NCBI GenBank assembly: GCA_965223265.1
Contig: OZ244999.1
Span: 7,840,001 to 7,904,000, forward strand
Source: Planctomycetota bacterium
GTDB lineage: Bacteria > Planctomycetota > UBA8108 > SXIK01
DNA length: 64,000 nucleotides
Reading direction: 5' to 3'
The notes beneath the pieces were generated by a model. That model did no database searches, was not told where the DNA came from, and was given only the letters and a program-made list of their open reading frames with translations. A program made the position numbers and the translations under genes. This document shows positions 1 to 64,000 of this stretch, one piece after another. Position 1 is the first letter of the stretch. Every line of letters begins with the position of its first letter.

Positions 1-1143
1 GTCGGAGCCCTCAATTGCCAGCTCGCCATCGACGAACCGAATTTCTGAACCGTCGATACCGGGGTCGGACACGACCGTATACGTCGCCCGTTGGATGGCG
101 GATCGACCCGCGGGTAAACTGCTCGAGTCACCCATCAAATCAAGCACCTGAGTAACAACGAAACCACCATCGACAATCCGCTCGATGTCGAAAGGCGTTC
201 CTCCCGCGAACGTTTCTGTGGCCGTGTCGGTGATGGTCAAATCATCCTCGGCCAAGCTCAAGACGCGTTGATCGTGGGCAATACCAAAAGCCCACCCTTG
301 TACCGCGATGTCGCCTATGTCCGCATTGACTACGACCGGTACACGCGTTCTACCCAACTCGAAGACCGGGCACTCGAATACGTTCGACCGAGTCGTCTCA
401 ATCGAGTCCGCGACAAAGAATTCGAAGGAGATCGATAGCTCAACTTCGGCGCATGGTTCGGCTTGACTTACAGAGGGACAAAACTCTTCAAGCAGCTCCG
501 GTGGGGAGTCGAACCGCCGTCGTAAGAGTGCGTTTCGAAGCTGGGTTGGCTGGCGTGCCTGGCCGTGAACCTGCAGTTCGATTGGAACGAATGAAGCTCC
601 GTCCGCTGCAAGACCTTCCGAAAAGCGAAGCGAGGTCCCTCCTGTGCCCGCGTCGGCAATCAGACGGTAGCTCACACTGACAAGGGAGTTCCTTCCTGTT
701 GGCAGCGTCGCAAGACCCGACGTATCCAGGCTGACCGCAACAGTGTAGCCGCCTGGAACGATTTGATGCTGTATAAACGGCGCCGCACCGAGGCTTGTCT
801 CAGCGTCAGTTCCGTGCAGAGAAGGCTCGCCGTTAAGACGAAGAAACCGAGCTTCGTGCGCGACCCCAAACGACCATCCAGCGATCGCATTCCTTGGCGT
901 GTCGGCCTGCACCGTTGTGGTAACGAGAGCTTCTGGGGTGAACGAATCGTAAACAAAGAGAGATTCCTCGGCGCGAGTCGGATCAGTGACAACCGAGCTC
1001 GACGCACGGAAAAGGATAGCCAATTCACCTTCGACGCACCGCAAATCGCTCACGCAGAATTCTCGCGTGATCGGGAAGCTCGGACCTGAAAACAGGCTTG
1101 GAAGCCACATAGCCATCAACAGAACAACGCAGAGTAACCGCAC
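1..1143 (-). CDS. Secreted protein with tandem cohesin-like repeats (partial, runs off the left edge; absent from ORF track)
   Basis: Manual translation gives an open frame from GTG at 1143 (AGGAG upstream) to position 1. N-terminus MRLLCVVLLMAMWLPSLFSG looks like a signal peptide. Two similar units 194 aa apart: GWSFGVAHE (856-879) and QGWAFGIAHD (274-300), each followed by a GG(Y/F)xV..LD..LPxGR...Y segment. Confidence 0.8.
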   Translation of the reverse strand, partial: MRLLCVVLLMAMWLPSLFSGPSFPITREFCVSDLRCVEGELAILFRASSSVVTDPTRAEESLFVYDSFTPEALVTTTVQADTPRNAIAGWSFGVAHEARFLRLNGEPSLHGTDAETSLGAAPFIQHQIVPGGYTVAVSLDTSGLATLPTGRNSLVSVSYRLIADAGTGGTSLRFSEGLAADGASFVPIELQVHGQARQPTQLRNALLRRRFDSPPELLEEFCPSVSQAEPCAEVELSISFEFFVADSIETTRSNVFECPVFELGRTRVPVVVNADIGDIAVQGWAFGIAHDQRVLSLAEDDLTITDTATETFAGGTPFDIERIVDGGFVVTQVLDLMGDSSSLPAGRSAIQRATYTVVSDPGIDGSEIRFVDGELAIEGSD

Positions 1144-1432
1144 AATTCAAGCTCCTGTAAGGACGGCTTAACCGAAACGTCTCGTTCCGCCGAATGCGGT
1201 AAGACGTCATGGAATGAGCGCTCGGCGACGTCGTCAGCTGGAACCACAACTGCGACTGCCCGAGACCCGTCTACCCAAGAGGGCTCTACGGTTTTCGTGA
1301 TACAATTGTTGTGGTCCCACTGTGACCGTGTTGCAAGAAGAAACTGACGCTATCAGGGAATTCTGCAGCCGTATCTCGGAAGCATCGCTGTTTTGGCGAC
1401 TGTTCCGTTCAATGGCTCAACTCTGACGCCGC

Positions 1433-1891
1433 GTGCGCGTAGAACTACTCCCCGTGTCCCAACCTGACCGCGAACTCGTCATTTTTGAAGGCCTCATCAT
1501 CCCGGCGCGCTTTCTCCGCCTGCAGTTTGCGCGCTCCGGTGGGCCCGGGGGCCAGAACGTGAACAAGGTGGAGACGAAGGTTGATCTGAGGCTCGATCTG
1601 AACGGCGCCGCAGAAACCCTGGGGGAGACACGGACCGAGCGGATTCGCGAGAAACTGCAGAACAGACTCGACGCCGACGGCAACCTCCAGGTCGTCGCCA
1701 GCGAACACCGCGAGCGTGCGCGCAACATCGACGCTGCGTTCACGCGCATGGCGCACCTGATCCGCGACGCCCTCCACCAGCCGCCGCCGCGGCGGCCGAC
1801 ACGACCGACGCGCGCGAGCACCGAACGGCGCTTGGAAGAAAAGAAGCGCCGGAGCACGATCAAAAAGTGGAGGTCGCAGCGGGATGAATAG
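1433..1891 (+). CDS. arfB: Alternative ribosome rescue peptidyl-tRNA hydrolase ArfB (YaeJ)
   Basis: RSGGPGGQNVNKVETKV GGQ motif, short RF-1-like domain, basic C-terminal tail (RRPTRPT...RRLEEKKRRS). Confidence 0.92.
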   Translation: MRVELLPVSQPDRELVIFEGLIIPARFLRLQFARSGGPGGQNVNKVETKVDLRLDLNGAAETLGETRTERIREKLQNRLDADGNLQVVASEHRERARNIDAAFTRMAHLIRDALHQPPPRRPTRPTRASTERRLEEKKRRSTIKKWRSQRDE

Positions 1892-2038
1892 TGCGCTCGT
1901 CGGGCGTGCACGGCGCTCGAAAGCTGCCCGGAGCGCTGCGAAGGCGAGTGCCATCGCCGTCGCATGCGCCGCATCATACGGCTAGGATGTCCTCTCGTCC
2001 CATTTCCATTCGAAGAGCCGAACGAGACCCACACTCCC

Positions 2039-2478
2039 TTGAACGCTGCGCAGACTGATCACCTCTGGGCGATCACTTGCTATTTCAACCCAGTAGGCTA
2101 TCGCAGTCGCCTCGCCAACTACCGCGTCTCCGAAAGTTTCTCACGGTGCCGCTCGTTACCGTGGAACTCGCCTACAAACCAGCGTTCGAGCTTGGCGCTG
2201 GCGACGCGGATCGTTTGATCCAACTGCACGGGCGCGACGTCATTTGGCAAAAGGAACGTTTGCTGAACCTGGCACTCGCGGCGCTACCTGAAGAGTGTGA
2301 CAAAGTCGCGTGGTTAGACTCAGACGCGATCCTCAAGCGTGCGGACTGGCCACAGGCCGCGTCACGTTCACTGGGTCGCTTCGGGATCGTTCAGCTCTTT
2401 CATGAACTCTACGATCTCTCTCCGGGTGCATGTCTGAGCGATGTTCACCTCGCGACCCAGACGCCGACGAGTCCCTAG
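2039..2478 (+). pseudogene. Frameshifted, probably truncated glycosyltransferase-like gene
   Basis: WAITCYFNPVGYRSRLANYRV in one frame continues as RKFLTVPLVTVEL...WQKERLLNLAL...VAWLDSD (DxD) in another. One extra base at 2129-2130 (gtc t[t]c cga) would join them. Confidence 0.65.
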
Positions 2479-2918
2479 CGAGAAACATCCGGGCAGGAGA
2501 TCTCCGGAACACAGCCTTCTACGTCTTTGAACGGGTAGTTACGGACGATCCCGTGACGAAAGATCTTCACCCCGTTGATGCAGCGCTCGAGGTGCTCGTC
2601 GTAGAGTGAACACGCGAGCATGGCAACGCTTGAATTCGCCCGCGAAATCCGCTCGTACAGCGAACGAATCGCATGGGGATAGAGCAGCATGTCTTCGTCG
2701 ACCTGCACGTAGTATGGGGTCTTGCAGTCGTCGAGCATGCGCTGAAACGCGGCGCTCATGGGCGCCACCCGTTCAATGGTCCGAAGGACGAACGTAGAGT
2801 CTTGGTTTCGTAAGTGTTCCACACACTGCGGGTAGGTTGGGGCGCCGACCGAAGTGACGTACACCGTCACCACTTTGGAGAGGTCGTGGCTTGGATCGTT
2901 CGCGGTCATGGCAGTCAT
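2475..2918 (-). CDS. GT-A fold (GT2-like) protein, probably C-terminally truncated
   Basis: YYVQVDEDMLLYPHA DxD motif, GGAAGGAGA RBS, only 147 aa; ends head-on with the opposite fragment. Confidence 0.6.
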   Translation of the reverse strand: MTAMTANDPSHDLSKVVTVYVTSVGAPTYPQCVEHLRNQDSTFVLRTIERVAPMSAAFQRMLDDCKTPYYVQVDEDMLLYPHAIRSLYERISRANSSVAMLACSLYDEHLERCINGVKIFRHGIVRNYPFKDVEGCVPEISCPDVSR

Positions 2919-3331
2919 TCTCCTTCCGTGTCGGTCTTTCGGAAGTCGTCAGCGGCGGTGGATGACGACTGGAGGGGACTGAATCGACTCGAGCGTCGAC
3001 TCGGCGACATCACTATACGCACCGGCGCCCTCAGCGCGCAGCTTGTTCGCAGTGGCTTCGTCGAAGACGCCGAATCTCTCCAGGAGCGCACCGGCCGGGC
3101 GATTCCAGACGCGCACTTTCCACCAGAAGGTCGTGCCCGACGCGTCGAAGGCCTACGAAAACCTGTGAGGGCATGTGTCCGCTCTCGATGTCAAAGAAAT
3201 CTCAATGAAGTGTGAGTGATGGCGTGCGAACGCGTGACGAACAGCTCAACAGAATGAGTGGAGCGGAAGGATTGTACATCGCGGCCGCACGCGCGCAAAA
3301 TGGTCGCTTCGTCCGTTGACAAGTGAAACGC

Positions 3332-4324
3332 ATGCCCGAGCTACCCGACATCACAATCTACGTGCAGGCGCTCGAAGCGCGCGTCGTCGGCGAGCCGCTT
3401 GACAACACTCGCGTCCGCAGCCCGTTTCTCCTCCGCACGTATGATCCACCCCTCGAAGCAGCGCACGGTAGGCGCGTCCTTACTGTCGAGCGAATCGGCA
3501 AACGGATCGTGCTTGGATTCGAGGATGAGCTCTTTGTTGTCCTCCATCTCATGATCGCGGGCCGACTGCGCTGGAAGGAACGACTCGCGAAGGTGCCCCA
3601 AAAAGTCGGTCTCGCTGGGTTCGATTTTCCGCAGGGGACGCTTCTGCTCACCGAGGCGTCGCCGAAGAAACGAGCCTCGCTTCACGTCGTCCGTGGCCGT
3701 GCGGCGCTGGGGGATTTCGATCGCGGCGGCTTAGAAGTGCTCATCGCCGATCTCGAATCGTTCGAGGCGGCGCTGAAGCGGGAGAACCGCACCCTCAAGC
3801 GCGCGCTCACCGACCCGCGTCTCTTCTCCGGCATCGGCAACGCGTACTCCGATGAGATTCTCCACCGCGCGCGCCTCTCACCACTGGCGAGAACGCAGTC
3901 GCTGGACGATGCCGCCGTCACGCGACTGTACGACGCGACACGGTCAACGCTCGACGAGTGGATCGACCGCCTCGGCGCCGAGCTCCGGGACGCGTTCCCC
4001 GACAAAGTCACGGCCTTCCGCGATGGCATGGCGGCTCATGGACGCTACAGCAAGCCGTGTCCAGTTTGCACGACGCCCATTCAGCGCATCGTCTACGCCG
4101 AAAACGAATGTAACTACTGCCCCGAGTGTCAAACGGGCGGCAAGTTGCTGGCGGATCGGGCGCTCTCTCGTCTTCTGCGCGGAGATTGGCCGAAAACTCT
4201 GGAGGAGCTGGAGGAGCTGCGGAGCGCCGATGCGGGGGTGGATGCACCAGAGAAATCGGCGCCGCCCGCAGCATCGCAAACCGCGAAGAGGAAAGCTCAC
4301 TCTGCGCGGCGCAAGAGACGATGA
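3332..4324 (+). CDS. Fpg/Nei family DNA glycosylase/AP lyase
   Basis: N-terminal MPELPD, RIGKR, HLMIAG, H2TH motif [11 protein letters not shown], zinc finger CPVC...CPEC. Confidence 0.92.
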
Positions 4325-4600
4325 AGGAACGCAGCGCGAGCGACGCTTGCATATCATCGCGGCGCTCAATTGGCGAGTCGTGTCGACTGGTCGCACATAG
4401 GCGCGGATGAAGTCTGAGCCGGCGGTGTGACCAGAATCTTCCCTGCATGAAGATTTTCCATACCACGCTCGCACTTGGGCGACGCGATTCCTCGCCCTTT
4501 GTTCTCCGGAATCGCCAACGCGTGACGGCGTCATCGCTCGCAGACTGGATCGCCCAAGCGTCCGTTCCGCCACCGCAGTCCCACCCGGCACGAATCTTGC

Positions 4601-4639
4601 TGCTGATCAATCATGTTGGTCAATCATGCTGGTCAATCA
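4601..4639 (+). repeat. Three tandem 13-bp direct repeats upstream of the S8 protease
   Basis: TGCTGATCAATCA / TGTTGGTCAATCA / TGCTGGTCAATCA, about 70 nt upstream of the ATG at 4708. Confidence 0.85.
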
Positions 4640-4707
4640 TCCAGTGCCATGCACGCCCTAAAGGGCACGCGCTGAGCCACCCCAACTCTTCACAACGGAG
4701 ACGGGTC

Positions 4708-6351
4708 ATGACCCTACAGAAAACGTCAATCGTTGGAGCAGGACTCTGCCTCTTACTGCTCGCCTCGAGCGCGGCCGCGCAGGACGCCGCTCCCGACCGC
4801 GTCCTCGTCTCCTTCAAGCCGGGCGCCGCCGCCGAAGCGGTGGTCGCCGCACACGATCAGACCGGCGGCAAGGTTGTCCAGACGCTGGACGCCATCGGTG
4901 TGCAGGTGATCTCAGTTCCTGAAGGCACGGTTGAGCGCGCGATCAAGCTTTACGAGAGCAACCCCAACGTCGTCTACGCCGAGCCCAACCATCGGCGTCT
5001 CCTCTATCGACCGACGACGAACGAAGGTTCGGAGCCCGGACTCGGGATCGCTAACAACTTCGACGAGCAATGGGGACTCCACAACACCGGTCAGGCTTTC
5101 GGCGCGACGGTCGACCCACTCTTCGGCACGCTCACGGCTCCTGCCTACTCCGGCCTTGTCGATGCGGACATCGATGCTGTGGAGGGTTGGACCGTCTCCC
5201 ACGGGAGCGCCGACGTGAAAGTCGCGATCCTCGACAGCGGCGTCTCCTGCGCCCACGTTGACCTCGACTCGAAGTGCGTCGAGCAGCTGAACTTCGTCGA
5301 CGAGCACGGCTCTCCGGTGGACGATCTCGTCGGCCACGGGACGCATGTCGCGGGAATCGCTGCAGCCGAGACGGATAACGGCATCGGCACGGCAGGCGTC
5401 GCCCGCGAAGCTCGCTTCGGCTCCTTCAAAGTGTGCTACGAGGACTACTCGCTCGCGATCCTGGGCATAGTCCTCAGCTTCTGTGAGGACGAAGACATCG
5501 CCGACGCGATCATCTCCGCGACCGACGCGGGCTACGCCGTGATCAACATGAGCCTTGCGGGTCCTGATCCCTCGGCGACGTTACAGAACGCCGTCGACTA
5601 TGCCTGGTCTCAGGGTGTCGTTGTGGTTGCGGGAGCCGGCAACAGCTACACAACCGACAAGCAGTACCCTGCCGCGTTCGACAACGTCATCGCCGTTGGC
5701 GCCACCGACCGCTACGACAACCAGGCGTTCTTCTCCACCTTCAGCACAGACACCGACGACTGGGTATCCGTCGCCGCTCCTGGTGACATCATTCTCTCCG
5801 GCGTCCCAGGAGAACTCTGCGGCGTAGCGCCGAACGACCCGGAAGGCTGCTACGACTGGAAGTCGGGAACGTCGATGGCCACCCCGCACGTCGCCGGCAT
5901 CGCGGCAGTGCTTATCTCGCACCTTCCCACTGCAACCAACGCGGAAATCCGTAGCGTCATCGAGAACAGTGCCGACACGGTTGGAGCCATGGGGCAAAAC
6001 CTGCTGGCGTGGACGGAGCATGGCCGTGTCAACCTGCACAGTGCGCTCACCTACGATGGTGCCCCGGATCCGGACCCAGACCCAGGCGACACGACAGCTC
6101 CCGTGGTCTCCAACGTGCGCGTCACCAAGCCAAACAACGGTCCTCGCTTCGTCGTCCGCTGGGACACCGACGAGCCCGCCACCAGCCTGGTGACATTGAC
6201 GTGCTGCGGCTCGCTGGTCGACGACACGCTGGTAACCGATCACGGCGTCGAGGTACAAGGCAGCAAAAACACGCTGTATGAGTACTTCATCAGCAGTACG
6301 GATGAGGCCGGGAACGAAGCGACGGTTGGACCGCTGTACCACCAAAACTGA
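4708..6351 (+). CDS. Secreted S8 (subtilisin/thermitase-like) serine peptidase with C-terminal FN3-like domain
   Basis: Signal peptide, propeptide and catalytic triad motifs ILDSG, HGTHVAG, GTSMATPHVAG. PDPDPD linker then DTTAPVVSNV...WDTDEPATS. Start placed at ATG 4708 after GGAG. Confidence 0.93.
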   Translation: MTLQKTSIVGAGLCLLLLASSAAAQDAAPDRVLVSFKPGAAAEAVVAAHDQTGGKVVQTLDAIGVQVISVPEGTVERAIKLYESNPNVVYAEPNHRRLLYRPTTNEGSEPGLGIANNFDEQWGLHNTGQAFGATVDPLFGTLTAPAYSGLVDADIDAVEGWTVSHGSADVKVAILDSGVSCAHVDLDSKCVEQLNFVDEHGSPVDDLVGHGTHVAGIAAAETDNGIGTAGVAREARFGSFKVCYEDYSLAILGIVLSFCEDEDIADAIISATDAGYAVINMSLAGPDPSATLQNAVDYAWSQGVVVVAGAGNSYTTDKQYPAAFDNVIAVGATDRYDNQAFFSTFSTDTDDWVSVAAPGDIILSGVPGELCGVAPNDPEGCYDWKSGTSMATPHVAGIAAVLISHLPTATNAEIRSVIENSADTVGAMGQNLLAWTEHGRVNLHSALTYDGAPDPDPDPGDTTAPVVSNVRVTKPNNGPRFVVRWDTDEPATSLVTLTCCGSLVDDTLVTDHGVEVQGSKNTLYEYFISSTDEAGNEATVGPLYHQN

Positions 6352-6508
6352 CCACGCGCAGCCATCAAGGCGCACGCACTGTTGGTATGTTTTCGTCGCC
6401 GCTGTTTCGGGTTCACCGGATCTCGCACTTGAACTTGCATTCGTTTCGGCGTGAGATGCAGCGCTTTGAACTGCAAGGATAGACTCCATTCGGCGCCGCG
6501 TAGCGACG

Positions 6509-9103
6509 ATGAGTGAACGCGTCGCGCTCCCTATCGACCCTGCGCTCCCTGAAATCGTTGCCGCGCTCAGGCGGCACGGGAGCCTCGTGCTGATGGCCGA
6601 CCCGGGCGCTGGCAAGACCACGCGCGTGGCGCCGGCACTTCTCGCTGCGGGTCTCGCTCACTCAGGACTCATCGTAATGCTACAGCCGCGACGCGTCGCC
6701 GCCCGCGCCGTCGCCTCGCGCATCGCCTCAGAAGAAGGGTGGCGACTCGGAGGCGAAGTCGGCTACGTCGTTCGCTTCGACCGTCGCGTCTCGAAAGCGA
6801 CGCGCATTGAAATCGTTACCGAGGGCATCCTGACGCGACGCCTGCAGAACGATCCGTTTCTCAGCGGCGTCGAGATCGTCATCCTCGATGAGTTTCATGA
6901 GCGCAGTGTTCACTCCGATTTCGCTCTGGCGCTCCTAGCGGACATACGCCGGAGCGGTCGCCAGGACCTCAAGGTCGTGGTCATGTCGGCGACGCTCGAG
7001 CCCAAGCCGATCGCCGCGTTCCTTGACGACGCGCCAATCCTGCGCATCGACGCGCCGCCGCACGAAGTCGCGACCGAATATCTCGAGCGCAGCGAGCGTC
7101 CGACCGTCATCGCGACCACCACCGCACAGGGCATCCGATCGATGTGGCGACCCCGCGGCGGCCACGTGCTCGCGTTTCTTCCTGGCCGGCGAGAGATTGA
7201 GCGAGTGCGAAGCGAGCTGGAGACTTTCGCGGCCGATCGCGGCGCCACCATCGTACCGCTCCACGGCGGCTTGGATCTCGCCACCCAAGAGCTGGCACTA
7301 CAGCCGAGTCGCACGCGGAAGATCATCCTCGCCACCAACATTGCCGAGACTTCGCTCACCGTCGATGGTGTCGACACTGTAGTCGACTCTGGTTATGCTC
7401 GCTTGCTGCGACGCGATCCGTGCCATGGGATCAATCGGCTCGAACTCGTGCGCATCAGTCGCAATTCGGCGACGCAGCGCGCCGGGCGAGCTGCGCGTCA
7501 AGGGCCTGGGCGAGCGCTTCGACTCTGGACCCGCAGCGAGCACGCGGACCTATGCGCCGCGGATCCGCCCGAGATCATGCGAGTCGACCTGGCGGCACTG
7601 ATACTCGAGCTCAAATCGTGGGGAATCCGTGACCCGCATCAGTTCGACTGGTTCGAGCCGCCACCGCCGGAGTTGGTGCGGCAAGCCGAGAAACTGCTCG
7701 CCCAGCTCGGCGCCATCACGGCCATCGGCGGCGGCGTCACCCGACTAGGCGAAACCCTTTGTTCGCTGCCAACGCACCCGCGCCTCGGACGGCTCCTGCT
7801 GGCGGCGGGCAAGCACGGCGAACTGCGCCGCGGAGCCACGCTGGCAGCGCTCATCGAAGAGCGTGACATGCTGTCGCGAGAAACCGTTGAGAGACACGCC
7901 GCGCAGGAAGTCGGGCCTTCCGATCTTCTTCTGCGCCTCGACCTGATGGAGGCGCAAGGCGAGAGCTCTCGGGTGCGGAAACCGGTGGAAGCGTCGCCGA
8001 GTGTCAGTCGCCGTGCGGTGCAAGCCATTCACCGCACGCGTGAGGCGCTCCTGCGCAGTGCGGCGGTAAGCGGTTCAAAAGCAAGAACAACGGAACGCGC
8101 GAGCGAGAGCGACACCGACAGGTCTGACGAAGTCTTGCTGCGCGCGCTGCTCGCCGCCTACCCGGATCGCGTCGCCCGTCGGCGGACACCTCAATCGGAA
8201 CGCGCGCGCATGGTGGGTGGCCGAGGCGTGCGGCTGGCGCGAGAAAGCATCGTGCGAGACGCGGAGCTCTTCGTGGCCGTTGACATCGACGACACGCCCG
8301 GCCACGGAACCGGCGAGGCTTTGGTACGTGTCGCCAGCGCGATCAAAGCAGACTGGCTGCGGGACGACTTCCCGGACGCGCTAAGAAGTACGGAGCACGT
8401 TTGGTTCGACGCCGAAAGCGAGAAGGTGCGTGCAGCACGAACACTCTGTTATCACGATCTTCCCCTCGAAGAACCGCGCGAGTGTCGACCGCCACCCGAA
8501 GCGGCCGCTACCGCGCTCCGCGAGGTGGTTCAGGATCGTGGCGGCGAAGTGTTTGCTCGCTTCGACGCGCCACGCCGCTTCATCGCGCGAGTACTCTCGT
8601 TGGCGGAGTGGATGCCAGAATTGCAGCTCCCAGCGCTGACGGACACGGCGCTTGGCGAGTTGCTCGCCGCGCAAGTTGCCGGTAAGACTGCGCTACGAGA
8701 GTTTTCAGAGCGTGCGCTCCTCGGAATTCTCCAAAACGGTCTCAGCCACGAACAACTGGCCGCCGTCGAACGCTACGCACCCGAGCGCCTGCAAGTGCCG
8801 AGCGGCAGCCGCATTCAGCTCGACTATCAGCCGGGCAAACCGCCGACGCTCGCCGTCAAGCTGCAGGAGCTCTTCGGACTCGAGCAGACGCCGACGGTCG
8901 CCGGCGGCCGCCAAAGCGTGCTGCTGCATCTCTTGGCGCCCAACGGGCGCGCAGTCCAGGTGACGCAAGATCTTGTGAGCTTCTGGGCGAACACCTACGC
9001 GGAAGTGCGCAAGGAGCTGCGCGGACGCTATCCAAAGCATGCCTGGCCGGAGCGGCCGCTCGAGGCGTCGCCGACCCGGGGGACACGGCGACGACGCAGC
9101 TAA
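6509..9103 (+). CDS. hrpB: ATP-dependent RNA helicase HrpB
   Basis: PGAGKTT, DEFHER, MSAT, ATNIAETSLT and QRAGRA motifs; HrpB C-terminus LQELFG...FWANTY...LRGRYPKHAWP. Confidence 0.96.
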   Translation: MSERVALPIDPALPEIVAALRRHGSLVLMADPGAGKTTRVAPALLAAGLAHSGLIVMLQPRRVAARAVASRIASEEGWRLGGEVGYVVRFDRRVSKATRIEIVTEGILTRRLQNDPFLSGVEIVILDEFHERSVHSDFALALLADIRRSGRQDLKVVVMSATLEPKPIAAFLDDAPILRIDAPPHEVATEYLERSERPTVIATTTAQGIRSMWRPRGGHVLAFLPGRREIERVRSELETFAADRGATIVPLHGGLDLATQELALQPSRTRKIILATNIAETSLTVDGVDTVVDSGYARLLRRDPCHGINRLELVRISRNSATQRAGRAARQGPGRALRLWTRSEHADLCAADPPEIMRVDLAALILELKSWGIRDPHQFDWFEPPPPELVRQAEKLLAQLGAITAIGGGVTRLGETLCSLPTHPRLGRLLLAAGKHGELRRGATLAALIEERDMLSRETVERHAAQEVGPSDLLLRLDLMEAQGESSRVRKPVEASPSVSRRAVQAIHRTREALLRSAAVSGSKARTTERASESDTDRSDEVLLRALLAAYPDRVARRRTPQSERARMVGGRGVRLARESIVRDAELFVAVDIDDTPGHGTGEALVRVASAIKADWLRDDFPDALRSTEHVWFDAESEKVRAARTLCYHDLPLEEPRECRPPPEAAATALREVVQDRGGEVFARFDAPRRFIARVLSLAEWMPELQLPALTDTALGELLAAQVAGKTALREFSERALLGILQNGLSHEQLAAVERYAPERLQVPSGSRIQLDYQPGKPPTLAVKLQELFGLEQTPTVAGGRQSVLLHLLAPNGRAVQVTQDLVSFWANTYAEVRKELRGRYPKHAWPERPLEASPTRGTRRRRS

Positions 9104-9159
9104 CGGGCACGCCAGATCGCAAAGCAACGCAGGCAAGCGAGACCAAACGACCGGCCGGC

Positions 9160-10566
9160 TCATCGAGTGCGTGGCATGCGCGCCCACAGTCCAATAGGTT
9201 TTTCTTCGTGCTTGATCACGTGCGTAAAAAAGTAGTACGCCAGCGGCAGTCCCAAGAGTAACCCCCAAAACCCGAGCGCATGATGGCCGATGACGAGAAT
9301 CACCAGCACAAGCACCGGATTCACCTTGAGCGCGGCGCCCATGATGCGCGGGTTGAGCAGATAGGCCTCAACGAAGTGGATGCCGACGATGAAGGCGACC
9401 GCGAGCGCGCATTTGGTGAGCCCACCTTGATAAAGCGCCACGACGCAGATAGGCCCGGAGGAGATGAACACCCCGGCGACCGGAATGAAACCACAGATGA
9501 AAACAACGAGGGACAGGAAGGCGACATGCGGAATCCCGAGAACCCACAGACCAATCGCCGTCAGCACAGTGTTGACGAGTGCGATCACAGCCTGCGCCTC
9601 GAGCACTTTACCGAGCACCTTGCCGAACGTGAGGAGGCTGGCGCCCGTCTCGCGGTAAAACTCGTGCAGCTTCGTCGCCTCAAGCTTCCTCACCTCCCGC
9701 GTGATGCCTTCGAGATCGAGCACGATGAGAAAGCTGAAAAGCGTCGCGAGAAAGAGAAGTGAAAAGAGCTCCGCCGCCAAAGCCACCGTGCTGGTGATGA
9801 ATCGCGGCGAATTCTCGACCGTCCACTTCGTGAAGCGGTCGAGTGCCTGTTTCACCGCCGGCACTTCAAGGAGACCAAGCGGCGCACCGCCATCCGTGCC
9901 ATCGGCAGCGGCTAACCCTTGACTTGAGGCGTCCGCGTCCCCGTCGCCAGAAGTCCGCGGGCCTTCGAGCGCGCCGCCCGAGGGAACCGGGCTGTCGGTC
10001 GAACCTGACGTACTTGTCGTCGAACCACCCAGCCGATTCAAGAGACCGCGGTACCAAGACGACTTCTGGAGTAGCTCGGGCTCGATCTCCACCGACCACC
10101 GCTGCTGAAACCCACGCATCATCTCCGTGATCTTGACGGCACCTGCCTTGACGCGCGGCACAAGGAGCCAACCCACGAGCACCCACACGAGCAGGAAGGC
10201 GACGAACGTGCACACGACGCGCCACCGCCAGCTCACGCTCGGGAAAGGTCGCGACAAGAGCGTCGCGACGGTCGAACTGACGAACGCGAAGACGAACGTC
10301 AGAAAGATCAACGGAAAGAAGTCGCCGAGTAGCCAGAGAAGGAGAAAGAAAGCGCCCCAGATGACGGCCTTGCGAGCCAGCTCCGTCAGCCACGTCGCCG
10401 AACGCCAGAAACGCAGCCTGTGCCGGCGAATCTCCGCTTCGATGGCTGCTGACTCCACGGCAGATGAGTCACTCTGATTGCCAGCGTGAACGTCACTGCC
10501 TTCGCCCGTGCCATCCGACCCACGGTCGCCCGGTGCACCCGACTCTTCGCTTCCTTTTCGCGGCAT
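9160..10566 (-). CDS. AI-2E family (UPF0118) transporter
   Basis: Multiple TM segments, GFIPVAGVFISSGP and EAYLLNPRIMG...VNP motifs. Confidence 0.88.
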   Translation of the reverse strand: MPRKGSEESGAPGDRGSDGTGEGSDVHAGNQSDSSAVESAAIEAEIRRHRLRFWRSATWLTELARKAVIWGAFFLLLWLLGDFFPLIFLTFVFAFVSSTVATLLSRPFPSVSWRWRVVCTFVAFLLVWVLVGWLLVPRVKAGAVKITEMMRGFQQRWSVEIEPELLQKSSWYRGLLNRLGGSTTSTSGSTDSPVPSGGALEGPRTSGDGDADASSQGLAAADGTDGGAPLGLLEVPAVKQALDRFTKWTVENSPRFITSTVALAAELFSLLFLATLFSFLIVLDLEGITREVRKLEATKLHEFYRETGASLLTFGKVLGKVLEAQAVIALVNTVLTAIGLWVLGIPHVAFLSLVVFICGFIPVAGVFISSGPICVVALYQGGLTKCALAVAFIVGIHFVEAYLLNPRIMGAALKVNPVLVLVILVIGHHALGFWGLLLGLPLAYYFFTHVIKHEEKPIGLWARMPRTR

Positions 10567-10697
10567 ATCTCGTCAACCATTCGCCGAGGAACTCGCGACA
10601 ACTATACAGCTGCAGCGCAGGCGTTTCCAACCGTGAACAGCCCTTTGACAGCCGACCAGCGCAACCAGCGCCATAATCGAGCCAAGCAGCTGGGCTG

Positions 10698-12137
10698 CTA
10701 GAGGCGGTACGCGCTTTTGGCCAAATCGTAGGCCGACGCGCGCATCATTTCCTCGGCGTCCAAAAAGTCGACCATACCTCCTTCGACGAGTCCGGCCAGC
10801 CAATTGGCCTCGACGCGCCGCCACAGATCATGACGAGCCGGAATCGACGGAAACGCGCGAGTGTCGTCATTGAAGCCAGCCGTATTGTAAAGCCCCGCAG
10901 TCTCGACGACACTGTCGCGATACCGCCTCATGCCTTGCACGCTATCGTAGAACCACCATGGCGGTCCGAGCTTGACGGCCGGGTAGTGACCAGCCAGCGG
11001 CGCGAGCTCGCGAGAATACGTGGTTTCGTCGAGCGTGAACAAAATGATCGTCAGGCCCGGTTCGTTGCCGAAGCGATTCAGGAGCGGTCTGAGATTGTTG
11101 GTGAAGTCCGTCGCAATCGGAATATCGCAGCCCTTGTCGGCGCCGAACTCGGCAAAGACTCGCTCGTTGTGATTACGCAGCGAGCCGCAGTGGAGCTGCA
11201 TGACGAGCCCGTCTTCGCAGCTCATGCGAGCCATTTCGATCAACATGTGACCAGTGAATCTCTTGGCGTCATCATCGCTTGCCTTACCGTCAAGAGCTCG
11301 CTGGAAAATCGACTGGGCATCGTGTTCTGAGAGCGTCTCGGTATAAGGCGTAAGTGCGGCGTGATCGGTGGCCGTAGCGCCGAGTTCCTTGAAGTATTGA
11401 CGCCGATTCTCCAGAGCGGAGACGAGTCGTTTGTAGCTGTTGACGTTGATGCCGGTGACGGCGCTCAGCGCTTCGAGGTTCTGCTTCCAGCCCGGCGCGT
11501 CGAGGTTGATCACGGCGTCGGGGCGAAACGTCGGCAGTACACGACCGTTCCAACCGGATTCGCGAATCGCCCTATGCGCATCGAGCGGGTCCGTCGCCGC
11601 GTCGGTCGTGCACAGCACCTCGATATTGAATTTCTCGAAAAGCCGCCTTGGCCTGAACTCCGGCGATGCCAGCTTCGCCTCGATGGCTTCGTAGATTTCA
11701 TCGGCGCTGTCGCGGTTCAGTTTGACGTCGATGCCAAAGACGTCGAGCAGCTCATGCGTCAGCCACATACCTGTCGGCGTGCCGCGAAAAAGATAGAAGT
11801 GCTCCGCGAACACACGCCAAATTTTGCGGTGATCCGTCTCTACGGATTCACCATCGTTTCGCGGCACCCCGAGATCTTCGAGGCGGACCCCGTGCGAATA
11901 AAGCATACGAAACACGTAGTGATCCGGGATCAGCAACAGGTCCGCAGGCGAACCAAACGAATAGTCCTCATCCGCGAACATGCGTGGATCGACGTGGCCG
12001 TGTGGACAGACCAGAGGCAGCTCCTTCACGGTGTCGTAGAGCCGCCGGGCTGTCTCTTTCTGCTTCGGATCAAGGCCGAAGTATCGGTCCTCTAGCAGTG
12101 TGATTCTCTGCTTGCTGGGCACGGGCGGTTCCTTCAC
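10698..12137 (-). CDS. uxaC: Glucuronate (uronate) isomerase
   Basis: CPHGHVDP, PDHYVFRMLYSHG, CTTD, LGPPWWFYDS and GFNDDTRAFPSIPARHD motifs. Confidence 0.95.
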   Translation of the reverse strand: MKEPPVPSKQRITLLEDRYFGLDPKQKETARRLYDTVKELPLVCPHGHVDPRMFADEDYSFGSPADLLLIPDHYVFRMLYSHGVRLEDLGVPRNDGESVETDHRKIWRVFAEHFYLFRGTPTGMWLTHELLDVFGIDVKLNRDSADEIYEAIEAKLASPEFRPRRLFEKFNIEVLCTTDAATDPLDAHRAIRESGWNGRVLPTFRPDAVINLDAPGWKQNLEALSAVTGINVNSYKRLVSALENRRQYFKELGATATDHAALTPYTETLSEHDAQSIFQRALDGKASDDDAKRFTGHMLIEMARMSCEDGLVMQLHCGSLRNHNERVFAEFGADKGCDIPIATDFTNNLRPLLNRFGNEPGLTIILFTLDETTYSRELAPLAGHYPAVKLGPPWWFYDSVQGMRRYRDSVVETAGLYNTAGFNDDTRAFPSIPARHDLWRRVEANWLAGLVEGGMVDFLDAEEMMRASAYDLAKSAYRL

Positions 12138-12227
12138 GCAGCTGATGAAAACGAACCGGAGGGCGGATCGAACAGCCCTCCGGTTGGCGAAGTGTCTCGC
12201 GCTCGTTCGCGCCCGGCGCGGCGACGA

Positions 12228-12791
12228 TCAGAGATTGAGTTTGCCAGCGAAGGACTTCTCCGCTGCCGCAAGGATCTGCTTCACTCCGTCCGCCGAAATC
12301 GCCTTTGAAAACGCAAAGTTCTTTTCGACTCTCTTCTTCGAGTAGAGAAGTACCGTATGTCGTGCGTCTTTGTTGAGCTTGTACTTCTTCGAACCGTTCA
12401 AGTTGAGCGTCATTGCAAGGCGCTTCAGCTTGTTTTTCGCCGCAAACTTCTTCAGGTCCGCCTTAGCGTTCTTGTCGTCACTGACGTACACCACGACCCC
12501 GACAGCCTTCGCGGCCCCGGGAGCCTTCGAGTTTGCGAGTAGAAGTTTTTCGATTCCCTTGGCCAGACCGGCCAAGTCGTCGTCGAGCTGACGTGCGAAG
12601 ATCAGCGCGACGGGTACATTGCCGCTCACTCATATGTAGCAAACTTTGGCACGCGACTTGAATTTCCCTGTGATATCGACGACGTCGAAAGCTGGCGTCG
12701 CCGCACCGGGTTGAAGTCCTGACTTCACCTGATCGCCCGCCATGAGCGGCAGGGCAATGAAGGTGAGCGCGATCATCGACGCGGTTCTCAT
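12228..12791 (-). CDS. Secreted thioredoxin-like protein with in-frame UGA (CYI-U); probable selenoprotein, 187 aa
   Basis: ORFs 12630-12848 and 12228-12629 are in the same frame and separated only by TGA at 12630-12632. ATG at 12791 has a GAAGGAG RBS and a signal peptide. Joined sequence reads KSGLQPG..PAFDVVDITG..KVCYI*VSGNVPVALIFAR. Confidence 0.8.
12604..12629 (-). promoter_or_regulatory. Candidate bacterial SECIS hairpin
   Basis: Directly after the UGA: GUGA-GCGGC-AAUGUACCC-GUCGC-GCU, a 5-bp stem with a GU-containing loop, extendable toward the UGA. The loop sits closer to the UGA than in canonical models. Confidence 0.4.
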
Positions 12792-13078
12792 GTCGACTCC
12801 TTCACGAAAAAAACTTCGAAACAAAACCTCGTCACGCCTCAAATTCACTTACAAGCGAGCGGAAATCATCCGGACTCGATCAGCCATCCGAACTCCGCGC
12901 GCAGAATTTCAGCACAACTACGATTTTAACCCGCAGCTTTCGTGAGTTTCTACCGCAACGCGGAAATCGAGGTCGAATCATCTCGGCCTTTACCGGCGAC
13001 TCGCCGGACATGAAGCACGTTTCGCCCGCGTGGCTACCGCGGTCAAAACCAACACGCAACCCGGGCGCCGCGGGCAGC

Positions 13079-14374
13079 TCAGTGCGGCGGACTATCGTCT
13101 TCGAGCGGATCGGCAGGCTCGCGACGGATGTGCGCGCCGAGCGCGCTGAGACGCGCCTCGATGTGTTCGTAGCCCCGATCGAGGTGATAAATCCTGTGCA
13201 CCTCCGTAATCCCAACCCCGACCAAACCGGCAAGCAAAAGCGATGCACTCGCACGCAGGTCCGACGCCATGACCGGGGCGCCACTGAGCGCCGCAACGCC
13301 ACTAATGATTGCGCTCGGGCCTTCCTTGCGAATGTTGGCGCCCATGCGCGCGAGCTCGGAGATGTGGATGAAGCGGTCCGGGTACACCTTCTCGGTGACC
13401 AAGCTAATCCCGTCGGCGAGACAAAGAAGCGCCATGATCTGCGCCTGGAGATCGGTCGGGAAGCCCGGGTACGGAAGCGTCGTCACATCGACCGAGCGAA
13501 AGCCGCCGTTGGAGCGTACGCGGATCGCATCTCCTTCGGCGGTGACGTGCAGCCCAATCTGCCGCAAAAGGTGGGTGAGCGCGGCCATGTGATCGGGTCG
13601 GCATTTGCGCACGATGACATCGCCGCGCGTAATCGCCCCGGCGATCAAAAGTGTTCCCGCCTCGATGCGGTCCGGGATCACCGAATAGTCGGCGCCTCCT
13701 AGCTCTGGCACACCATGCACCACGAGCCGCGGCGTCCCGATGCCCTCGATGCGCGCTCCCATGGCGGTCAAAAAGTTCGCCAAGTCAGCGATCTCTGGTT
13801 CGCACGCCGCCGATTCGATCACCGTTGTCCCGTGAGCCAGAACCGCCGCCATGAGAACGTTGGCCGTACCCAGTACCGTCGACCCGAACGGTCCTCCAAG
13901 AAAGACCGTCGTGCCGCGCAGCTCGTCGGCGGACGCTTCGACGTAGCCGTGTCGAATACGGATCTCCGCGCCCATGGCGGCCAGTCCCTTGAGATGCAAG
14001 TCGATCGGCCGGACGCCGAAGACGCAGCCTCCGGGCAGCGACACCTTAGCGCGCTTGCGCCGCGCTACGAGCGGACCGAGCGCGCAAACCGACGCGCGCA
14101 TCCGACGTACGTGCTCGTAGGGCGCGGTGTAGGGATCCGATGATTCCGCTTGCACGTGGATCGCCCCATCGTCGCGCCGCTCGCACTCGACACCGAGCTC
14201 ACGCAGGATCTCCATCGCGCTGCACACGTCTTTGAGGTCCGGCACGTTGCGAATCACGCACGTCTCGTCGGTGAGCAGCGACGCGAACAGGATGGGAAGC
14301 GCCGCGTTCTTGGCGCCACGCACCTCGACCGTACCCTCGAGCGGAATGCCGCCCTCGATGAGGAGCTTATCCAT
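13079..14374 (-). CDS. murA: UDP-N-acetylglucosamine 1-carboxyvinyltransferase
   Basis: GAKNAALP, MRAS, LPGGCVFGVRPIDLH (catalytic Cys), PGFPTDLQ, DLRA and HLDRGYE motifs. Confidence 0.97.
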   Translation of the reverse strand: MDKLLIEGGIPLEGTVEVRGAKNAALPILFASLLTDETCVIRNVPDLKDVCSAMEILRELGVECERRDDGAIHVQAESSDPYTAPYEHVRRMRASVCALGPLVARRKRAKVSLPGGCVFGVRPIDLHLKGLAAMGAEIRIRHGYVEASADELRGTTVFLGGPFGSTVLGTANVLMAAVLAHGTTVIESAACEPEIADLANFLTAMGARIEGIGTPRLVVHGVPELGGADYSVIPDRIEAGTLLIAGAITRGDVIVRKCRPDHMAALTHLLRQIGLHVTAEGDAIRVRSNGGFRSVDVTTLPYPGFPTDLQAQIMALLCLADGISLVTEKVYPDRFIHISELARMGANIRKEGPSAIISGVAALSGAPVMASDLRASASLLLAGLVGVGITEVHRIYHLDRGYEHIEARLSALGAHIRREPADPLEDDSPPH

Positions 14375-14696
14375 GGGTCTCCACTTCTTCTTTCTCTTCT
14401 CTTTCCCTTCTGCCTCTTCTTCTTCGGCTGACCGCCTGACGCGCGCTCGTCCAGAAGCACCTCAACCCAGCCGGGCAAACTCAGCCGCCGGTATCTCCTC
14501 CTCGTCCGCCGTCTCTTCTCTGGTCTCCTCCATCTTCCTCTTCAAGGCGGGGCGCTGCCAACCGTCGCCGACGCAGCTGGCCACAATCTTACTTCGGGTG
14601 GCGTGCGAATTTCTCGTAAATTCCTGGAGGACCGGACGCCCACAGCAGCGCCCCAACGGGAGCGTGAACGCACGAGGTCACGCAGCGAAAACGCGC

Positions 14697-15593
14697 TCAC
14701 ATCTCGGCGAGCAACACCCGTCTCACGCCGCTCAGGTCGTCCCGGCCGCCTCGAACCTTCCAGAACGCTTGCTGCAGGAGCGCCGCGACCGCCTCCGATT
14801 GGCCCTCCCCGACTTCAAGAACGAGCACGCCGCCGGACGCCATGTGTGGCCGCAGGCTCGACGCGATTTCGCGATAGAACCCTAGTCCATCGCCCGCGTC
14901 ACTCTTGGTGTCGACGAGAGCTTCACGCGGCTCGTACTGCCGCACGTCGGGCATTAAGTGCGGGTACTCGAGCTCGGTGACGTACGGAGGATTGGAGACG
15001 ACGACGTCGTAGGAGCGCTGAGACGGCGGCAGGGCCGCGCACAGATCGCCCGTGTGGAAACGAATGCGGTCGGCGACGGAGTGCGCCGCGGCGTTGCGCC
15101 TCGCCACGGCGACGGCGGCGGGGCTCTGGTCGACGGCGTCGGCAGTGCAGTCGACCGAATTGACCAGCACGGACACCACTATGTTGCCGCAGCCTGTGCC
15201 CAAGTCGAGGAGGCGAGCGCCAGTGCTCCGGTTGGCGAGTTCCTCGAGGGCGCACTCGACGACGTGCTCCGTCTCCGGGCGAGGCACGAGAACGCTGGCG
15301 TCGACTTCGAAGACGAGAGAGTAAAACTCGCGCCGACCGACGATGTAAGCGACCGGCTCGCGCCGTGCGCGGCGCGCGACGAGTTCCCGGTAGCGGCCGC
15401 GCTCCTCTGGATCCACGAAGCGACGAAATCCGGTGTAGAGCTCGAGTCTCGTGCAGCCGATCGCCTCGGCCAAGAGGATCTCAGCGTCCAGGCGGGGTGA
15501 GTCCAGCCGCAGCCGAGCAAAATAGTCCTCGGTCCAGTTCAGCAGCTCGCCGACGGTCCAGTGTTCGGGCAGTTGCTTCTCGGTTGTGATCAT
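14697..15593 (-). CDS. prmC: Release factor glutamine methyltransferase PrmC/HemK
   Basis: REPVAYIVG, LVPRPETE, LDLGTGCG and SNPPY motifs; follows prfA. Frame is open up to 15662, so the start is uncertain. Confidence 0.95.
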   Translation of the reverse strand: MITTEKQLPEHWTVGELLNWTEDYFARLRLDSPRLDAEILLAEAIGCTRLELYTGFRRFVDPEERGRYRELVARRARREPVAYIVGRREFYSLVFEVDASVLVPRPETEHVVECALEELANRSTGARLLDLGTGCGNIVVSVLVNSVDCTADAVDQSPAAVAVARRNAAAHSVADRIRFHTGDLCAALPPSQRSYDVVVSNPPYVTELEYPHLMPDVRQYEPREALVDTKSDAGDGLGFYREIASSLRPHMASGGVLVLEVGEGQSEAVAALLQQAFWKVRGGRDDLSGVRRVLLAEM

Positions 15594-15658
15594 ACGCTCG
15601 GTGACCAGTTCACCACCGCCGCCTTGAACGACACCGCGAGATCTTCGCCTGGCGCGGC

Positions 15659-16762
15659 TCACTCACCTCGCAGACGCTGCTGACGATCGTAACTGCGAAG
15701 TGCAGCGAAGACGGATTCCATCTCGCCCTGCTGCAGCACGCGGTCCAGGTTGAAATTCTGTCCGATGCGGTGGTCGGTGACGCGGTTCTGGGGGAAGTTG
15801 TACGTGCGAATGCGTTGGTTTCGGTCCCCTGAGCCGATCTGGCTACGCCGCTGCGACTGCTCCTTTTCGCGACGTTGATTCTCGAAGTGCTCATAGAGTC
15901 GGCTGCGAAGAACCCGCATGGCTCGGGCGCGGTTCTTGTGCTGTGAGGACTCCTCTTGGATCGCGACCACGATTCCTGTCGGGTGATGCGTGATGCGAAC
16001 GGCTGAGGCGGTCTTGTTGACCTTCTGACCGCCCGGACCAGAGGCGCGGTAGAAGTCGACTCGGAGATCAGACTCCTTGACGTCGATCTCGACTTCCTCC
16101 GGTTCACCCATGACTGCGACGGTCGCCGCGGATGTGTGGATCCGACCGCTGGTTTCCGTCGTGGGGACACGCTGCACTCGATGCCCACCCATCTCGTAGC
16201 GTAAGTCACGGAATACTGACTCCCCGGTCACACTGAAGATGATCTCCTTGAAGCCGCCGAGATCCGTTGGCGATGCATCAAGAGGCTCGATCTTCCACGA
16301 GCGCGATTCGGCGTAGTGAGAATACATGCGAAAGAGATCGGCCACAAAGAGCGCCGCCTCATCGCCCCCGGTACCCGCCCGAATCTCCATGATGACGTTC
16401 CGATCGGAGTCTTTGTCTTCGACGAGAACCATCTCCAGCAGCTGGTCGCCGATTTCGGCAACCAGTGGCGTGCTGCGCTCCACCTCTTCCGCCGCCATCT
16501 GCCGCAGCTCGGGGTCTTCCGACTCCGATGCCGCCAGGGCAGCGTTTTCCGTCAACTCCTTTTCCAGCTGCGTGTAGGTGTCGAACTTTTCGACTTTCTT
16601 GCGTAGCGCGCCAAGTTCACGACTATACTTTTTCAACCGCACGTGATCCGCGATCACCTCTGGACTCGCGATGAGTTCCTGAAGCTCGTCGTAGCGGCCT
16701 CGCAGCTGCTCTAAATTCTCACGCACGGCCGCTGGCAGCGCGCCCTCTTTGTTGTCCGCCAT
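15659..16762 (-). CDS. prfA: Peptide chain release factor 1
   Basis: [20 protein letters not shown] (PxT motif of RF1), [19 protein letters not shown]. Confidence 0.97.
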
Positions 16763-17127
16763 GCTGCTTTTCGCTGGGGAGAACGCGTCGTGGCTAGACG
16801 ACGCATGGGTTGTTTCGGACGCTCCTCTCGCTGCCGCCGGGGCGGGGCGTCCCGTTCTTCGGCGCGGAACGTGGCCAGCACACAGAGACCGTCAAGAAGA
16901 TTGCCTTTCGTCTTCGGTAGCGCCGCTTCGTGGCCGCGAGCTGAGTCAGACAGCAAGCCGCCAAATCCGAGTCGCGAAGAAAAACGCCCAGCGCCGCGTT
17001 ACGGTAACGTGTGCGGCGATCATATCGCGCCGCGATCATAGTGCGGTGTTTCGTTCCCGCGGGCAGTGCCGACACGATCGGGGGAACGGCTCGTCGACCG
17101 AACGCGAAACGGCCAAACTCGAGACTG

Positions 17128-17541
17128 CTAGCTCTCGCCGGACGGCTGCTCCGCCGGTTTCTCGGTTGCAGAAGGCTCGGCTGCCGTCTTCTTCGGCGGG
17201 GACGCGGCCCTCTTCCCCTTCTTTCCCTGCTCCTCTGGCTCCACGTCCTTTCGCTTCTTGGCGCGCGGAACACCAACGGTCACTTTCTCGCGCTTGGCCT
17301 TGACGTTCTTCTTCTTCGTCAGAACTTGATCCATGCTCTCCTTCGACCAAGCGTGACGGCTCTGGAACTTCTCGACTCGGCCGGCGGCATCGACGAACTT
17401 CTGCTTGCCGGTGTAGAAGGGGTGACAGTTTGAACAGATTTCAACGCTGAGATTCGGGACAGTGGCGCGAGTGACGAATGTGTTGCCACAGCCGCACGTC
17501 ACGGCGCATTCAACGTAGCGTGGGTGGATCCCTTCTTTCAT
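17128..17541 (-). CDS. rpmE: 50S ribosomal protein L31 (Zn-binding type) with long C-terminal tail
   Basis: [13 protein letters not shown]...[24 protein letters not shown]. Confidence 0.96.
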
Positions 17542-17711
17542 CGGTCCGAGCTCCTTAGAGTGCCAAAAGGGGGACCCAAATATACTGCCGCCCCGCGGCC
17601 AGTTCCAAGGATTTCTCGTGCCCCATATTCCCGGACTGCGCTGGCCGCGAGCCCGAGTTCGGTCAGGCCCGCCCGGACAGCGCGATCGCAGCCGCGGGCT
17701 CGGCCCTCGCC

Positions 17712-19013
17712 TTATGCGGTTTCCCGGCGCGTCCTGCCCTTGCGCGTCACCTTTTTGCCGCGTCCGAAGGACTGGTGCCGCACCATATCCGGGGTGACGA
17801 CGAACTCGGAGATCTTTCCCGCCTGATCCGGGATCTCGTACATGGAGTCGAGCATCACTTCTTCCATGATCGCCCGGAGCCCCCGCGCTCCTGTGCCGCG
17901 CTCGAACGCTCGTTTGGCGATCGCGCGAAGAGCCTTGTCGGTGAAGCTCAACTTGACGTCGTTGAGGGAAAAGAGTGCCTGGTACTGTCGCACGAGGGCA
18001 TCTCGGGGCTCGGTCAGCACCCGGACGAGATCCTCTTGCGAGAGCGGATCGAGGGTGCTCAGCAGAGGCAAACGACCGAGGAACTCCGGGATCATCCCGA
18101 ACTGCACGAGATCTTCGACCTCGACTTGGCGCAGCAGGCGCCGGCGGGCCTCGAGATCCTCTTTGTCGATGCGACCGACGACCGGGTTGAAGCCGATCAT
18201 CTTCTGCCCGACGCGGTTGGCGACGATGTCCTCCAGTCCGGAAAAGGTGCCACCCACGATGAAGAGAATGTTGCGGGTGTCGACTTGGATGTACTGCTGC
18301 TCTGGGTGCTTGCGGCCACCCTGCGGCGGCACGTTGGCGACCGTTCCCTCGAGCAGCTTGAGGAGGCTTTGCTGCACCCCTTCGCCCGAGACGTCGCGGG
18401 TGATCGAGACGTTTTGGGTCGCCCGGGCGACCTTGTCGATCTCGTCGACGAAGATGATCCCCTGTTCGGCGCGTTCGATGTCGAAATCCGCAGCCTGAAG
18501 TAGCTTCAGAATCAGGTTTTCGACATCCTCGCCGACGTAGCCGGCCTCGGTCAGTGTCGTGGCATCGCCGATGGCAAATGGCACCTTGAGAATGCTCGCC
18601 ATGGTTCGCGCCAGCGCCGTCTTGCCACAGCCCGTCGGGCCGATCAGGAGGATATTACTCTTCTCAACCTCGACTTCATTGCCCGCCTCAGAGCGGTCAC
18701 GAACGAGCAGCCGTTTGTAGTGGTTGTGTACCGCGACGGAGAGCACCTTCTTGGCGTGGTCCTGCCCGATGATCGTCTCCCCAAGTTTGTCGAAGATCGC
18801 TCTCGGCGTTGGTATCTGCTCCAGGTAGAGCGGCGGTGGCGCAGCCTCGTCGTCGTTCTCGTGCAGAATCGAGTGGCAAATCTCGACACAGCGATTGCAA
18901 ATATAGATTCCCGGCTTACCGGCAATCAGCTTGTCGACCTGGTGTTTCGTCGAGTCGCAAAAGGCGCAGCGCTCTACATTCGACCGCCCTCGGCCACCAC
19001 CACTTCGTGTCAT
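17712..19013 (-). CDS. clpX: ATP-dependent Clp protease ATP-binding subunit ClpX
   Basis: C4 zinc finger, [32 protein letters not shown] and IGF loop. Confidence 0.97.
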
Positions 19014-19022
19014 GTTGATACT

Positions 19023-19625
19023 CTAGTTTGATTTACCCTTGAGGGAGTCAATGACTTCATCGACTAAGCCGTATTCCTTCGCCTGCATTGGCGACATGAA
19101 ATAGTCCCGATCGCAGTCTTCGATGATCTTGTCGAGCTCGTGCCCGGTGTGCTTGGCGAGAATCGAAGAAAGCGTCGTCTTGTTGCGCGCCAGCTCGCGC
19201 GCCTGAATCTCGATGTCCGCAGCAGTACCACCGGTGCCGCCCCACGGCTGGTGGATCATGATGCGCGCGTTGGGCAGCGAGTGGCGCTTGCCGGTCGTAC
19301 CGGCTGCCAACAGCACCGCGCCCATGCTGGCGGCCTGGCCGATGCAGTAAGTCGCAATGTCGCACGGGACGAACTGCAGCGTATCGTAAATCGCCAAGCC
19401 CGCGGTCACCGAGCCGCCCGGAGTATTGATGTAGACGTTGATGTCCTGGTTCTTGTTGTCGCTCATGAGAAATAGGATCTGCGCGATCACAAGCGACGAA
19501 GAGTAGTCGTCGATCGACGGACCGATAAAAATAATGCGGTCCTTCAGAAGACGAGAGTAAATGTCATACGAACGTTCCCCGCGGCCGGTCTTCTCGATGA
19601 CGATGGGAACCAGGTTTGAATTCAT
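19023..19625 (-). CDS. clpP: ATP-dependent Clp protease proteolytic subunit
   Basis: [32 protein letters not shown] and MIHQP motifs. Alternative start at 19649. Confidence 0.97.
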
Positions 19626-19790
19626 GGGATGCGACTCCTCAGCTTGCATGGGTGGAAGTTCCTCATTTCTGCGGGCGGCGTGAACAGCCGAATCAATCCA
19701 TCCTGCGGCTGCATCTCCGCACTTCATCGCATGTCAGCCGCCCAGATGTTCCGCCGTTTGGGATGCTTCGGCAGATCGACGGCAGCAGGT

Positions 19791-21236
19791 TCAAGCCTCC
19801 GCTTGAGAATCTTCGTGGGTGTTTTCTCGGCCCTCTCCACCCTCCTTCGAGTTTTCCGCTTCGTCCTTCGTCTCCCCACCAGCACGTTTCGCCTTTTCGC
19901 GTAGGTACTTGCGCACTTTCTCATGCCGTAGCAACTGCCGCGTCTCACTCAGCCCGCCGTCGGCCTTGAGGCGTGACCTGAGGTCTGCAGGCGAGACCCC
20001 GTACTGCGCGGAAAGCTCATCGATGTAACGGGAGACATCACCTTCGGTGGCAAAGATCTTCTCCTTCTCGGCGACCTTCTCAAGAATGAAGAACTTCTTC
20101 GCCGCCAGCCGCACTTTCGCTTCCGCTTCTTCCTTCTCCTCGCCTCCCTGCTCGGCGAGCGCCTTGGTAATCCTCTCGTCGACTTCCGCCTCAGGCACCC
20201 CCTGCCGCAGTAGCTCGTGCTTCAGCTCGCGCTGTTGACGCTGAAGCTGCACACGCACGAGTCCCTCAGGCACGTCCATCTCGGTGGCCGCGGCGAGTTG
20301 GTCGAGAACCTTCTCCTCCACGGCACGATTCTCCTCTTCTTGGCGCCGCTTCTCGAGGCGCTCGCGCAGTGAGCCTTTGAGCTTCTCGACGTTCTCCTCG
20401 CCGATCTTCTCGGCGAATTCGTCGTTGATCTCTGGGAGCGTTTGCCGAAATGCGTGCTCCGCGGTGAACTCAAGACGCACTTTTTGACCGTGCAGCACCT
20501 CGTCGGAAAACGTCTCCGGTACCGTGACTTCGATCTTGATAGGACCTTCGGCGGTCAAATCCCAGGTCTTGAACTGCTCCTCAAGGTCATCGACGAGGAA
20601 AGAATCAATGACGTTACTTCGCGGCTGAAAATGGACGTCTTGCTTGTCTTTCACCTCGGCGTCGTCGCGGTAAAGGACGTACGACCCGCTCAAGTAGTCG
20701 TCCGCTTGCACCCCTTCCTCGAAGGCGACCGGCTTCAGCTCTCCGAGACGTCGACGCAGCGCTTCGAGCTCCTCGTCGACGTCCGCCGACGTGACGGCGG
20801 CACTGCGATCGGAATCATCGACCTCCACGCCCTTGTACTTGGGCAGATCAAATTCGGGGTGGACCTCAAACGCAGCCTCGTAGGTGAGATCCGCGTCCGG
20901 CGCGAACTCAACCTGGTCGAACTCCGGAAACGAATAGACCTTCAGGTTGTTTCCGTCGATCACCTCGGAAAAAGAGGTCCGCAGTAGGTTCTCCTTCACT
21001 TCCGACTCGATCTCCTCACCGAAGCGCGCTTCCAGTAGGCGCCGCGGAACCCGACCCGGACGAAACCCCGGCAAACGAACTGACTTCGTCAGATCGCGAT
21101 AGTTGCGGTCGAGCTCCTCCTTGACCTTCTCGCTCGGCACAGTCGCTTTCATGCGACGCTTACAGCCTCCGAGCTCTTCGATCTCGGCTTGTGTGCCTAA
21201 AGAATCTTCAGTGGGGTTTTCGGTTTCCGTTTGCAT
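19791..21236 (-). CDS. tig: Trigger factor
   Basis: LPGFRPGRVP ribosome-binding signature; upstream of clpP-clpX. Confidence 0.93.
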   Translation of the reverse strand: MQTETENPTEDSLGTQAEIEELGGCKRRMKATVPSEKVKEELDRNYRDLTKSVRLPGFRPGRVPRRLLEARFGEEIESEVKENLLRTSFSEVIDGNNLKVYSFPEFDQVEFAPDADLTYEAAFEVHPEFDLPKYKGVEVDDSDRSAAVTSADVDEELEALRRRLGELKPVAFEEGVQADDYLSGSYVLYRDDAEVKDKQDVHFQPRSNVIDSFLVDDLEEQFKTWDLTAEGPIKIEVTVPETFSDEVLHGQKVRLEFTAEHAFRQTLPEINDEFAEKIGEENVEKLKGSLRERLEKRRQEEENRAVEEKVLDQLAAATEMDVPEGLVRVQLQRQQRELKHELLRQGVPEAEVDERITKALAEQGGEEKEEAEAKVRLAAKKFFILEKVAEKEKIFATEGDVSRYIDELSAQYGVSPADLRSRLKADGGLSETRQLLRHEKVRKYLREKAKRAGGETKDEAENSKEGGEGRENTHEDSQAEA

Positions 21237-21728
21237 CTCAGGTCGTTCCTCTTTTCTCGCCAGTCAACACGTCTCTCGCGTGTCGATCGAAGACTCAGCG
21301 AGATCGTTTGTCGAACGTTTTTCTTCTGCGTTCGACTTTCCGGTAGGCGAAAACCAACACGCCTCCTTCGCCGTGTCTCCGCCTTCATTTTCGTAGGGCG
21401 CCTTCATTTCGTGGGGTCTTCAGTGGCGACCCTCAAATCGTGGCCGTTCAGTCGTTCGCCGGCACCGCTTCGTGAACTCCTGCGAGACACCGCAGGTGAC
21501 GCGGCGAGTCACACGGCGGACCCCGGCTAACTCGAGGCGTGCACACCTCATAGAGTTACCGGTAATATATCCGTGGAATGGGCGGTTGCAATACATCCGC
21601 TTCAGAAAGCCATGCACGATGCGCCACGCCGGCAGCGCTCGAATTGACAAACGCCGCTTTCCGGCAAGAAAACCGCGGTGAGGAACCGTGGTGAGAAACG
21701 CGACGCGACGATCAACACGGGCGAGGCC

Positions 21729-23003
21729 ATGATCAAAAAGAACGAAAACACGTTAACCGTCGAAGGGCCCGTCGTCGAGGGAACGTCACCCCGAGACGAA
21801 CGGTTACGAGTGAAGCGCATCAGCATCGACGTCGAGCGGGGCGTCATTCTCGGCGTCGGAGAACCCGAGGGCGACGCAGACTTGAGTGTCGGCGACGACA
21901 GCGTGATCCTGCCGGGTTTGATCGACGCTCATGTCCACGCGCGAGAAGATCCCAGCGGCGAGGAGAACTACAAAGAAACTTTTCGCAGTGCTGGCGAAGC
22001 TGCAGTTCACGGGGGCGTGACGGCTCTGGTCGAGATGCCGAACAATCGGTGTGCGCCTATCGACGATGCAAGCTACGCGAACAAGCGCAAGTTGACGTCG
22101 TCGAGCCCGGTACCCATCTTGCTGTTCGCTGGCATCGGACCCGGGACACGGCCACTCAGCTTTCCGGTACCTTACAAGGTTTACATGGGCCCCAGCGTCG
22201 GAGATCTCTTTTTCGAATCCGACGATGACATGCGCGAAGCACTCGCGCACTACCGAGGCCAACGCGTAGCGTTCCACGCCGAGGCGCCAGAGATCCTCGA
22301 GGAGTTTCGCGACGCGCCATCGCATCCGCAGCAGCGCCCGCCGCACGCAGAGATCGTCGCGATCGAGAGAGTCATCGAGAGCTGCACGCAGTTTCAGATC
22401 GAACCTCACATATGCCATCTCTCGACTGCAGGCGGGCTCGAAGTGATTCGGGCCGCACGTGAGCGCGGCGTCCGCGTCTCGTGCGAAGTGACGCCGCACC
22501 ATCTCTACTACGACCAAGACAACATTTCGAGCTTCCAGAAGCCTTCGTACCTCCAATGCAATCCGCCGATTCGGTCACGACTTGACCGCATCGCACTACT
22601 GGAAGCCTTTCGTAGCGGGGAAATTGACCTCTTCGCCACGGACCACGCGCCGCACAGTCGCGAGGAGAACGAGGCCGGTATCTCGGGAATTCCCCAGCTC
22701 GACACTTTCGGCCCGTTCCTCTTCTGGCTCCGCTCGGAAGGCGCGTCGTGGACGACGATCCGAAAAGCTTGCTGTGACGCACCAGGTCAGTTTCTCAATC
22801 GCTATCTGCCGCTTCTCCACGGCAGGATCGAGCCGGGCTTCGTCGGTTCGGTGTCGATCCTCAGGAAACAGAGTCGCACCATCCGAAAATCCGAGCTCAA
22901 AACGCAGGCTGGCTGGTCGCCCTTCGAAGGCGTCGATCTCGGCGGGTACGTCAGCCACACCATCGTCCGCGGCAAGCTCTACACGAACCCAATCGCCTCG
23001 TGA
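21729..23003 (+). CDS. pyrC: Dihydroorotase-family amidohydrolase
   Basis: DAHVHAR, GGVTALVEMPN, HICHLS, CEVTPHHL, NPPIR and ATDHAPH motifs. Substrate is inferred. Confidence 0.75.
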   Translation: MIKKNENTLTVEGPVVEGTSPRDERLRVKRISIDVERGVILGVGEPEGDADLSVGDDSVILPGLIDAHVHAREDPSGEENYKETFRSAGEAAVHGGVTALVEMPNNRCAPIDDASYANKRKLTSSSPVPILLFAGIGPGTRPLSFPVPYKVYMGPSVGDLFFESDDDMREALAHYRGQRVAFHAEAPEILEEFRDAPSHPQQRPPHAEIVAIERVIESCTQFQIEPHICHLSTAGGLEVIRAARERGVRVSCEVTPHHLYYDQDNISSFQKPSYLQCNPPIRSRLDRIALLEAFRSGEIDLFATDHAPHSREENEAGISGIPQLDTFGPFLFWLRSEGASWTTIRKACCDAPGQFLNRYLPLLHGRIEPGFVGSVSILRKQSRTIRKSELKTQAGWSPFEGVDLGGYVSHTIVRGKLYTNPIAS

Positions 23004-23138
23004 GTTCGCGTCTTACCGGGCGCTTCAGCGATCGGCTCGATTCATCGCCCACAGACGCCTTTTGTGTTCAAAAGGCCTCCCGCCCGACCGATAGAGGAGA
23101 AAAGGGGCGTCCCACACAAGAGCGTACGACGGCAACAC

Positions 23139-25193
23139 ATGGTCCGGCTCAAAGTATATCGAGACGCAGACAAGGTCGAAGAGGTCGTCGTCGAAGACGA
23201 GCTTCTGACGATCGGCCGTGATCCCAGCAGTGGTTTGGTCCTTTCCGACCACAGCGTCTCACGTCACCACGCTCAGATCGAGCCGCGAGGTAATTTTCAC
23301 CTCATCCGGGACAACAACAGCACCAACGGCACGTTCGTCAACGAGATGCTCGTGCGCCTTCAGGTGTTGACCCCTGGCGATACGATCCGCGTTGGCAAGT
23401 ATCTTCTCGCCGTCGACGAGGACCACGCCCGCTCCGGAGACACGACGCGCGTACGTGTTGAGCGCCTGTCCTTCCCCGGCCAGTCACGTGACGAAGACAT
23501 CGACGGGCTCTGCCCCGACGAAGAGCCTGACCACAGCTTTGACGCGCTGCTTCGGTTGCAGGAGACGCAGCGAAAACTTGGTCACCTCGACACGACCCAG
23601 GGCCTGCTAGACCGTGCGCTCGACATCCTTCTGACGGAACTGAAAGCTGACCGTGGCAGTATCCTTCTGCCTCCGAGCCCCACGACAACGCCCACGCCTG
23701 GGGAACTCGAGCCGGCGGTGGTGCTGACGAGACCGCGTGAAGATTCCGACGGTGACGGCGAAGAGGGCACACCGGGAGACCCCGACGAGCTCGTGATTCC
23801 GCAGGAGCTTCTCGAGGAAGCCGTGGCCTTCGGCGACAGCGTCGATTTCTCGCTCCCCAAGACGAGCGGCGACGGCGGCGTTGCCTGCCTGGCCTGCCCG
23901 CTCGCCGACCAAGATCGGTTCCTAGGGGTGCTCTACATCGAACGACGCGGACGCGATCAGGGCTTTCGTGCCGAGGATGGGAAGCTGCTGGCAGCGATCG
24001 CCGGTCAGATCAGCACCGGACTCGTCAACGCTCAGCTCTACGCGGAATTCCAGGGATCACAAGGTCAGATCCAAGCGATCTTCTCGAGCCTCAGTGACGG
24101 TGTGCTCGTCACGGACAACGCATTCAAAATCATCGAAGCCAACGCTGCCGCGACGGTGCTCCTTGAGTTCAGCAAGAACAATCTTCTCGGCGAGTCACTG
24201 CACGATCTCCTCGCTCAGCACGAGGTTCGGCCAAAGATGGACTTGCTGTTGAGTACGGAGAGCTGCGTGGAACGTAGCGTCTTCGAAGTGAAAGTGATGA
24301 ACGCGGACAGCCGCAGCGTACAGCGCGTCCTCGGCGGCAGCATCGTGCGATATCCAAGACAAAATGTCGCCGAGACACGGGGCTACGTGATCACGCTTCG
24401 GGATCGCTCCCAGGCCTGGCGGCTCGAACAGATAAAGAGTGAGTTCATAGAGAAGGTCGCCCACAAGCTCCGCACTCCATTGACAGTCCTGCGTGCCAAT
24501 CTTCCGATTCTCCGTAACTGCATCCGAGAATCCGGCTCCGCCGAGACCCTCGAAGTGCTGAAGGAGATCGATCGCAGCTCGAATGCGCTCTGCGGCCTCG
24601 TGGACCGCTTTGTCGATTTCACAGAAATGGGCGACACTTCCATCGAGGAGGGCCTTCCGAGCCAGCCCATTCAACTCCGCTCCGTTCTTCGTGACCTTGT
24701 TCGAGATCACGAAGAGGCGTGGAAGGCGAAGAATATCAGCATCATTGACCGCATCGCGAGTGACATCTCGCGGGTCGACGCTCATGTGGCGCAGCTCTCT
24801 AAGGCTCTCTCTCACATCATCGACAACGCCATCAAGTTTTGCGACCAAGACGGTTCCATCACCGTTGAAGCGCGAGACGAGAACGGCTTGATTAGAGTCG
24901 ATATCAGCAATACCGGGCCAAGTATCGATCCACAGGAGATCGAGTCGGTGTTTTACGTAGGCCATCAGATTGATTCGGAACAAACCGGGCAAGTTCCTGG
25001 CGTCGGTCTAGGGCTGACGATCTCACGCCATGTCATCAAAAGCTATGGTGGGGAGATCCGGCTCACCAGCCCTTCCCGACCCGGAAGTTCCGGAACGACC
25101 GTGACTGTGCTGTTACCCCAATCAAGTATCACGACCCCGGTCGCAACGGAATCTTCACAAGTGAAGTCGCCGGTTGCGGCGATCGAGGATTAA
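23139..25193 (+). CDS. Cytoplasmic FHA-GAF-PAS histidine kinase
   Basis: FHA (IGR..SVSRHHA..STNGTFVN), GAF (GVLYIE..F..ED), PAS-like region, HKLRTPL H-box, NAIKF and GVGLGL. Confidence 0.88.
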   Translation: MVRLKVYRDADKVEEVVVEDELLTIGRDPSSGLVLSDHSVSRHHAQIEPRGNFHLIRDNNSTNGTFVNEMLVRLQVLTPGDTIRVGKYLLAVDEDHARSGDTTRVRVERLSFPGQSRDEDIDGLCPDEEPDHSFDALLRLQETQRKLGHLDTTQGLLDRALDILLTELKADRGSILLPPSPTTTPTPGELEPAVVLTRPREDSDGDGEEGTPGDPDELVIPQELLEEAVAFGDSVDFSLPKTSGDGGVACLACPLADQDRFLGVLYIERRGRDQGFRAEDGKLLAAIAGQISTGLVNAQLYAEFQGSQGQIQAIFSSLSDGVLVTDNAFKIIEANAAATVLLEFSKNNLLGESLHDLLAQHEVRPKMDLLLSTESCVERSVFEVKVMNADSRSVQRVLGGSIVRYPRQNVAETRGYVITLRDRSQAWRLEQIKSEFIEKVAHKLRTPLTVLRANLPILRNCIRESGSAETLEVLKEIDRSSNALCGLVDRFVDFTEMGDTSIEEGLPSQPIQLRSVLRDLVRDHEEAWKAKNISIIDRIASDISRVDAHVAQLSKALSHIIDNAIKFCDQDGSITVEARDENGLIRVDISNTGPSIDPQEIESVFYVGHQIDSEQTGQVPGVGLGLTISRHVIKSYGGEIRLTSPSRPGSSGTTVTVLLPQSSITTPVATESSQVKSPVAAIED

Positions 25194-25367
25194 CACCGCG
25201 TTGGAAAACTCATTCGGCGAAAACGCCTTACCCCCCACCTCCAGATCGACCAGGTCTTGCGGCGAACCTGCACGAGGTCTCCTCTGCTGTTCGCGCCTCG
25301 TCCTGACGACTGGGCGGTCCCACCTCGCAACTGAGGTGCCTAGCGCGAACAGCCGAGGAGTGTCGAG

Positions 25368-26471
25368 TTGAGTCACGCCTCCGACCATACCTCAGTCAAG
25401 GTCAGCGCCCCGCCTAACGGCGACTCGTCCACTCACGTGGCGCATCCGTCCGAGGAAAAGACGGAGGTGGCGGTACCGGGCAGTTCCTCGAAACCGGGCT
25501 CCGCGTCGAAATCCAGACGCACGGACGCGGTCGCGGACCTCGAGTACCTAAAGATCCAGCTCGAGAAGAAGGAGCGCGAGTGCGAGGCGGCGGAGCACAC
25601 GTTGCTCGAACTGCGCTCGGAGCTCAACGCCACTCGCAAGGACTATTCGGCGCGCAATGCCGACGGTCAACTCGAGATGGACACGATGCACTCGCTCCTC
25701 GAGAAGAGCCGCGACGAGCTCGAGCGCCTGAAGAAGGAAATTGACTACCAGAAACGCTCCAACAAGGCCCTGAAGTCGCAAAACTTGCGCCTTCAATATC
25801 AGCTGAATCTATGGGGCATCCCGGTTTGCGCCGGTGAAGAGATCAAAGTTCCGGACGGAGAAACTCACGAAGGCCGACTCTTCTTTCCGAAGCTCAGCGC
25901 GCTCGTCGAGGGGCTCGACCCGATTCCGGTCGTCCTTCGCGGCGACATCTACACCTTCGGATTTCCGAATCTGCTGAGTTTCTTGGCCAACAGCAACCTC
26001 ACCGGGGTGTTGACCACCGTGAGCGACGGAGTCGTCACAAAGCTCTACATCGAACGTGGCATCCTCCGCCTTTGCGGCTGGAACCACGAAGATATGGAGC
26101 TGAGTCTATCGACGCTTCTCGCCGAATCGAAGCTGGTCTCCTCTAGCATCTTGGAGCAGCGCCGCGAGCCGCTTTATGACCTCGAGCTCGCGATCATCCT
26201 ACTGCAGGAGGACGGCGTCTCTGAATCGCTGATCCAGTCCGGTCTTTGCGAGCACGCCCGCGTGATCTTGGCGTACCTCTTCCACATGGACCGCGGCGCC
26301 TTCTTCTTCCAGTCGGGAATCCTGCGCCGGCAACGCTACTTGCAGTTCGATCTGCCGATCATGGATCTACTGCTCTCCACAGCAGCCGAGGTTGATGAAA
26401 AAACCCGGATCGGCCTGGTGGGGAGCGGCGAAGAAGAGAACGAAGAAGAGAACGAAGACGACGCGGAATGA
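25368..26471 (+). CDS. Coiled-coil protein with DUF4388-like domain
   Basis: Long heptad-rich N-terminal half, then LRGDI..FGFPNLLSFLA....TGVL...LYIERG...GAFFFQ pattern. Confidence 0.7.
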   Translation: MSHASDHTSVKVSAPPNGDSSTHVAHPSEEKTEVAVPGSSSKPGSASKSRRTDAVADLEYLKIQLEKKERECEAAEHTLLELRSELNATRKDYSARNADGQLEMDTMHSLLEKSRDELERLKKEIDYQKRSNKALKSQNLRLQYQLNLWGIPVCAGEEIKVPDGETHEGRLFFPKLSALVEGLDPIPVVLRGDIYTFGFPNLLSFLANSNLTGVLTTVSDGVVTKLYIERGILRLCGWNHEDMELSLSTLLAESKLVSSSILEQRREPLYDLELAIILLQEDGVSESLIQSGLCEHARVILAYLFHMDRGAFFFQSGILRRQRYLQFDLPIMDLLLSTAAEVDEKTRIGLVGSGEEENEEENEDDAE

Positions 26472-26482
26472 CGCGGAGCTTC

Positions 26483-27916
26483 TCAGCGACCGTGGCGCGC
26501 GAAGGCACGAAACACGCGCGCAACACGACCGACCAACCGGCGAACTCCGACCCTCGCAGTGAAATTGAATCGATAGTCGAGAGTCTCAGGTAGCGTGAGC
26601 TCACAGATGCGGCGGTAGAGGCGACATCGATCCCGCCTCGAGGGCACGGGAGCCCCCAGTCCCGTGACGAGGAGCTCGCGGCAGTTGAACGGCGAAAACA
26701 CGCGCCGCACGCACTCCTGTGTCTGGTAATCCGTGGCGTTCCAGTTTCCGACCCGCTGCTCCCAGTAGAAGAGGTCGACCGGATCGAATCCGAGTGTCGT
26801 CGGGATTTGCGATAGCCACTCATCGATGGCCTCCTCGGCGCGCTTCGACTCGAATCCACAAACCGAAGCGAGGGCGGACGCCTGGACGATTCGTTCCTTG
26901 TTGCGGACACTCAAAAAATAGCTGCGAACGATTTCTGACGCCGTGCCCTCGACAAAAAAAGCGTCCGGTGGTGCGAAACGTCGGTAGGAATAGGCGTTCA
27001 GTCGCCCTAGACCGGTAACCATGTGAGAAGCGAGACCATCGAACCCCGCAAGAAAATCCTCTGGAGGCTCGTCGCAGCGTTCCACCGAGTAAGGAATCGA
27101 GAAACGCCTCGTTAGCTTGTGACACGTGTCGATGTCGAACGACGGCACGCCTGGATACGCCATGGTGTACGTCTGGATTTCTCGATGCAGCGGTTTGGCC
27201 ACCGCCAGCAGAGTGCGGCTGTCGTAGCCGCCCGTGAGAGCGAGATAGAGCTGGAAGCGGCGCGCCGCGGCGCGCAAGAGCCCGTCGAGCATTCGGGCCA
27301 TGGTTCGCGCCGCGGACTCGACGTCGACTGGAGCGACAGACTCCAGTGGCCAAAACCTTGACGGTCGCTTGTGCTCGACGTCCAAATAGAAATTCGGCCA
27401 GCTATGCCGCACTTCGGGATACGACGTCAGCGCCCCCGGCCACCAATCGCCCGCCGGCGTACGACGGAATTCGGCGATCAACGCGTCGTCGAGCTCCAGG
27501 CCACACTCCATGGCGATGATCGACGGAAGGCTACTGACCCAGAGGTGACCGTCGATCTCGGCGTAGTGGATCGGCACCGACCCAGTCGCGTCGGGATAAA
27601 TCCGAATGCCGCTTTTGTCGCGGGCGATCAGAGACCATCTGCCTCCAAGGGTGGCCGTCGCTGCCTCGAGCGCCGCGAAGTTCGAAAACCGTTCGAAAAG
27701 CCGGTTCGCGACGTCCTCATTGGTGAGCTCGGGATGATCGGCGTCGAAGAGTTCGCCGATGCAAAGAAGTTGCCGGTCCTCGTCGCTTCGCGCGCAGACA
27801 GACAAATCCGGGTGGGCAGCAAAGACGTGCTGTGCGACGCCGCGGGTGGGCCATTCAAAGCGCGTCGGAGCACGCGGGCCAAATAAATACTGTCGCCGGA
27901 AGAAGTCGATTTCCAT
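26483..27916 (-). CDS. Asparagine-synthetase-like (adenine nucleotide alpha hydrolase) protein
   Basis: GGRWSLI..DATGSVPIHY, PP-loop-like LTGGYDSR, DLFYWEQRVGNW and SPFNCRELL motifs. No N-terminal Cys. Confidence 0.7.
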   Translation of the reverse strand: MEIDFFRRQYLFGPRAPTRFEWPTRGVAQHVFAAHPDLSVCARSDEDRQLLCIGELFDADHPELTNEDVANRLFERFSNFAALEAATATLGGRWSLIARDKSGIRIYPDATGSVPIHYAEIDGHLWVSSLPSIIAMECGLELDDALIAEFRRTPAGDWWPGALTSYPEVRHSWPNFYLDVEHKRPSRFWPLESVAPVDVESAARTMARMLDGLLRAAARRFQLYLALTGGYDSRTLLAVAKPLHREIQTYTMAYPGVPSFDIDTCHKLTRRFSIPYSVERCDEPPEDFLAGFDGLASHMVTGLGRLNAYSYRRFAPPDAFFVEGTASEIVRSYFLSVRNKERIVQASALASVCGFESKRAEEAIDEWLSQIPTTLGFDPVDLFYWEQRVGNWNATDYQTQECVRRVFSPFNCRELLVTGLGAPVPSRRDRCRLYRRICELTLPETLDYRFNFTARVGVRRLVGRVARVFRAFARHGR

Positions 27917-28041
27917 GGTCGTCGGGCGGTCTGCGTGCTGCTCAAGCGGGGCTGTTCGAAATGTGGCCCGCTATTGTAGCCGGAACTATTGTGGCGGCGT
28001 CCACAATTCGTACCGGGGCACGATCAATCCCTGACGAGTTT

Positions 28042-28395
28042 TCACACGAAGATGACTTCAGGCACGTTCCCGACTTCCACTGCGACGACCACTTCGCTGA
28101 GGATCCGCGTTTCGCGCTCCGCGACTTCAAGAACGAATGGCATTCCGACTCGGACGTCCCCGGCGAGTGTCCCCCGGAATTTGTCTCCCAAATCGAGACT
28201 CTCCTTGGAGCTCGAGAACCGCTGCATGACCATCGTGTTGGTATCGCTCTCGTCCAGATGCTCTCTGACAACCCAGCGACAGCCCTCCTGGTCCATCTCG
28301 GACAGCCAGTAGATCGTCCCGCCCTGCGTTTCTATCCGACAACTCGAAGGGTCGCTCTCGGAAAAGACATTGCCTTGCGCCTGTGACTCAGTCAT
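28042..28395 (-). CDS. Hypothetical protein
   Basis: 117-aa frame with natural amino-acid composition; no recognisable family. Confidence 0.55.
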   Translation of the reverse strand: MTESQAQGNVFSESDPSSCRIETQGGTIYWLSEMDQEGCRWVVREHLDESDTNTMVMQRFSSSKESLDLGDKFRGTLAGDVRVGMPFVLEVAERETRILSEVVVAVEVGNVPEVIFV

Positions 28396-29089
28396 GGGTT
28401 CCCCCAATCGAAGTATGTATTCTCTGGTTCGCGGCGCACGCAGATTCGTGCAATCGCTTCCTTCTTGAGCCCGCACACGAGGTTCGGGACGCCTAAACTC
28501 ACCTGCGTCTTTCACAGAGACAGACCGTGACATCGTCTGCCGACCTTACGAGCCTGACGGCTCGGGCCTCGCGAGGAGTCTGTGAAAATTGCGGGCTAAC
28601 GCAGCTATCGGGAATCGCCACCGCGAACTTGAGGGACTGAGGTGCGAAGCGGGCGACGGTTGCGGTAAAGCTGTAGCCTGCGACCAGTGGTCCAGGGCCG
28701 AGACGAGTGCGGCGAGCGACTCAGGCGCGCCCCAACAGCCGGCATCTTTGCGGAACAAGCTGACTCGGCGCCAGCGCTAACAGAAAGACCGCAAGAGAGT
28801 CCATCGGCTCGCCGAAGCACGCGGTTTGACCCGGTCAGCGCTCAGCTGCCGTGTCGGCGCGCCTGCGGTTACTGACGCACTCTTCGCGGTCCGCGCTTGC
28901 CACTGGCTCGCAGGGCGCTGCGGGCGGCGGCGCAGCACCCGTTCCCACAGAGATAGAACGTGCCGGAAAAATCTGCCGGGCGGAATCTCACCGAACGACC
29001 GCACGCACCGTGGCCCAACAGCGGCACGACAACACCGCCGTACAACCAGGCGCGACGGGGAGACATCCCACGAGAGGGAGGTCACCTGG

Positions 29090-29142
29090 AAAAAAAGAGG
29101 CGGGGCTGGGAAAAAGATCCGTTCTCCGCCAGCCCCCCGCTC
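29090..29142 (-). terminator. Intrinsic terminator
   Basis: Minus strand: GAGCGGGGGGCTGG...CCAGCCCCGCCTC followed by T7. Confidence 0.8.
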
Positions 29143-29362
29143 TGACGCAACGGCACGGGGAATACACCCGACGCCGTCACCGTGCGCTTCACCTCTCTAT
29201 CCCTCTTTCAATCGCCTCCTTGCCGGACTCTCTGAGACGAGATCGCTGAGCTTCGCTCTGTCGACTTGTCTCAGTTTGTCATGCTGCGCGCTTCATGCCA
29301 AGACTCGCAGCTAGCGAAAGTGACTGCAGTGAGAAGTGAAGTGAAAGCACTCTTCAAATGTG
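29090..29362 (-). ncRNA. Candidate structured non-coding RNA (~270 nt), family not recognised
   Basis: Bounded by a sigma70-like promoter and an intrinsic terminator, with no credible ORF and several helices (CTGAGAC/GTCTCAG, GAGC-GAA-GCTC, GCACGG/CCGTGC). Confidence 0.6.
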
Positions 29363-29368
29363 GCCGTG

Positions 29369-29397
29369 ATCGTACCTGTGTACCGATTTGATGTCAA
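29369..29397 (-). promoter_or_regulatory. Near-consensus sigma70 promoter
   Basis: TTGACA (29397-29392), 17-nt spacer, TACGAT (29374-29369). The -35 lies within the palindrome TGTCAAG-cagt-CTTGACA (29392-29409). Confidence 0.75.
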
Positions 29398-29689
29398 GCA
29401 GTCTTGACACGATGATTGCGCCGGCCATTCGACGCGCATCTCTACGTTCTATCGCCTTTCCGCCATCACCTCCTTGAGGATGCTTTCTGTGTTCGCGCAG
29501 ACTCTCCTTGACTGATGGTATTCGTTCGTCAACCGTAGAGACGCGTCAAGCGGCATCGGTTCGTCACGGACAAGCGCGATCAACAGAGTCGTCAGCGACG
29601 CGTTCTGTCTCCAGCCGCACCCAGCGTTTGCGGTCGCCAACGCAAGGCGCCACTTCTCGACTAACGCATTCCTCCAGGCTGTAACCCAC

Positions 29690-30421
29690 GTGAAGCTCTC
29701 TGTCGTCATCCCGGCCTACAACGAAGAACGGTGCATCGAGTCATCGCTGGCAAGGGTGACGTCGTTTTGTTCGCGGAACGCAGAGAGTTGGGAGGTGATC
29801 GTCGTTGACGACGGCAGCTCCGATGCCACCGCGGCAAGGGCGGAATCTTTCGCCGGCGTTCGCTGCCTGCGCAACGGCACGAATCAGGGCAAGGGGTACT
29901 CGGTTCGCCGGGGTGCGCTGGAGGCGAAATTCGACTACGTCGTCTTTACCGACGCCGACCTCTCTGCACCCATCGAGGAAGTACGCCGACTGATCCGCGC
30001 CGCCGACGAGGGCGCTGATCTGGCGATTGGCTCACGGCGCTTTGACGTCACGACGACCGTACGTCGCACCCCTCTACGGCGGCTCATGGCCGCCGTTTTT
30101 CGCCTGCTCGTGAAGGTCTTGGTCGTCCGGGGTATCGAGGATACCCAGTGTGGGTTCAAACTCTTTCGCCGTGACGCGGCGCGCTACGTCTTTTCGCGGC
30201 AACGATTGGGCGGCTGGGGGTTTGACGTGGAGCTACTTTATATCGCGCGAAGCGGGGGTTATCGAATCGTCGAGGAGCCGGTGAGCTGGACGGAATCGGA
30301 ACAGAGTCGTCTTCAATGGCACACCCCCTTCACAATGGCCGTCGATCTCGTCCGTATTCGTTGGAACGCGTGCCTCGGGCGCTACAAAGCTCCGAAGGAT
30401 CGGGCCGCGGACGAGCGCTAA
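29690..30421 (+). CDS. GT2 glycosyltransferase, dolichyl-phosphate beta-glucosyltransferase-like
   Basis: LSVVIPAYNEE, VDDGSSD, NQGKG, FTDADLS, DTQCGFKLF and GFDVELL motifs. Confidence 0.92.
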   Translation: MKLSVVIPAYNEERCIESSLARVTSFCSRNAESWEVIVVDDGSSDATAARAESFAGVRCLRNGTNQGKGYSVRRGALEAKFDYVVFTDADLSAPIEEVRRLIRAADEGADLAIGSRRFDVTTTVRRTPLRRLMAAVFRLLVKVLVVRGIEDTQCGFKLFRRDAARYVFSRQRLGGWGFDVELLYIARSGGYRIVEEPVSWTESEQSRLQWHTPFTMAVDLVRIRWNACLGRYKAPKDRAADER

Positions 30422-30494
30422 AGCTCAAGCCGGAAATCGAAATTGGCGCGACGCGACCACCCTCGGAGTGGCGAGCGCTTCTTCACGTCGCTGA

Positions 30495-30836
30495 TCACCA
30501 GCAGCTCCACCAATACCCGTGCACGGGATAGTAACGATGCCCGTAGTACGGGTCATGATAATAGCGGTGGACGTCGACGCGGTAACGCCGCGTCTCAAGC
30601 ATGTAGTCGATCACCGCGTGATCAACTCCAGCTTCATGTAGCCGAATGACTTCGGCAGCGTCGAGCTCGTAAATCGTCCGTGAGTGAGCTATCCGGTCGA
30701 TGATCGTCTGCGCGGGCGTCTCTGCCTGCGACAGGCGGACCACCTCGTCGAGAGTCACAGGCTCCGGCAAAACAACCTGCGGGTAATGACAAGAAGCGAG
30801 CAGCAGGCAAGTGGCCAGTAGACAGCATCGCAACAT
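30495..30836 (-). CDS. Putative lipoprotein
   Basis: Lipobox LLASC; VTLDEVVRLSQA...IIDRI...L..AGV...VIDYM pattern; Tyr/His-rich tail. Confidence 0.75.
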   Translation of the reverse strand: MLRCCLLATCLLLASCHYPQVVLPEPVTLDEVVRLSQAETPAQTIIDRIAHSRTIYELDAAEVIRLHEAGVDHAVIDYMLETRRYRVDVHRYYHDPYYGHRYYPVHGYWWSCW

Positions 30837-31172
30837 TCGGATGGCCTCGAAGGATCGGTGAAAACCAGGACCGCCCTGTTTGATTCTATCGTTTCGCCGC
30901 AGGAGCAGCCACAAAATCATACCCGCAAGCTCTTCCATGCTGCCGCCGGCCTTCGTCGACCCTTGCCTAGCGAAGCGACAGTCGGCCGGCGAAAGCTAGA
31001 GACACGTCCGCTCTTCGCTTCTTCCGATAGAGATGCGCAGCATCCTTGAACGTCGGAACATCTCAACGCCCCCAGCCTCGAACGTCGAAGAACGAAGGGG
31101 GTCCACCGACACCCGTTGGGCGTCTTTCCGCCCCCGCTGTGGGCATTTCGTGAAGGTTAGGATTTAGTCATC

Positions 31173-32927
31173 GTGGAACCGATGAGCAGCACTCTCAGAA
31201 AAGAATCTCTCTGCAAGCCGTTGCTTCTGTGGGGATCAATTCTCGCGCTCGCGCTGACACCGCTGTTCTTTGTCCCCACATCGAGCCTGCAAGCAAACGA
31301 GGCAACGGCAGCCGTCCATCGGGTCAGTCAAGATGCCTTCGCAGCCATCTACCTCATGGGCAGCATCCTCGCTTTCACAGTCTCGTACTTAACACTCTCG
31401 CGCTTCGCGGCTCTTGGTAGCCGCCGCTACCTGTTCATGGGTCTCGGTTTTTTCGTCGCTGCGGTCGAGAATCTGCTACGCGGACTCTTGGCGCAGAATC
31501 CTCTCGAGCACACGGACATCCCGTTCTTACTAGCGACACACATCTCAGCGCGCATTTGCACCGCGATCATCCTGTTCCTGGCTTTTGTCTTCACCCGCGA
31601 GCGCCGATCACGCGACGAAAACCGTCACCGCGTCATCTATCGTAGCCTAGGGTTCGTCACCGCTGTCGTAGGGCTGATGTCGCTTGCCATTACGCCGCTC
31701 GTCGACCTTGCGACTCTTCACACCGCACCGACGCGACTCATCGACGTTGCACTTCTCGCGCTCTACTGCCTGGCGTTGCCTTTCGCTGTCGCACTCTACC
31801 GGAAGGAACCTGGTGGCTTTGAGTCATCGCTCGTCGCCTGCCTCATTCTCCTGGTCAGCAGCCAGTTCTATTTCTGTCGGTCTCAATACTTTTTCGACCC
31901 GCCGTCCGTCGTTGCGCAAAGTCTAAACCTCGGCAGTTACCTGGCGCCGGTGTTCGGCCTCTCCTACAGCCTCATTGCGAAGCATCAGGAACTGGAGGCG
32001 CAACGCCATCGACTGTCGAATCAGACCGCGCTCCTTTGGCAGCAGTCCCAGGGCGTCATGAAATCCAACAAGATTCTCGCCCAGCAAGCGGAAGATCTCG
32101 CCCAACTCAGTGAACTCAAGAGCCAGTTCGTAGCCAACATGTCGCATGAACTCCGCACACCGCTCAACGCGGTCATCGGTTTCTCCGACTCGCTGCTCCA
32201 CACCGACGACGAAGATCGGCTGAACGAGTGGCAGACCGAATACGTCAGTAAGATCAAGCTGAGCGGCGAGCGACTCCTCGCTCTGATCAACGACATCCTC
32301 GACCTATCGAAGATCGAGGCAGGCAAAGACGTCGTCCATCCGTGCCACTTCTCCGCGGGCGAGTCCGTCTCGTCGACGGTGTCACTTCTCGAACCGCTGT
32401 TCAGTAAAAAACCGAATGTTCGACTTGAGATCACAGTCGCCGACAACCTCGAACCCGTGTACCTCGATCGCGACAAGCTGGGACAAATCGTGACCAACTT
32501 GGTCGGTAACGCGTGCAAGTTCACCACTCATGGCGTCGTCTCTGTCGGTGTCCACCAAGCGGAAGGCAAGCTCTACCTCACGGTCACCGACACGGGTATC
32601 GGGATCGCGCCGGAGCACCAACGAAGCATCTTCGAGCCTTTTCGACAAGTTGACGGACGGTCGTCCCGTCAGGCCGGCGGCACCGGTCTTGGTCTGGCGC
32701 TCGTCAAGCGAGTCGCGGAGCTGATGCAGGGTTCCGTCTCCGTCGAAAGCGCGATCGGTGCTGGCAGCACGTTTCGTGTCGAGCTTCCCGTGAGATTCAG
32801 CGAGCCGCCAGAACGCGACGATGCGGCACGCGACGATGCGGCGCGCGGCGATCGTCTCAGCCGAGACCGACACGATCCAGGAGCAGTCACGACAGCGAAG
32901 AACCACGAGACATCATGCACCAGCTGA
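31173..32927 (+). CDS. Membrane sensor histidine kinase (multi-TM, MASE3-like input)
   Basis: About 8 TM segments, FVANMSHELRTPLN, NACKFT, DTGIGI and GTGLGL. Confidence 0.92.
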   Translation: MEPMSSTLRKESLCKPLLLWGSILALALTPLFFVPTSSLQANEATAAVHRVSQDAFAAIYLMGSILAFTVSYLTLSRFAALGSRRYLFMGLGFFVAAVENLLRGLLAQNPLEHTDIPFLLATHISARICTAIILFLAFVFTRERRSRDENRHRVIYRSLGFVTAVVGLMSLAITPLVDLATLHTAPTRLIDVALLALYCLALPFAVALYRKEPGGFESSLVACLILLVSSQFYFCRSQYFFDPPSVVAQSLNLGSYLAPVFGLSYSLIAKHQELEAQRHRLSNQTALLWQQSQGVMKSNKILAQQAEDLAQLSELKSQFVANMSHELRTPLNAVIGFSDSLLHTDDEDRLNEWQTEYVSKIKLSGERLLALINDILDLSKIEAGKDVVHPCHFSAGESVSSTVSLLEPLFSKKPNVRLEITVADNLEPVYLDRDKLGQIVTNLVGNACKFTTHGVVSVGVHQAEGKLYLTVTDTGIGIAPEHQRSIFEPFRQVDGRSSRQAGGTGLGLALVKRVAELMQGSVSVESAIGAGSTFRVELPVRFSEPPERDDAARDDAARGDRLSRDRHDPGAVTTAKNHETSCTS

Positions 32928-34015
32928 CGGGAAAAATCTTGGTGGTGGACGACGAGCCTCTCAACGTCGACGTCTTCGCAGCCACATTCCGCAAGTCGTC
33001 ATTAGAGATCCGTGGCGTTCATTCGGGTTCCGAGGCACTGTCGTGCGTCGAGGCGTGGGAGCCTGATCTTTTCGTCCTCGACGTCATGATGCCTGAGATG
33101 GACGGGCTCGAGCTTTGCGACCACCTGCGATGCGATGAGAGGTTTACGACGACTCCGGTCCTGATGCTCACGGCGCGTTCCGACAACGACGACATCGTCC
33201 GAGGATTCGAGGCCGGCGCCGACGACTACGTCACCAAACCGTTTGTACGACAAGTGCTCGTGGCACGAGTTCAGGCGCTGCTGCGCGTGAAACGCAACCA
33301 TGACGCGCTCGTGCGCAGTCAGCGCGATATGGAATCATTCGTCGCCACCGTTTCGCACGATCTCAAATCGCCTCTCGCCTCGCAGATCGGTCTGCTCGAT
33401 GCACTTTCGCAAGACCTAGGAGCGCCAGAAGCTCCCGAGATCCTCGCGCGGCTGACGTCCAACGCGAACTACTGCCTCGAGTTCGTCAAACAGTTGCTGG
33501 AACTCATGTGCGCCCAGCGTCCCCTGGCGGAGCTCCGGCCAGCGACCATTCGTGAGCTTCTCGATTACGCCTACGCTCGACTGGCGACCGATTTCGAAAG
33601 AACGGGTGCAAAGCTCGAGGTCGAGGACGAACCGCTGGAGATTCTCTGCGACCCAAACCGGTTTTCGCAGGTCTTCGAGAATCTCATTCACAACGCTATG
33701 AAGTATGTCGCCGAGGGTGTCGTGCCCCGAGTTTCCGTGTCGTGGAGCGAAGACGGCCACAGCACAACCATTCGAGTTGCGGACAATGGCATCGGGATCG
33801 AACCTACCGACCAGGAGCGCATCTTCGACTCCTTTGTCCGTCTCCATAACCGCGACGCCTACAGCGGCACCGGAATCGGCCTCGATATCGTCAAACGTAT
33901 CGTCGAGGCTCACAGCGGCCGGGTCGAAGTAGAGAGCGAACCGGGCGCAGGATCGACATTCGTTATCACGCTATCCAAGTCGCGGCAACCCGCCGCAGAT
34001 GCACTCACACAATAA
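32915..34015 (+). CDS. Hybrid receiver-histidine kinase
   Basis: REC domain (VVDDE, LDVMMP, KP) followed by SHDLKSPL, NAMKY, DNGIGI and GTGIGL. Confidence 0.92.
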   Translation: MHQLTGKILVVDDEPLNVDVFAATFRKSSLEIRGVHSGSEALSCVEAWEPDLFVLDVMMPEMDGLELCDHLRCDERFTTTPVLMLTARSDNDDIVRGFEAGADDYVTKPFVRQVLVARVQALLRVKRNHDALVRSQRDMESFVATVSHDLKSPLASQIGLLDALSQDLGAPEAPEILARLTSNANYCLEFVKQLLELMCAQRPLAELRPATIRELLDYAYARLATDFERTGAKLEVEDEPLEILCDPNRFSQVFENLIHNAMKYVAEGVVPRVSVSWSEDGHSTTIRVADNGIGIEPTDQERIFDSFVRLHNRDAYSGTGIGLDIVKRIVEAHSGRVEVESEPGAGSTFVITLSKSRQPAADALTQ

Positions 34016-34018
34016 ACG

Positions 34019-35194
34019 ATGACGCAGCCGTACGGGGTGCCACCCCAAAACCCACCGAGAATCCTCGTCGCAAGCGGCGACGCGGCCGCGGCTGGCTCGC
34101 TCGTGTCGTATCTGCGACGTATGGGCTTTGGTGTTGAAACAGCCCTCGACGAGTCCGCGGCTCGCGAGCTTTTGGCGACCACGCCCGAAGCGATCGTCCT
34201 CGACCTCCACCTTCCGGGCGCGGGAGGCGCCGCCGGTTTCGCGCTCCTCGCATGGCTGCGATCGCGTCCAGATCTCTACGGTCTGCCGGTCGTGGTTTAC
34301 CTACCCGACGAGAACCCCGCGACTTTTCAGAAGGCCCTGGAAGCCGGCGCAACGGTCTGTCTGCAGAAGTCGCAGCCGCCCGAGTTCCTCTACGCGCACC
34401 TGACGCGCCTGCTCAACTTTATTCCCCCTCCGCCGCCCCAAAACTACTACGGAGCTCCTGGCTCGATGCCGCCGCCGCAGCAGCAGCCTATGGGCTACCC
34501 GCAGCAGCCGCAGGCCTTCACGCCTCACGCGCCAGCACCTCCAGGCGCCGTTCCCTATCCCTACACGCAGCAGCCGGCTTACCCGACGCCGGCGCCGCCG
34601 CCGCAGTCATGGGGCTATCCTCAGCAGCAGCCGGGACCTTACCCGCCGCAGCAAGGCGCGGGATGGGCGCCGCCACCTCAGCCGCCGCCGCCTGGAATTG
34701 TTACGGGTCCAGCGGCTCTTGGAGTCGAGCCGATGCCCGGGGCGCCACAGACAAGCGACGCCAAGGATGAGCCCGTATCGATTCTGCTCGCTGACGACTC
34801 TCCCGACGAACGCTTCGCCATGGCGGTGCGGCTACGGCGCAAAGGATACACCGTACTCGAGGCGACCGACGGGCGTGAGGCACTGAGTTTGGCGGCCGAT
34901 AAAAAGCCGGACATCATTTTAACCGACGTCCACATGCCGGGAATGACGGGAATCCATCTCGCCCAGCGCGTCCATTCCGATCCGAAACTCAGTAAGATTC
35001 CGGTCTTCCTCATGTCCGGTCTCGCGCAATCGATCTCGAAGATGCAGATCAAGAACGCTAGCGCGACTGGATTCTTCGAGAAACCGCTCGACTTGAACCT
35101 GCTGACGGCGCTGCTGGAAAATGTTCGGCGGCAAAAACCGTCGGGGGGCACGTTTGCCGAAGAGGCGATGAAGAAACTCGACGAGATCTTCTGA
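34019..35194 (+). CDS. Double-receiver response regulator with Pro/Gln/Tyr-rich linker
   Basis: REC1 (VLDLHLP), about 110 aa of low-complexity P/Q/Y/G sequence, REC2 (LADD, LTDVHMP, EKP); no output domain. Confidence 0.88.
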   Translation: MTQPYGVPPQNPPRILVASGDAAAAGSLVSYLRRMGFGVETALDESAARELLATTPEAIVLDLHLPGAGGAAGFALLAWLRSRPDLYGLPVVVYLPDENPATFQKALEAGATVCLQKSQPPEFLYAHLTRLLNFIPPPPPQNYYGAPGSMPPPQQQPMGYPQQPQAFTPHAPAPPGAVPYPYTQQPAYPTPAPPPQSWGYPQQQPGPYPPQQGAGWAPPPQPPPPGIVTGPAALGVEPMPGAPQTSDAKDEPVSILLADDSPDERFAMAVRLRRKGYTVLEATDGREALSLAADKKPDIILTDVHMPGMTGIHLAQRVHSDPKLSKIPVFLMSGLAQSISKMQIKNASATGFFEKPLDLNLLTALLENVRRQKPSGGTFAEEAMKKLDEIF

Positions 35195-35343
35195 CACAGG
35201 GCTCGCGGCGCACACTCTCGAGTGTGCAGCAGGCGGCGACGTTCGTTAGGGAGACTCGGTGGGCCTCGAGGCGGGACGGGAGCCGCGCGTTGGAGCCTGG
35301 AGACGCCGGCGGTACACGCGATCGACGCTAGCCGGTCGGGCTC

Positions 35344-35757
35344 TCAACCGCGCTCGTCGACGGTGTCGGCGGGCGATGCATCCCGGCGCCGATCGTCGTC
35401 GGCGGCGTCCTCAGCAGCATCCTCGCAGGGAACGCCACCACCGCCAGAGACAGCGGGGCTCTCAGCTGCCTCGGCACATTCCGGCGCACTGTCGCCGCAT
35501 GAGTCACCCGCTGCCTCGGAGCTGACGACCGATGCTCCACCACCGTCGACATCCGCTTCGTCCTTGGTCGCCGCGTCACAGGCTTCGCGCTTGCCGTCCT
35601 CGAACTCGTCGGCAAGATCTTTGGCCGCCGCTCGAGCCTTGCTCCAGAGCTCCTCAGCTTTCTCGTCGAGACCTTTCTCGCGCGCCTTTTCGAGCACTTG
35701 TCCAGTCGCCCGCCCGATCCCTTTCGCCAAACGTGAGAACAAGGATTTCTTCGCCAT
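35344..35757 (-). CDS. Hypothetical protein (helical N-terminus, acidic disordered tail)
   Basis: 137-aa ORF with coherent composition between two oppositely oriented genes. Confidence 0.65.
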   Translation of the reverse strand: MAKKSLFSRLAKGIGRATGQVLEKAREKGLDEKAEELWSKARAAAKDLADEFEDGKREACDAATKDEADVDGGGASVVSSEAAGDSCGDSAPECAEAAESPAVSGGGGVPCEDAAEDAADDDRRRDASPADTVDERG

Positions 35758-35993
35758 GACCGGTCATCTCACTGTTCCGCCTCGGTCCGCTCGTTCGCTC
35801 AAGGCGAATTGGCCCGAGCAGCGGCGCACACGCGACCAACGAAAGCGTTCGAGGTCTCTACTCATCGTAGCACTTCGTCCGTTGTTCTCCCACCACCGGA
35901 GCGCGCAATGCCTTGACGGGCTCACGCCGAAACGGTCTACTGCCGAGTCAAACCAGCTACACCAACCCCTTGTGAACGATCAGCGAGAAGGCC

Positions 35994-38090
35994 ATGTCCC
36001 GACACGCGTTCAGTCGACTTGAAGCCGACAGGGAGCTACTGCAGAAGGCCCAGCAGAAAGGCACGCTGGCAAGCCTCGGTGCCTACACCAAACTCTCGGG
36101 ACCCGGATGGCTGCAAAGTGCGCTCACCCTCGGCGGCGGCTCCCTGAGCAGTAGCCTCTACCTCGGTGTCCTCGCCGGCTTCTCGCTCCTTTGGCTGCAG
36201 CCGTTTGCGATGATCCTGGGGATCGTCATGCTCAGCGCCATCGGCTACGTCACCATGTCGACGGGCGAGCGACCATTCTATGCCATCCACCACCATGTCA
36301 ATCCAGTGCTCGCATGGGGCTGGGCCCTCGCATCCTTGGTCGCGAACATCGTTTGGGTCATGCCCCAGTACTCGCTGGCGACGGGTGTTTTGCAGCAGAA
36401 TCTCATGCCAGAACTCCTAGGCGGCTTCAACGGCAAGGTCGTGATCGCCGCGAGCATCCTCGTCCTCACGACGGCGATCACCTGGAGCTACGACCGCGGT
36501 GGGCTCGGTGTGCGTCTCTATGAACTCTTCCTGAAACTGATGGTAGCGCTCATCGTGCTTTGCTTCGTGGGGGTCGTGATCACATTGAGCACGTCCGAAG
36601 AGGGTCTTGATTGGGGCCGTGTGTTCGCTGGTTTCGTCCCCAACTTCGGCGCTATCTTCGAACCTGCGGCAACGTTCAAACCCCTCCTCGATTCCACCGG
36701 CGAGTTCTCCGGTTGGTGGAGCGAGCGCATCGTGAATCAGCAGCGCGACGTACTCATCAGCGCCGCTGCCACGGCGGTTGGCATCAACATGACGTTTCTC
36801 TTTCCCTACAGCATTTTGAAGCGCGGCTGGGGCAAAGAGTTTCGTGGCCTGTCGAAGTTCGACCTTTGCACCGGCATGCTGATTCCGTTTCTGCTCGCAA
36901 CGAGCTGCGTGGTGATCGCGTCGGCGACCCAGTTTCATACCGTGGCACAGCCGGGTCTTGCTACGGCCGGCGAGGCGACAGGTCGGCAGCGGGGTGAATA
37001 CCATCGAACGCTGCGCCAGCGCGTGGAGCAAGAGGCCGGCAAGGAACAGCTCGAGCAGGACATCTTGTCGTCAGCGCGGGCGGAGCTGGCCAAAGCAAGT
37101 GAGGCGACGAAAGGTGTCGTCGCAGCCGGCCTGCAGATCGCGTCGAGTGACTTCGCGCAACCAGAGGCGGAGCTTCTGGGTCGCATCAAGTCTCAGCTCG
37201 CAGCATTGACTGCGGACTCAAAAAAACAGTTGAGCACGCAACTCGGCCAGGAGACCATCAAGCGCCTCAGCGACGCCTCGACGGCAATGGACGAAGTGAG
37301 AGGCATGTCGCCGACGTCGATTGCTGCGCTCTCTAAGGCGCTGGATTTACGCGCCGAGACCGTAACACCAGAGGCAACGAGCCGACTCCGCGATCGCATC
37401 ACCAGCCTTGCCGACGATCGACGCTCCGAGCTTTCGTCGGGTCTGGGTGCTGCCCTACTGAGCGACTTCACGGGCGAAGCCTATCTCCACCGCAAACTCG
37501 AATCCCTGCCGCTCGCAGATCGTCAGATCGCGGCGACCCTCGTCAAGCGCGACGCTGGCGACCTCGCCAAGTCCCTGACGCCTCTTCTGGGCAACACGTT
37601 CGGCAACGTCATCTTCGGGATTGGCGTGCTCGCGATGGCGCTCTCGACGATCACACTTCTGATGCTGATCTCGGGCCTCGTGATCTGCGAGATCTTCAAC
37701 CTACCGGCGACCGGCTGGCCCTATCGCCTCGGCTGTTTGGCGGCCGCGACCGGAGTGCTCGGTCCGTTCCTCTGGTCGAAAGCGGCGTTTTGGCTCGCCA
37801 TTCCGACGTCGGTGTTCGGTTTCATTTTGCTGCCGATCGCCTACCTCACGTTTTTCCTGCTCATGAATCAGCGCAGTCTCCTGCGCGAGGAGATGCCAAC
37901 GGGGGGCCGGCGCGTTCTCTGGAACCTCCTCATGGCGATCGCCGCGGGAATCGCGACGCTGGCAAGCATCTACATGATCCACCAGAAGGCCGGCTGGTAC
38001 GGAATCGGTGGGGTGATCGCGTTCGCCGCGGCGGCGCTGGTGGTCCACATAGCGCGCGGCGGTCATTCCACGGATGCTCGTCCGGGCTAA
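35994..38090 (+). CDS. NRAMP-like divalent metal cation transporter with large soluble insertion
   Basis: SGPGWLQSALTLGGGSL, TAVGINMTFLFPY and many TM segments; pattern typical of the PVC NRAMP-like family. Confidence 0.8.
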   Translation: MSRHAFSRLEADRELLQKAQQKGTLASLGAYTKLSGPGWLQSALTLGGGSLSSSLYLGVLAGFSLLWLQPFAMILGIVMLSAIGYVTMSTGERPFYAIHHHVNPVLAWGWALASLVANIVWVMPQYSLATGVLQQNLMPELLGGFNGKVVIAASILVLTTAITWSYDRGGLGVRLYELFLKLMVALIVLCFVGVVITLSTSEEGLDWGRVFAGFVPNFGAIFEPAATFKPLLDSTGEFSGWWSERIVNQQRDVLISAAATAVGINMTFLFPYSILKRGWGKEFRGLSKFDLCTGMLIPFLLATSCVVIASATQFHTVAQPGLATAGEATGRQRGEYHRTLRQRVEQEAGKEQLEQDILSSARAELAKASEATKGVVAAGLQIASSDFAQPEAELLGRIKSQLAALTADSKKQLSTQLGQETIKRLSDASTAMDEVRGMSPTSIAALSKALDLRAETVTPEATSRLRDRITSLADDRRSELSSGLGAALLSDFTGEAYLHRKLESLPLADRQIAATLVKRDAGDLAKSLTPLLGNTFGNVIFGIGVLAMALSTITLLMLISGLVICEIFNLPATGWPYRLGCLAAATGVLGPFLWSKAAFWLAIPTSVFGFILLPIAYLTFFLLMNQRSLLREEMPTGGRRVLWNLLMAIAAGIATLASIYMIHQKAGWYGIGGVIAFAAAALVVHIARGGHSTDARPG

Positions 38091-38211
38091 CAGCCGTCTG
38101 GGAGTTCGATTCGTCGCGAATCGTCGGCCCGAAAGCGAACGAGCGTTTCGTCAGCTCGCGCGCGACGACGATCCCCACGGCCTCTCAGCGTTGTCGCGAG
38201 CTACGCCTAGC

Positions 38212-39522
38212 CTAGCGGGGTGAAGCATGTTCAGCGCGCGCCAAGAGCCCGCTAGCAGCTGGGTCGTCGATGAACTTCTCGGCGCGCCAATCCCAACGCA
38301 GCTCCCTGCCGAGGTCGAGCGCGATGTTCGCCAACTGACACAAGCTCGTCGTGCGATGGCCGATCTCCACATCCGCAATCGGCCGCTCGCGCGAACGGAC
38401 GCAGTCGAGAAAATTCTGAAAGTGCCCAGGGCTCGGCGGTAGATCCTCCTCACGAGCGGCCGACGGTAGATCGGCCTTCTGACCGTCGACAAAGAACTCG
38501 TAGTCGTGAAACCAAGTCTTCAGGACACCGGCTTCGCCGTAGAAGTTCATGCCGTAGTTGCGGTCGGCCGCAATGTCGCCGCCCTCCGAGGGCTGCGTCC
38601 AAGTCATGGCGAAATCCGGATCGGAGAACTGCCAGCGCGCTTCCATCGACTTTGGGAAGTCGTAGAGGTTTTCCTGTTCGTATTCGCCTTCGGCGGCGAC
38701 CGCGTCCGGGCCTTTGGTGTCGATGTCCATGGCATGTGTGACGACGTTGAGCATGTGGACGCCCCAGTCGGTCATGTAGCCGCCGGCATAGTCACGGCAC
38801 CAGCGGAACTTGAAATGGACGCGCTCAGGGTGATACGGCACGACAGGCGCTGGTCCCAACCAGGTCGCGAAATCGAGGTGCGCCGGCGGCTCGATCGGCG
38901 GTGTGCGCGGCTTGAACGGATTCTCCCACATCCAACTCTTGACCGTGTGGACCTTGCCGATGCGCCCGGACCGCACGATGCGGGTGATCTCGTGCATTTT
39001 TGGATGGGAGCGATGATGGATACCGACTTGGACCACCCGATCGTGTTTTCGCGCCGCCGCAACCATGTCTCGCCCCTCGCTGAGAAACGTGCACAGCGGT
39101 TTTTCGACGTAGACGTCCTTGCCTGCCGCGCAAGCAGCAGTGGCGATCGCAGCGTGCCAATGGTCAGGCGTGGCGATGACGATAGCGTCGACATCCTTGA
39201 GGTCCAGCAGCCGGCGATAATCAGCCGTGGCAAGCGCGCCACGCCAACACAGGGCGTGGGCCTTATGAAGGCGCTGCTGGTCGACGTCGCACACCGCCAC
39301 CACTTCGCTCCCTGCATTGCGCTGCGTCTGGCGCAGCAAGCTCGTGCCGCGACCGCCAACACCGACGTGCGCAACGAGGACTCGCTCGCTTGGCGGCGGG
39401 TTGATCGTCATGGCTTTCAACGCACGACACGGAACCGCGCCGGTGGTGGGTATAGCGAAAAACGCGGTGGCACCAAGACTGCGCTTGAGAAAGCCGCGGC
39501 GACTCGTTCTCCTGTGTTCCAT
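38212..39522 (-). CDS. Tat-exported Gfo/Idh/MocA oxidoreductase
   Basis: SRRGFLK Tat motif, GVGGRG, ATPDHWH, DVYVEKP and DWGVH. Confidence 0.93.
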   Translation of the reverse strand: MEHRRTSRRGFLKRSLGATAFFAIPTTGAVPCRALKAMTINPPPSERVLVAHVGVGGRGTSLLRQTQRNAGSEVVAVCDVDQQRLHKAHALCWRGALATADYRRLLDLKDVDAIVIATPDHWHAAIATAACAAGKDVYVEKPLCTFLSEGRDMVAAARKHDRVVQVGIHHRSHPKMHEITRIVRSGRIGKVHTVKSWMWENPFKPRTPPIEPPAHLDFATWLGPAPVVPYHPERVHFKFRWCRDYAGGYMTDWGVHMLNVVTHAMDIDTKGPDAVAAEGEYEQENLYDFPKSMEARWQFSDPDFAMTWTQPSEGGDIAADRNYGMNFYGEAGVLKTWFHDYEFFVDGQKADLPSAAREEDLPPSPGHFQNFLDCVRSRERPIADVEIGHRTTSLCQLANIALDLGRELRWDWRAEKFIDDPAASGLLARAEHASPR

Positions 39523-39652
39523 GTCTCTCCCTGATTTGACGAGATCTAACGCTAATGAATCGCTCGCGAAAACTGCCTGCGAAGAATCCGCTGCTCTTCG
39601 AACGCGCTCATTCTACCAAGAGCCCCGCGCCGGTTAGCGTCGAAAAGAAACC

Positions 39653-42600
39653 TTGGCCTTGAATCCTCCGACCCTGCACCGCATTTGGCACGCCGCGATC
39701 GACACAGGAGGCACGTTCACCGACTGCATCGCGATCGACCCGCACGGCCGCTTGCACCGCGTCAAGGTGCTTTCCTCGAGCGCCGTTCGCGGCGTCATCG
39801 AACGACACCTCGCTTCGACGGCGTTGCAGATTCATCCCGACGCCATTTTCGCGACGGCCTCCAGCGCCAGGGAGCAGAGAAGTGACGGCGTCGTTGGCCT
39901 GGGCTTCCAGGCGCTGGGACTCGAACACCCGCCGGTGACGGTCGAGTCTTTCGACGCTGCGTCAGGTCGGCTGACCCTGAGCGATGCGATTGCCGAGTTG
40001 CCAGCGGGCGCGACCTTCGAGCTGGTGTCGCCGGAAGAAGCGCCGCTCTTGGCGCTGCGCCTGGCGACAGGAACCGCGCTCGATCGCGAGCTGCCGCCGT
40101 GCGCGCTCCGCGTTGCCACCACCCGTGGCACGAACACTCTTCTTGAACGCCGCGGCGCCAAGGTCGCCCTCTTCGTGACGCGCGGCTTCGCCGACCTTCT
40201 CGAGATCGGCACGCAGCAGCGGCCCGATCTCTTCGCACTCGACATCGAGAAACGACGCAGTTTGGCGGCGACCGTCATCGAAGTGGACGAACGCGTCGCG
40301 GCCGACGGCGAAGTGATTGAGACGTTGGCTGCGGATCAGCTCACGCCGCGGCTCAGTGATCTCGTCGCGGGCGGCTACGACAGCGCCGCCATTGCCTTCC
40401 TCAACAGCTACCGCGCGCCAGAGCACGAGCTGCAGCTCGCACGGATGCTTGAGTCCGCGGGGTTTCGGCACGTATCGGCATCTGCGCGGCTCGCACCTTC
40501 GATCAAGATCTTGCCGCGCGCCGAGACCAGTGTCGTCAACGCCTACCTCGGTGAAGTCGTCAGCACCTACCTGAATGGCATCGGAAAAGCGGTGGATCGC
40601 GACAGACTGCACGTCATGACGAGTGCGGGCGGGCTCGTCAAGGCCAGCGAGTACGAGCCGAAGGACAGCCTGCTGAGCGGCCCAGCCGGCGGCGTCGCGG
40701 GCGCCGCGAGTGTCGGTTCTGTGAGTGGATTCGATCGTGTCATCAGCTTTGATATGGGAGGCACTAGCACGGACGTCGCCCGTTACGACGGCGAGTTCGA
40801 ATACGTCTTCGAGCACCGCGTCGGCGACGCACACCTGATGGCACCGGCGCTGGCCATCGAAAGCGTCGCTGCTGGAGGAGGCTCGATTTGCCGCTGCGAG
40901 CACGGGCGTCTTCACGTCGGTCCGGAAAGCGCTCGCGCCGACCCAGGACCTGCCTGCTACGGCCGCGGCGGTCCGCTGACGATCACGGACGTGAACCTGC
41001 TTTCCGGTCGCCTCGATCCGGCGCGGTTTCGCATCCCGGTGGACGTCGGGGCCGCAAAGCACGCACTGGCCGGAGTGCGCGAGACGCTCGCACGGCAGAC
41101 GGGTGAAAGTCCCACCGACGAGACTCTTCTCGACGGCTTCCTCGACATCGCGAACGAGCGCATGGCCGACGCCATTCGCGCCGTGTCGCTCGGGCGTGGA
41201 TACGATCCCGCCGACTACGCACTCGTCGCCTTCGGCGGCGCTGGCGGGCAGCATGCCTGCGCCATCGCCTCGCGGCTGGCGATCACGCACATCGTTGTGC
41301 CAGCGGACGCGGGCCTCCTGAGTGCCAGTGGGATTCTCAGCGCGGCGATCGAACGTTTCGCTGAACGAACGGTGCTCGAGGCGCTCGACCAAGTCGATGA
41401 GCGCCTCGCGACGCTGCTCCGCGAGTTAGAGTCGGAGGCTTTTCGAGCCATCGCTGCGGAGGGCTCAGACGCGCGAAAGGCGCGGGTGCGGCGACGGATC
41501 GCACACCTTCGTTTTCTCGGTCAGGACGAGGCGCTCGCGGTCGAGCTCGGCGCCGAAGTAGCACCGCCTCGTGAGAAGCAGGCGGAGGCTGAAGCTGAGG
41601 GTGAGGCTGACGCTAAGAGTGACACCGACGCTGGGTCATCGCCTGAACAAGGATCGCGCGGAGACAGCGAACGTTCGAGCCACAGGGTCGAGGGTGGAAG
41701 ATCGAGCAGCGGCGCGGGGCTTCGTGCCGAGTTTCTTCGGGCTTACAAGCAGCGCTTTGGGCACCTGCCGGAACAACTTGAGATCGAGCTCGTCTCACTG
41801 CGCGTTGTCGTCGCCACGGATGCCAGTGCGCAGGTGTCGGCGGCGCCTCCGAGGGAGTCGAACGCGAACGCGCCGACCGAATCGCCCAAGCCGCAGGCCA
41901 GAGTGCGTGCACGCTGCGACAGATCGTGGCAGGGAATCGGTGTTTTTGAGCGCCAGCCATTGGCACCGGGCACGGTGTTGCGCGGACCCTGTCTCGTCGT
42001 CGACGACTTCAGTACGACACTCATCGAGGCGGCGTGGTCCGCACGCGTTGACGCGCACGGTTCGCTCCTTCTGACGCGGCCGACGGATTGCGCCCAGCAG
42101 GCTCTCGGCGCGACCACGTTCGAGTCGACGTCTGAAGCGGTCCTCCTCGAGCTCTTCACCAACCGCTTCGCGGCCATCGCCGAGGAGATGGGCGAGATGC
42201 TGCGCCGCACGTCGCTGTCGACAAACGTCAAGGAGCGCCTCGACTACTCGTGCGCCGTGCTCGATGCCGACGGCGAGCTCGTCGTCAACGCGCCGCACAT
42301 TCCCGTCCACCTCGGCGCTCTCGGTCTCTGCGTGCGGACGCTCCGCGACCATTTGGAGATGCGGCCGGGAGACATCGTCGTCACGAACCACCCTGCCTAC
42401 GGCGGTTCGCACCTACCGGACATTACGGTCGTGGCGCCGGTTTACGCGCCAAGCTCTCAGGCGGGGTCTCCGGAACGAGAAGACCACGTGCTCGTCGGGT
42501 ACGTCGCCAGTCGTGCCCACCATGCGGAGATCGGCGGCATCCGCCCGGGCTCCATGCCGCCAGATGCGACGCGCCTACAGGAAGAGGGCGTCGTGATCCC

Positions 42601-43708
42601 GCCGCTTCGACTCGTCGAAGGCGGCAAGGCGCATTGGGATCGCGTCCGCTCGCGCCTTCAGGGTGGAGCGTATCCGTCGCGCGCCGTCGGCGACAACTTG
42701 GCAGATTTGCACGCGGCGGTCGCTGCGAGCCATCGCGGCAGCGCGGCGCTCGAGGCTCTGGCCCGGACGTACGGCGTCGACTCTGTGACGCACTATATGG
42801 ATGCGCTCAAGGAAAACGCCGCGAAGCACGTGCAGCGCGCCATCGATGGACTCCTGAAAACGTCCTACGAAGCTGTGGAGCACCTCGACGACGGTGCTCG
42901 ACTCAAGGTGCGCATCGAACGACTTCGAGAAAGGACGTGCATCGATTTTTCCGGCACGTCGGCGACGCACGCCGGCAACCTCAACGCGACCCCGGCCATC
43001 GTCCAAAGTGCTGTTCTCTACGTCCTTCGACTGCTCGTGGACGAGCCGCTGCCGCTGAACGACGGACTCTTGCGCGCGGTGGAGATTCGCCTTCCGCAGG
43101 GGACGCTTCTCAGTCCGAGCTTTCCAGCCGACGACGCTGCGGCCCCGGCCGTGGTCGGCGGCAACGTCGAGACCAGCCAACGTTTGGTCGACACACTTCT
43201 GAAGGCGTTCGGCCGCTGGGCGTGCAGTCAAGGGACGATGAACAACGTCCTCTTCGGCGCGGCAAACTTCGGCTACTACGAAACTGTGTGCGGCGGCAGC
43301 GGGGCGGGAGAAGGCTTCCACGGCGCCAGCGCCGTACACACCCACATGACGAACACGCGCATGACGGATGCCGAGGTGATCGAGCATCGCTATCCGGTGC
43401 GCGTCGAGCGCTTCGCGGTGCGGCGTGGCTCGGGGGGCCAAGGTCGCTGGCGTGGTGGCGACGGTGCGCTGCGCGAGCTGGTTTTTCTGGCGCCGATGGC
43501 ACTGTCGATTCTGAGTCAGCACCGCACGCAAGGCCCGTACGGCATGGCCGGCGGCGAGGCGGGCACGCCAGGCCGGCAGCGACTCGTCCGTGCGGATGGC
43601 AGCGTCGAGAAACTGACGTCCGTCGACGGACGCGAGGTTTTCCCGGGCGACCGGCTGATCCTCGAGACGCCGGGGGGCGGTGGTTATGGGAGCAGGGAAA
43701 CCGAGTAA
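39653..43708 (+). CDS. 5-oxoprolinase (ATP-hydrolysing), fused hydantoinase A/B
   Basis: [58 protein letters not shown] and HTHMTNTR motifs. Confidence 0.93.
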
Positions 43709-43712
43709 ACCC

Positions 43713-44459
43713 TCAAGTCGATGTCACAGAATGGCCGCCGAATTCGCCGCGCCGCCGTGTCCGACGCCGTGCCCATGGCCAGGTCATGAGCGCCCACACG
43801 ATCGTCACGATCGCGATTTCCGACAGTAGGTAGAACGGCCACTCCCCGAGGCGGTCGAGCAGGGTCCCAGGCGGCTTGGCACTAACGTACAAGTAGTTGG
43901 TCTTGAAGCAGGCGTTGAACCCCAGCATGATCACGCCCCAGCCGAACGTAACTGCGAGTGCTAGCCCGTAGTGCGACCAGCGCGGTCGATGGCCGAGCCC
44001 CCAGGTGAGATAGATCGTCGCGAGAACTACAAGCACGTGCGAAAACCAAAACATGAGGAACTGCACGTGCGGAAAGTCGAAGTCAAGAACCGGCGTCACC
44101 AGCGCCTGGGACGTGAGCGTCAGGCCCCAGTAGTAAAGAAGACCGCAGGCCCACGGACGCTGCGTCCACAGGGCATAGACAGCAAGCATCCAGGCCAGGT
44201 CGCAGAGTTGAAACGGCAGCGAACTCCCGACGTCCCAATGCTGGGGCAGCATGGAATAGACCTGGAGCGCCAGCTGCACGACGAGCAGCAGCGCGCCAAC
44301 GCTCGCACAGGTACGCCGGGCGCTCGACCCCTGGCGCTGGCGACGTCCGATGAGCACAGCGGCAACTGCGAGCAAGGCAAAGATCGCGAGCACCCAAGTG
44401 TGGCTCGGTCCGTAACGCTGAAACGGAGTTTCGCGCAGAAAGAAAGCGGCTCTTTCCAT
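43713..44459 (-). CDS. TIGR02206/YwaF-like integral membrane protein
   Basis: LPFQLCD, QALVTP, FWFSH, NYLY..KP and LGEWPFY motifs. Confidence 0.85.
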   Translation of the reverse strand: MERAAFFLRETPFQRYGPSHTWVLAIFALLAVAAVLIGRRQRQGSSARRTCASVGALLLVVQLALQVYSMLPQHWDVGSSLPFQLCDLAWMLAVYALWTQRPWACGLLYYWGLTLTSQALVTPVLDFDFPHVQFLMFWFSHVLVVLATIYLTWGLGHRPRWSHYGLALAVTFGWGVIMLGFNACFKTNYLYVSAKPPGTLLDRLGEWPFYLLSEIAIVTIVWALMTWPWARRRTRRRGEFGGHSVTST

Positions 44460-44486
44460 GGCAACAACGTGCGCTTCTTCGCTAGC

Positions 44487-44653
44487 CTAGCAGCCTGTTG
44501 AAAAAGTGCTTCGAGTCGAAAACTGGTCTCGTCGCGTCCAGATCGGGCGTGGCAAGCGCAGGTAATCTCCGAGATTTTCGAGTATTGACGCGGTCGAGCT
44601 GGGCGTGAAGAGGCCAGTTTCTCGGCCGAATGACTCTTTCAACGGGCTGCTAG
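44487..44653. mobile_element. MITE (non-autonomous IS derivative), 159 bp plus CTAG duplications
   Basis: Left end CAGCCTGTTGAAAAAG (44491) versus reverse complement of the right end CAGCCCGTTGAAAGAG (44649), 14/16 match. CTAG on both sides, internal inverted repeat, no transposase. Confidence 0.85.
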
Positions 44654-45005
44654 GCCCGGCGACGATCTCACCCTCCTGGGTCGCGGCTGCTTCGGTTCGG
44701 CGCGTTGCGCTGCTCGAGAACTCTCTCACCGCTGATCAAAAGCCGCAGCACACTCGAGTCGCGATCAAGCCACAACCCGGCTGCGAGCGCAACGAAAACG
44801 GGCTCGAGACGCGGAGGCGTGCGTCCAGACACGCGGGTCCCCCACATGCGCCGTCCGTCGTCGGCGCACGCTTCCAACCTTTGGAAGGCGCCAGGCGGCT
44901 AGCTCTCTTTCTCTCCCCACGAGCCAATGGCGGAACGACCTTTCGGTTGCCTTCCCGGCCGCACGCGCCCTTTCACGATCGGCCTCGGCGTCGAGTTCGG
45001 TTAAG

Positions 45006-47648
45006 ATGCCGACGGTGAGAATCATGTTTTCAACCCGACCCTTGCTGCTACCGACCGCGCTCCTTGCGCTCCTCGCAGGCGCGGTCTCTGCGAGCCCATC
45101 CGACGCAGACGTTCGCGTTCAGATCCTCGAAGGCATTGACCGCGAGGAGCCGTGGAAGGCGCTGGACGGTGATACGCCGGACGAATTTCGCATCCCAGCG
45201 TTCGCCCTCACCGGTGTGCCGCGGACGTACTCGGCTCAAGGGCTCATCGTCGACCGAAGCAATCCGTTTCGTTTGCGAGCCACCGCGCGCCTTGAGCTCC
45301 CAAGCGGCAAACAGAAGCTTCTTCTCCGGTCACTGAACGCGGCGCGGCTCTTCCTCGACGGCGAGCTCATCGCCGAGACGCGCTTTCTGGTCGGCAATGC
45401 CGACGGCCATGAATCGGTCCCCGACATCCCCGACTCGGGGCGCGGAGTTCGCCCGCTGCCAGCGGGCCACACGGAAACTATCGTCGACCTCGAAGTTTCC
45501 CCGGGGTCGCACCTGCTGCGGCTCGAAGCGATCGTCGGCGGCAAACGACTGCGCACCGAAATCGGTGAACTGGTCGTCGCGGTGGCACCGGCCGACGCGG
45601 AAGCGAGTCCCTTTCGCGTCGTCAGTCCGAGCGCTCCGTTTGAACTCAGCGACGCCTCTTGGCACTCCTACCAGCTCAACTTGCGAGCTCTGCTCGACGA
45701 CGAAAACGCCACAGCCAGACGCCGCGCCGGGCGGGCGCAGGAAGAGTCCTGGCGCGAGCGCGCTGCGGCCGCACGTCGATATGTCGATGCCCTGCCGCCA
45801 CTCGACATCCCGCACCTGCCGGCTGGCACACCGGCCCACAACGCGATCGACCGCTTTGTTGGTCAACGTCTCGTCGAGGCCGGCGTCGAGCCGCTACCGC
45901 TCACCGACGACTGGAGCTTCTTGCGCCGTCTCAGTCTCGACGTCAGAGGCACGGTGCCGCAGCTCAGCGAAATCGAGTCGTTCGTGCGGGACGTTGAGAC
46001 CCAGGCCGATCGTCCCGAAGCTCGCGCGCGCTGGATCGATCGCCTGATCGAAGATCCCGCCTGGGCGGATCACTGGGTGAGCTACTGGCAGGACGTCCTG
46101 GCGGAAAACCCAGGCATCTTGAAACCAAAGCTGAACAACACCGGACCCTTTCGCTGGTGGATCCACGACGCCTTCCTTGACAACAAGCCGATCGACCGAT
46201 TCGCCACCGAGCTGATCCTCATGCAAGGAAGCGTCTACGGCGGTGGGCCCGCGGGCTTTGCGATGTCGACGCAGAACGATGTTCCGATGGCGGCAAAGGC
46301 GCACGTTCTCTCAACGGCGTTCCTTGGCATCGACCTCAAGTGTGCTCGCTGCCACGATCCGCCCTACCAGCGCTTCGAGCAAAAGGATCTCTTCGGCATG
46401 GCTGCCATGCTGCACGGCGAAGCCCTCACGGTGCCGGCGACGAGTAGTGTGCCGCGCAGTCCCGAAGAGCTGGAGCGCATGGTCGTATCGGTAACGCTCG
46501 AGCCAGGGTCGGCTGTAGAGCCCACGTGGCCTTTCGGACATCTGACGGTGACGGATCATCTTGAGCGGGCAGTCGACGTACCACGCGAGGAAGCGTCCGA
46601 AGCCGTGTCGCACCGAAGCACCCGGGAGCAACTCGCTGCCCTCATCACGGCACCACAAAACGTCAGATTCGCGCGCGTCATAGCCAACCGCCTCTGGAAG
46701 CGGTTTATGGGCCGCGGTATCGTCGAACCGGCGGATGATTGGGAAAACGCCGCGGCGGTATCCCACCCGCAGCTCCTCGACTACCTGGGCCGCGAGCTGG
46801 TGCGCAGCGGCTACGACCTCAAGCACCTCGCGCGCCTGATTCTGAGCTCTCACACCTATCAGCGGCGAGGCCTTTCGAGCGACGCTCCAGCCGAGGTCGC
46901 GGCGCTCTTCGCCGGCCCGATCGGCCGCCGCATGAGCGCAGAGCAGCTCGTCGATTCGCTCTTCCATGCGGTCGGCAAACAATTCGACTGCGAGGAGCTC
47001 AATCTCGACGTCGACGCGCGCCGCCCGATCGAGAGCTTTCTCAATCTTGGCGTTCCACGGCGCGCCTGGGAATTTGCCAGCCTGTCGAATGAGAGAGATC
47101 GCCCGGCACTGTCGATGCCCGTGGCGCAGAGCATCGTTGACGTCCTCACGACGTTCGGGTGGCGCGACAGTCGCCAGGATCCGCTCACCGTGCGCGAGAA
47201 CATCGTCACGGTGCTGCAGCCGCTCCTGCTCGCCAATGGAATCGTCGCCAACCGGGTTGCGACGTTGTCAGAGGGCAGCGCGTTGACAGTGCTGGCTCTC
47301 GAAGAGCGGAGCGTTGACGAGCTCGTCCGCTGCGTCTTTCTGTCAATCCTGTCGCGGCCGCCGAGCGGCGACGAGGCTGAAGTCTTTGGACGCCTCCTCG
47401 GGCCCGGATTTGACGCGCGCCGCCGTGCACCATCATCGGTGTCGACGACAGCCACCGCCGACAAGCATCACGCCGTCTCCTGGTCGAATCATCTCTCAGC
47501 GGAGGCGACTCGAATCAAGATCGCGCTCGAGGAGCGCGCACGACACGGCGACACCCCAACCCCGCGTCTGGAACCAGAGTGGCGGGAACGCATGGAGGAC
47601 ATGGTGTGGGCACTCCTCAATTCTCCAGAGTTTCTCTTGCTGCCGTAA
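45006..47648 (+). CDS. DUF1549/DUF1553 (PSD1) protein with N-terminal PA14-like region
   Basis: Signal peptide, HNAIDRFV, FLRRLSLDVRG, CARCHD, RLWKRFMGRGIVEP, HPQLLDYL and WALLNSPEF motifs. Confidence 0.9.
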   Translation: MPTVRIMFSTRPLLLPTALLALLAGAVSASPSDADVRVQILEGIDREEPWKALDGDTPDEFRIPAFALTGVPRTYSAQGLIVDRSNPFRLRATARLELPSGKQKLLLRSLNAARLFLDGELIAETRFLVGNADGHESVPDIPDSGRGVRPLPAGHTETIVDLEVSPGSHLLRLEAIVGGKRLRTEIGELVVAVAPADAEASPFRVVSPSAPFELSDASWHSYQLNLRALLDDENATARRRAGRAQEESWRERAAAARRYVDALPPLDIPHLPAGTPAHNAIDRFVGQRLVEAGVEPLPLTDDWSFLRRLSLDVRGTVPQLSEIESFVRDVETQADRPEARARWIDRLIEDPAWADHWVSYWQDVLAENPGILKPKLNNTGPFRWWIHDAFLDNKPIDRFATELILMQGSVYGGGPAGFAMSTQNDVPMAAKAHVLSTAFLGIDLKCARCHDPPYQRFEQKDLFGMAAMLHGEALTVPATSSVPRSPEELERMVVSVTLEPGSAVEPTWPFGHLTVTDHLERAVDVPREEASEAVSHRSTREQLAALITAPQNVRFARVIANRLWKRFMGRGIVEPADDWENAAAVSHPQLLDYLGRELVRSGYDLKHLARLILSSHTYQRRGLSSDAPAEVAALFAGPIGRRMSAEQLVDSLFHAVGKQFDCEELNLDVDARRPIESFLNLGVPRRAWEFASLSNERDRPALSMPVAQSIVDVLTTFGWRDSRQDPLTVRENIVTVLQPLLLANGIVANRVATLSEGSALTVLALEERSVDELVRCVFLSILSRPPSGDEAEVFGRLLGPGFDARRRAPSSVSTTATADKHHAVSWSNHLSAEATRIKIALEERARHGDTPTPRLEPEWRERMEDMVWALLNSPEFLLLP

Positions 47649-47747
47649 GCTTCGAGTACGCTGGTCGGAATGATATGCATGAACACGCACGAACGTTTCG
47701 CAGGGTAGCAAAGTCCACAGCCCTCTGATCGAAGTGGATTCGACGCG

Positions 47748-49160
47748 ATGAAACGGAAAGACTCACCACCGGCCCCACGAGGGATCTCGACGCACGGCGT
47801 CGCTGGCTCGACAAGAGCAACGGCACCACCCGCGAAGAGCTCCGATGCGACCACGTCACGGCGCACGTTTCTCTCGTCGACGACGGCGGCAGCTGTAGCC
47901 GCGGCATCCCTCGCTCAGCCCGCGCAAACACGCGCCGCTCGTGAGCAAGGGGACGCTCGCCATGTACGAGGAACGGCAGAACATTGCATCTTCCTCTGGC
48001 TGGGCGGCGGCGCTGCGCAGGTCGACACCTGGGATCCGAAGCGACGCGGCGATCCGGTCAAGCGCATCGCCGGTTCGCACTACCCATCCGTGCCGACAGC
48101 GATTCGCGATGCACGCGTCTGCGCGCATTTAAGTCGTAGCGCCCCGCTGCTCGATCGCGCCGTGCTCGTGCGCAGCGTCCACCACGACGTCATCGACGAA
48201 CACGCCGCAGCGGTTAACCGCATGCACACCGGTAGGCCGACGAGCGGCACGATCGTCTATCCGTCGATCGGCTCGATCACCGCGCACGAACTCGGCAAGG
48301 CCGCTGAAGGGATTCCGCCCTACGTCGTCATGGGCTATCCCAACCTCACCCGCGGTCCAGGCTTCCTGGGGCCGCGAGCCGGCTATGTCTACTTGACCAG
48401 CACGGACTCCGGCCCGGCCGCGCTCACCCGGCCGCCTTTCGTCACGGCGGCGCGCCAGGAGCGTCGATCGCAGCTTCTCGAACAGCTGACGCGTGGTTAC
48501 GTCGAACGCCAGCGCGATCGGGCGATGGCGCGGGAGTACGTCGAGGTCGCGCGCGAAGCCTTTCGACTCACCGGCCGCGACTTCATGAGCGCCTTCGAGC
48601 TCGCGAAAGAACCCGCATCGCTGCGCGAGTCCTACGGCTCGGAGTTCGGCCAGCGGTGCTTACTCGCGCGTCGTTTGATCGAGCGAGGCGTACGCTTCAT
48701 CGAGGTCGCCCACAACTTGAACTTCATCAACGGCACCGGGTGGGATACTCACAATGAGGGACAGGAGAAGCAGCACATTCTGATCGAGGAGCTCGACAGA
48801 GCTTTTTCCACCCTTCTCGTCGACCTCGAAGCGCATCGCCTGCTCGAAAAGACGTTGATCGTCATTTCGACGGAGTTCGGGCGACCACCGGAGTACGACA
48901 AGCGCGGTGGACGCGGCCACTACTCGAAGGCGTTCAGCGTCGTGCTCGCTGGGGGAGGCCTGCGGACCGGGCGAGTGGTGGGGACAACGGGTGAGCTCGG
49001 AAAGGAAATTCTAGCACAGCCCGTCTCTGTGCCCGATCTCTTCGCGACGATCTTCGCCGCCCTCCGCATCGACCCGAGCAAAGCGCTTTACGCGGGCGAG
49101 CGACCGGTGCCGATCACCGACATGGGAACGCCGGTGGCTGAGCTCTTCGCGCCCGTCTAA
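47748..49160 (+). CDS. DUF1501 protein, Tat-exported
   Basis: SRRTFL, FLWLGGG...DTWDPK, CLLARRLIERGVRFIEV, GWDTH, EFGRPP and GRGH motifs. Confidence 0.92.
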   Translation: MKRKDSPPAPRGISTHGVAGSTRATAPPAKSSDATTSRRTFLSSTTAAAVAAASLAQPAQTRAAREQGDARHVRGTAEHCIFLWLGGGAAQVDTWDPKRRGDPVKRIAGSHYPSVPTAIRDARVCAHLSRSAPLLDRAVLVRSVHHDVIDEHAAAVNRMHTGRPTSGTIVYPSIGSITAHELGKAAEGIPPYVVMGYPNLTRGPGFLGPRAGYVYLTSTDSGPAALTRPPFVTAARQERRSQLLEQLTRGYVERQRDRAMAREYVEVAREAFRLTGRDFMSAFELAKEPASLRESYGSEFGQRCLLARRLIERGVRFIEVAHNLNFINGTGWDTHNEGQEKQHILIEELDRAFSTLLVDLEAHRLLEKTLIVISTEFGRPPEYDKRGGRGHYSKAFSVVLAGGGLRTGRVVGTTGELGKEILAQPVSVPDLFATIFAALRIDPSKALYAGERPVPITDMGTPVAELFAPV

Positions 49161-49213
49161 CGAGGTCACTCTCAGCGCGCACGCACTTCAGCCGTGTCGA
49201 CGCCGCACGCGTT

Positions 49214-51178
49214 TCAGTGCGCCTCAGCGCTCAGCGCCGATTGCAGTCCCTCGACGCCGCCCGCGCCGACCGGCACCGTCACGGTTGAACCCGAAAAGTC
49301 GTCGCCGATCGACTCCTGCCGGCCGCCCAGGTGCTGCGCCAGGAAACCCTCGACAATGGCGAAAAATGAGAGCCGATTCTCCGGTCGCGCGAAGCCGTGA
49401 CCCTCGTCTGGGTAAAGCACGTACGTCACCGGAATCCCCTTCGCTTCCATGGCGGTGACGATCTGGTCAGACTCGGACTGTTTGACACGCGGGTCATTGG
49501 CACCCTGACCGATGAGGAGCGGCCGCTGGATGCGATCGACGTGCGTCAACGGCGAGCGCTCCGCCAGGAACGCACGTCCCTCGTCGGTGCGATGGTCGCC
49601 GACGCGCGTCGTCATCATTTCGATCATCGGTTGCCAGTAGGGCGGAATCGTCTCGAGAAGCGTCATCAGGTTCGACGGCCCGACGATGTCGACGCCGCAC
49701 GCGAAGCGCTCCGGCGTGAACGTCAGCCCGACCAGCGTCGCGTAGCCGCCGTAGCTGCCGCCCATGATGGCGATCTTGTCAGTGTCGGCGATGCCTTCGT
49801 TCACCGCCCAGTCACAGGCGTCGAGCAAATCGTCGTGCATGGCGCCGGCCCACTCGCGGTTGGCGGCGTTGACGAACTCCTTCCCGAATCCCGTTGAGCC
49901 GCGATAGTTGACACTCAGCGCCGCATAGCCGCGGTTGGCGAGCCACTGGTGCGTCGCATCGTAACCCCAGGTGTCGCGCGCCCAGGGTCCACCGTGAACG
50001 AGAAGCACCATTGGCAACGGGCGATCTGGTTTGCCGTTGCCGTCCGGGTCACTCGCGACGGGCAGCGTCAGGTAACTCACCAGCTTCTGACCGTCGCGTG
50101 CCGTCAAAACGCGCGCGTGCTGCTGCGCGAGCGGCAGACCTTCGAGGTCGCTGCGATTCGTGAAGAGAAACGTCGCCTGTCGCTGCTTGCGATCGTAGAG
50201 CGAGTAGCGCACGGGCCCATCGGCCTTGTGGTGGACGACAATCCACAGGCTGTCGTCGAGCGTCCGGCTGACGACTTCGACTTCCCCGTCGGCCAATTTC
50301 TCGAGATAGTTCAGATCGGCCGCGATCGCGTCGTCAATCACCGTCCACTGGACTCGGTCGTAGTTGACCGCGACCGCCTGCACGTGCTTCTCCGTCGGAT
50401 GAACCATGGCGCGAGAAACATCCGCTCGCTCGTCCTCCAGAATCAGCGCCGACTCCGATTCTTCAAGATTACGCAGAAACAACGCACCCGTGTTACGGCC
50501 GCGGCTGTCGAGCAGATAGAGCTGGGTGCCGCTCTTGTCGAAACCGACAATATTGGTGGTGAGCGCGTCTTCCATGGCCACGTCTAGAAACGGCGCCCAG
50601 CCGTCTGCCGTGCGCTCCAAATACTCCTGACCACCGCTCGCATTCATGCGCGAGGCGAAGCGCAGGTTGTAGTCGTCGTCAGTGACGAAACCAGAAAAGC
50701 CGTCGTTTTGCATCACCAACTCGCGCTCGCCGCTGGTGATGTCAATGCGATGCAGATCATGAAACTGCTCGTCACGATCATTGAGCTCGACGAGGATTTC
50801 ACTCGGAAACTGTTCGCTGACGTTTTCGACACGCGCCGCGACCTTTTCAAACGGCGTCAAATCGCGGCGCTCCCCGCTGTCAAGGTCGACACTGTAGATA
50901 TGCCAGTTTTCGTCGCCGTCCGCATCCTGCTGATAAAGGATATGGCGGTTTGTGTAGGCCCAAAAGTACTCGCGGATGCCCCGCTTCTTGTCGTCCGTCA
51001 CCGGCCGCGCGCCAGCGACATCGGACGTCAAGCCAACCCAAACGTTCAGGACGCCGTCCAGCGGCGCGAGGAAGGCCAGATGGCGCCCGTCAGGACTGAG
51101 GCGCGCCGCTGCCTTGTCGGGGTTGCCGAAAAGGATCTGGCGCGGGATGAGCTGAGTTTCTTCGCGCTTTGCGGACAC
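49214..51178 (-). CDS. S9 family peptidase (dipeptidyl aminopeptidase/acylaminoacyl peptidase)
   Basis: HGGPW, GGSYGG, GANDPRV and DEGHGF motifs. GTG at 51178 follows AGGAGG; the frame is open up to 51442. Confidence 0.93.
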
Positions 51179-51434
51179 GTTTTTCCCCTCCTGCTGCTCG
51201 TTGGATCTCGCCTTCGTGATGGAGTGCGCACAACCACACGCGGCCGATAACAGGCACGCGGCCGTCGTCGCGACGACTCGATAGCGGGATCTTCGACAAG
51301 GTTGGCGTAGAACCTTGAGCCGCGCCTTGCGGGCTACCGCGACGGCCCCGCGGCCGCGACGCGTCTGGCGTGCGAATCCGCACGCGCCGCGCGACTCCTC
51401 ACCGCACCGCCGGCCAGAGCTCGTACCACGGTGC

Positions 51435-54400
51435 TCAACCACGGGTGATCACTTCGTCAAGGTTCAAGAGCACCCGTGCGATCGCGACCCAGGCTGCCCC
51501 GCGGGCTAAATTCTCCCCCTGAAGCTCTGCGTCCTGCCCCACGAGCGCCTGTGCGGCGCTTGGCGAGTCGCGATACCGACTCACGAGATCGTCGTAAAGA
51601 CGGAGCACTTCCGCCTGCTCCGCTGCCGTCGGCAAACGCGAAACGCAGCGTAGGAAGACCTGCCGACTCCTCGCAGTTGGCGACGCTTCGGCGGCGTCGC
51701 GAGTGAGAAGCAGCCCAAGCGCTTGACTGCACTCGAAAAAGACGGGGTCATTCAGCAGCGTGAGGGCCTGCAGCGGCGTGTTCGAGCTGCGACGACGCAC
51801 GCACGTGACGTTCGAGTCCGGCGCGTCAAAGGTCATCAACATCGGATAAGGTACGGTGCGCTGAAAGAAGATATAGAGGCCACGTCGAAAACGATCCTTG
51901 CCGTTCGATGTCGGCCAGCGCACCGAGTTGGCGTAACCGAGTTCCTTCACGCCTTCGGGTAGCTGCGGCCGCACACTTGGTCCGCCGAGGGCGCGATGCA
52001 AGAGTCCGCTCGACGTCAAGAAGACGTCGCGCACAGCCTCTGCTTCAAGTCGCACTCGATTCTGGCGCGCCAGCAGTTGGTTCTTCGAGTCAACCTCGAG
52101 CAGCTCCGGCCGGAGGTCCGACGCCTGACGGTAAGTGGCTGAGGTGACGATGAGCTTGATCATGCGCTTGAGGCTCCAGCCCTCACGGCGATAGCGCCGC
52201 GCCAACCAGTCCAAGAGCTTTGGATGGGTCGGCTTCTCGCCTCGGACGCCGAAGTCCTCCGGTGTGCCGACAATGCCAGCACCAAAGAGTCGCTGCCAAA
52301 TGCGGTTCGCTGCAACGCGCGCAGTGAGCGGATTCTGCGGATCCATCAGCCAGTCGACGAGGTCGATTCGATTCGGCACCTCACCGCGTGGCGCGAATTC
52401 CTGCAAAACTTCCGGAGTGGCGGGCTCCACCGTGACGCCGCGGTCGAGAAAGTTACCACGAATTAGGACATGGGTGTCGCGCCGCGGCTCGTGCTCCGCA
52501 ATCGTCTGCGCCTGCGTTGAGGGAGGCGGTGGAGCGGCGCGCTGCGACAGCTCGATCTGTCGGCGCAGCCGCACGAGCTCCGAATCGACACGCTGGTAGT
52601 AGTCGGCGATCCTTCTGACCTCTTCATCACTTCGCGCCGCAGCGGCCTTCGTCACGATCGACGCGACCTCAGGCGGTGGCGTTCGCCGCGCCGGCGACGC
52701 GGTGCTGAACCGCAGGCGAAAACGTCGGATCGTTCGCGACTCGCCAGCCTCCTGCTCGAGTCGCACTCGCAGCCGCGTGCCGCCTTCGAAGCCTACAGGC
52801 TCGCGGCTTTCGAACGAGATGAAGTGCGCCTCGTCGCTGCCCGCCGAAGGCTGCCAGCCGCTGCGACCATCTGCGTCGATCGCCAAACGCGGTGCATGCC
52901 CCTCCCGTTCGCTGCTCGCCGCGGCGGCGAGCAGCTCGACCGGCTGCGGGTCTTTCGATTCGTCCGCCAGTGGCGCCGCCTCGAGCGCGAACCGTGTTAG
53001 GGCGAAGCTTCCGTCCTTGCCTCGCCCTGCGCGAGCCTCGCCCACGCCGCCGGTTGCTCCTTCGGCAACCGCGGCTATGACGCCAGCGACGTCGACGCGC
53101 ACCGATCGGATGCCGGACGCGGGAGTGTCGAATTCGACGGTATAGGTCTCACCGCTCGGGCTCTCACCGCCGGCGACGATGAAACCATCAGCCTCGATCG
53201 AAAGCGTGCTCTCGCGGCGCGCCTTGGCACTCTTCGGCAGAGCAATCTGCCAATCGACGAATTCGCCTGTTCGCTCCCACTCCCGACGCCGTCTTTCGAT
53301 GGCCTCGCCGTCTACCTCCGCTCTTTCGAACGCTTCAACAAGTTCTGCGTGCGCCTTGTCGTGAACGTCTTTCGCCGCCAGGTAGGCCGCCTGCTCAGCC
53401 GGCAGTGGCGCGGAAATGTTCTCTTCCTTCACAGTATTGAAGAACGCGAACAAGCCGTAGTACTCCCGCTGGCTGAGCGGGTCGTACTTGTGCGAATGAC
53501 ACTGGGCACACCCGACCGTGAGGCCGAGCCAAACGCTCCCTGTGGTGTTGACGCGGTCGACCGTCGCCTTGATGCGAAATTCCTCTTGGTCGACGCCGCC
53601 CTCGGTGTTCGTGAGTGTGTTGCGATGAAACCCCGTCGCCACCCTCTGCTCGAGACTCGGTCTCGACAGCAAATCACCGGCGAGCTGCTCGAGCGTGAAC
53701 TGATCGAACGGAAGATCGGCAGCGAACGCATCGATCACCCAGTTGCGGTAGCGCCAGGCGTGCGGTCGCGGGCGGTCCTTCTCGTAGCCATCGCTATCGG
53801 CGTAACGCGCTAAGTCGAGCCAATGTCGACCCCACCGCTCGGCAAAGTGTGGCGACGCAAGCAATCGGTCGACCACGCGCTCGTACGCCCCAGGCTCTTC
53901 GTCCTCGAGATACGCGGTCACTTCTTCAGCTGCTGGAGGCAGACCCGCGAGATCGAGCCAGAGGCGACGCATGAGCGTCTCACGGCTTGCTGCCGCGGAC
54001 GGCGCCATGCCCTCCGCCTCGAGGCGGTGCAGAACGAAGCGGTCAATGGGATTCCGCACCCACGCTACATCTTCGACCGCCGGCGGCGCGGGGTCATCGA
54101 CCGGTTGAAACGCCCAGTGGTCGCTCTCGACTCCATGGTTCTCTGTGCCGCGCGGCCATTCAAACCCAGAATCGATCCAGGCGCGCAGCGCCTCGATTTC
54201 ACGGCGGGTCAAAGGATCCCCCTCAGGCGGCATCCGCTCTTCAGGGCTCTCGGACGTCACCCGTCGAAGGACGTCGCTTTCGGCGCTCTTGCCGGCAACG
54301 ATGACGACGCCGCTATCGCCGCCTTCGAGCGCCCGATTGCGACTGTCCAGACGCAGACCGCCCTCTTGCTTTTGCGCGCCGTGACAAGAAAAACAGCGCG

Positions 54401-54536
54401 AGCCGATGAGCTCACGCCCGGCGTCCGCAGGACTCTTCTCACTCGCTCGCAGCTCACGCACCTCCTGTTCGAACGCAAGTACGAAGGCGAACAGTCCGAC
54501 AATTGTCGTTGCCAGAAACCGCGTGTGTACGTTCAT
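51435..54536 (-). CDS. Planctomycete cytochrome c + DUF1549 + DUF1553 (PSD1) protein
   Basis: CFSCHG..GGLRLD, MPP, HWAF, WLDLARYADSDGYEKD, CAQCHSHKYDP and NTPLQAL motifs. Confidence 0.93.
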   Translation of the reverse strand: MNVHTRFLATTIVGLFAFVLAFEQEVRELRASEKSPADAGRELIGSRCFSCHGAQKQEGGLRLDSRNRALEGGDSGVVIVAGKSAESDVLRRVTSESPEERMPPEGDPLTRREIEALRAWIDSGFEWPRGTENHGVESDHWAFQPVDDPAPPAVEDVAWVRNPIDRFVLHRLEAEGMAPSAAASRETLMRRLWLDLAGLPPAAEEVTAYLEDEEPGAYERVVDRLLASPHFAERWGRHWLDLARYADSDGYEKDRPRPHAWRYRNWVIDAFAADLPFDQFTLEQLAGDLLSRPSLEQRVATGFHRNTLTNTEGGVDQEEFRIKATVDRVNTTGSVWLGLTVGCAQCHSHKYDPLSQREYYGLFAFFNTVKEENISAPLPAEQAAYLAAKDVHDKAHAELVEAFERAEVDGEAIERRRREWERTGEFVDWQIALPKSAKARRESTLSIEADGFIVAGGESPSGETYTVEFDTPASGIRSVRVDVAGVIAAVAEGATGGVGEARAGRGKDGSFALTRFALEAAPLADESKDPQPVELLAAAASSEREGHAPRLAIDADGRSGWQPSAGSDEAHFISFESREPVGFEGGTRLRVRLEQEAGESRTIRRFRLRFSTASPARRTPPPEVASIVTKAAAARSDEEVRRIADYYQRVDSELVRLRRQIELSQRAAPPPPSTQAQTIAEHEPRRDTHVLIRGNFLDRGVTVEPATPEVLQEFAPRGEVPNRIDLVDWLMDPQNPLTARVAANRIWQRLFGAGIVGTPEDFGVRGEKPTHPKLLDWLARRYRREGWSLKRMIKLIVTSATYRQASDLRPELLEVDSKNQLLARQNRVRLEAEAVRDVFLTSSGLLHRALGGPSVRPQLPEGVKELGYANSVRWPTSNGKDRFRRGLYIFFQRTVPYPMLMTFDAPDSNVTCVRRRSSNTPLQALTLLNDPVFFECSQALGLLLTRDAAEASPTARSRQVFLRCVSRLPTAAEQAEVLRLYDDLVSRYRDSPSAAQALVGQDAELQGENLARGAAWVAIARVLLNLDEVITRG

Positions 54537-55039
54537 GGGATCTTGCGCGAAGGTCGTTGCGTCAAATGTTGTCGTCAAGGAAGTTCGGACGGATTCGAAC
54601 CTCCGAGGCCTCGCCAAGGCCGCTTCCCGAAAGACGTCACGGGAGGCACCGTGAAGCAAAGAAATCCGCTTTCAAAAGCCGTAACTTTAGTGGACCATAG
54701 GCGTTGTTTCATGTCCAGTTTCCGACCTCGTCACAGACGCTCGCCGGTGAACCCCGTAGACTCTAACTGCCTTTGCACGCAGACTCTGCGGCGGGCGGCA
54801 CCACCGCTCGAGGCCCGATCAACGGGTGCGATCGAGCCACGTGGACCGTCGATTCGCGGCGCCAAACGCCCGACGCACTGCCGCTCCGAACGGCGCGCTC
54901 AAGCGCAGCCGCGCAAGAGCTAAGTCGATTTCGGCCGAAGAAGACCTCACAGGCTGAACGTCGCGGCGAACGAGCCGGCGCGTTCACCTCGACGTCGGTA
55001 GGCTACGCAAGACGGAGACTCCGAGACAGACGTCGCGCC

Positions 55040-55372
55040 ATGAAGAGTCAATGCACCGATTCCACTACTGCGACCGCGGGTTCGCCCGGCGTACTGGAGC
55101 GACCCGAGAGCGAAACCAACACGCTCACGCAGCGTGATCGCCTGTGGAACGTCGTCGTCTGGAACGACCCGATCAACCTCATGTCCTACGTCACGTATGT
55201 CTTCCAAAAGCTCTTCGGCTACTCTCACGAGAAGGCGTCACAACTCATGCGCGAAGTGCATCATCAAGGCCGATCGATCGTCGCTTCCGTCGAACGTGAG
55301 AAAGCAGAGTACTTTGTTGGACGGCTGCACGAGTACGGTCTGCAGGCGACCCTGGAAAAGCCAGGTGAATGA
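55040..55372 (+). CDS. clpS: ATP-dependent Clp protease adaptor ClpS
   Basis: WNVVVWNDPINLMSYVTYVFQKLFGY...VHHQGRSIV...LHEYGLQATL. Confidence 0.9.
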   Translation: MKSQCTDSTTATAGSPGVLERPESETNTLTQRDRLWNVVVWNDPINLMSYVTYVFQKLFGYSHEKASQLMREVHHQGRSIVASVEREKAEYFVGRLHEYGLQATLEKPGE

Positions 55373-55899
55373 TGCTGAAGGTGAGACGCGGCAACGGTGG
55401 CGATTTCGAAGTGGAGATTCCTCCAGGTCTCGTCGACCCGCTTCGGACTTTGCCGGCGAAACTGCGCTTTTTGATCGAACGACCAGATTTCAGCAACAAG
55501 GTCGTACAGCGGCTCTTCCCACCGGCGTATCACGACCGCGAGCGTGCTGACGAGTACCGTCGACTGCTCGGTTATGAGCTGGTGCAGCGAAAGTTGGAGC
55601 ACCTCGAGCTCTTCGAGGAGTCCCTCGCGCAGTGCCGACGGCGCTGGAGAGGGGCTAAGCTCGTGGTCCCTGCGAAGCGTTTCGACGCCTGGCTCGGTGC
55701 TTTGAACGATCTGCGACTCCTCATCGGCACTGAACTCGACATCACCGAGGACTCGTGGCAAGCCCCCGTCGACGAAGACGACCCGAAGGCCGAGAGTTTC
55801 ATGCTGTTTCATGTCCTGAGCATCCTCGAGGAGGCTCTCGTGTACGCCACAGGACTTCTGCCAGAGCCACCTTCCGGAGACGACGACAAGCGGCGCTGA
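55369..55899 (+). CDS. DUF2017-like protein
   Basis: RLFPPAY..EYRRL..L...K and AWLGALNDLRLLIGTELDITED motifs; ATGA overlap with clpS. Confidence 0.8.
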   Translation: MMLKVRRGNGGDFEVEIPPGLVDPLRTLPAKLRFLIERPDFSNKVVQRLFPPAYHDRERADEYRRLLGYELVQRKLEHLELFEESLAQCRRRWRGAKLVVPAKRFDAWLGALNDLRLLIGTELDITEDSWQAPVDEDDPKAESFMLFHVLSILEEALVYATGLLPEPPSGDDDKRR

Positions 55900-55984
55900 C
55901 GGACAGAAGCAGAGGCAGAGGGCGGCGGGAGACGCGGACGCAGAGACAGGGGGCAAAGGCGAGGACGGACGCGCTCGGCCACCG

Positions 55985-56731
55985 TCAACTCTTTGCGATC
56001 TTGCGCTGTGGCGTGCGTTTCGGTTGTTCGTCCGGCCAGTGCGCGACCTTCCAGAGGTAGAGGCAGGCCACGCTGCGATACGGCGACCAGCGCGCCGCGA
56101 CGGTTGCGATTTCGCCCGCCGAAAGCTCTCTGCCTTCAACTCGCTGGACTGCGGTGCGCAGTGCCAGATCGCCGACCGAAAAAACGTCGAGGCGCCCGAG
56201 TGAGAAGATCAGAAACATTTCCGCCGTCCAAACGCCGACGCCCGGAATCTGCGTCAAGCGTCGAATCACCTCGTCGTCATCAAGTCGCGCCAGGCGCAAG
56301 CGTCCAAGGCCGCCCTCAGTGAACGCCGCCGCGAGCTCGCGTAAATAGCGGACTTTCTGCCGCGACAATCCGGTGGTGCGAAGCACCTGATCGCTGAGCC
56401 CGAACAGAGCGTCCGCGCGTGGTCTCCCTGACGGAAAGAGCGCGGCGAAACGCGCATAGATACTCGCCGCCGCTCGCGCGCCGATTTGTTGTGAGACAAT
56501 GGACCGCGACAGCGCGACAAAGTAGGGTCGCTGGCGCCGCAGTGTCACGTGACCGATGCGGTCGATCCAGTCGCCCAGCTTCCGATCACGACGCGCCAAC
56601 TCGAGGGAACCCTGGCGCAGACTCGCACGCGTCAGCCGTAGCTCGTGGCGACCAGTTTGAACGCGCCTTGAAGCCTCGCCCATAGCGCCGGAGTCCGTTG
56701 TCCGCGTCCTGCCTCTCTTGCCAGCGGTCAC
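55985..56731 (-). CDS. alkA: DNA-3-methyladenine glycosylase II (AlkA-like, HhH-GPD)
   Basis: IVSQQ, GLSRQK, IPGVGVWTAEMFLIF..DVF..GDL and WSPYRS motifs. Confidence 0.85.
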   Translation of the reverse strand: MTAGKRGRTRTTDSGAMGEASRRVQTGRHELRLTRASLRQGSLELARRDRKLGDWIDRIGHVTLRRQRPYFVALSRSIVSQQIGARAAASIYARFAALFPSGRPRADALFGLSDQVLRTTGLSRQKVRYLRELAAAFTEGGLGRLRLARLDDDEVIRRLTQIPGVGVWTAEMFLIFSLGRLDVFSVGDLALRTAVQRVEGRELSAGEIATVAARWSPYRSVACLYLWKVAHWPDEQPKRTPQRKIAKS

Positions 56732-59700
56732 GGCGTGTCAGGGATGGTGTTGAGCGTGTAGTAAGCCAACTGCGGAAACATTCCCTCGGATCGTAGCGGC
56801 TGCAGCCGCAGCTCGTAGACATACCCCGGTCGCAGGCTCGACACCGTGAGGCGAACTCGAGTGCGATCCTCGCTCAGCTCGACACGCTCGAGCGCGACGC
56901 GATGTCGGTCCTGATCGGGACTGTTGTAGCCGCCCTTCCAGACGCGGGTGAACGCCGCCAGGGCGTAGTTCTCCGGTGCTGAGGCCAGTGTCGGATCAGC
57001 CGCGGATGTCAGGTCGACCTCGAAACCGGTGGCGAACGCCCGCACTTCGCGAATTCCAAACGGAAGAGAATTAAGATCGAAGCGCAGACGCACTACGGAG
57101 CCGATGTTACTTCCACCACCCCAACCAGAGTCACGTATCGACCCGACGTAGATGGTTCCGTCCGAGCGCGCCGCAGCGCACAGCGGACCAAGGAATCCGT
57201 CGGCACCATCACGCGCCTCGCTGAACGGATAGCAGGCACCTTGGTACGTCGTGCCGACGCGCTGCAGCGTGAATCGCACAAGTCGCCGATTGTCATACTC
57301 ACAAGCAATCCCGTGCGAGGTGAACGGTCCCAGAGCACCTTCCGCCTCGAGAAAGTGAATGCCATTGACGCTCCGCATCCACGGATGCGGAATCTTGATT
57401 GCCGGCGGCTCACCAACCTCGCCGCGATCAGACTCTGGATCGTGAAGACTCGGCACGCCGTAGATCTTGCCAGCACGCAGGTGGTTGATCTCGTTGAATG
57501 TGTTCCCAACGCCTTGGTTGTCGGTAAAGAAGATCTCGCCGGCGCGATTTTGGGCCACCCCAGTCGGGTAGCGAAGCCCTCGCGCCACCTCCGAGACTTC
57601 GCCCTTGGGGTCAACGCGGATCGCTTTGCCGCGCCAGCGTGAAGTGGAACGTGAGCGGCCTGCTTGGTTGTAATCGCTTCCCAGCGCCAAATAGTAGCCG
57701 TCGTCACGCCGCGCAAGACCGAACACCCAGTCGTGGTAATCATGCGTCAGGCCCCAACCAGCGCCAACAATGACAGCGCGATCAAAAAAAGCGTCGCGAT
57801 CCGAATCAATGAGGCGCACCAGATCTGGTTTCTCGCTGACAAGGAGATCGTCGCCGTCGAAGAGAAGACCGAACGGCGCAGCGAATACATCACTGATCGG
57901 TTCGGCGCGATCTTCCGCGCCGTCTCCGTCACCATCGACCAGGCGCACAATCTCGCCACGCAGCGAGCTGACGTACGCAACACCGTGGGCGTCGAACGCG
58001 ATGCGTGTCGGCATGACAGTTTGGGGAAGTCGAAGGCGTTCAGCGCGGAAACCAGGGACGATCCCGGCGTCGACCTCGACGAACTCGGTTGCCGCCAACG
58101 ACGCAGCGGTGGCAGACGACGCATCTGGCTCGATACCAGCATTTGTCGCCGCAGCGGAAACGGGTTCCACCGCCGCACGAGAGCGTAGCGCATACTCAAC
58201 GACGAACTCCGTGTCCGACGCGGAGAAGGCAAACACCCGAGCGAACTCGGTGTCGCGAGCCGCCGTGTCGTCTCCCGGCCGTTCGTCCTTAGCAAACAGC
58301 TGCGGCACGTCGGCGACTTGCAGTTCGCGCCGCACGACGTCGCCGGCCTTGCTCCGCACCGCGATTTGAGCCGCCCCGCTCGCCGACGCGACGCCAAGGG
58401 ACGCGGATTGACCCCGATGATCCTTGACGAGATCTGGCGGCAAAGCGATCAGCACTGCTGGTCGAACAACTTGTGAAGATGGGCTGTTCGCCAGTTGCGG
58501 GCTCATCGCGAGCTTCAATCGACGGCGGATCCCACGTCGCGAGCCATCGTCAAAGGCTTCAACGGTCTCTCGCACTCGCAATTGAAACGGCGCAACGTCG
58601 TCTCTGGGCGGCGCGAAGCGGAGCGTGTAGTCGAGCTCAACCACGCCGCCGCGACGATGTCGCCATTCATGCAGCTGGCCCACGCTTTGCCCCACACTGC
58701 CGTCCTTCGCCTCGGGCATCGGCAACGCGACGGCACCGCCCGAGAGCTCGACCGCTAGCGGCGGCGACGATGGAAGCCGCGGCAGCACGGGAACTCCGAC
58801 GGGCTCCCAAAACCATGTCTTGCCACGCGTGTACTCACCGGCAAAACCGCCGACCCACCAAGCGCGCGGCGCGAGCTGATCGAGGTCGTAGAGGACATGC
58901 TGCCCCGAGGGTGTCCCGACAGCGAAAGCGCGGGCAGTCCAGCCGTCGCCGAAGGGCGGACGGTGTCGAAAGACGTCACGGACGATGACCGCTCGGCCAT
59001 CCGGGAGTGGCTGCAGGCGCCGCACGGGAGCGCTTTCGGGCGGGGCAGAAAAACGCGGCGAGTTGAGAACGTGCCAGAGCGCCTCCATTTGGTGGTGTCG
59101 ATTGCCACCGAGAAGGGAAGACATGCCGTCCGGAATCGCCGGCATCTCGATGCCGGGTGCGACGCGCGTAGGATTCTTCATCCAACGGTGAAACCAGTCG
59201 CGACGATGCGTCTCGGCGATGGATTTCAGATTCGGACCGCGCGCGTTCGGCGCAACGCCACGCGGCACAAAGGCACCGAGGTCGTGGCAGGACGCGCAGC
59301 CAAATCCAGCGGCGCCGAGTAGGCGATGCCCGGCCACAAAGAGCTCGCCCGCCGGCGGCAGCGCGCGCTGAGGAGCGCTGGCCGGAACACGATCTTGTGC
59401 GGTAAAGTACTCTTCGATCAGACGCGCTTGACTCTTCGGCAAGTGATGAAAGTGCGGCATGCTCACGCGCAGCCAGCCTCGCCGCTCCGGCGCATCTTCC
59501 GCGACGCGCGCCGCAATCACGCCGTCGCGGAATTTGTCTCCGACTGCATTCAGCGACGGCGCCCGCAGCGCCCCCTCGAGACCGCGAAGGCTCGGCTCGC
59601 GCGCGACGACTTGTGGAATCACGGTGACGATCCCCTCGCCGGCGCCGCGCCGATGACAATTGAGGCAGCCCTCGTCCTCGAGGAGCTGTCGGCCGAGCGC

Positions 59701-61209
59701 GGGTGAACTCGCGGCCGTATCGGGATGCACATTGCTGAGGAACACCTTCAGCGCGTCCCGGTCCGCGTCGTCGAGAACAAAGTGAGGTCGGAACGAACCG
59801 AGCGGCGGCGCGACAAGGCAGCTTCGGCGCCAGTCAAGCCGGCGCGCTGCACTCAGAGGCGGTGCCTTGCTCTTCACACCCGCCGTGCTCCCCACACCAC
59901 TCGATGCGCGCGGCCGATCGCCAGGCAGTTCGTGGCAGGCACCGCAGCTCCACGCGTCGACGAGCTGTCGACCCATAGCAACCGCCTGCTCCTCAGCGGC
60001 GCTAGCGCGATCGCTGTGGTGCTTAACGACTGCCCGGGTAAGAAACGCTGCGACATGCTCGCGCTCGAATTCATGCCAATGAAACTCCGGCCGATGGACT
60101 CGCTCTGGGTGCTCGTCGTCGTCACCGAGATAGCGGATGATCGCCGCAGCGTCACGATGCTCCCCGGCGCGATCAAGAGCACCGCCCAACGGGCTGGAGG
60201 AAACGCCGAGGCCGTCCACCGAGTGACACGCCAGGCAACCAAGCTCGTAGACAAGTCGACGCCCTTCAGCAGGGTCCGGCGTCGGCGGCTTGCCCCGCTT
60301 CTTGTTGTTCTTCTTGCCGGCGCCGGCGTCATGGTCATGATCGTGGTCGTGATGGTCAGACACCGACCTGGGCGTCGCCGACGCCTTCAGGTACGCGGCC
60401 ATCGACTTGACCGCATTCCGCGACAGATGAAACTCCGGCATTCGACTGCCGGCATGGGCTGTGCGCGCCGATGCGAGACGAGCCAAGAGATAGTCGTCTC
60501 GTAGCTCCGCGCCGACGTGCACGAGAGACGGCGCGCGGCGCGGTGGTAATAGACCAGGAATCTCGTGGCAGGCAGTACAAGCGAGACGGCGCGCCAGCGC
60601 TGCGCCGCGCTCGAAACTTTCGCCAATCTCGTGTCGCACTCGCGACGCTGTACTCGCGGCGTGGAAAAGCGTGCCAACGCCAAGAGGTTCTGGTGCCAGA
60701 GCCGCTGACTGCCAATAGACGCCAAGCTCGCGTCGCTCGCTGGCGCTCGTATAGTCGACTTCGATCTCCGTTTCACCGTACTCGAGCGCCACAGGTTTGG
60801 ATTCAAGCCAAGTGGCATCAGCGTGCGAAGCGTCGAAGATGATGCGGTCCGCAATCCGTAGCCGCACGCGGCCCGCGACTCGTAGTCGAAACGTGTACTC
60901 GCCGTCGTCGGGCACGAGTACGTAGCCTCTCCAAGTCATGCGAAACGGCCCACGGTCGAGTCGCAAGTCTGGCGCCCCGTCATCCCAGCGAAAGACGAGC
61001 GTCGTATCGACCCGGTAAGCGAACGGTGTCGCCGCGGCAGGGTCGGCGTAGATCGACGCTGCAAGCCCTGGCTCGAGGTCAACGTCGGCGGCGAGCTCTT
61101 CGGATGCGACCACCGGCGCACGCGCGAGATCGCCTGTGAACACAATCACAGACGCGGCCGTGAAGACGAGCGCCGGAGCGAGGCGCGCGGTGTGGCGTGT
61201 CAGCGACAC
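56728..61209 (-). CDS. Large secreted multihaem cytochrome c with PA14 domain and C-terminal beta-propeller (PVC dehydrogenase-like)
   Basis: PA14-like region, five CxxCH motifs (CTACH, CLACH, CGACH, CLNCH, CASCH), and propeller motifs GLRYPTG and TDNQG...EINH. Start uncertain (frame open to 61434). Confidence 0.85.
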   Translation of the reverse strand: MSLTRHTARLAPALVFTAASVIVFTGDLARAPVVASEELAADVDLEPGLAASIYADPAAATPFAYRVDTTLVFRWDDGAPDLRLDRGPFRMTWRGYVLVPDDGEYTFRLRVAGRVRLRIADRIIFDASHADATWLESKPVALEYGETEIEVDYTSASERRELGVYWQSAALAPEPLGVGTLFHAASTASRVRHEIGESFERGAALARRLACTACHEIPGLLPPRRAPSLVHVGAELRDDYLLARLASARTAHAGSRMPEFHLSRNAVKSMAAYLKASATPRSVSDHHDHDHDHDAGAGKKNNKKRGKPPTPDPAEGRRLVYELGCLACHSVDGLGVSSSPLGGALDRAGEHRDAAAIIRYLGDDDEHPERVHRPEFHWHEFEREHVAAFLTRAVVKHHSDRASAAEEQAVAMGRQLVDAWSCGACHELPGDRPRASSGVGSTAGVKSKAPPLSAARRLDWRRSCLVAPPLGSFRPHFVLDDADRDALKVFLSNVHPDTAASSPALGRQLLEDEGCLNCHRRGAGEGIVTVIPQVVAREPSLRGLEGALRAPSLNAVGDKFRDGVIAARVAEDAPERRGWLRVSMPHFHHLPKSQARLIEEYFTAQDRVPASAPQRALPPAGELFVAGHRLLGAAGFGCASCHDLGAFVPRGVAPNARGPNLKSIAETHRRDWFHRWMKNPTRVAPGIEMPAIPDGMSSLLGGNRHHQMEALWHVLNSPRFSAPPESAPVRRLQPLPDGRAVIVRDVFRHRPPFGDGWTARAFAVGTPSGQHVLYDLDQLAPRAWWVGGFAGEYTRGKTWFWEPVGVPVLPRLPSSPPLAVELSGGAVALPMPEAKDGSVGQSVGQLHEWRHRRGGVVELDYTLRFAPPRDDVAPFQLRVRETVEAFDDGSRRGIRRRLKLAMSPQLANSPSSQVVRPAVLIALPPDLVKDHRGQSASLGVASASGAAQIAVRSKAGDVVRRELQVADVPQLFAKDERPGDDTAARDTEFARVFAFSASDTEFVVEYALRSRAAVEPVSAAATNAGIEPDASSATAASLAATEFVEVDAGIVPGFRAERLRLPQTVMPTRIAFDAHGVAYVSSLRGEIVRLVDGDGDGAEDRAEPISDVFAAPFGLLFDGDDLLVSEKPDLVRLIDSDRDAFFDRAVIVGAGWGLTHDYHDWVFGLARRDDGYYLALGSDYNQAGRSRSTSRWRGKAIRVDPKGEVSEVARGLRYPTGVAQNRAGEIFFTDNQGVGNTFNEINHLRAGKIYGVPSLHDPESDRGEVGEPPAIKIPHPWMRSVNGIHFLEAEGALGPFTSHGIACEYDNRRLVRFTLQRVGTTYQGACYPFSEARDGADGFLGPLCAAARSDGTIYVGSIRDSGWGGGSNIGSVVRLRFDLNSLPFGIREVRAFATGFEVDLTSAADPTLASAPENYALAAFTRVWKGGYNSPDQDRHRVALERVELSEDRTRVRLTVSSLRPGYVYELRLQPLRSEGMFPQLAYYTLNTIPDTP

Positions 61210-61605
61210 CCGGCGCACGCGAGAAGAATTGAGCACGACACCTCCCAGCAAAGCGATCAAGGCAAGTTCCAAACTGAATCGAAAAGTAAGAATCTGAACG
61301 CTCCGTCGACCCGAAGGATCGCGAGCACCGCTGGCGACCGCTCTGCCTCGATTTTCACAGGCGCGCATCACGTGCCACGGGAAGACGAAGACGAAGCCAT
61401 CAGGCAGCGGGCCTGCGACGATCCCCGTCGTCACCGGGAGTACAGAGTACAGCCGCTCCTTGACGATTGCCAGCCGAGGCGTCGTTCGTTCACGCCCCCG
61501 CGCTCACGATGTCGAACAAGCTCCATTTCCTCATCCTTTTTGTTGGCCGCTGTACTAAGATGTCTCGATCAGGGCGACGAATTCAACTCGACGACGTGGA
61601 GTCCC

Positions 61606-62517
61606 ATGCGCCTGTTCACTCTCATTCTTCTCCTCGAACTCTTGAGCACTCTCGCGCCCAAACTGGCAGTGAAGTTCGGGTTTCCCGAACATCGCCGGCA
61701 CGCATACCTCTCAGCGGCGCCGAAGTTGCTCGCAGAAAGCCTCAGCCTCGGCGAGCACGTCTACGGACCCCGGGCGACGCTCCGTGGCCTCGAGGGGCGC
61801 GTCGTTCTCTTCGAAGTCTGGGGACTTGGATGCATAGAGTGTCGACGCACGATGCCCGATCTCATCGAACTGCAGGAGAAATACCGCCACCGCGGGCTCG
61901 TGATCATCGCCTCGCACAATCAACGCCTCGCCTCGGAACGCGTGATCGAATACGCGAAGAAAGAAGGTATCAACTTCACCGTCACGTCATTCGGTAGGAT
62001 TCACCTGTTCAACCGACTCGAAGGCATGCCAGCCGCCTATTTGTTCGACCCAAACGGACGCATGGTGCGAGCGGGGCGTCCGCGAGAGATCAAGGAGCGC
62101 GTCATCCGATTGCTCGATCGTGAACCTCACTGGCTGACACGCGGACGAACACTCGGGCCGCTCAAAGAATTCGACGCCAAGCTCAAGGCGCGCCCGGCGT
62201 ACGGTGAAATCCTGCGGCAGCTTGAGACACGCCGCGGCGAAGGCGGCGAGGTCGAAGACGAAGCGACGTTTTTGATCCAACGGCTACGTGGCTACGGCCG
62301 CAAGCGTCTGCGAGACGCGAAGAGACTCGAGGTCGGTCAACCGCAGCGAGCGCGGTCGGAGTATCGCGAAATCGCGGCGTGGTGGGCGGGTGACCGCATC
62401 GCCGACAAGGCGAAAACGCGCCTCAAGGATCTCGAAGCCGAAGCCAAGAGCGCGGGCACGAGGAACGAAGAGAGCGACACCGACGGCGACGGCCGGAGCG
62501 GAGCAGAAAGGGAGTAG
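61606..62517 (+). CDS. TlpA/ResA-like thiol-disulfide oxidoreductase with helical C-terminal extension
   Basis: LEGRVVLFEVWGLGCIECRRTMPDL and GMPAAYLFDPNG motifs; hydrophobic N-terminus. Confidence 0.85.
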   Translation: MRLFTLILLLELLSTLAPKLAVKFGFPEHRRHAYLSAAPKLLAESLSLGEHVYGPRATLRGLEGRVVLFEVWGLGCIECRRTMPDLIELQEKYRHRGLVIIASHNQRLASERVIEYAKKEGINFTVTSFGRIHLFNRLEGMPAAYLFDPNGRMVRAGRPREIKERVIRLLDREPHWLTRGRTLGPLKEFDAKLKARPAYGEILRQLETRRGEGGEVEDEATFLIQRLRGYGRKRLRDAKRLEVGQPQRARSEYREIAAWWAGDRIADKAKTRLKDLEAEAKSAGTRNEESDTDGDGRSGAERE

Positions 62518-62521
62518 AGCT

Positions 62522-63664
62522 GTGGTTCCCAGGCGATTTAACCAGCTTGGCGGTGTCGGAATCGCTCTCCTCGCAATGTCGTTTGCAGGCGAATGCGGCC
62601 CCGCCTCGCTCGCCGGTGGCGACGACGGTTGGCGCGGCGCACACATCGACAGCGTCGCTGGCAGCGGCAAAGACGCTCTCGATCTCTTCGCAGGCACGGC
62701 TGAGGAGGTGAACATCGCGCAGCCGTTCGGCGTCGAAGTCGGCCCGGGCGGCGCGCTGTACATTTGCGAAGTGGGCAACCACCGCGTGCTGCGTCTCGAG
62801 AGCGGCCGCGTCACTACCGTTGCGGGTAGCGGCGAGCAAGGGTACGCCGGCGACGGTGGGCCGGCAACCAAAGCGAAACTCAACGAACCTTATGAGCTTC
62901 GATTCGACAAGGGGGGACACATGTTCGTCGTGGAGATGCGCGGCGCGGTCGTCCGCCGTGTCGACGGCGCGACGGGCACGATTTCTACGATTGCAGGCAC
63001 GGGGAAACAAGGCTACTCCGGCGACGGCGGGCCGGCGACAAAAGCCGAGCTTCGCAGCCCGCACAGTATTGCCCTCGATCGACATGACAACCTCTACATC
63101 GCCGACATCGGCAACCACCGCATCCGCCGCGTCGACTTGGAGAGCGGCCTGATCGAATCGATCGCCGGCAACGGCGAACGCAAGCAGCCAGTCGACGGCG
63201 CAGTCGCTACTGGTCGCCCGATGATCGGGCCACGCGCGCTGCACATCACAGGCGAAACGCTATGGATCGCGCTACGCGAGGGTCACAGCGTGTGGAAGAT
63301 GGATCTCAAGACGCGGAGGTTATCTCACATCGCCGGGTCCGGCACGAAGGGGTATCGCGATGGCATCGGATCGGAGGTCATGTTCAACGGCCCCAAAGGA
63401 ATCGTCGCGGACGCGGAGGCAATACTTTACGTCGTCGACACCGAGAATCAGACGATCCGCCGTGTCGACAGCGCTACCGGCACGACGACGACGGTTGCGG
63501 GCGGCGGACCCGACGCACGTGGTGACGGCGGCGACGGGGGGCCTGCGCTGCAGGCAAAAATGGATCGCCCACATGGTATCGCCGTCGACGCCGACGGAGT
63601 TCTCTACGTCGGCGACACCAACAACCATCGCGTCCGCAGGATTCGGCGCTCGACCTCACGCTGA
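62522..63664 (+). CDS. NHL-repeat beta-propeller protein
   Basis: Repeated IAGxG..GYxGDGGPAT.A.L..P..I..D...LYIAD..NHRIR units. Confidence 0.92.
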   Translation: MVPRRFNQLGGVGIALLAMSFAGECGPASLAGGDDGWRGAHIDSVAGSGKDALDLFAGTAEEVNIAQPFGVEVGPGGALYICEVGNHRVLRLESGRVTTVAGSGEQGYAGDGGPATKAKLNEPYELRFDKGGHMFVVEMRGAVVRRVDGATGTISTIAGTGKQGYSGDGGPATKAELRSPHSIALDRHDNLYIADIGNHRIRRVDLESGLIESIAGNGERKQPVDGAVATGRPMIGPRALHITGETLWIALREGHSVWKMDLKTRRLSHIAGSGTKGYRDGIGSEVMFNGPKGIVADAEAILYVVDTENQTIRRVDSATGTTTTVAGGGPDARGDGGDGGPALQAKMDRPHGIAVDADGVLYVGDTNNHRVRRIRRSTSR

Positions 63665-63740
63665 GCCGCGCCACGCGCGCGCCGCAACGATACGCGCACG
63701 GTTTTGCGCGGCTGTGTCTGATCCTCGGGGCTTGGCGGCT

Positions 63741-64000
63741 TCACGTCTCGCGATGGAGGTGGTGCGAAACGGCGTCGAAGATACCCGGCGCCAGCCCAAG
63801 CCCGGAGAGGAGCTCGTCACGCCCATCGGCGGAGACGAGGCGATGGCGGGCATCAAATACGATCTCTTGCGCCCGCTCCATGAACGCACTCACACCGAGC
63901 TCGCGACTGAGGTCGATGAGCTCCAGCGTCGTCTTCAACTCGGCCGGCGCCGGATCGGCGATCAACCGGCTGACGGCGTCTGACAGCATCTCGCCGAAGA
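63741..64000 (-). CDS. C-terminal end of a gene entering from the right edge (possibly GH57/DUF3536-type)
   Basis: Frame is open to the window edge. Helical sequence ...RAQEIVF...LGL. The family guess is weak. Confidence 0.5.
   Translation of the reverse strand, partial: FGEMLSDAVSRLIADPAPAELKTTLELIDLSRELGVSAFMERAQEIVFDARHRLVSADGRDELLSGLGLAPGIFDAVSHHLHRET

What the first reader, a model, noticed from the sequence alone, without database searches (positions are those of the whole stretch)
12228..12791. Hidden selenoprotein: secreted thioredoxin-like protein with a C-Y-I-UGA (CxxU) motif
Seen: the ORF track splits this into two ORFs, but they abut in the same frame with a single TGA (12630-12632) exactly three codons after a Cys. 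The upstream part has the RBS and signal peptide; the downstream part has no obvious RBS of its own. A hairpin follows the UGA. Established: CxxU is a typical selenocysteine redox motif, and bacterial SECIS elements lie just 3' of the UGA. From recollection, not a search: planctomycete hypothetical proteins of the pattern KSG.Q.G...F....TG....C..C..G..PV..IFAR carry CxxC here. Inference: this is a 187-aa exported selenoprotein (Sec54) of a family I cannot assign to a named selenoprotein class, implying Sec-based periplasmic redox chemistry that standard annotation would miss.
Basis: partly seen in the sequence, partly recalled or inferred. Interest (0 to 1): 0.88.

Follow-up and report, generated by a model that had tools for sequence, protein, structure and literature searches.

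The report
Hidden exported selenoprotein, new family
Two small open reading frames that annotation would call separately are one gene for an exported, peroxiredoxin-shaped protein that carries selenocysteine, and it belongs to a large planctomycete protein family that no database has named.

Summary
On the minus strand, ATG 12791 to stop 12228-12230 encodes 187 residues, with one in-frame TGA (12630-12632) at codon 54 in the motif C51-Y-I-U54.

The TGA is very likely decoded as selenocysteine:
- 18 homologous genes from 14 genomes have TGA at this column (CY[IV]U). 14 others have TGC (CYRC). The proteins are conserved on both sides of the codon.
- The Sec forms make one old clade.
- The genome has selA, selB, a fused selD and tRNA-Sec(TCA).
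- selA was found in 16 of 16 other genomes with a TGA form, but in only 3 of 21 genomes with Cys forms only.
- Sec forms fold a stronger hairpin after the codon than Cys forms.

The AlphaFold model (pLDDT 88.8) has the peroxiredoxin/TlpA/ResA thioredoxin-like fold (Z 16.7). However, the CxxU sits in the turn before the central strand, not at the canonical active site, which reads R-x-x-D here.

No Pfam, NCBIfam or PDB sequence match exists. Every name that the sources give to the listed relatives is "hypothetical" or "uncharacterized". The family was not found in the selenoprotein literature searched.

Verdict: a real, unannotated, probably periplasmic redox selenoprotein of an undescribed family. 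Its substrate is unknown.

The parts
12228..12791 (-). Whole coding sequence: 187 codons plus the stop TGA (12228-12230), read through one in-frame UGA
   Evidence: Translation with TGA=U. Aligns end to end with 28 homologues.
12797..12803 (-). Shine-Dalgarno-like GAAGGAG, 5 nt before the ATG at 12791
   Evidence: Read from the sequence.
12923..12952 (-). Sigma-70-like promoter match (TAGAAA, 18 nt, TAAAAT; 9 of 12)
   Evidence: Consensus scan: 1 site found against 0.2 expected. Function not shown.
12738..12791 (-). Probable signal peptide, residues 1-18 (MRTASMIALTFIALPLMA, then GD)
   Evidence: Read from the sequence. All 29 aligned members have a basic, then hydrophobic, poorly conserved N-terminus. 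Model pLDDT is 49-54 over residues 1-20. No signal-peptide predictor was available.
12630..12641 (-). C51-Y52-I53-U54 motif. The UGA (Sec54) is at 12630-12632.
   Evidence: C51, Y52 and the U/C column are invariant in 29 of 29 aligned members.
12581..12612 (-). SECIS-like hairpin: 11 pairs with one 1x1 mismatch and the 8-nt loop CUUCGCAC lying over the codons for I64-F65-A66-R67. The stem starts 17 nt after the UGA.
   Evidence: Folds. All 18 Sec forms fold a hairpin whose apex lies over the same codons. Sec forms have mean z -2.06 against -0.67 for Cys forms. No common register was found.
12231..12734 (-). Mature domain, residues 20-187, with a peroxiredoxin/TlpA-like thioredoxin fold
   Evidence: AlphaFold2 model with pLDDT 88.8 and pTM 0.84. 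VIA-align Z 16.7, rmsd 2.1 A over 144 residues to Bcp4; similar scores to FetE, DsbE, Tpx and ResA.
12154..12185 (-). Terminator-like hairpin rich in G+C pairs, followed by UCGUUUUC, about 45 nt after the stop and before uxaC
   Evidence: Fold. The consensus scan did not list it.

Best explanation
This is one gene for a 187-residue selenoprotein. Ribosomes reaching UGA54 insert selenocysteine, using the genome's SelA/SelB/SelD/tRNA-Sec system. A hairpin about 17-50 nt downstream, inside the coding region, probably helps. The product carries an N-terminal signal peptide, so it most likely acts outside the cytoplasm. The mature domain has the peroxiredoxin/TlpA/ResA type of thioredoxin-like fold. 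Its only conserved redox pair, C51-x-x-U54, begins a short helix in the turn between the N-terminal beta-hairpin and the central strand. The canonical CxxC/peroxidatic-Cys position reads R67-x-x-D70 in this protein. The most likely chemistry is reversible selenenylsulfide formation between C51 and U54, as in a thiol-disulfide oxidoreductase or peroxide/disulfide reductase. The substrate is unknown. Shown here: the reading frame, the Sec/Cys column, conservation, the Sec machinery and the fold. Inferred: actual Sec insertion, export, redox function, and the role of the hairpin.
For: 1. Sec/Cys column. I extracted 32 homologous genes from 30 loci. 18 have TGA (10 CYVU, 8 CYIU) and 14 have TGC (CYRC) at the same column. 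In the 29-row alignment, G29, T41, G42, C51 and Y52 are invariant upstream of the codon, and F65, A117 and T128 downstream. Identity to the window protein is 28-40%.
2. Wider family. A profile search finds 2,665 cluster representatives at E<=0.001. Of the 143 best that are no longer than 300 aa, 130 have Cys at both motif columns. Six or seven are 121-130-aa fragments that begin just after the column, as miscalled Sec forms would.
3. Sec machinery in this genome. selA scores 548 bits (cut-off 268), selB 324 bits plus its C-terminal piece (cut-off 242), selD 309 bits (cut-off 125), and tRNA-Sec 70 bits with anticodon TCA.
4. Co-occurrence. selA was found in 16 of 16 other genomes that carry a TGA form: 15 over the cut-off, and one partial match in a 75%-complete genome. 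Among 21 genomes with Cys forms only, 18 have no match although all are at least 99% complete. The other three score 485, 274 and 155 bits.
5. Phylogeny. The Sec forms form one side of a branch (SH-aLRT 90) and the CYRC forms another (98). One change of state suffices. The Sec clade spans five taxonomic families.
6. Hairpins. Over the 66 nt from the codon, Sec forms (n=18) have mean MFE -29.5 and z -2.06. Cys forms (n=14) have -17.4 and -0.67. Mann-Whitney on z gives p=0.0037, but the rows are related.
7. Other Sec genes. The genome holds further genes with a domain running across an in-frame TGA: GPx, two TlpA/redoxin-like proteins, a Prx-like protein, SCO1, and FmdB at 497 bits.
8. Fold.
9. 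Sequence check. Contigs assembled independently from 3 runs (2 samples, 1 study) are identical over 12100-13000, TGA included.
Against: - No experiment shows selenium in this protein.
- The window's own hairpin is unremarkable (z about -1.4 to -1.5).
- A control TGA that really ends ptsH has a stronger hairpin (z -2.24). The other putative Sec genes of this genome have z between -0.8 and +0.9.
- No single hairpin register is shared by the 18 Sec forms: 57% and 49% of cells are paired, covariation is not above the slid controls, and RNAalifold finds no consensus.
- Sec forms are also richer in G+C in this stretch (0.65 against 0.55), which inflates the raw energy difference.
- The redox pair is not at the site where this fold normally does chemistry, so assigning function by analogy is weaker than usual.
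- Six of the 136 representatives that cover the column lack Cys there: C..W twice, and G..W, S..V, C..S and C..E once each.
- The runs may be the assembly's own source, and their word depth is only 3.5-4.5.
- The genomes compared are relatives, so the tests overstate independence.
Confidence: 0.88

Rival explanations
1. It is a real selenoprotein, but the C51/U54 pair binds a metal or metalloid (for example Cu, Hg or Zn) or carries sulfur or selenium, rather than cycling as a selenenylsulfide oxidoreductase.
For: The pair is not at the canonical catalytic site of the fold. The same genome has a SCO1-type protein, from a copper-handling family, with C-x-x-x-U. R67, T128 and T146 are invariant or nearly so. 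By their place in the order of secondary-structure elements I infer that they lie around the canonical pocket, which may therefore have a separate role.
Against: C-x-x-C/U starting a helix is the classic redox-pair geometry. No His, Met or further Cys is conserved near the motif. No metal-handling gene is a conserved neighbour.
Confidence: 0.15
2. The TGA is a true stop. The locus is then two unrelated small ORFs, or a gene killed by a nonsense mutation.
For: Table 11 splits the frame, and a GTG follows the TGA directly. The gene's own terminator codon is also TGA.
Against: The TGA sits at the same column in 18 genes that are only 28-40% identical to the window protein, with protein conservation on both sides and Cys in all close paralogues. 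No RBS precedes the GTG. The downstream piece alone would lack the signal peptide and the family's hallmark motif.
Confidence: 0.03
3. UGA54 is read through by a near-cognate tRNA (Trp or Cys) rather than by Sec-tRNA.
For: Three database representatives have W at the column: CYVW, CYRW and GHYW.
Against: Those W residues may come from gene callers that read TGA as Trp; no DNA was available to check this. selA co-occurs with TGA forms in 16 of 16 genomes. The column is Cys, not Trp, in 130 of 136 covering representatives.
Confidence: 0.03
4. The TGA is a sequencing or assembly error for TGC or TGT.
For: This is one assembly of moderate completeness (91.65%).
Against: Three run assemblies show the same letters with 0 differences. 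17 further homologous genes from 13 other genomes have TGA at the same place.
Confidence: 0.01

Closest known systems
Peroxiredoxin / TlpA / ResA / DsbE / Tpx thioredoxin-like proteins (Pfam AhpC-TSA PF00578, Redoxin PF08534)
   Same: Same fold and size. Z is 15-16.7 with rmsd 2.1-2.5 A over 134-144 residues. The N-terminal 'G..xPxFxVxDxxG' hairpin aligns with an AhpC/TSA protein. Many members of these families are exported.
   Different: None of the 29 members matches either HMM at E<=1. The canonical active-site position carries R-x-x-D instead of CxxC or PxxxTxxC. The conserved pair lies one element earlier, in the turn before the central strand.
Known Trx-fold bacterial selenoproteins (Prx-like thiol:disulfide oxidoreductase UxxC, UGC-containing TlpA family, Redoxin UxxC, Prx TxxU), as tabulated in the 2026 review PMC13188914
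   Same: Sec replaces a redox Cys in an exported thioredoxin-like protein. Cys homologues are abundant. The SECIS-like hairpin lies in the coding region.
   Different: In those families the Sec is the N-terminal residue of the canonical motif (UxxC or TxxU). Here Sec is the C-terminal residue (CxxU) at a non-canonical site. No NCBIfam model matches at E<=1. I read passages of the review's table, not the whole text.
SelW/SelT/SelH (Rdx, PF10262) CxxU selenoproteins
   Same: CxxU with Sec in the second position, in a thioredoxin-like fold.
   Different: No PF10262 match. I recall that Rdx proteins are small, mostly cytosolic, and carry CxxU between beta1 and alpha1, the canonical site. That recollection was not tested here.
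YtfJ_HI0045 (PF09695), periplasmic thioredoxin-like proteins of unknown function
   Same: Similar length (about 180 aa), a signal peptide, and no canonical CxxC. This is the nearest Pfam-bearing cluster in the ESM Atlas feature search (scores 0.86 and 0.85). hhalign gives a co-linear end-to-end alignment with E. coli YtfJ.
   Different: The hhalign probability is only 3.4%. PF09695 matched no family member at E<=1. It was over its cut-off in 0 of 401 phylum genomes and gave no match in this genome. YtfJ has S-Y-K-T where this family has C-Y-x-C/U. This is a lead only.
Iodothyronine deiodinase-like proteins
   Same: A selenoprotein with a Prx-like fold. Foldseek ranks it 11th (TMq 0.62). Five of 29 members touch NCBIfam 'deiodinase_rel' weakly (best E 0.064).
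   Different: The scores are far below the cut-off. The review lists deiodinase-like proteins with the motif UxxC. That Sec sits at the canonical site in deiodinases is my recollection.

Membership tests
Bacterial Sec-decoded (selenoprotein) gene | In-frame UGA that aligns with Cys in homologues, with protein similarity on both sides | tested here: met
   18 TGA forms and 14 TGC forms at one column. Invariant residues lie on both sides. 130 of 136 covering representatives have Cys there.
Bacterial Sec-decoded (selenoprotein) gene | Complete Sec machinery in the genome (selA, selB, selD, tRNA-Sec with anticodon UCA) | tested here: met
   All four score over their curated cut-offs. ARAGORN calls tRNA-SeC with anticodon tca. 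SelD is the known fusion with an N-terminal oxidoreductase.
Bacterial Sec-decoded (selenoprotein) gene | SECIS stem-loop shortly 3' of the UGA | tested here: inconclusive
   Every Sec form has a hairpin, and they are stronger than in Cys forms. The window's own z is only -1.4 to -1.5. No register is shared and covariation is not above the controls. Rfam gave no relevant match.
Bacterial Sec-decoded (selenoprotein) gene | Selenium actually incorporated at the UGA | not testable with these tools
   Needs 75Se labelling or mass spectrometry.
Thioredoxin-like fold, peroxiredoxin/TlpA type | Three-dimensional fold: N-terminal hairpin plus a beta-alpha-beta-alpha-beta ... beta-beta-alpha core | tested here: met
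   Model pLDDT 88.8. Z 16.7, rmsd 2.1 A over 144 residues to 3hjp. 815 of 1000 chains score Z>=8, and the 50 rows shown are all Prx, Tpx, ResA, DsbE or other thioredoxin-like entries.
Thioredoxin-like fold, peroxiredoxin/TlpA type | Redox motif (CxxC, or the peroxidatic Cys in PxxxTxxC) at the end of the central strand, at the N-terminus of the long helix | tested here: not met
   The central strand is residues 61-66 and the long helix 71-89. The residues between them read A-R-Q-L-D. ResA Cys74/Cys77 (numbers taken from the entry titles) map to model residue 62 or later, given the aligned ranges 30..185 and 39..175 with 134 of 137 chain residues aligned. C51/U54 lie before the strand.
Pfam AhpC-TSA (PF00578) / Redoxin (PF08534) | Match to the family HMM | tested here: not met
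   Neither family appears at E<=1 for any of the 29 members.
Curated selenoprotein families of NCBIfam release 20 (those listed with NF or TIGR accessions in PMC13188914) | Match to any such model | tested here: not met
   No selenoprotein model matches at E<=1 in any of the 29 members. The commonest hit, deiodinase_rel, matches 5 members at E>=0.064, far below its cut-off.
YtfJ_HI0045 (PF09695) | HMM match or significant profile similarity | tested here: inconclusive
   No HMM match. hhalign probability 3.4% and E 0.013 against a single sequence. Atlas feature score 0.86.
Exported (Sec-pathway signal peptide) protein | N-terminal basic, hydrophobic and small-residue cleavage pattern | tested here: inconclusive
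   The pattern is visible in all 29 aligned members, and some have a lipobox-like L-A-A-C. No predictor or experiment was available.

The most novel reading that the evidence does not exclude
This is the Sec-bearing branch of an undescribed family, so far seen mainly in Planctomycetota. In this family a peroxiredoxin/TlpA scaffold has abandoned its canonical active site and evolved a new C-Y-x-C/U redox centre in the turn before the central strand. The old pocket keeps R67, T128 and T146, invariant or nearly so, possibly for substrate binding. That would be a new catalytic architecture for the thioredoxin superfamily and a new class of periplasmic selenoenzyme.
Probability: 0.4. Interest if true: 0.7.

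Novelty: new variant of a known kind. Interest (0 to 1): 0.58.

Why it matters
- Standard annotation misses this gene. It calls a 133-aa fragment or nothing, and similar C-terminal fragments of relatives already sit in public protein sets.
- The gene adds a selenoprotein family that matches no Pfam or NCBIfam model and was not found in the parts of the 2026 review's catalogue of prokaryotic selenoproteins that I read.
- It shows that this planctomycete lineage places selenocysteine in several proteins with signal-peptide-like N-termini: GPx, TlpA-like, redoxin-like, Prx-like and SCO1-like proteins, and this one.
- The redox pair lies away from the canonical site of a very well studied fold. 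That makes the family a clean test case for how active sites move within a scaffold.
- Sec clades (x = I or V) and Cys clades (x = R) can be compared directly, to ask what selenium buys.

Tried and rejected
- RNAalifold on the 18 post-UGA stretches gave no consensus structure.
- Two hand-written registers gave 57% and 49% paired cells, with covariation not above the slid controls. A shared SECIS register is therefore not shown.
- Rfam at E<=10 returned only chance-level hits: mir-22, a CRISPR repeat and RAGATH-28.
- The PDB sequence search with the family profile had a best E of 0.36.
- hhalign against a neighbouring AhpC/TSA protein aligned only 23 N-terminal columns, at probability 14%.
- Gene neighbourhood: I scanned 69 flanking ORFs from 29 loci, out of 76 ORFs from 30 loci; the 7 ORFs of the near-duplicate loci L035, L044 and L050 were left out. 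No universal partner emerged. A roughly 450-aa YncE/lactonase-like beta-propeller follows the gene in 4 of the 29 loci: one Sec form and three Cys forms, with the propellers 45-48% identical between the two groups. This genome has only weak domain-level matches to it, inside 2,200-aa open frames.
- The YtfJ lead was not established.
- The ESM Atlas would not take the read-through protein.
- No RNA run is listed among the holders of the stretch, so nothing can be said about expression.
- Earlier findings of this scan: none lie at this place or resemble it in sequence, and three notes elsewhere in the genome are unrelated.
- My genome-wide TGA scan is crude. It dropped two good candidates at the stricter filter and kept many adjacent-gene artefacts such as ptsH-ptsI.
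- One locus of the phylum scan (L052) gave no tblastn hit at 1e-3 and was left out of all counts.
- Model coordinates are not returned, so I could not measure the distance from C51/U54 to R67/T128/T146.
Full report
**What is in the sequence.** The feature lies on the minus strand.
- An ATG at 12791 is preceded by GAAGGAG and a 5-nt spacer. The frame runs to a TGA stop at 12230-12228.
- The frame is interrupted once, by TGA at 12632-12630 (codon 54). Read through, it gives 187 residues with C51-Y52-I53-U54.
- Under table 11 the ORF list shows two abutting pieces: a 72-aa ORF (12630..12848) and a 133-aa ORF that starts at the GTG directly after the TGA.
- The first 18 residues (MRTASMIALTFIALPLMA) look like a signal peptide. 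This is read from the sequence; no predictor was available.
- On the same strand, murA lies upstream and uxaC downstream. A promoter-like site (12952-12923) and a terminator-like hairpin rich in G+C pairs followed by UCGUUUUC (12185-12154) suggest a separate transcription unit. Neither site is proven.
- The bare pattern of "TGA joining two open frames near a Cys" is common in this 61% G+C genome. There are 52,351 joined frames; 3,586 pass a codon-usage score, and 516 of those have a Cys within four residues. The observation alone proves nothing.

**Comparative evidence for Sec.** A six-frame search with the joined protein found one copy in this genome. It also found relatives in 2 of 3 other genomes of the same taxonomic family, both with one in-frame TGA.
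- In a sample of the phylum, 39 of 401 genomes matched, counting this one. That gave 61 places: 20 with one TGA inside the match and 41 with none.
- From 30 loci I extracted 32 genes. 18 read CY[IV]-TGA (10 CYVU, 8 CYIU) and 14 read CYR-TGC, all at the same column. One locus (L052) gave no tblastn hit and was dropped.
- In an alignment of 29 of these genes, identity to the window protein is 28-40%. Three near-duplicates were left out. Invariant residues lie on both sides of the codon: G29, T41, G42, C51 and Y52 before it, and F65, A117 and T128 after it.
- A maximum-likelihood tree puts the 18 Sec forms on one side of a branch (SH-aLRT 90) and the 14 CYRC forms on another (98). A C-L-x-C subfamily served as outgroup. 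One change of state suffices, and the Sec clade spans five taxonomic families.
- A stop codon held at one column through this much divergence, flanked by conserved protein, is the signature of a decoded UGA. It is not what a pseudogene or two separate genes would show.

**Sec machinery.**
- The genome is one contig of 9.18 Mb, 91.65% complete.
- It has selA (548 bits, cut-off 268), selB (324 bits plus its C-terminal piece, cut-off 242), selD (309 bits, cut-off 125) and a tRNA-Sec (70 bits, cut-off 47) with anticodon TCA.
- SelD is the known fusion with an N-terminal pyridine nucleotide-disulfide oxidoreductase (TIGR03169, 484 bits).
- selA was found in 16 of 16 other genomes that carry a TGA form. 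15 are over the cut-off; the remaining one is a partial 192-bit match in a 75%-complete assembly.
- Of 21 genomes with Cys forms only, 18 had no match at E<=1e-20 although each is at least 99% complete. The other three scored 485, 274 and 155 bits.
- These genomes are relatives: the Sec forms come from five taxonomic families and the Cys-only genomes from two. The association is suggestive, not a clean statistical test.

**The hairpin.** In the window a stem of 11 pairs with one mismatch starts 17 nt after the UGA. Its 8-nt loop lies over the codons for I64-F65-A66-R67.
- On its own it is unremarkable: z -1.48, with 17 of 200 shuffles folding as well.
- All 18 Sec forms fold a hairpin with its apex over the same codons.
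- Over the 66 nt from the codon, Sec forms have mean MFE -29.5 kcal/mol and mean z -2.06. Cys forms have -17.4 and -0.67. Mann-Whitney on z gives p=0.0037.
- Several results count against giving the hairpin much weight:
  - Sec forms are richer in G+C here (0.65 against 0.55).
  - RNAalifold finds no consensus.
  - Two explicit registers pair only 57% and 49% of cells, and covariation is no better than with slid partners.
  - The other putative Sec genes of this genome have z between -0.8 and +0.9.
  - A genuine stop (ptsH) has z -2.24.
- I read the hairpin as a plausible SECIS that has drifted in register between lineages. This is supported only moderately.

**Is the TGA an error?** Contigs assembled independently from three public runs (two samples, one study) cover 12100-13000 with 0 differences. 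They may be the source data, and depth is low. The stronger argument is the 17 further homologous genes, from 13 other genomes, with TGA at the same place.

**What the protein is.**
- No Pfam or NCBIfam family matches the window protein or any of the 29 aligned members at E<=1. The weak exception is 5 of 29 members touching 'deiodinase_rel' at E>=0.064. The family profile finds no PDB sequence (best E 0.36).
- AlphaFold2 with the 29-row alignment gives a confident model (pLDDT 88.8, pTM 0.84).
- Foldseek and VIA-align place the model in the peroxiredoxin/TlpA/ResA/DsbE/Tpx group: Z 16.7 with rmsd 2.1 A over 144 residues to Bcp4, and Z 15.4-15.9 to ResA. 815 of 1000 chains score Z>=8. "Thioredoxin-like" is therefore right as a fold.
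- The redox pair is not where this fold keeps it. The order of elements is: N-terminal hairpin; C51 starting a short helix (52-56); central strand (61-66); long helix (71-89).
- In ResA the CxxC is Cys74/Cys77 (numbers from the entry titles). With model 30..185 aligned to chain 39..175, and 134 of 137 chain residues aligned, Cys74 maps to model residue 62 or later. That is after the central strand, where this protein reads A-R-Q-L-D.
- An AhpC/TSA protein aligns only over the N-terminal "G..xPxFxVxDxxG" hairpin.
- The family has therefore lost the canonical motif and carries C-Y-x-C/U one element earlier. R67, T128 and T146 are invariant or nearly so. By topology I infer that they line the old pocket. 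I could not check this, because coordinates are not returned.

**Size and naming of the family.**
- A word-indexed search returned 331 proteins at E<=0.001. All 120 listed hits have no precomputed Pfam domain, and every name given is "hypothetical" or "uncharacterized". The named sources are Planctomycetaceae and relatives such as Thalassoglobus, Fuerstiella and Caulifigura. All 120 read CYRC.
- An exhaustive profile search of 1.84 billion cluster representatives found 2,665 at E<=0.001 and 1,454 at E<=1e-10.
- Among the 143 best representatives of 300 aa or fewer, 130 have Cys at both motif columns. Six or seven are 121-130-aa fragments that begin just after the column, one of them matching the post-UGA part of a Sec form extracted here. 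Six lack the second Cys: C..W twice, and G..W, S..V, C..S and C..E once each. The W cases may be TGA called as Trp; I had no DNA to check this.
- The ESM Atlas, queried with a natural Cys-form relative, returned only unnamed or automatically named Planctomycetota clusters. The nearest Pfam-bearing clusters were YtfJ_HI0045, at 0.86 and 0.85.
- That lead did not firm up. hhalign with E. coli YtfJ is co-linear but has probability 3.4%. PF09695 gave no match in this genome and was over its cut-off in 0 of 401 phylum genomes.

**Context in the genome.** A crude scan for other coding TGAs, followed by Pfam and NCBIfam searches, found further genes with a domain running across an in-frame TGA:
- a glutathione peroxidase (VASKUGLT);
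- two TlpA/redoxin-like proteins (WATWUGPC and WGYGUGPC);
- a Prx-like protein with HEAT repeats (GDTUPVC);
- a SCO1/SenC protein (CQGTU);
- formylmethanofuran dehydrogenase subunit B (SLUHGP; 497 bits).

At least five of these open frames contain a hydrophobic, signal-peptide-like stretch near the likely start (translations). Using Sec in probably exported thiol enzymes therefore seems to be a habit of this organism, which makes the present gene less surprising and more credible.

**Mechanism.** The most likely reading is as follows.
- SelB with Sec-tRNA decodes UGA54, helped by the downstream hairpin.
- The pre-protein is exported and its signal peptide is cleaved near A18/G19.
- The mature Prx/TlpA-fold domain cycles C51 and U54 between the selenol/thiol state and the selenenylsulfide state. 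It would thereby reduce, or isomerise, a periplasmic disulfide, peroxide or similar oxidant.
- In the sister Cys clade the residue before the second Cys is always Arg. In the Sec clade it is Ile or Val. This fits the idea that Arg lowers a thiol pKa, which a selenol does not need. That is inference only.
- A metal- or sulfur-handling role for the pair is the main live rival.

**Literature.**
- I searched the held library for selenoprotein + Planctomycetes + SECIS + selenoproteome and for selenoprotein + Planctomycetota.
- In the 2026 review of prokaryotic selenoproteomes (PMC13188914) I read passages, including parts of its family table. "Planctomyc" occurs 0 times there. In the parts of the table I read, the listed Trx-fold families have UxxC, UGC or TxxU, apart from a Trx7/PDZ-domain protein and the thiol peroxidase Prx-SUH, which are listed with CxxU. 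Both have NCBIfam models that none of the 29 members matched at E<=1. A TonB receptor with an "FCYXU" motif is listed but is a different protein class.
- The deep-Sep paper (PMC12013277, passages) names nine new families, none of them this one.
- The 2006 comparative paper (PMC1794560, one passage) only notes that few planctomycete genomes existed then.
- A planctomycete genome paper (PMC4807772, passages and Table S9) lists an unnamed "hypothetical" Sec candidate with a Cys homologue in Rhodopirellula. No sequence is given, so I cannot tell whether it is this family.
- Haft & Tolstoy 2025 is not held, and I did not see Deng et al. 2026. Their supplements may bear on the novelty claim.

**Verdict.** This is a real, unannotated selenoprotein gene. 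Its product has a known fold, but its family is undescribed and its redox motif is displaced from the canonical site. It is a new variant of a known kind. That makes it a solid addition to the selenoproteome, but not a new principle.

Noticed in passing
G000:C1:4725851-4726885 (+) = L059, and G000:C1:6360808-6362034 (+) = L062 (outside the window): Two paralogous hypothetical genes carry an in-frame TGA in the motif C-x-G-G/W-G-U-G. Neither matches Pfam or NCBIfam. In a phylum sample, 26 of 301 genomes have relatives, and 33 of 37 matched places carry at least one in-frame TGA. This looks like a second undescribed selenoprotein family, with almost no Cys forms seen.
   Followed up: partly
G000:C1:1240148-1240945 (+) = L060 (outside the window): A SCO1/SenC-domain protein has C-Q-G-T-U, with Sec at the second position of the family's CxxxC copper-binding/redox motif. 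No NCBIfam model matches it.
   Followed up: partly
L053, L054, L055, L056, L057 (same genome, outside the window): Further genes have a domain spanning an in-frame TGA: glutathione peroxidase, two TlpA/redoxin-like proteins (UGPC), a Prx-like protein fused to HEAT repeats (TUPVC), and formylmethanofuran dehydrogenase subunit B (SLUHGP; TIGR03129, 497 bits).
   Followed up: partly
L011:244-2547 (+) = G000:C1:3459482-3461785: SelD is fused to an N-terminal pyridine nucleotide-disulfide oxidoreductase domain (TIGR03169, 484 bits). This is a known architecture.
   Followed up: yes
L024:2058-3515 (+), L034:2151-3512 (+), L040:3-1358 (-), L042:3-1295 (-): A beta-propeller protein of about 450 aa (YncE/lactonase/cytochrome-d1-like) lies directly downstream of the family gene in one Sec-form locus and three Cys-form loci. 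The propellers are 45-48% identical between the two groups. It may be a partner in some lineages. This genome has no orthologue.
   Followed up: partly
L031 (G107) and L047 (G262): Two Sec-form paralogues sit in tandem on the same strand in each of these two genomes. Database representatives with two or three family domains in one protein also exist, for example P0122 (557 aa, three stretches).
   Followed up: no
G000, several places (for example + strand near 7451469, 7190199 and 7738941): A repeated open frame with the context RTHLFGTA-TGA-[SG]NTP[KE][VM]PA occurs at least eight times. It looks like a multicopy mobile-element gene with a TGA-joined frame, not a selenoprotein.
   Followed up: no
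window 10698-12137 (-) and 13079-14374 (-): The flanking genes are glucuronate isomerase (UxaC; 290 bits) and a MurA-type enolpyruvyl transferase (EPSP_synthase family; 323 bits). Neither has an evident functional link to the selenoprotein.
   Followed up: yes
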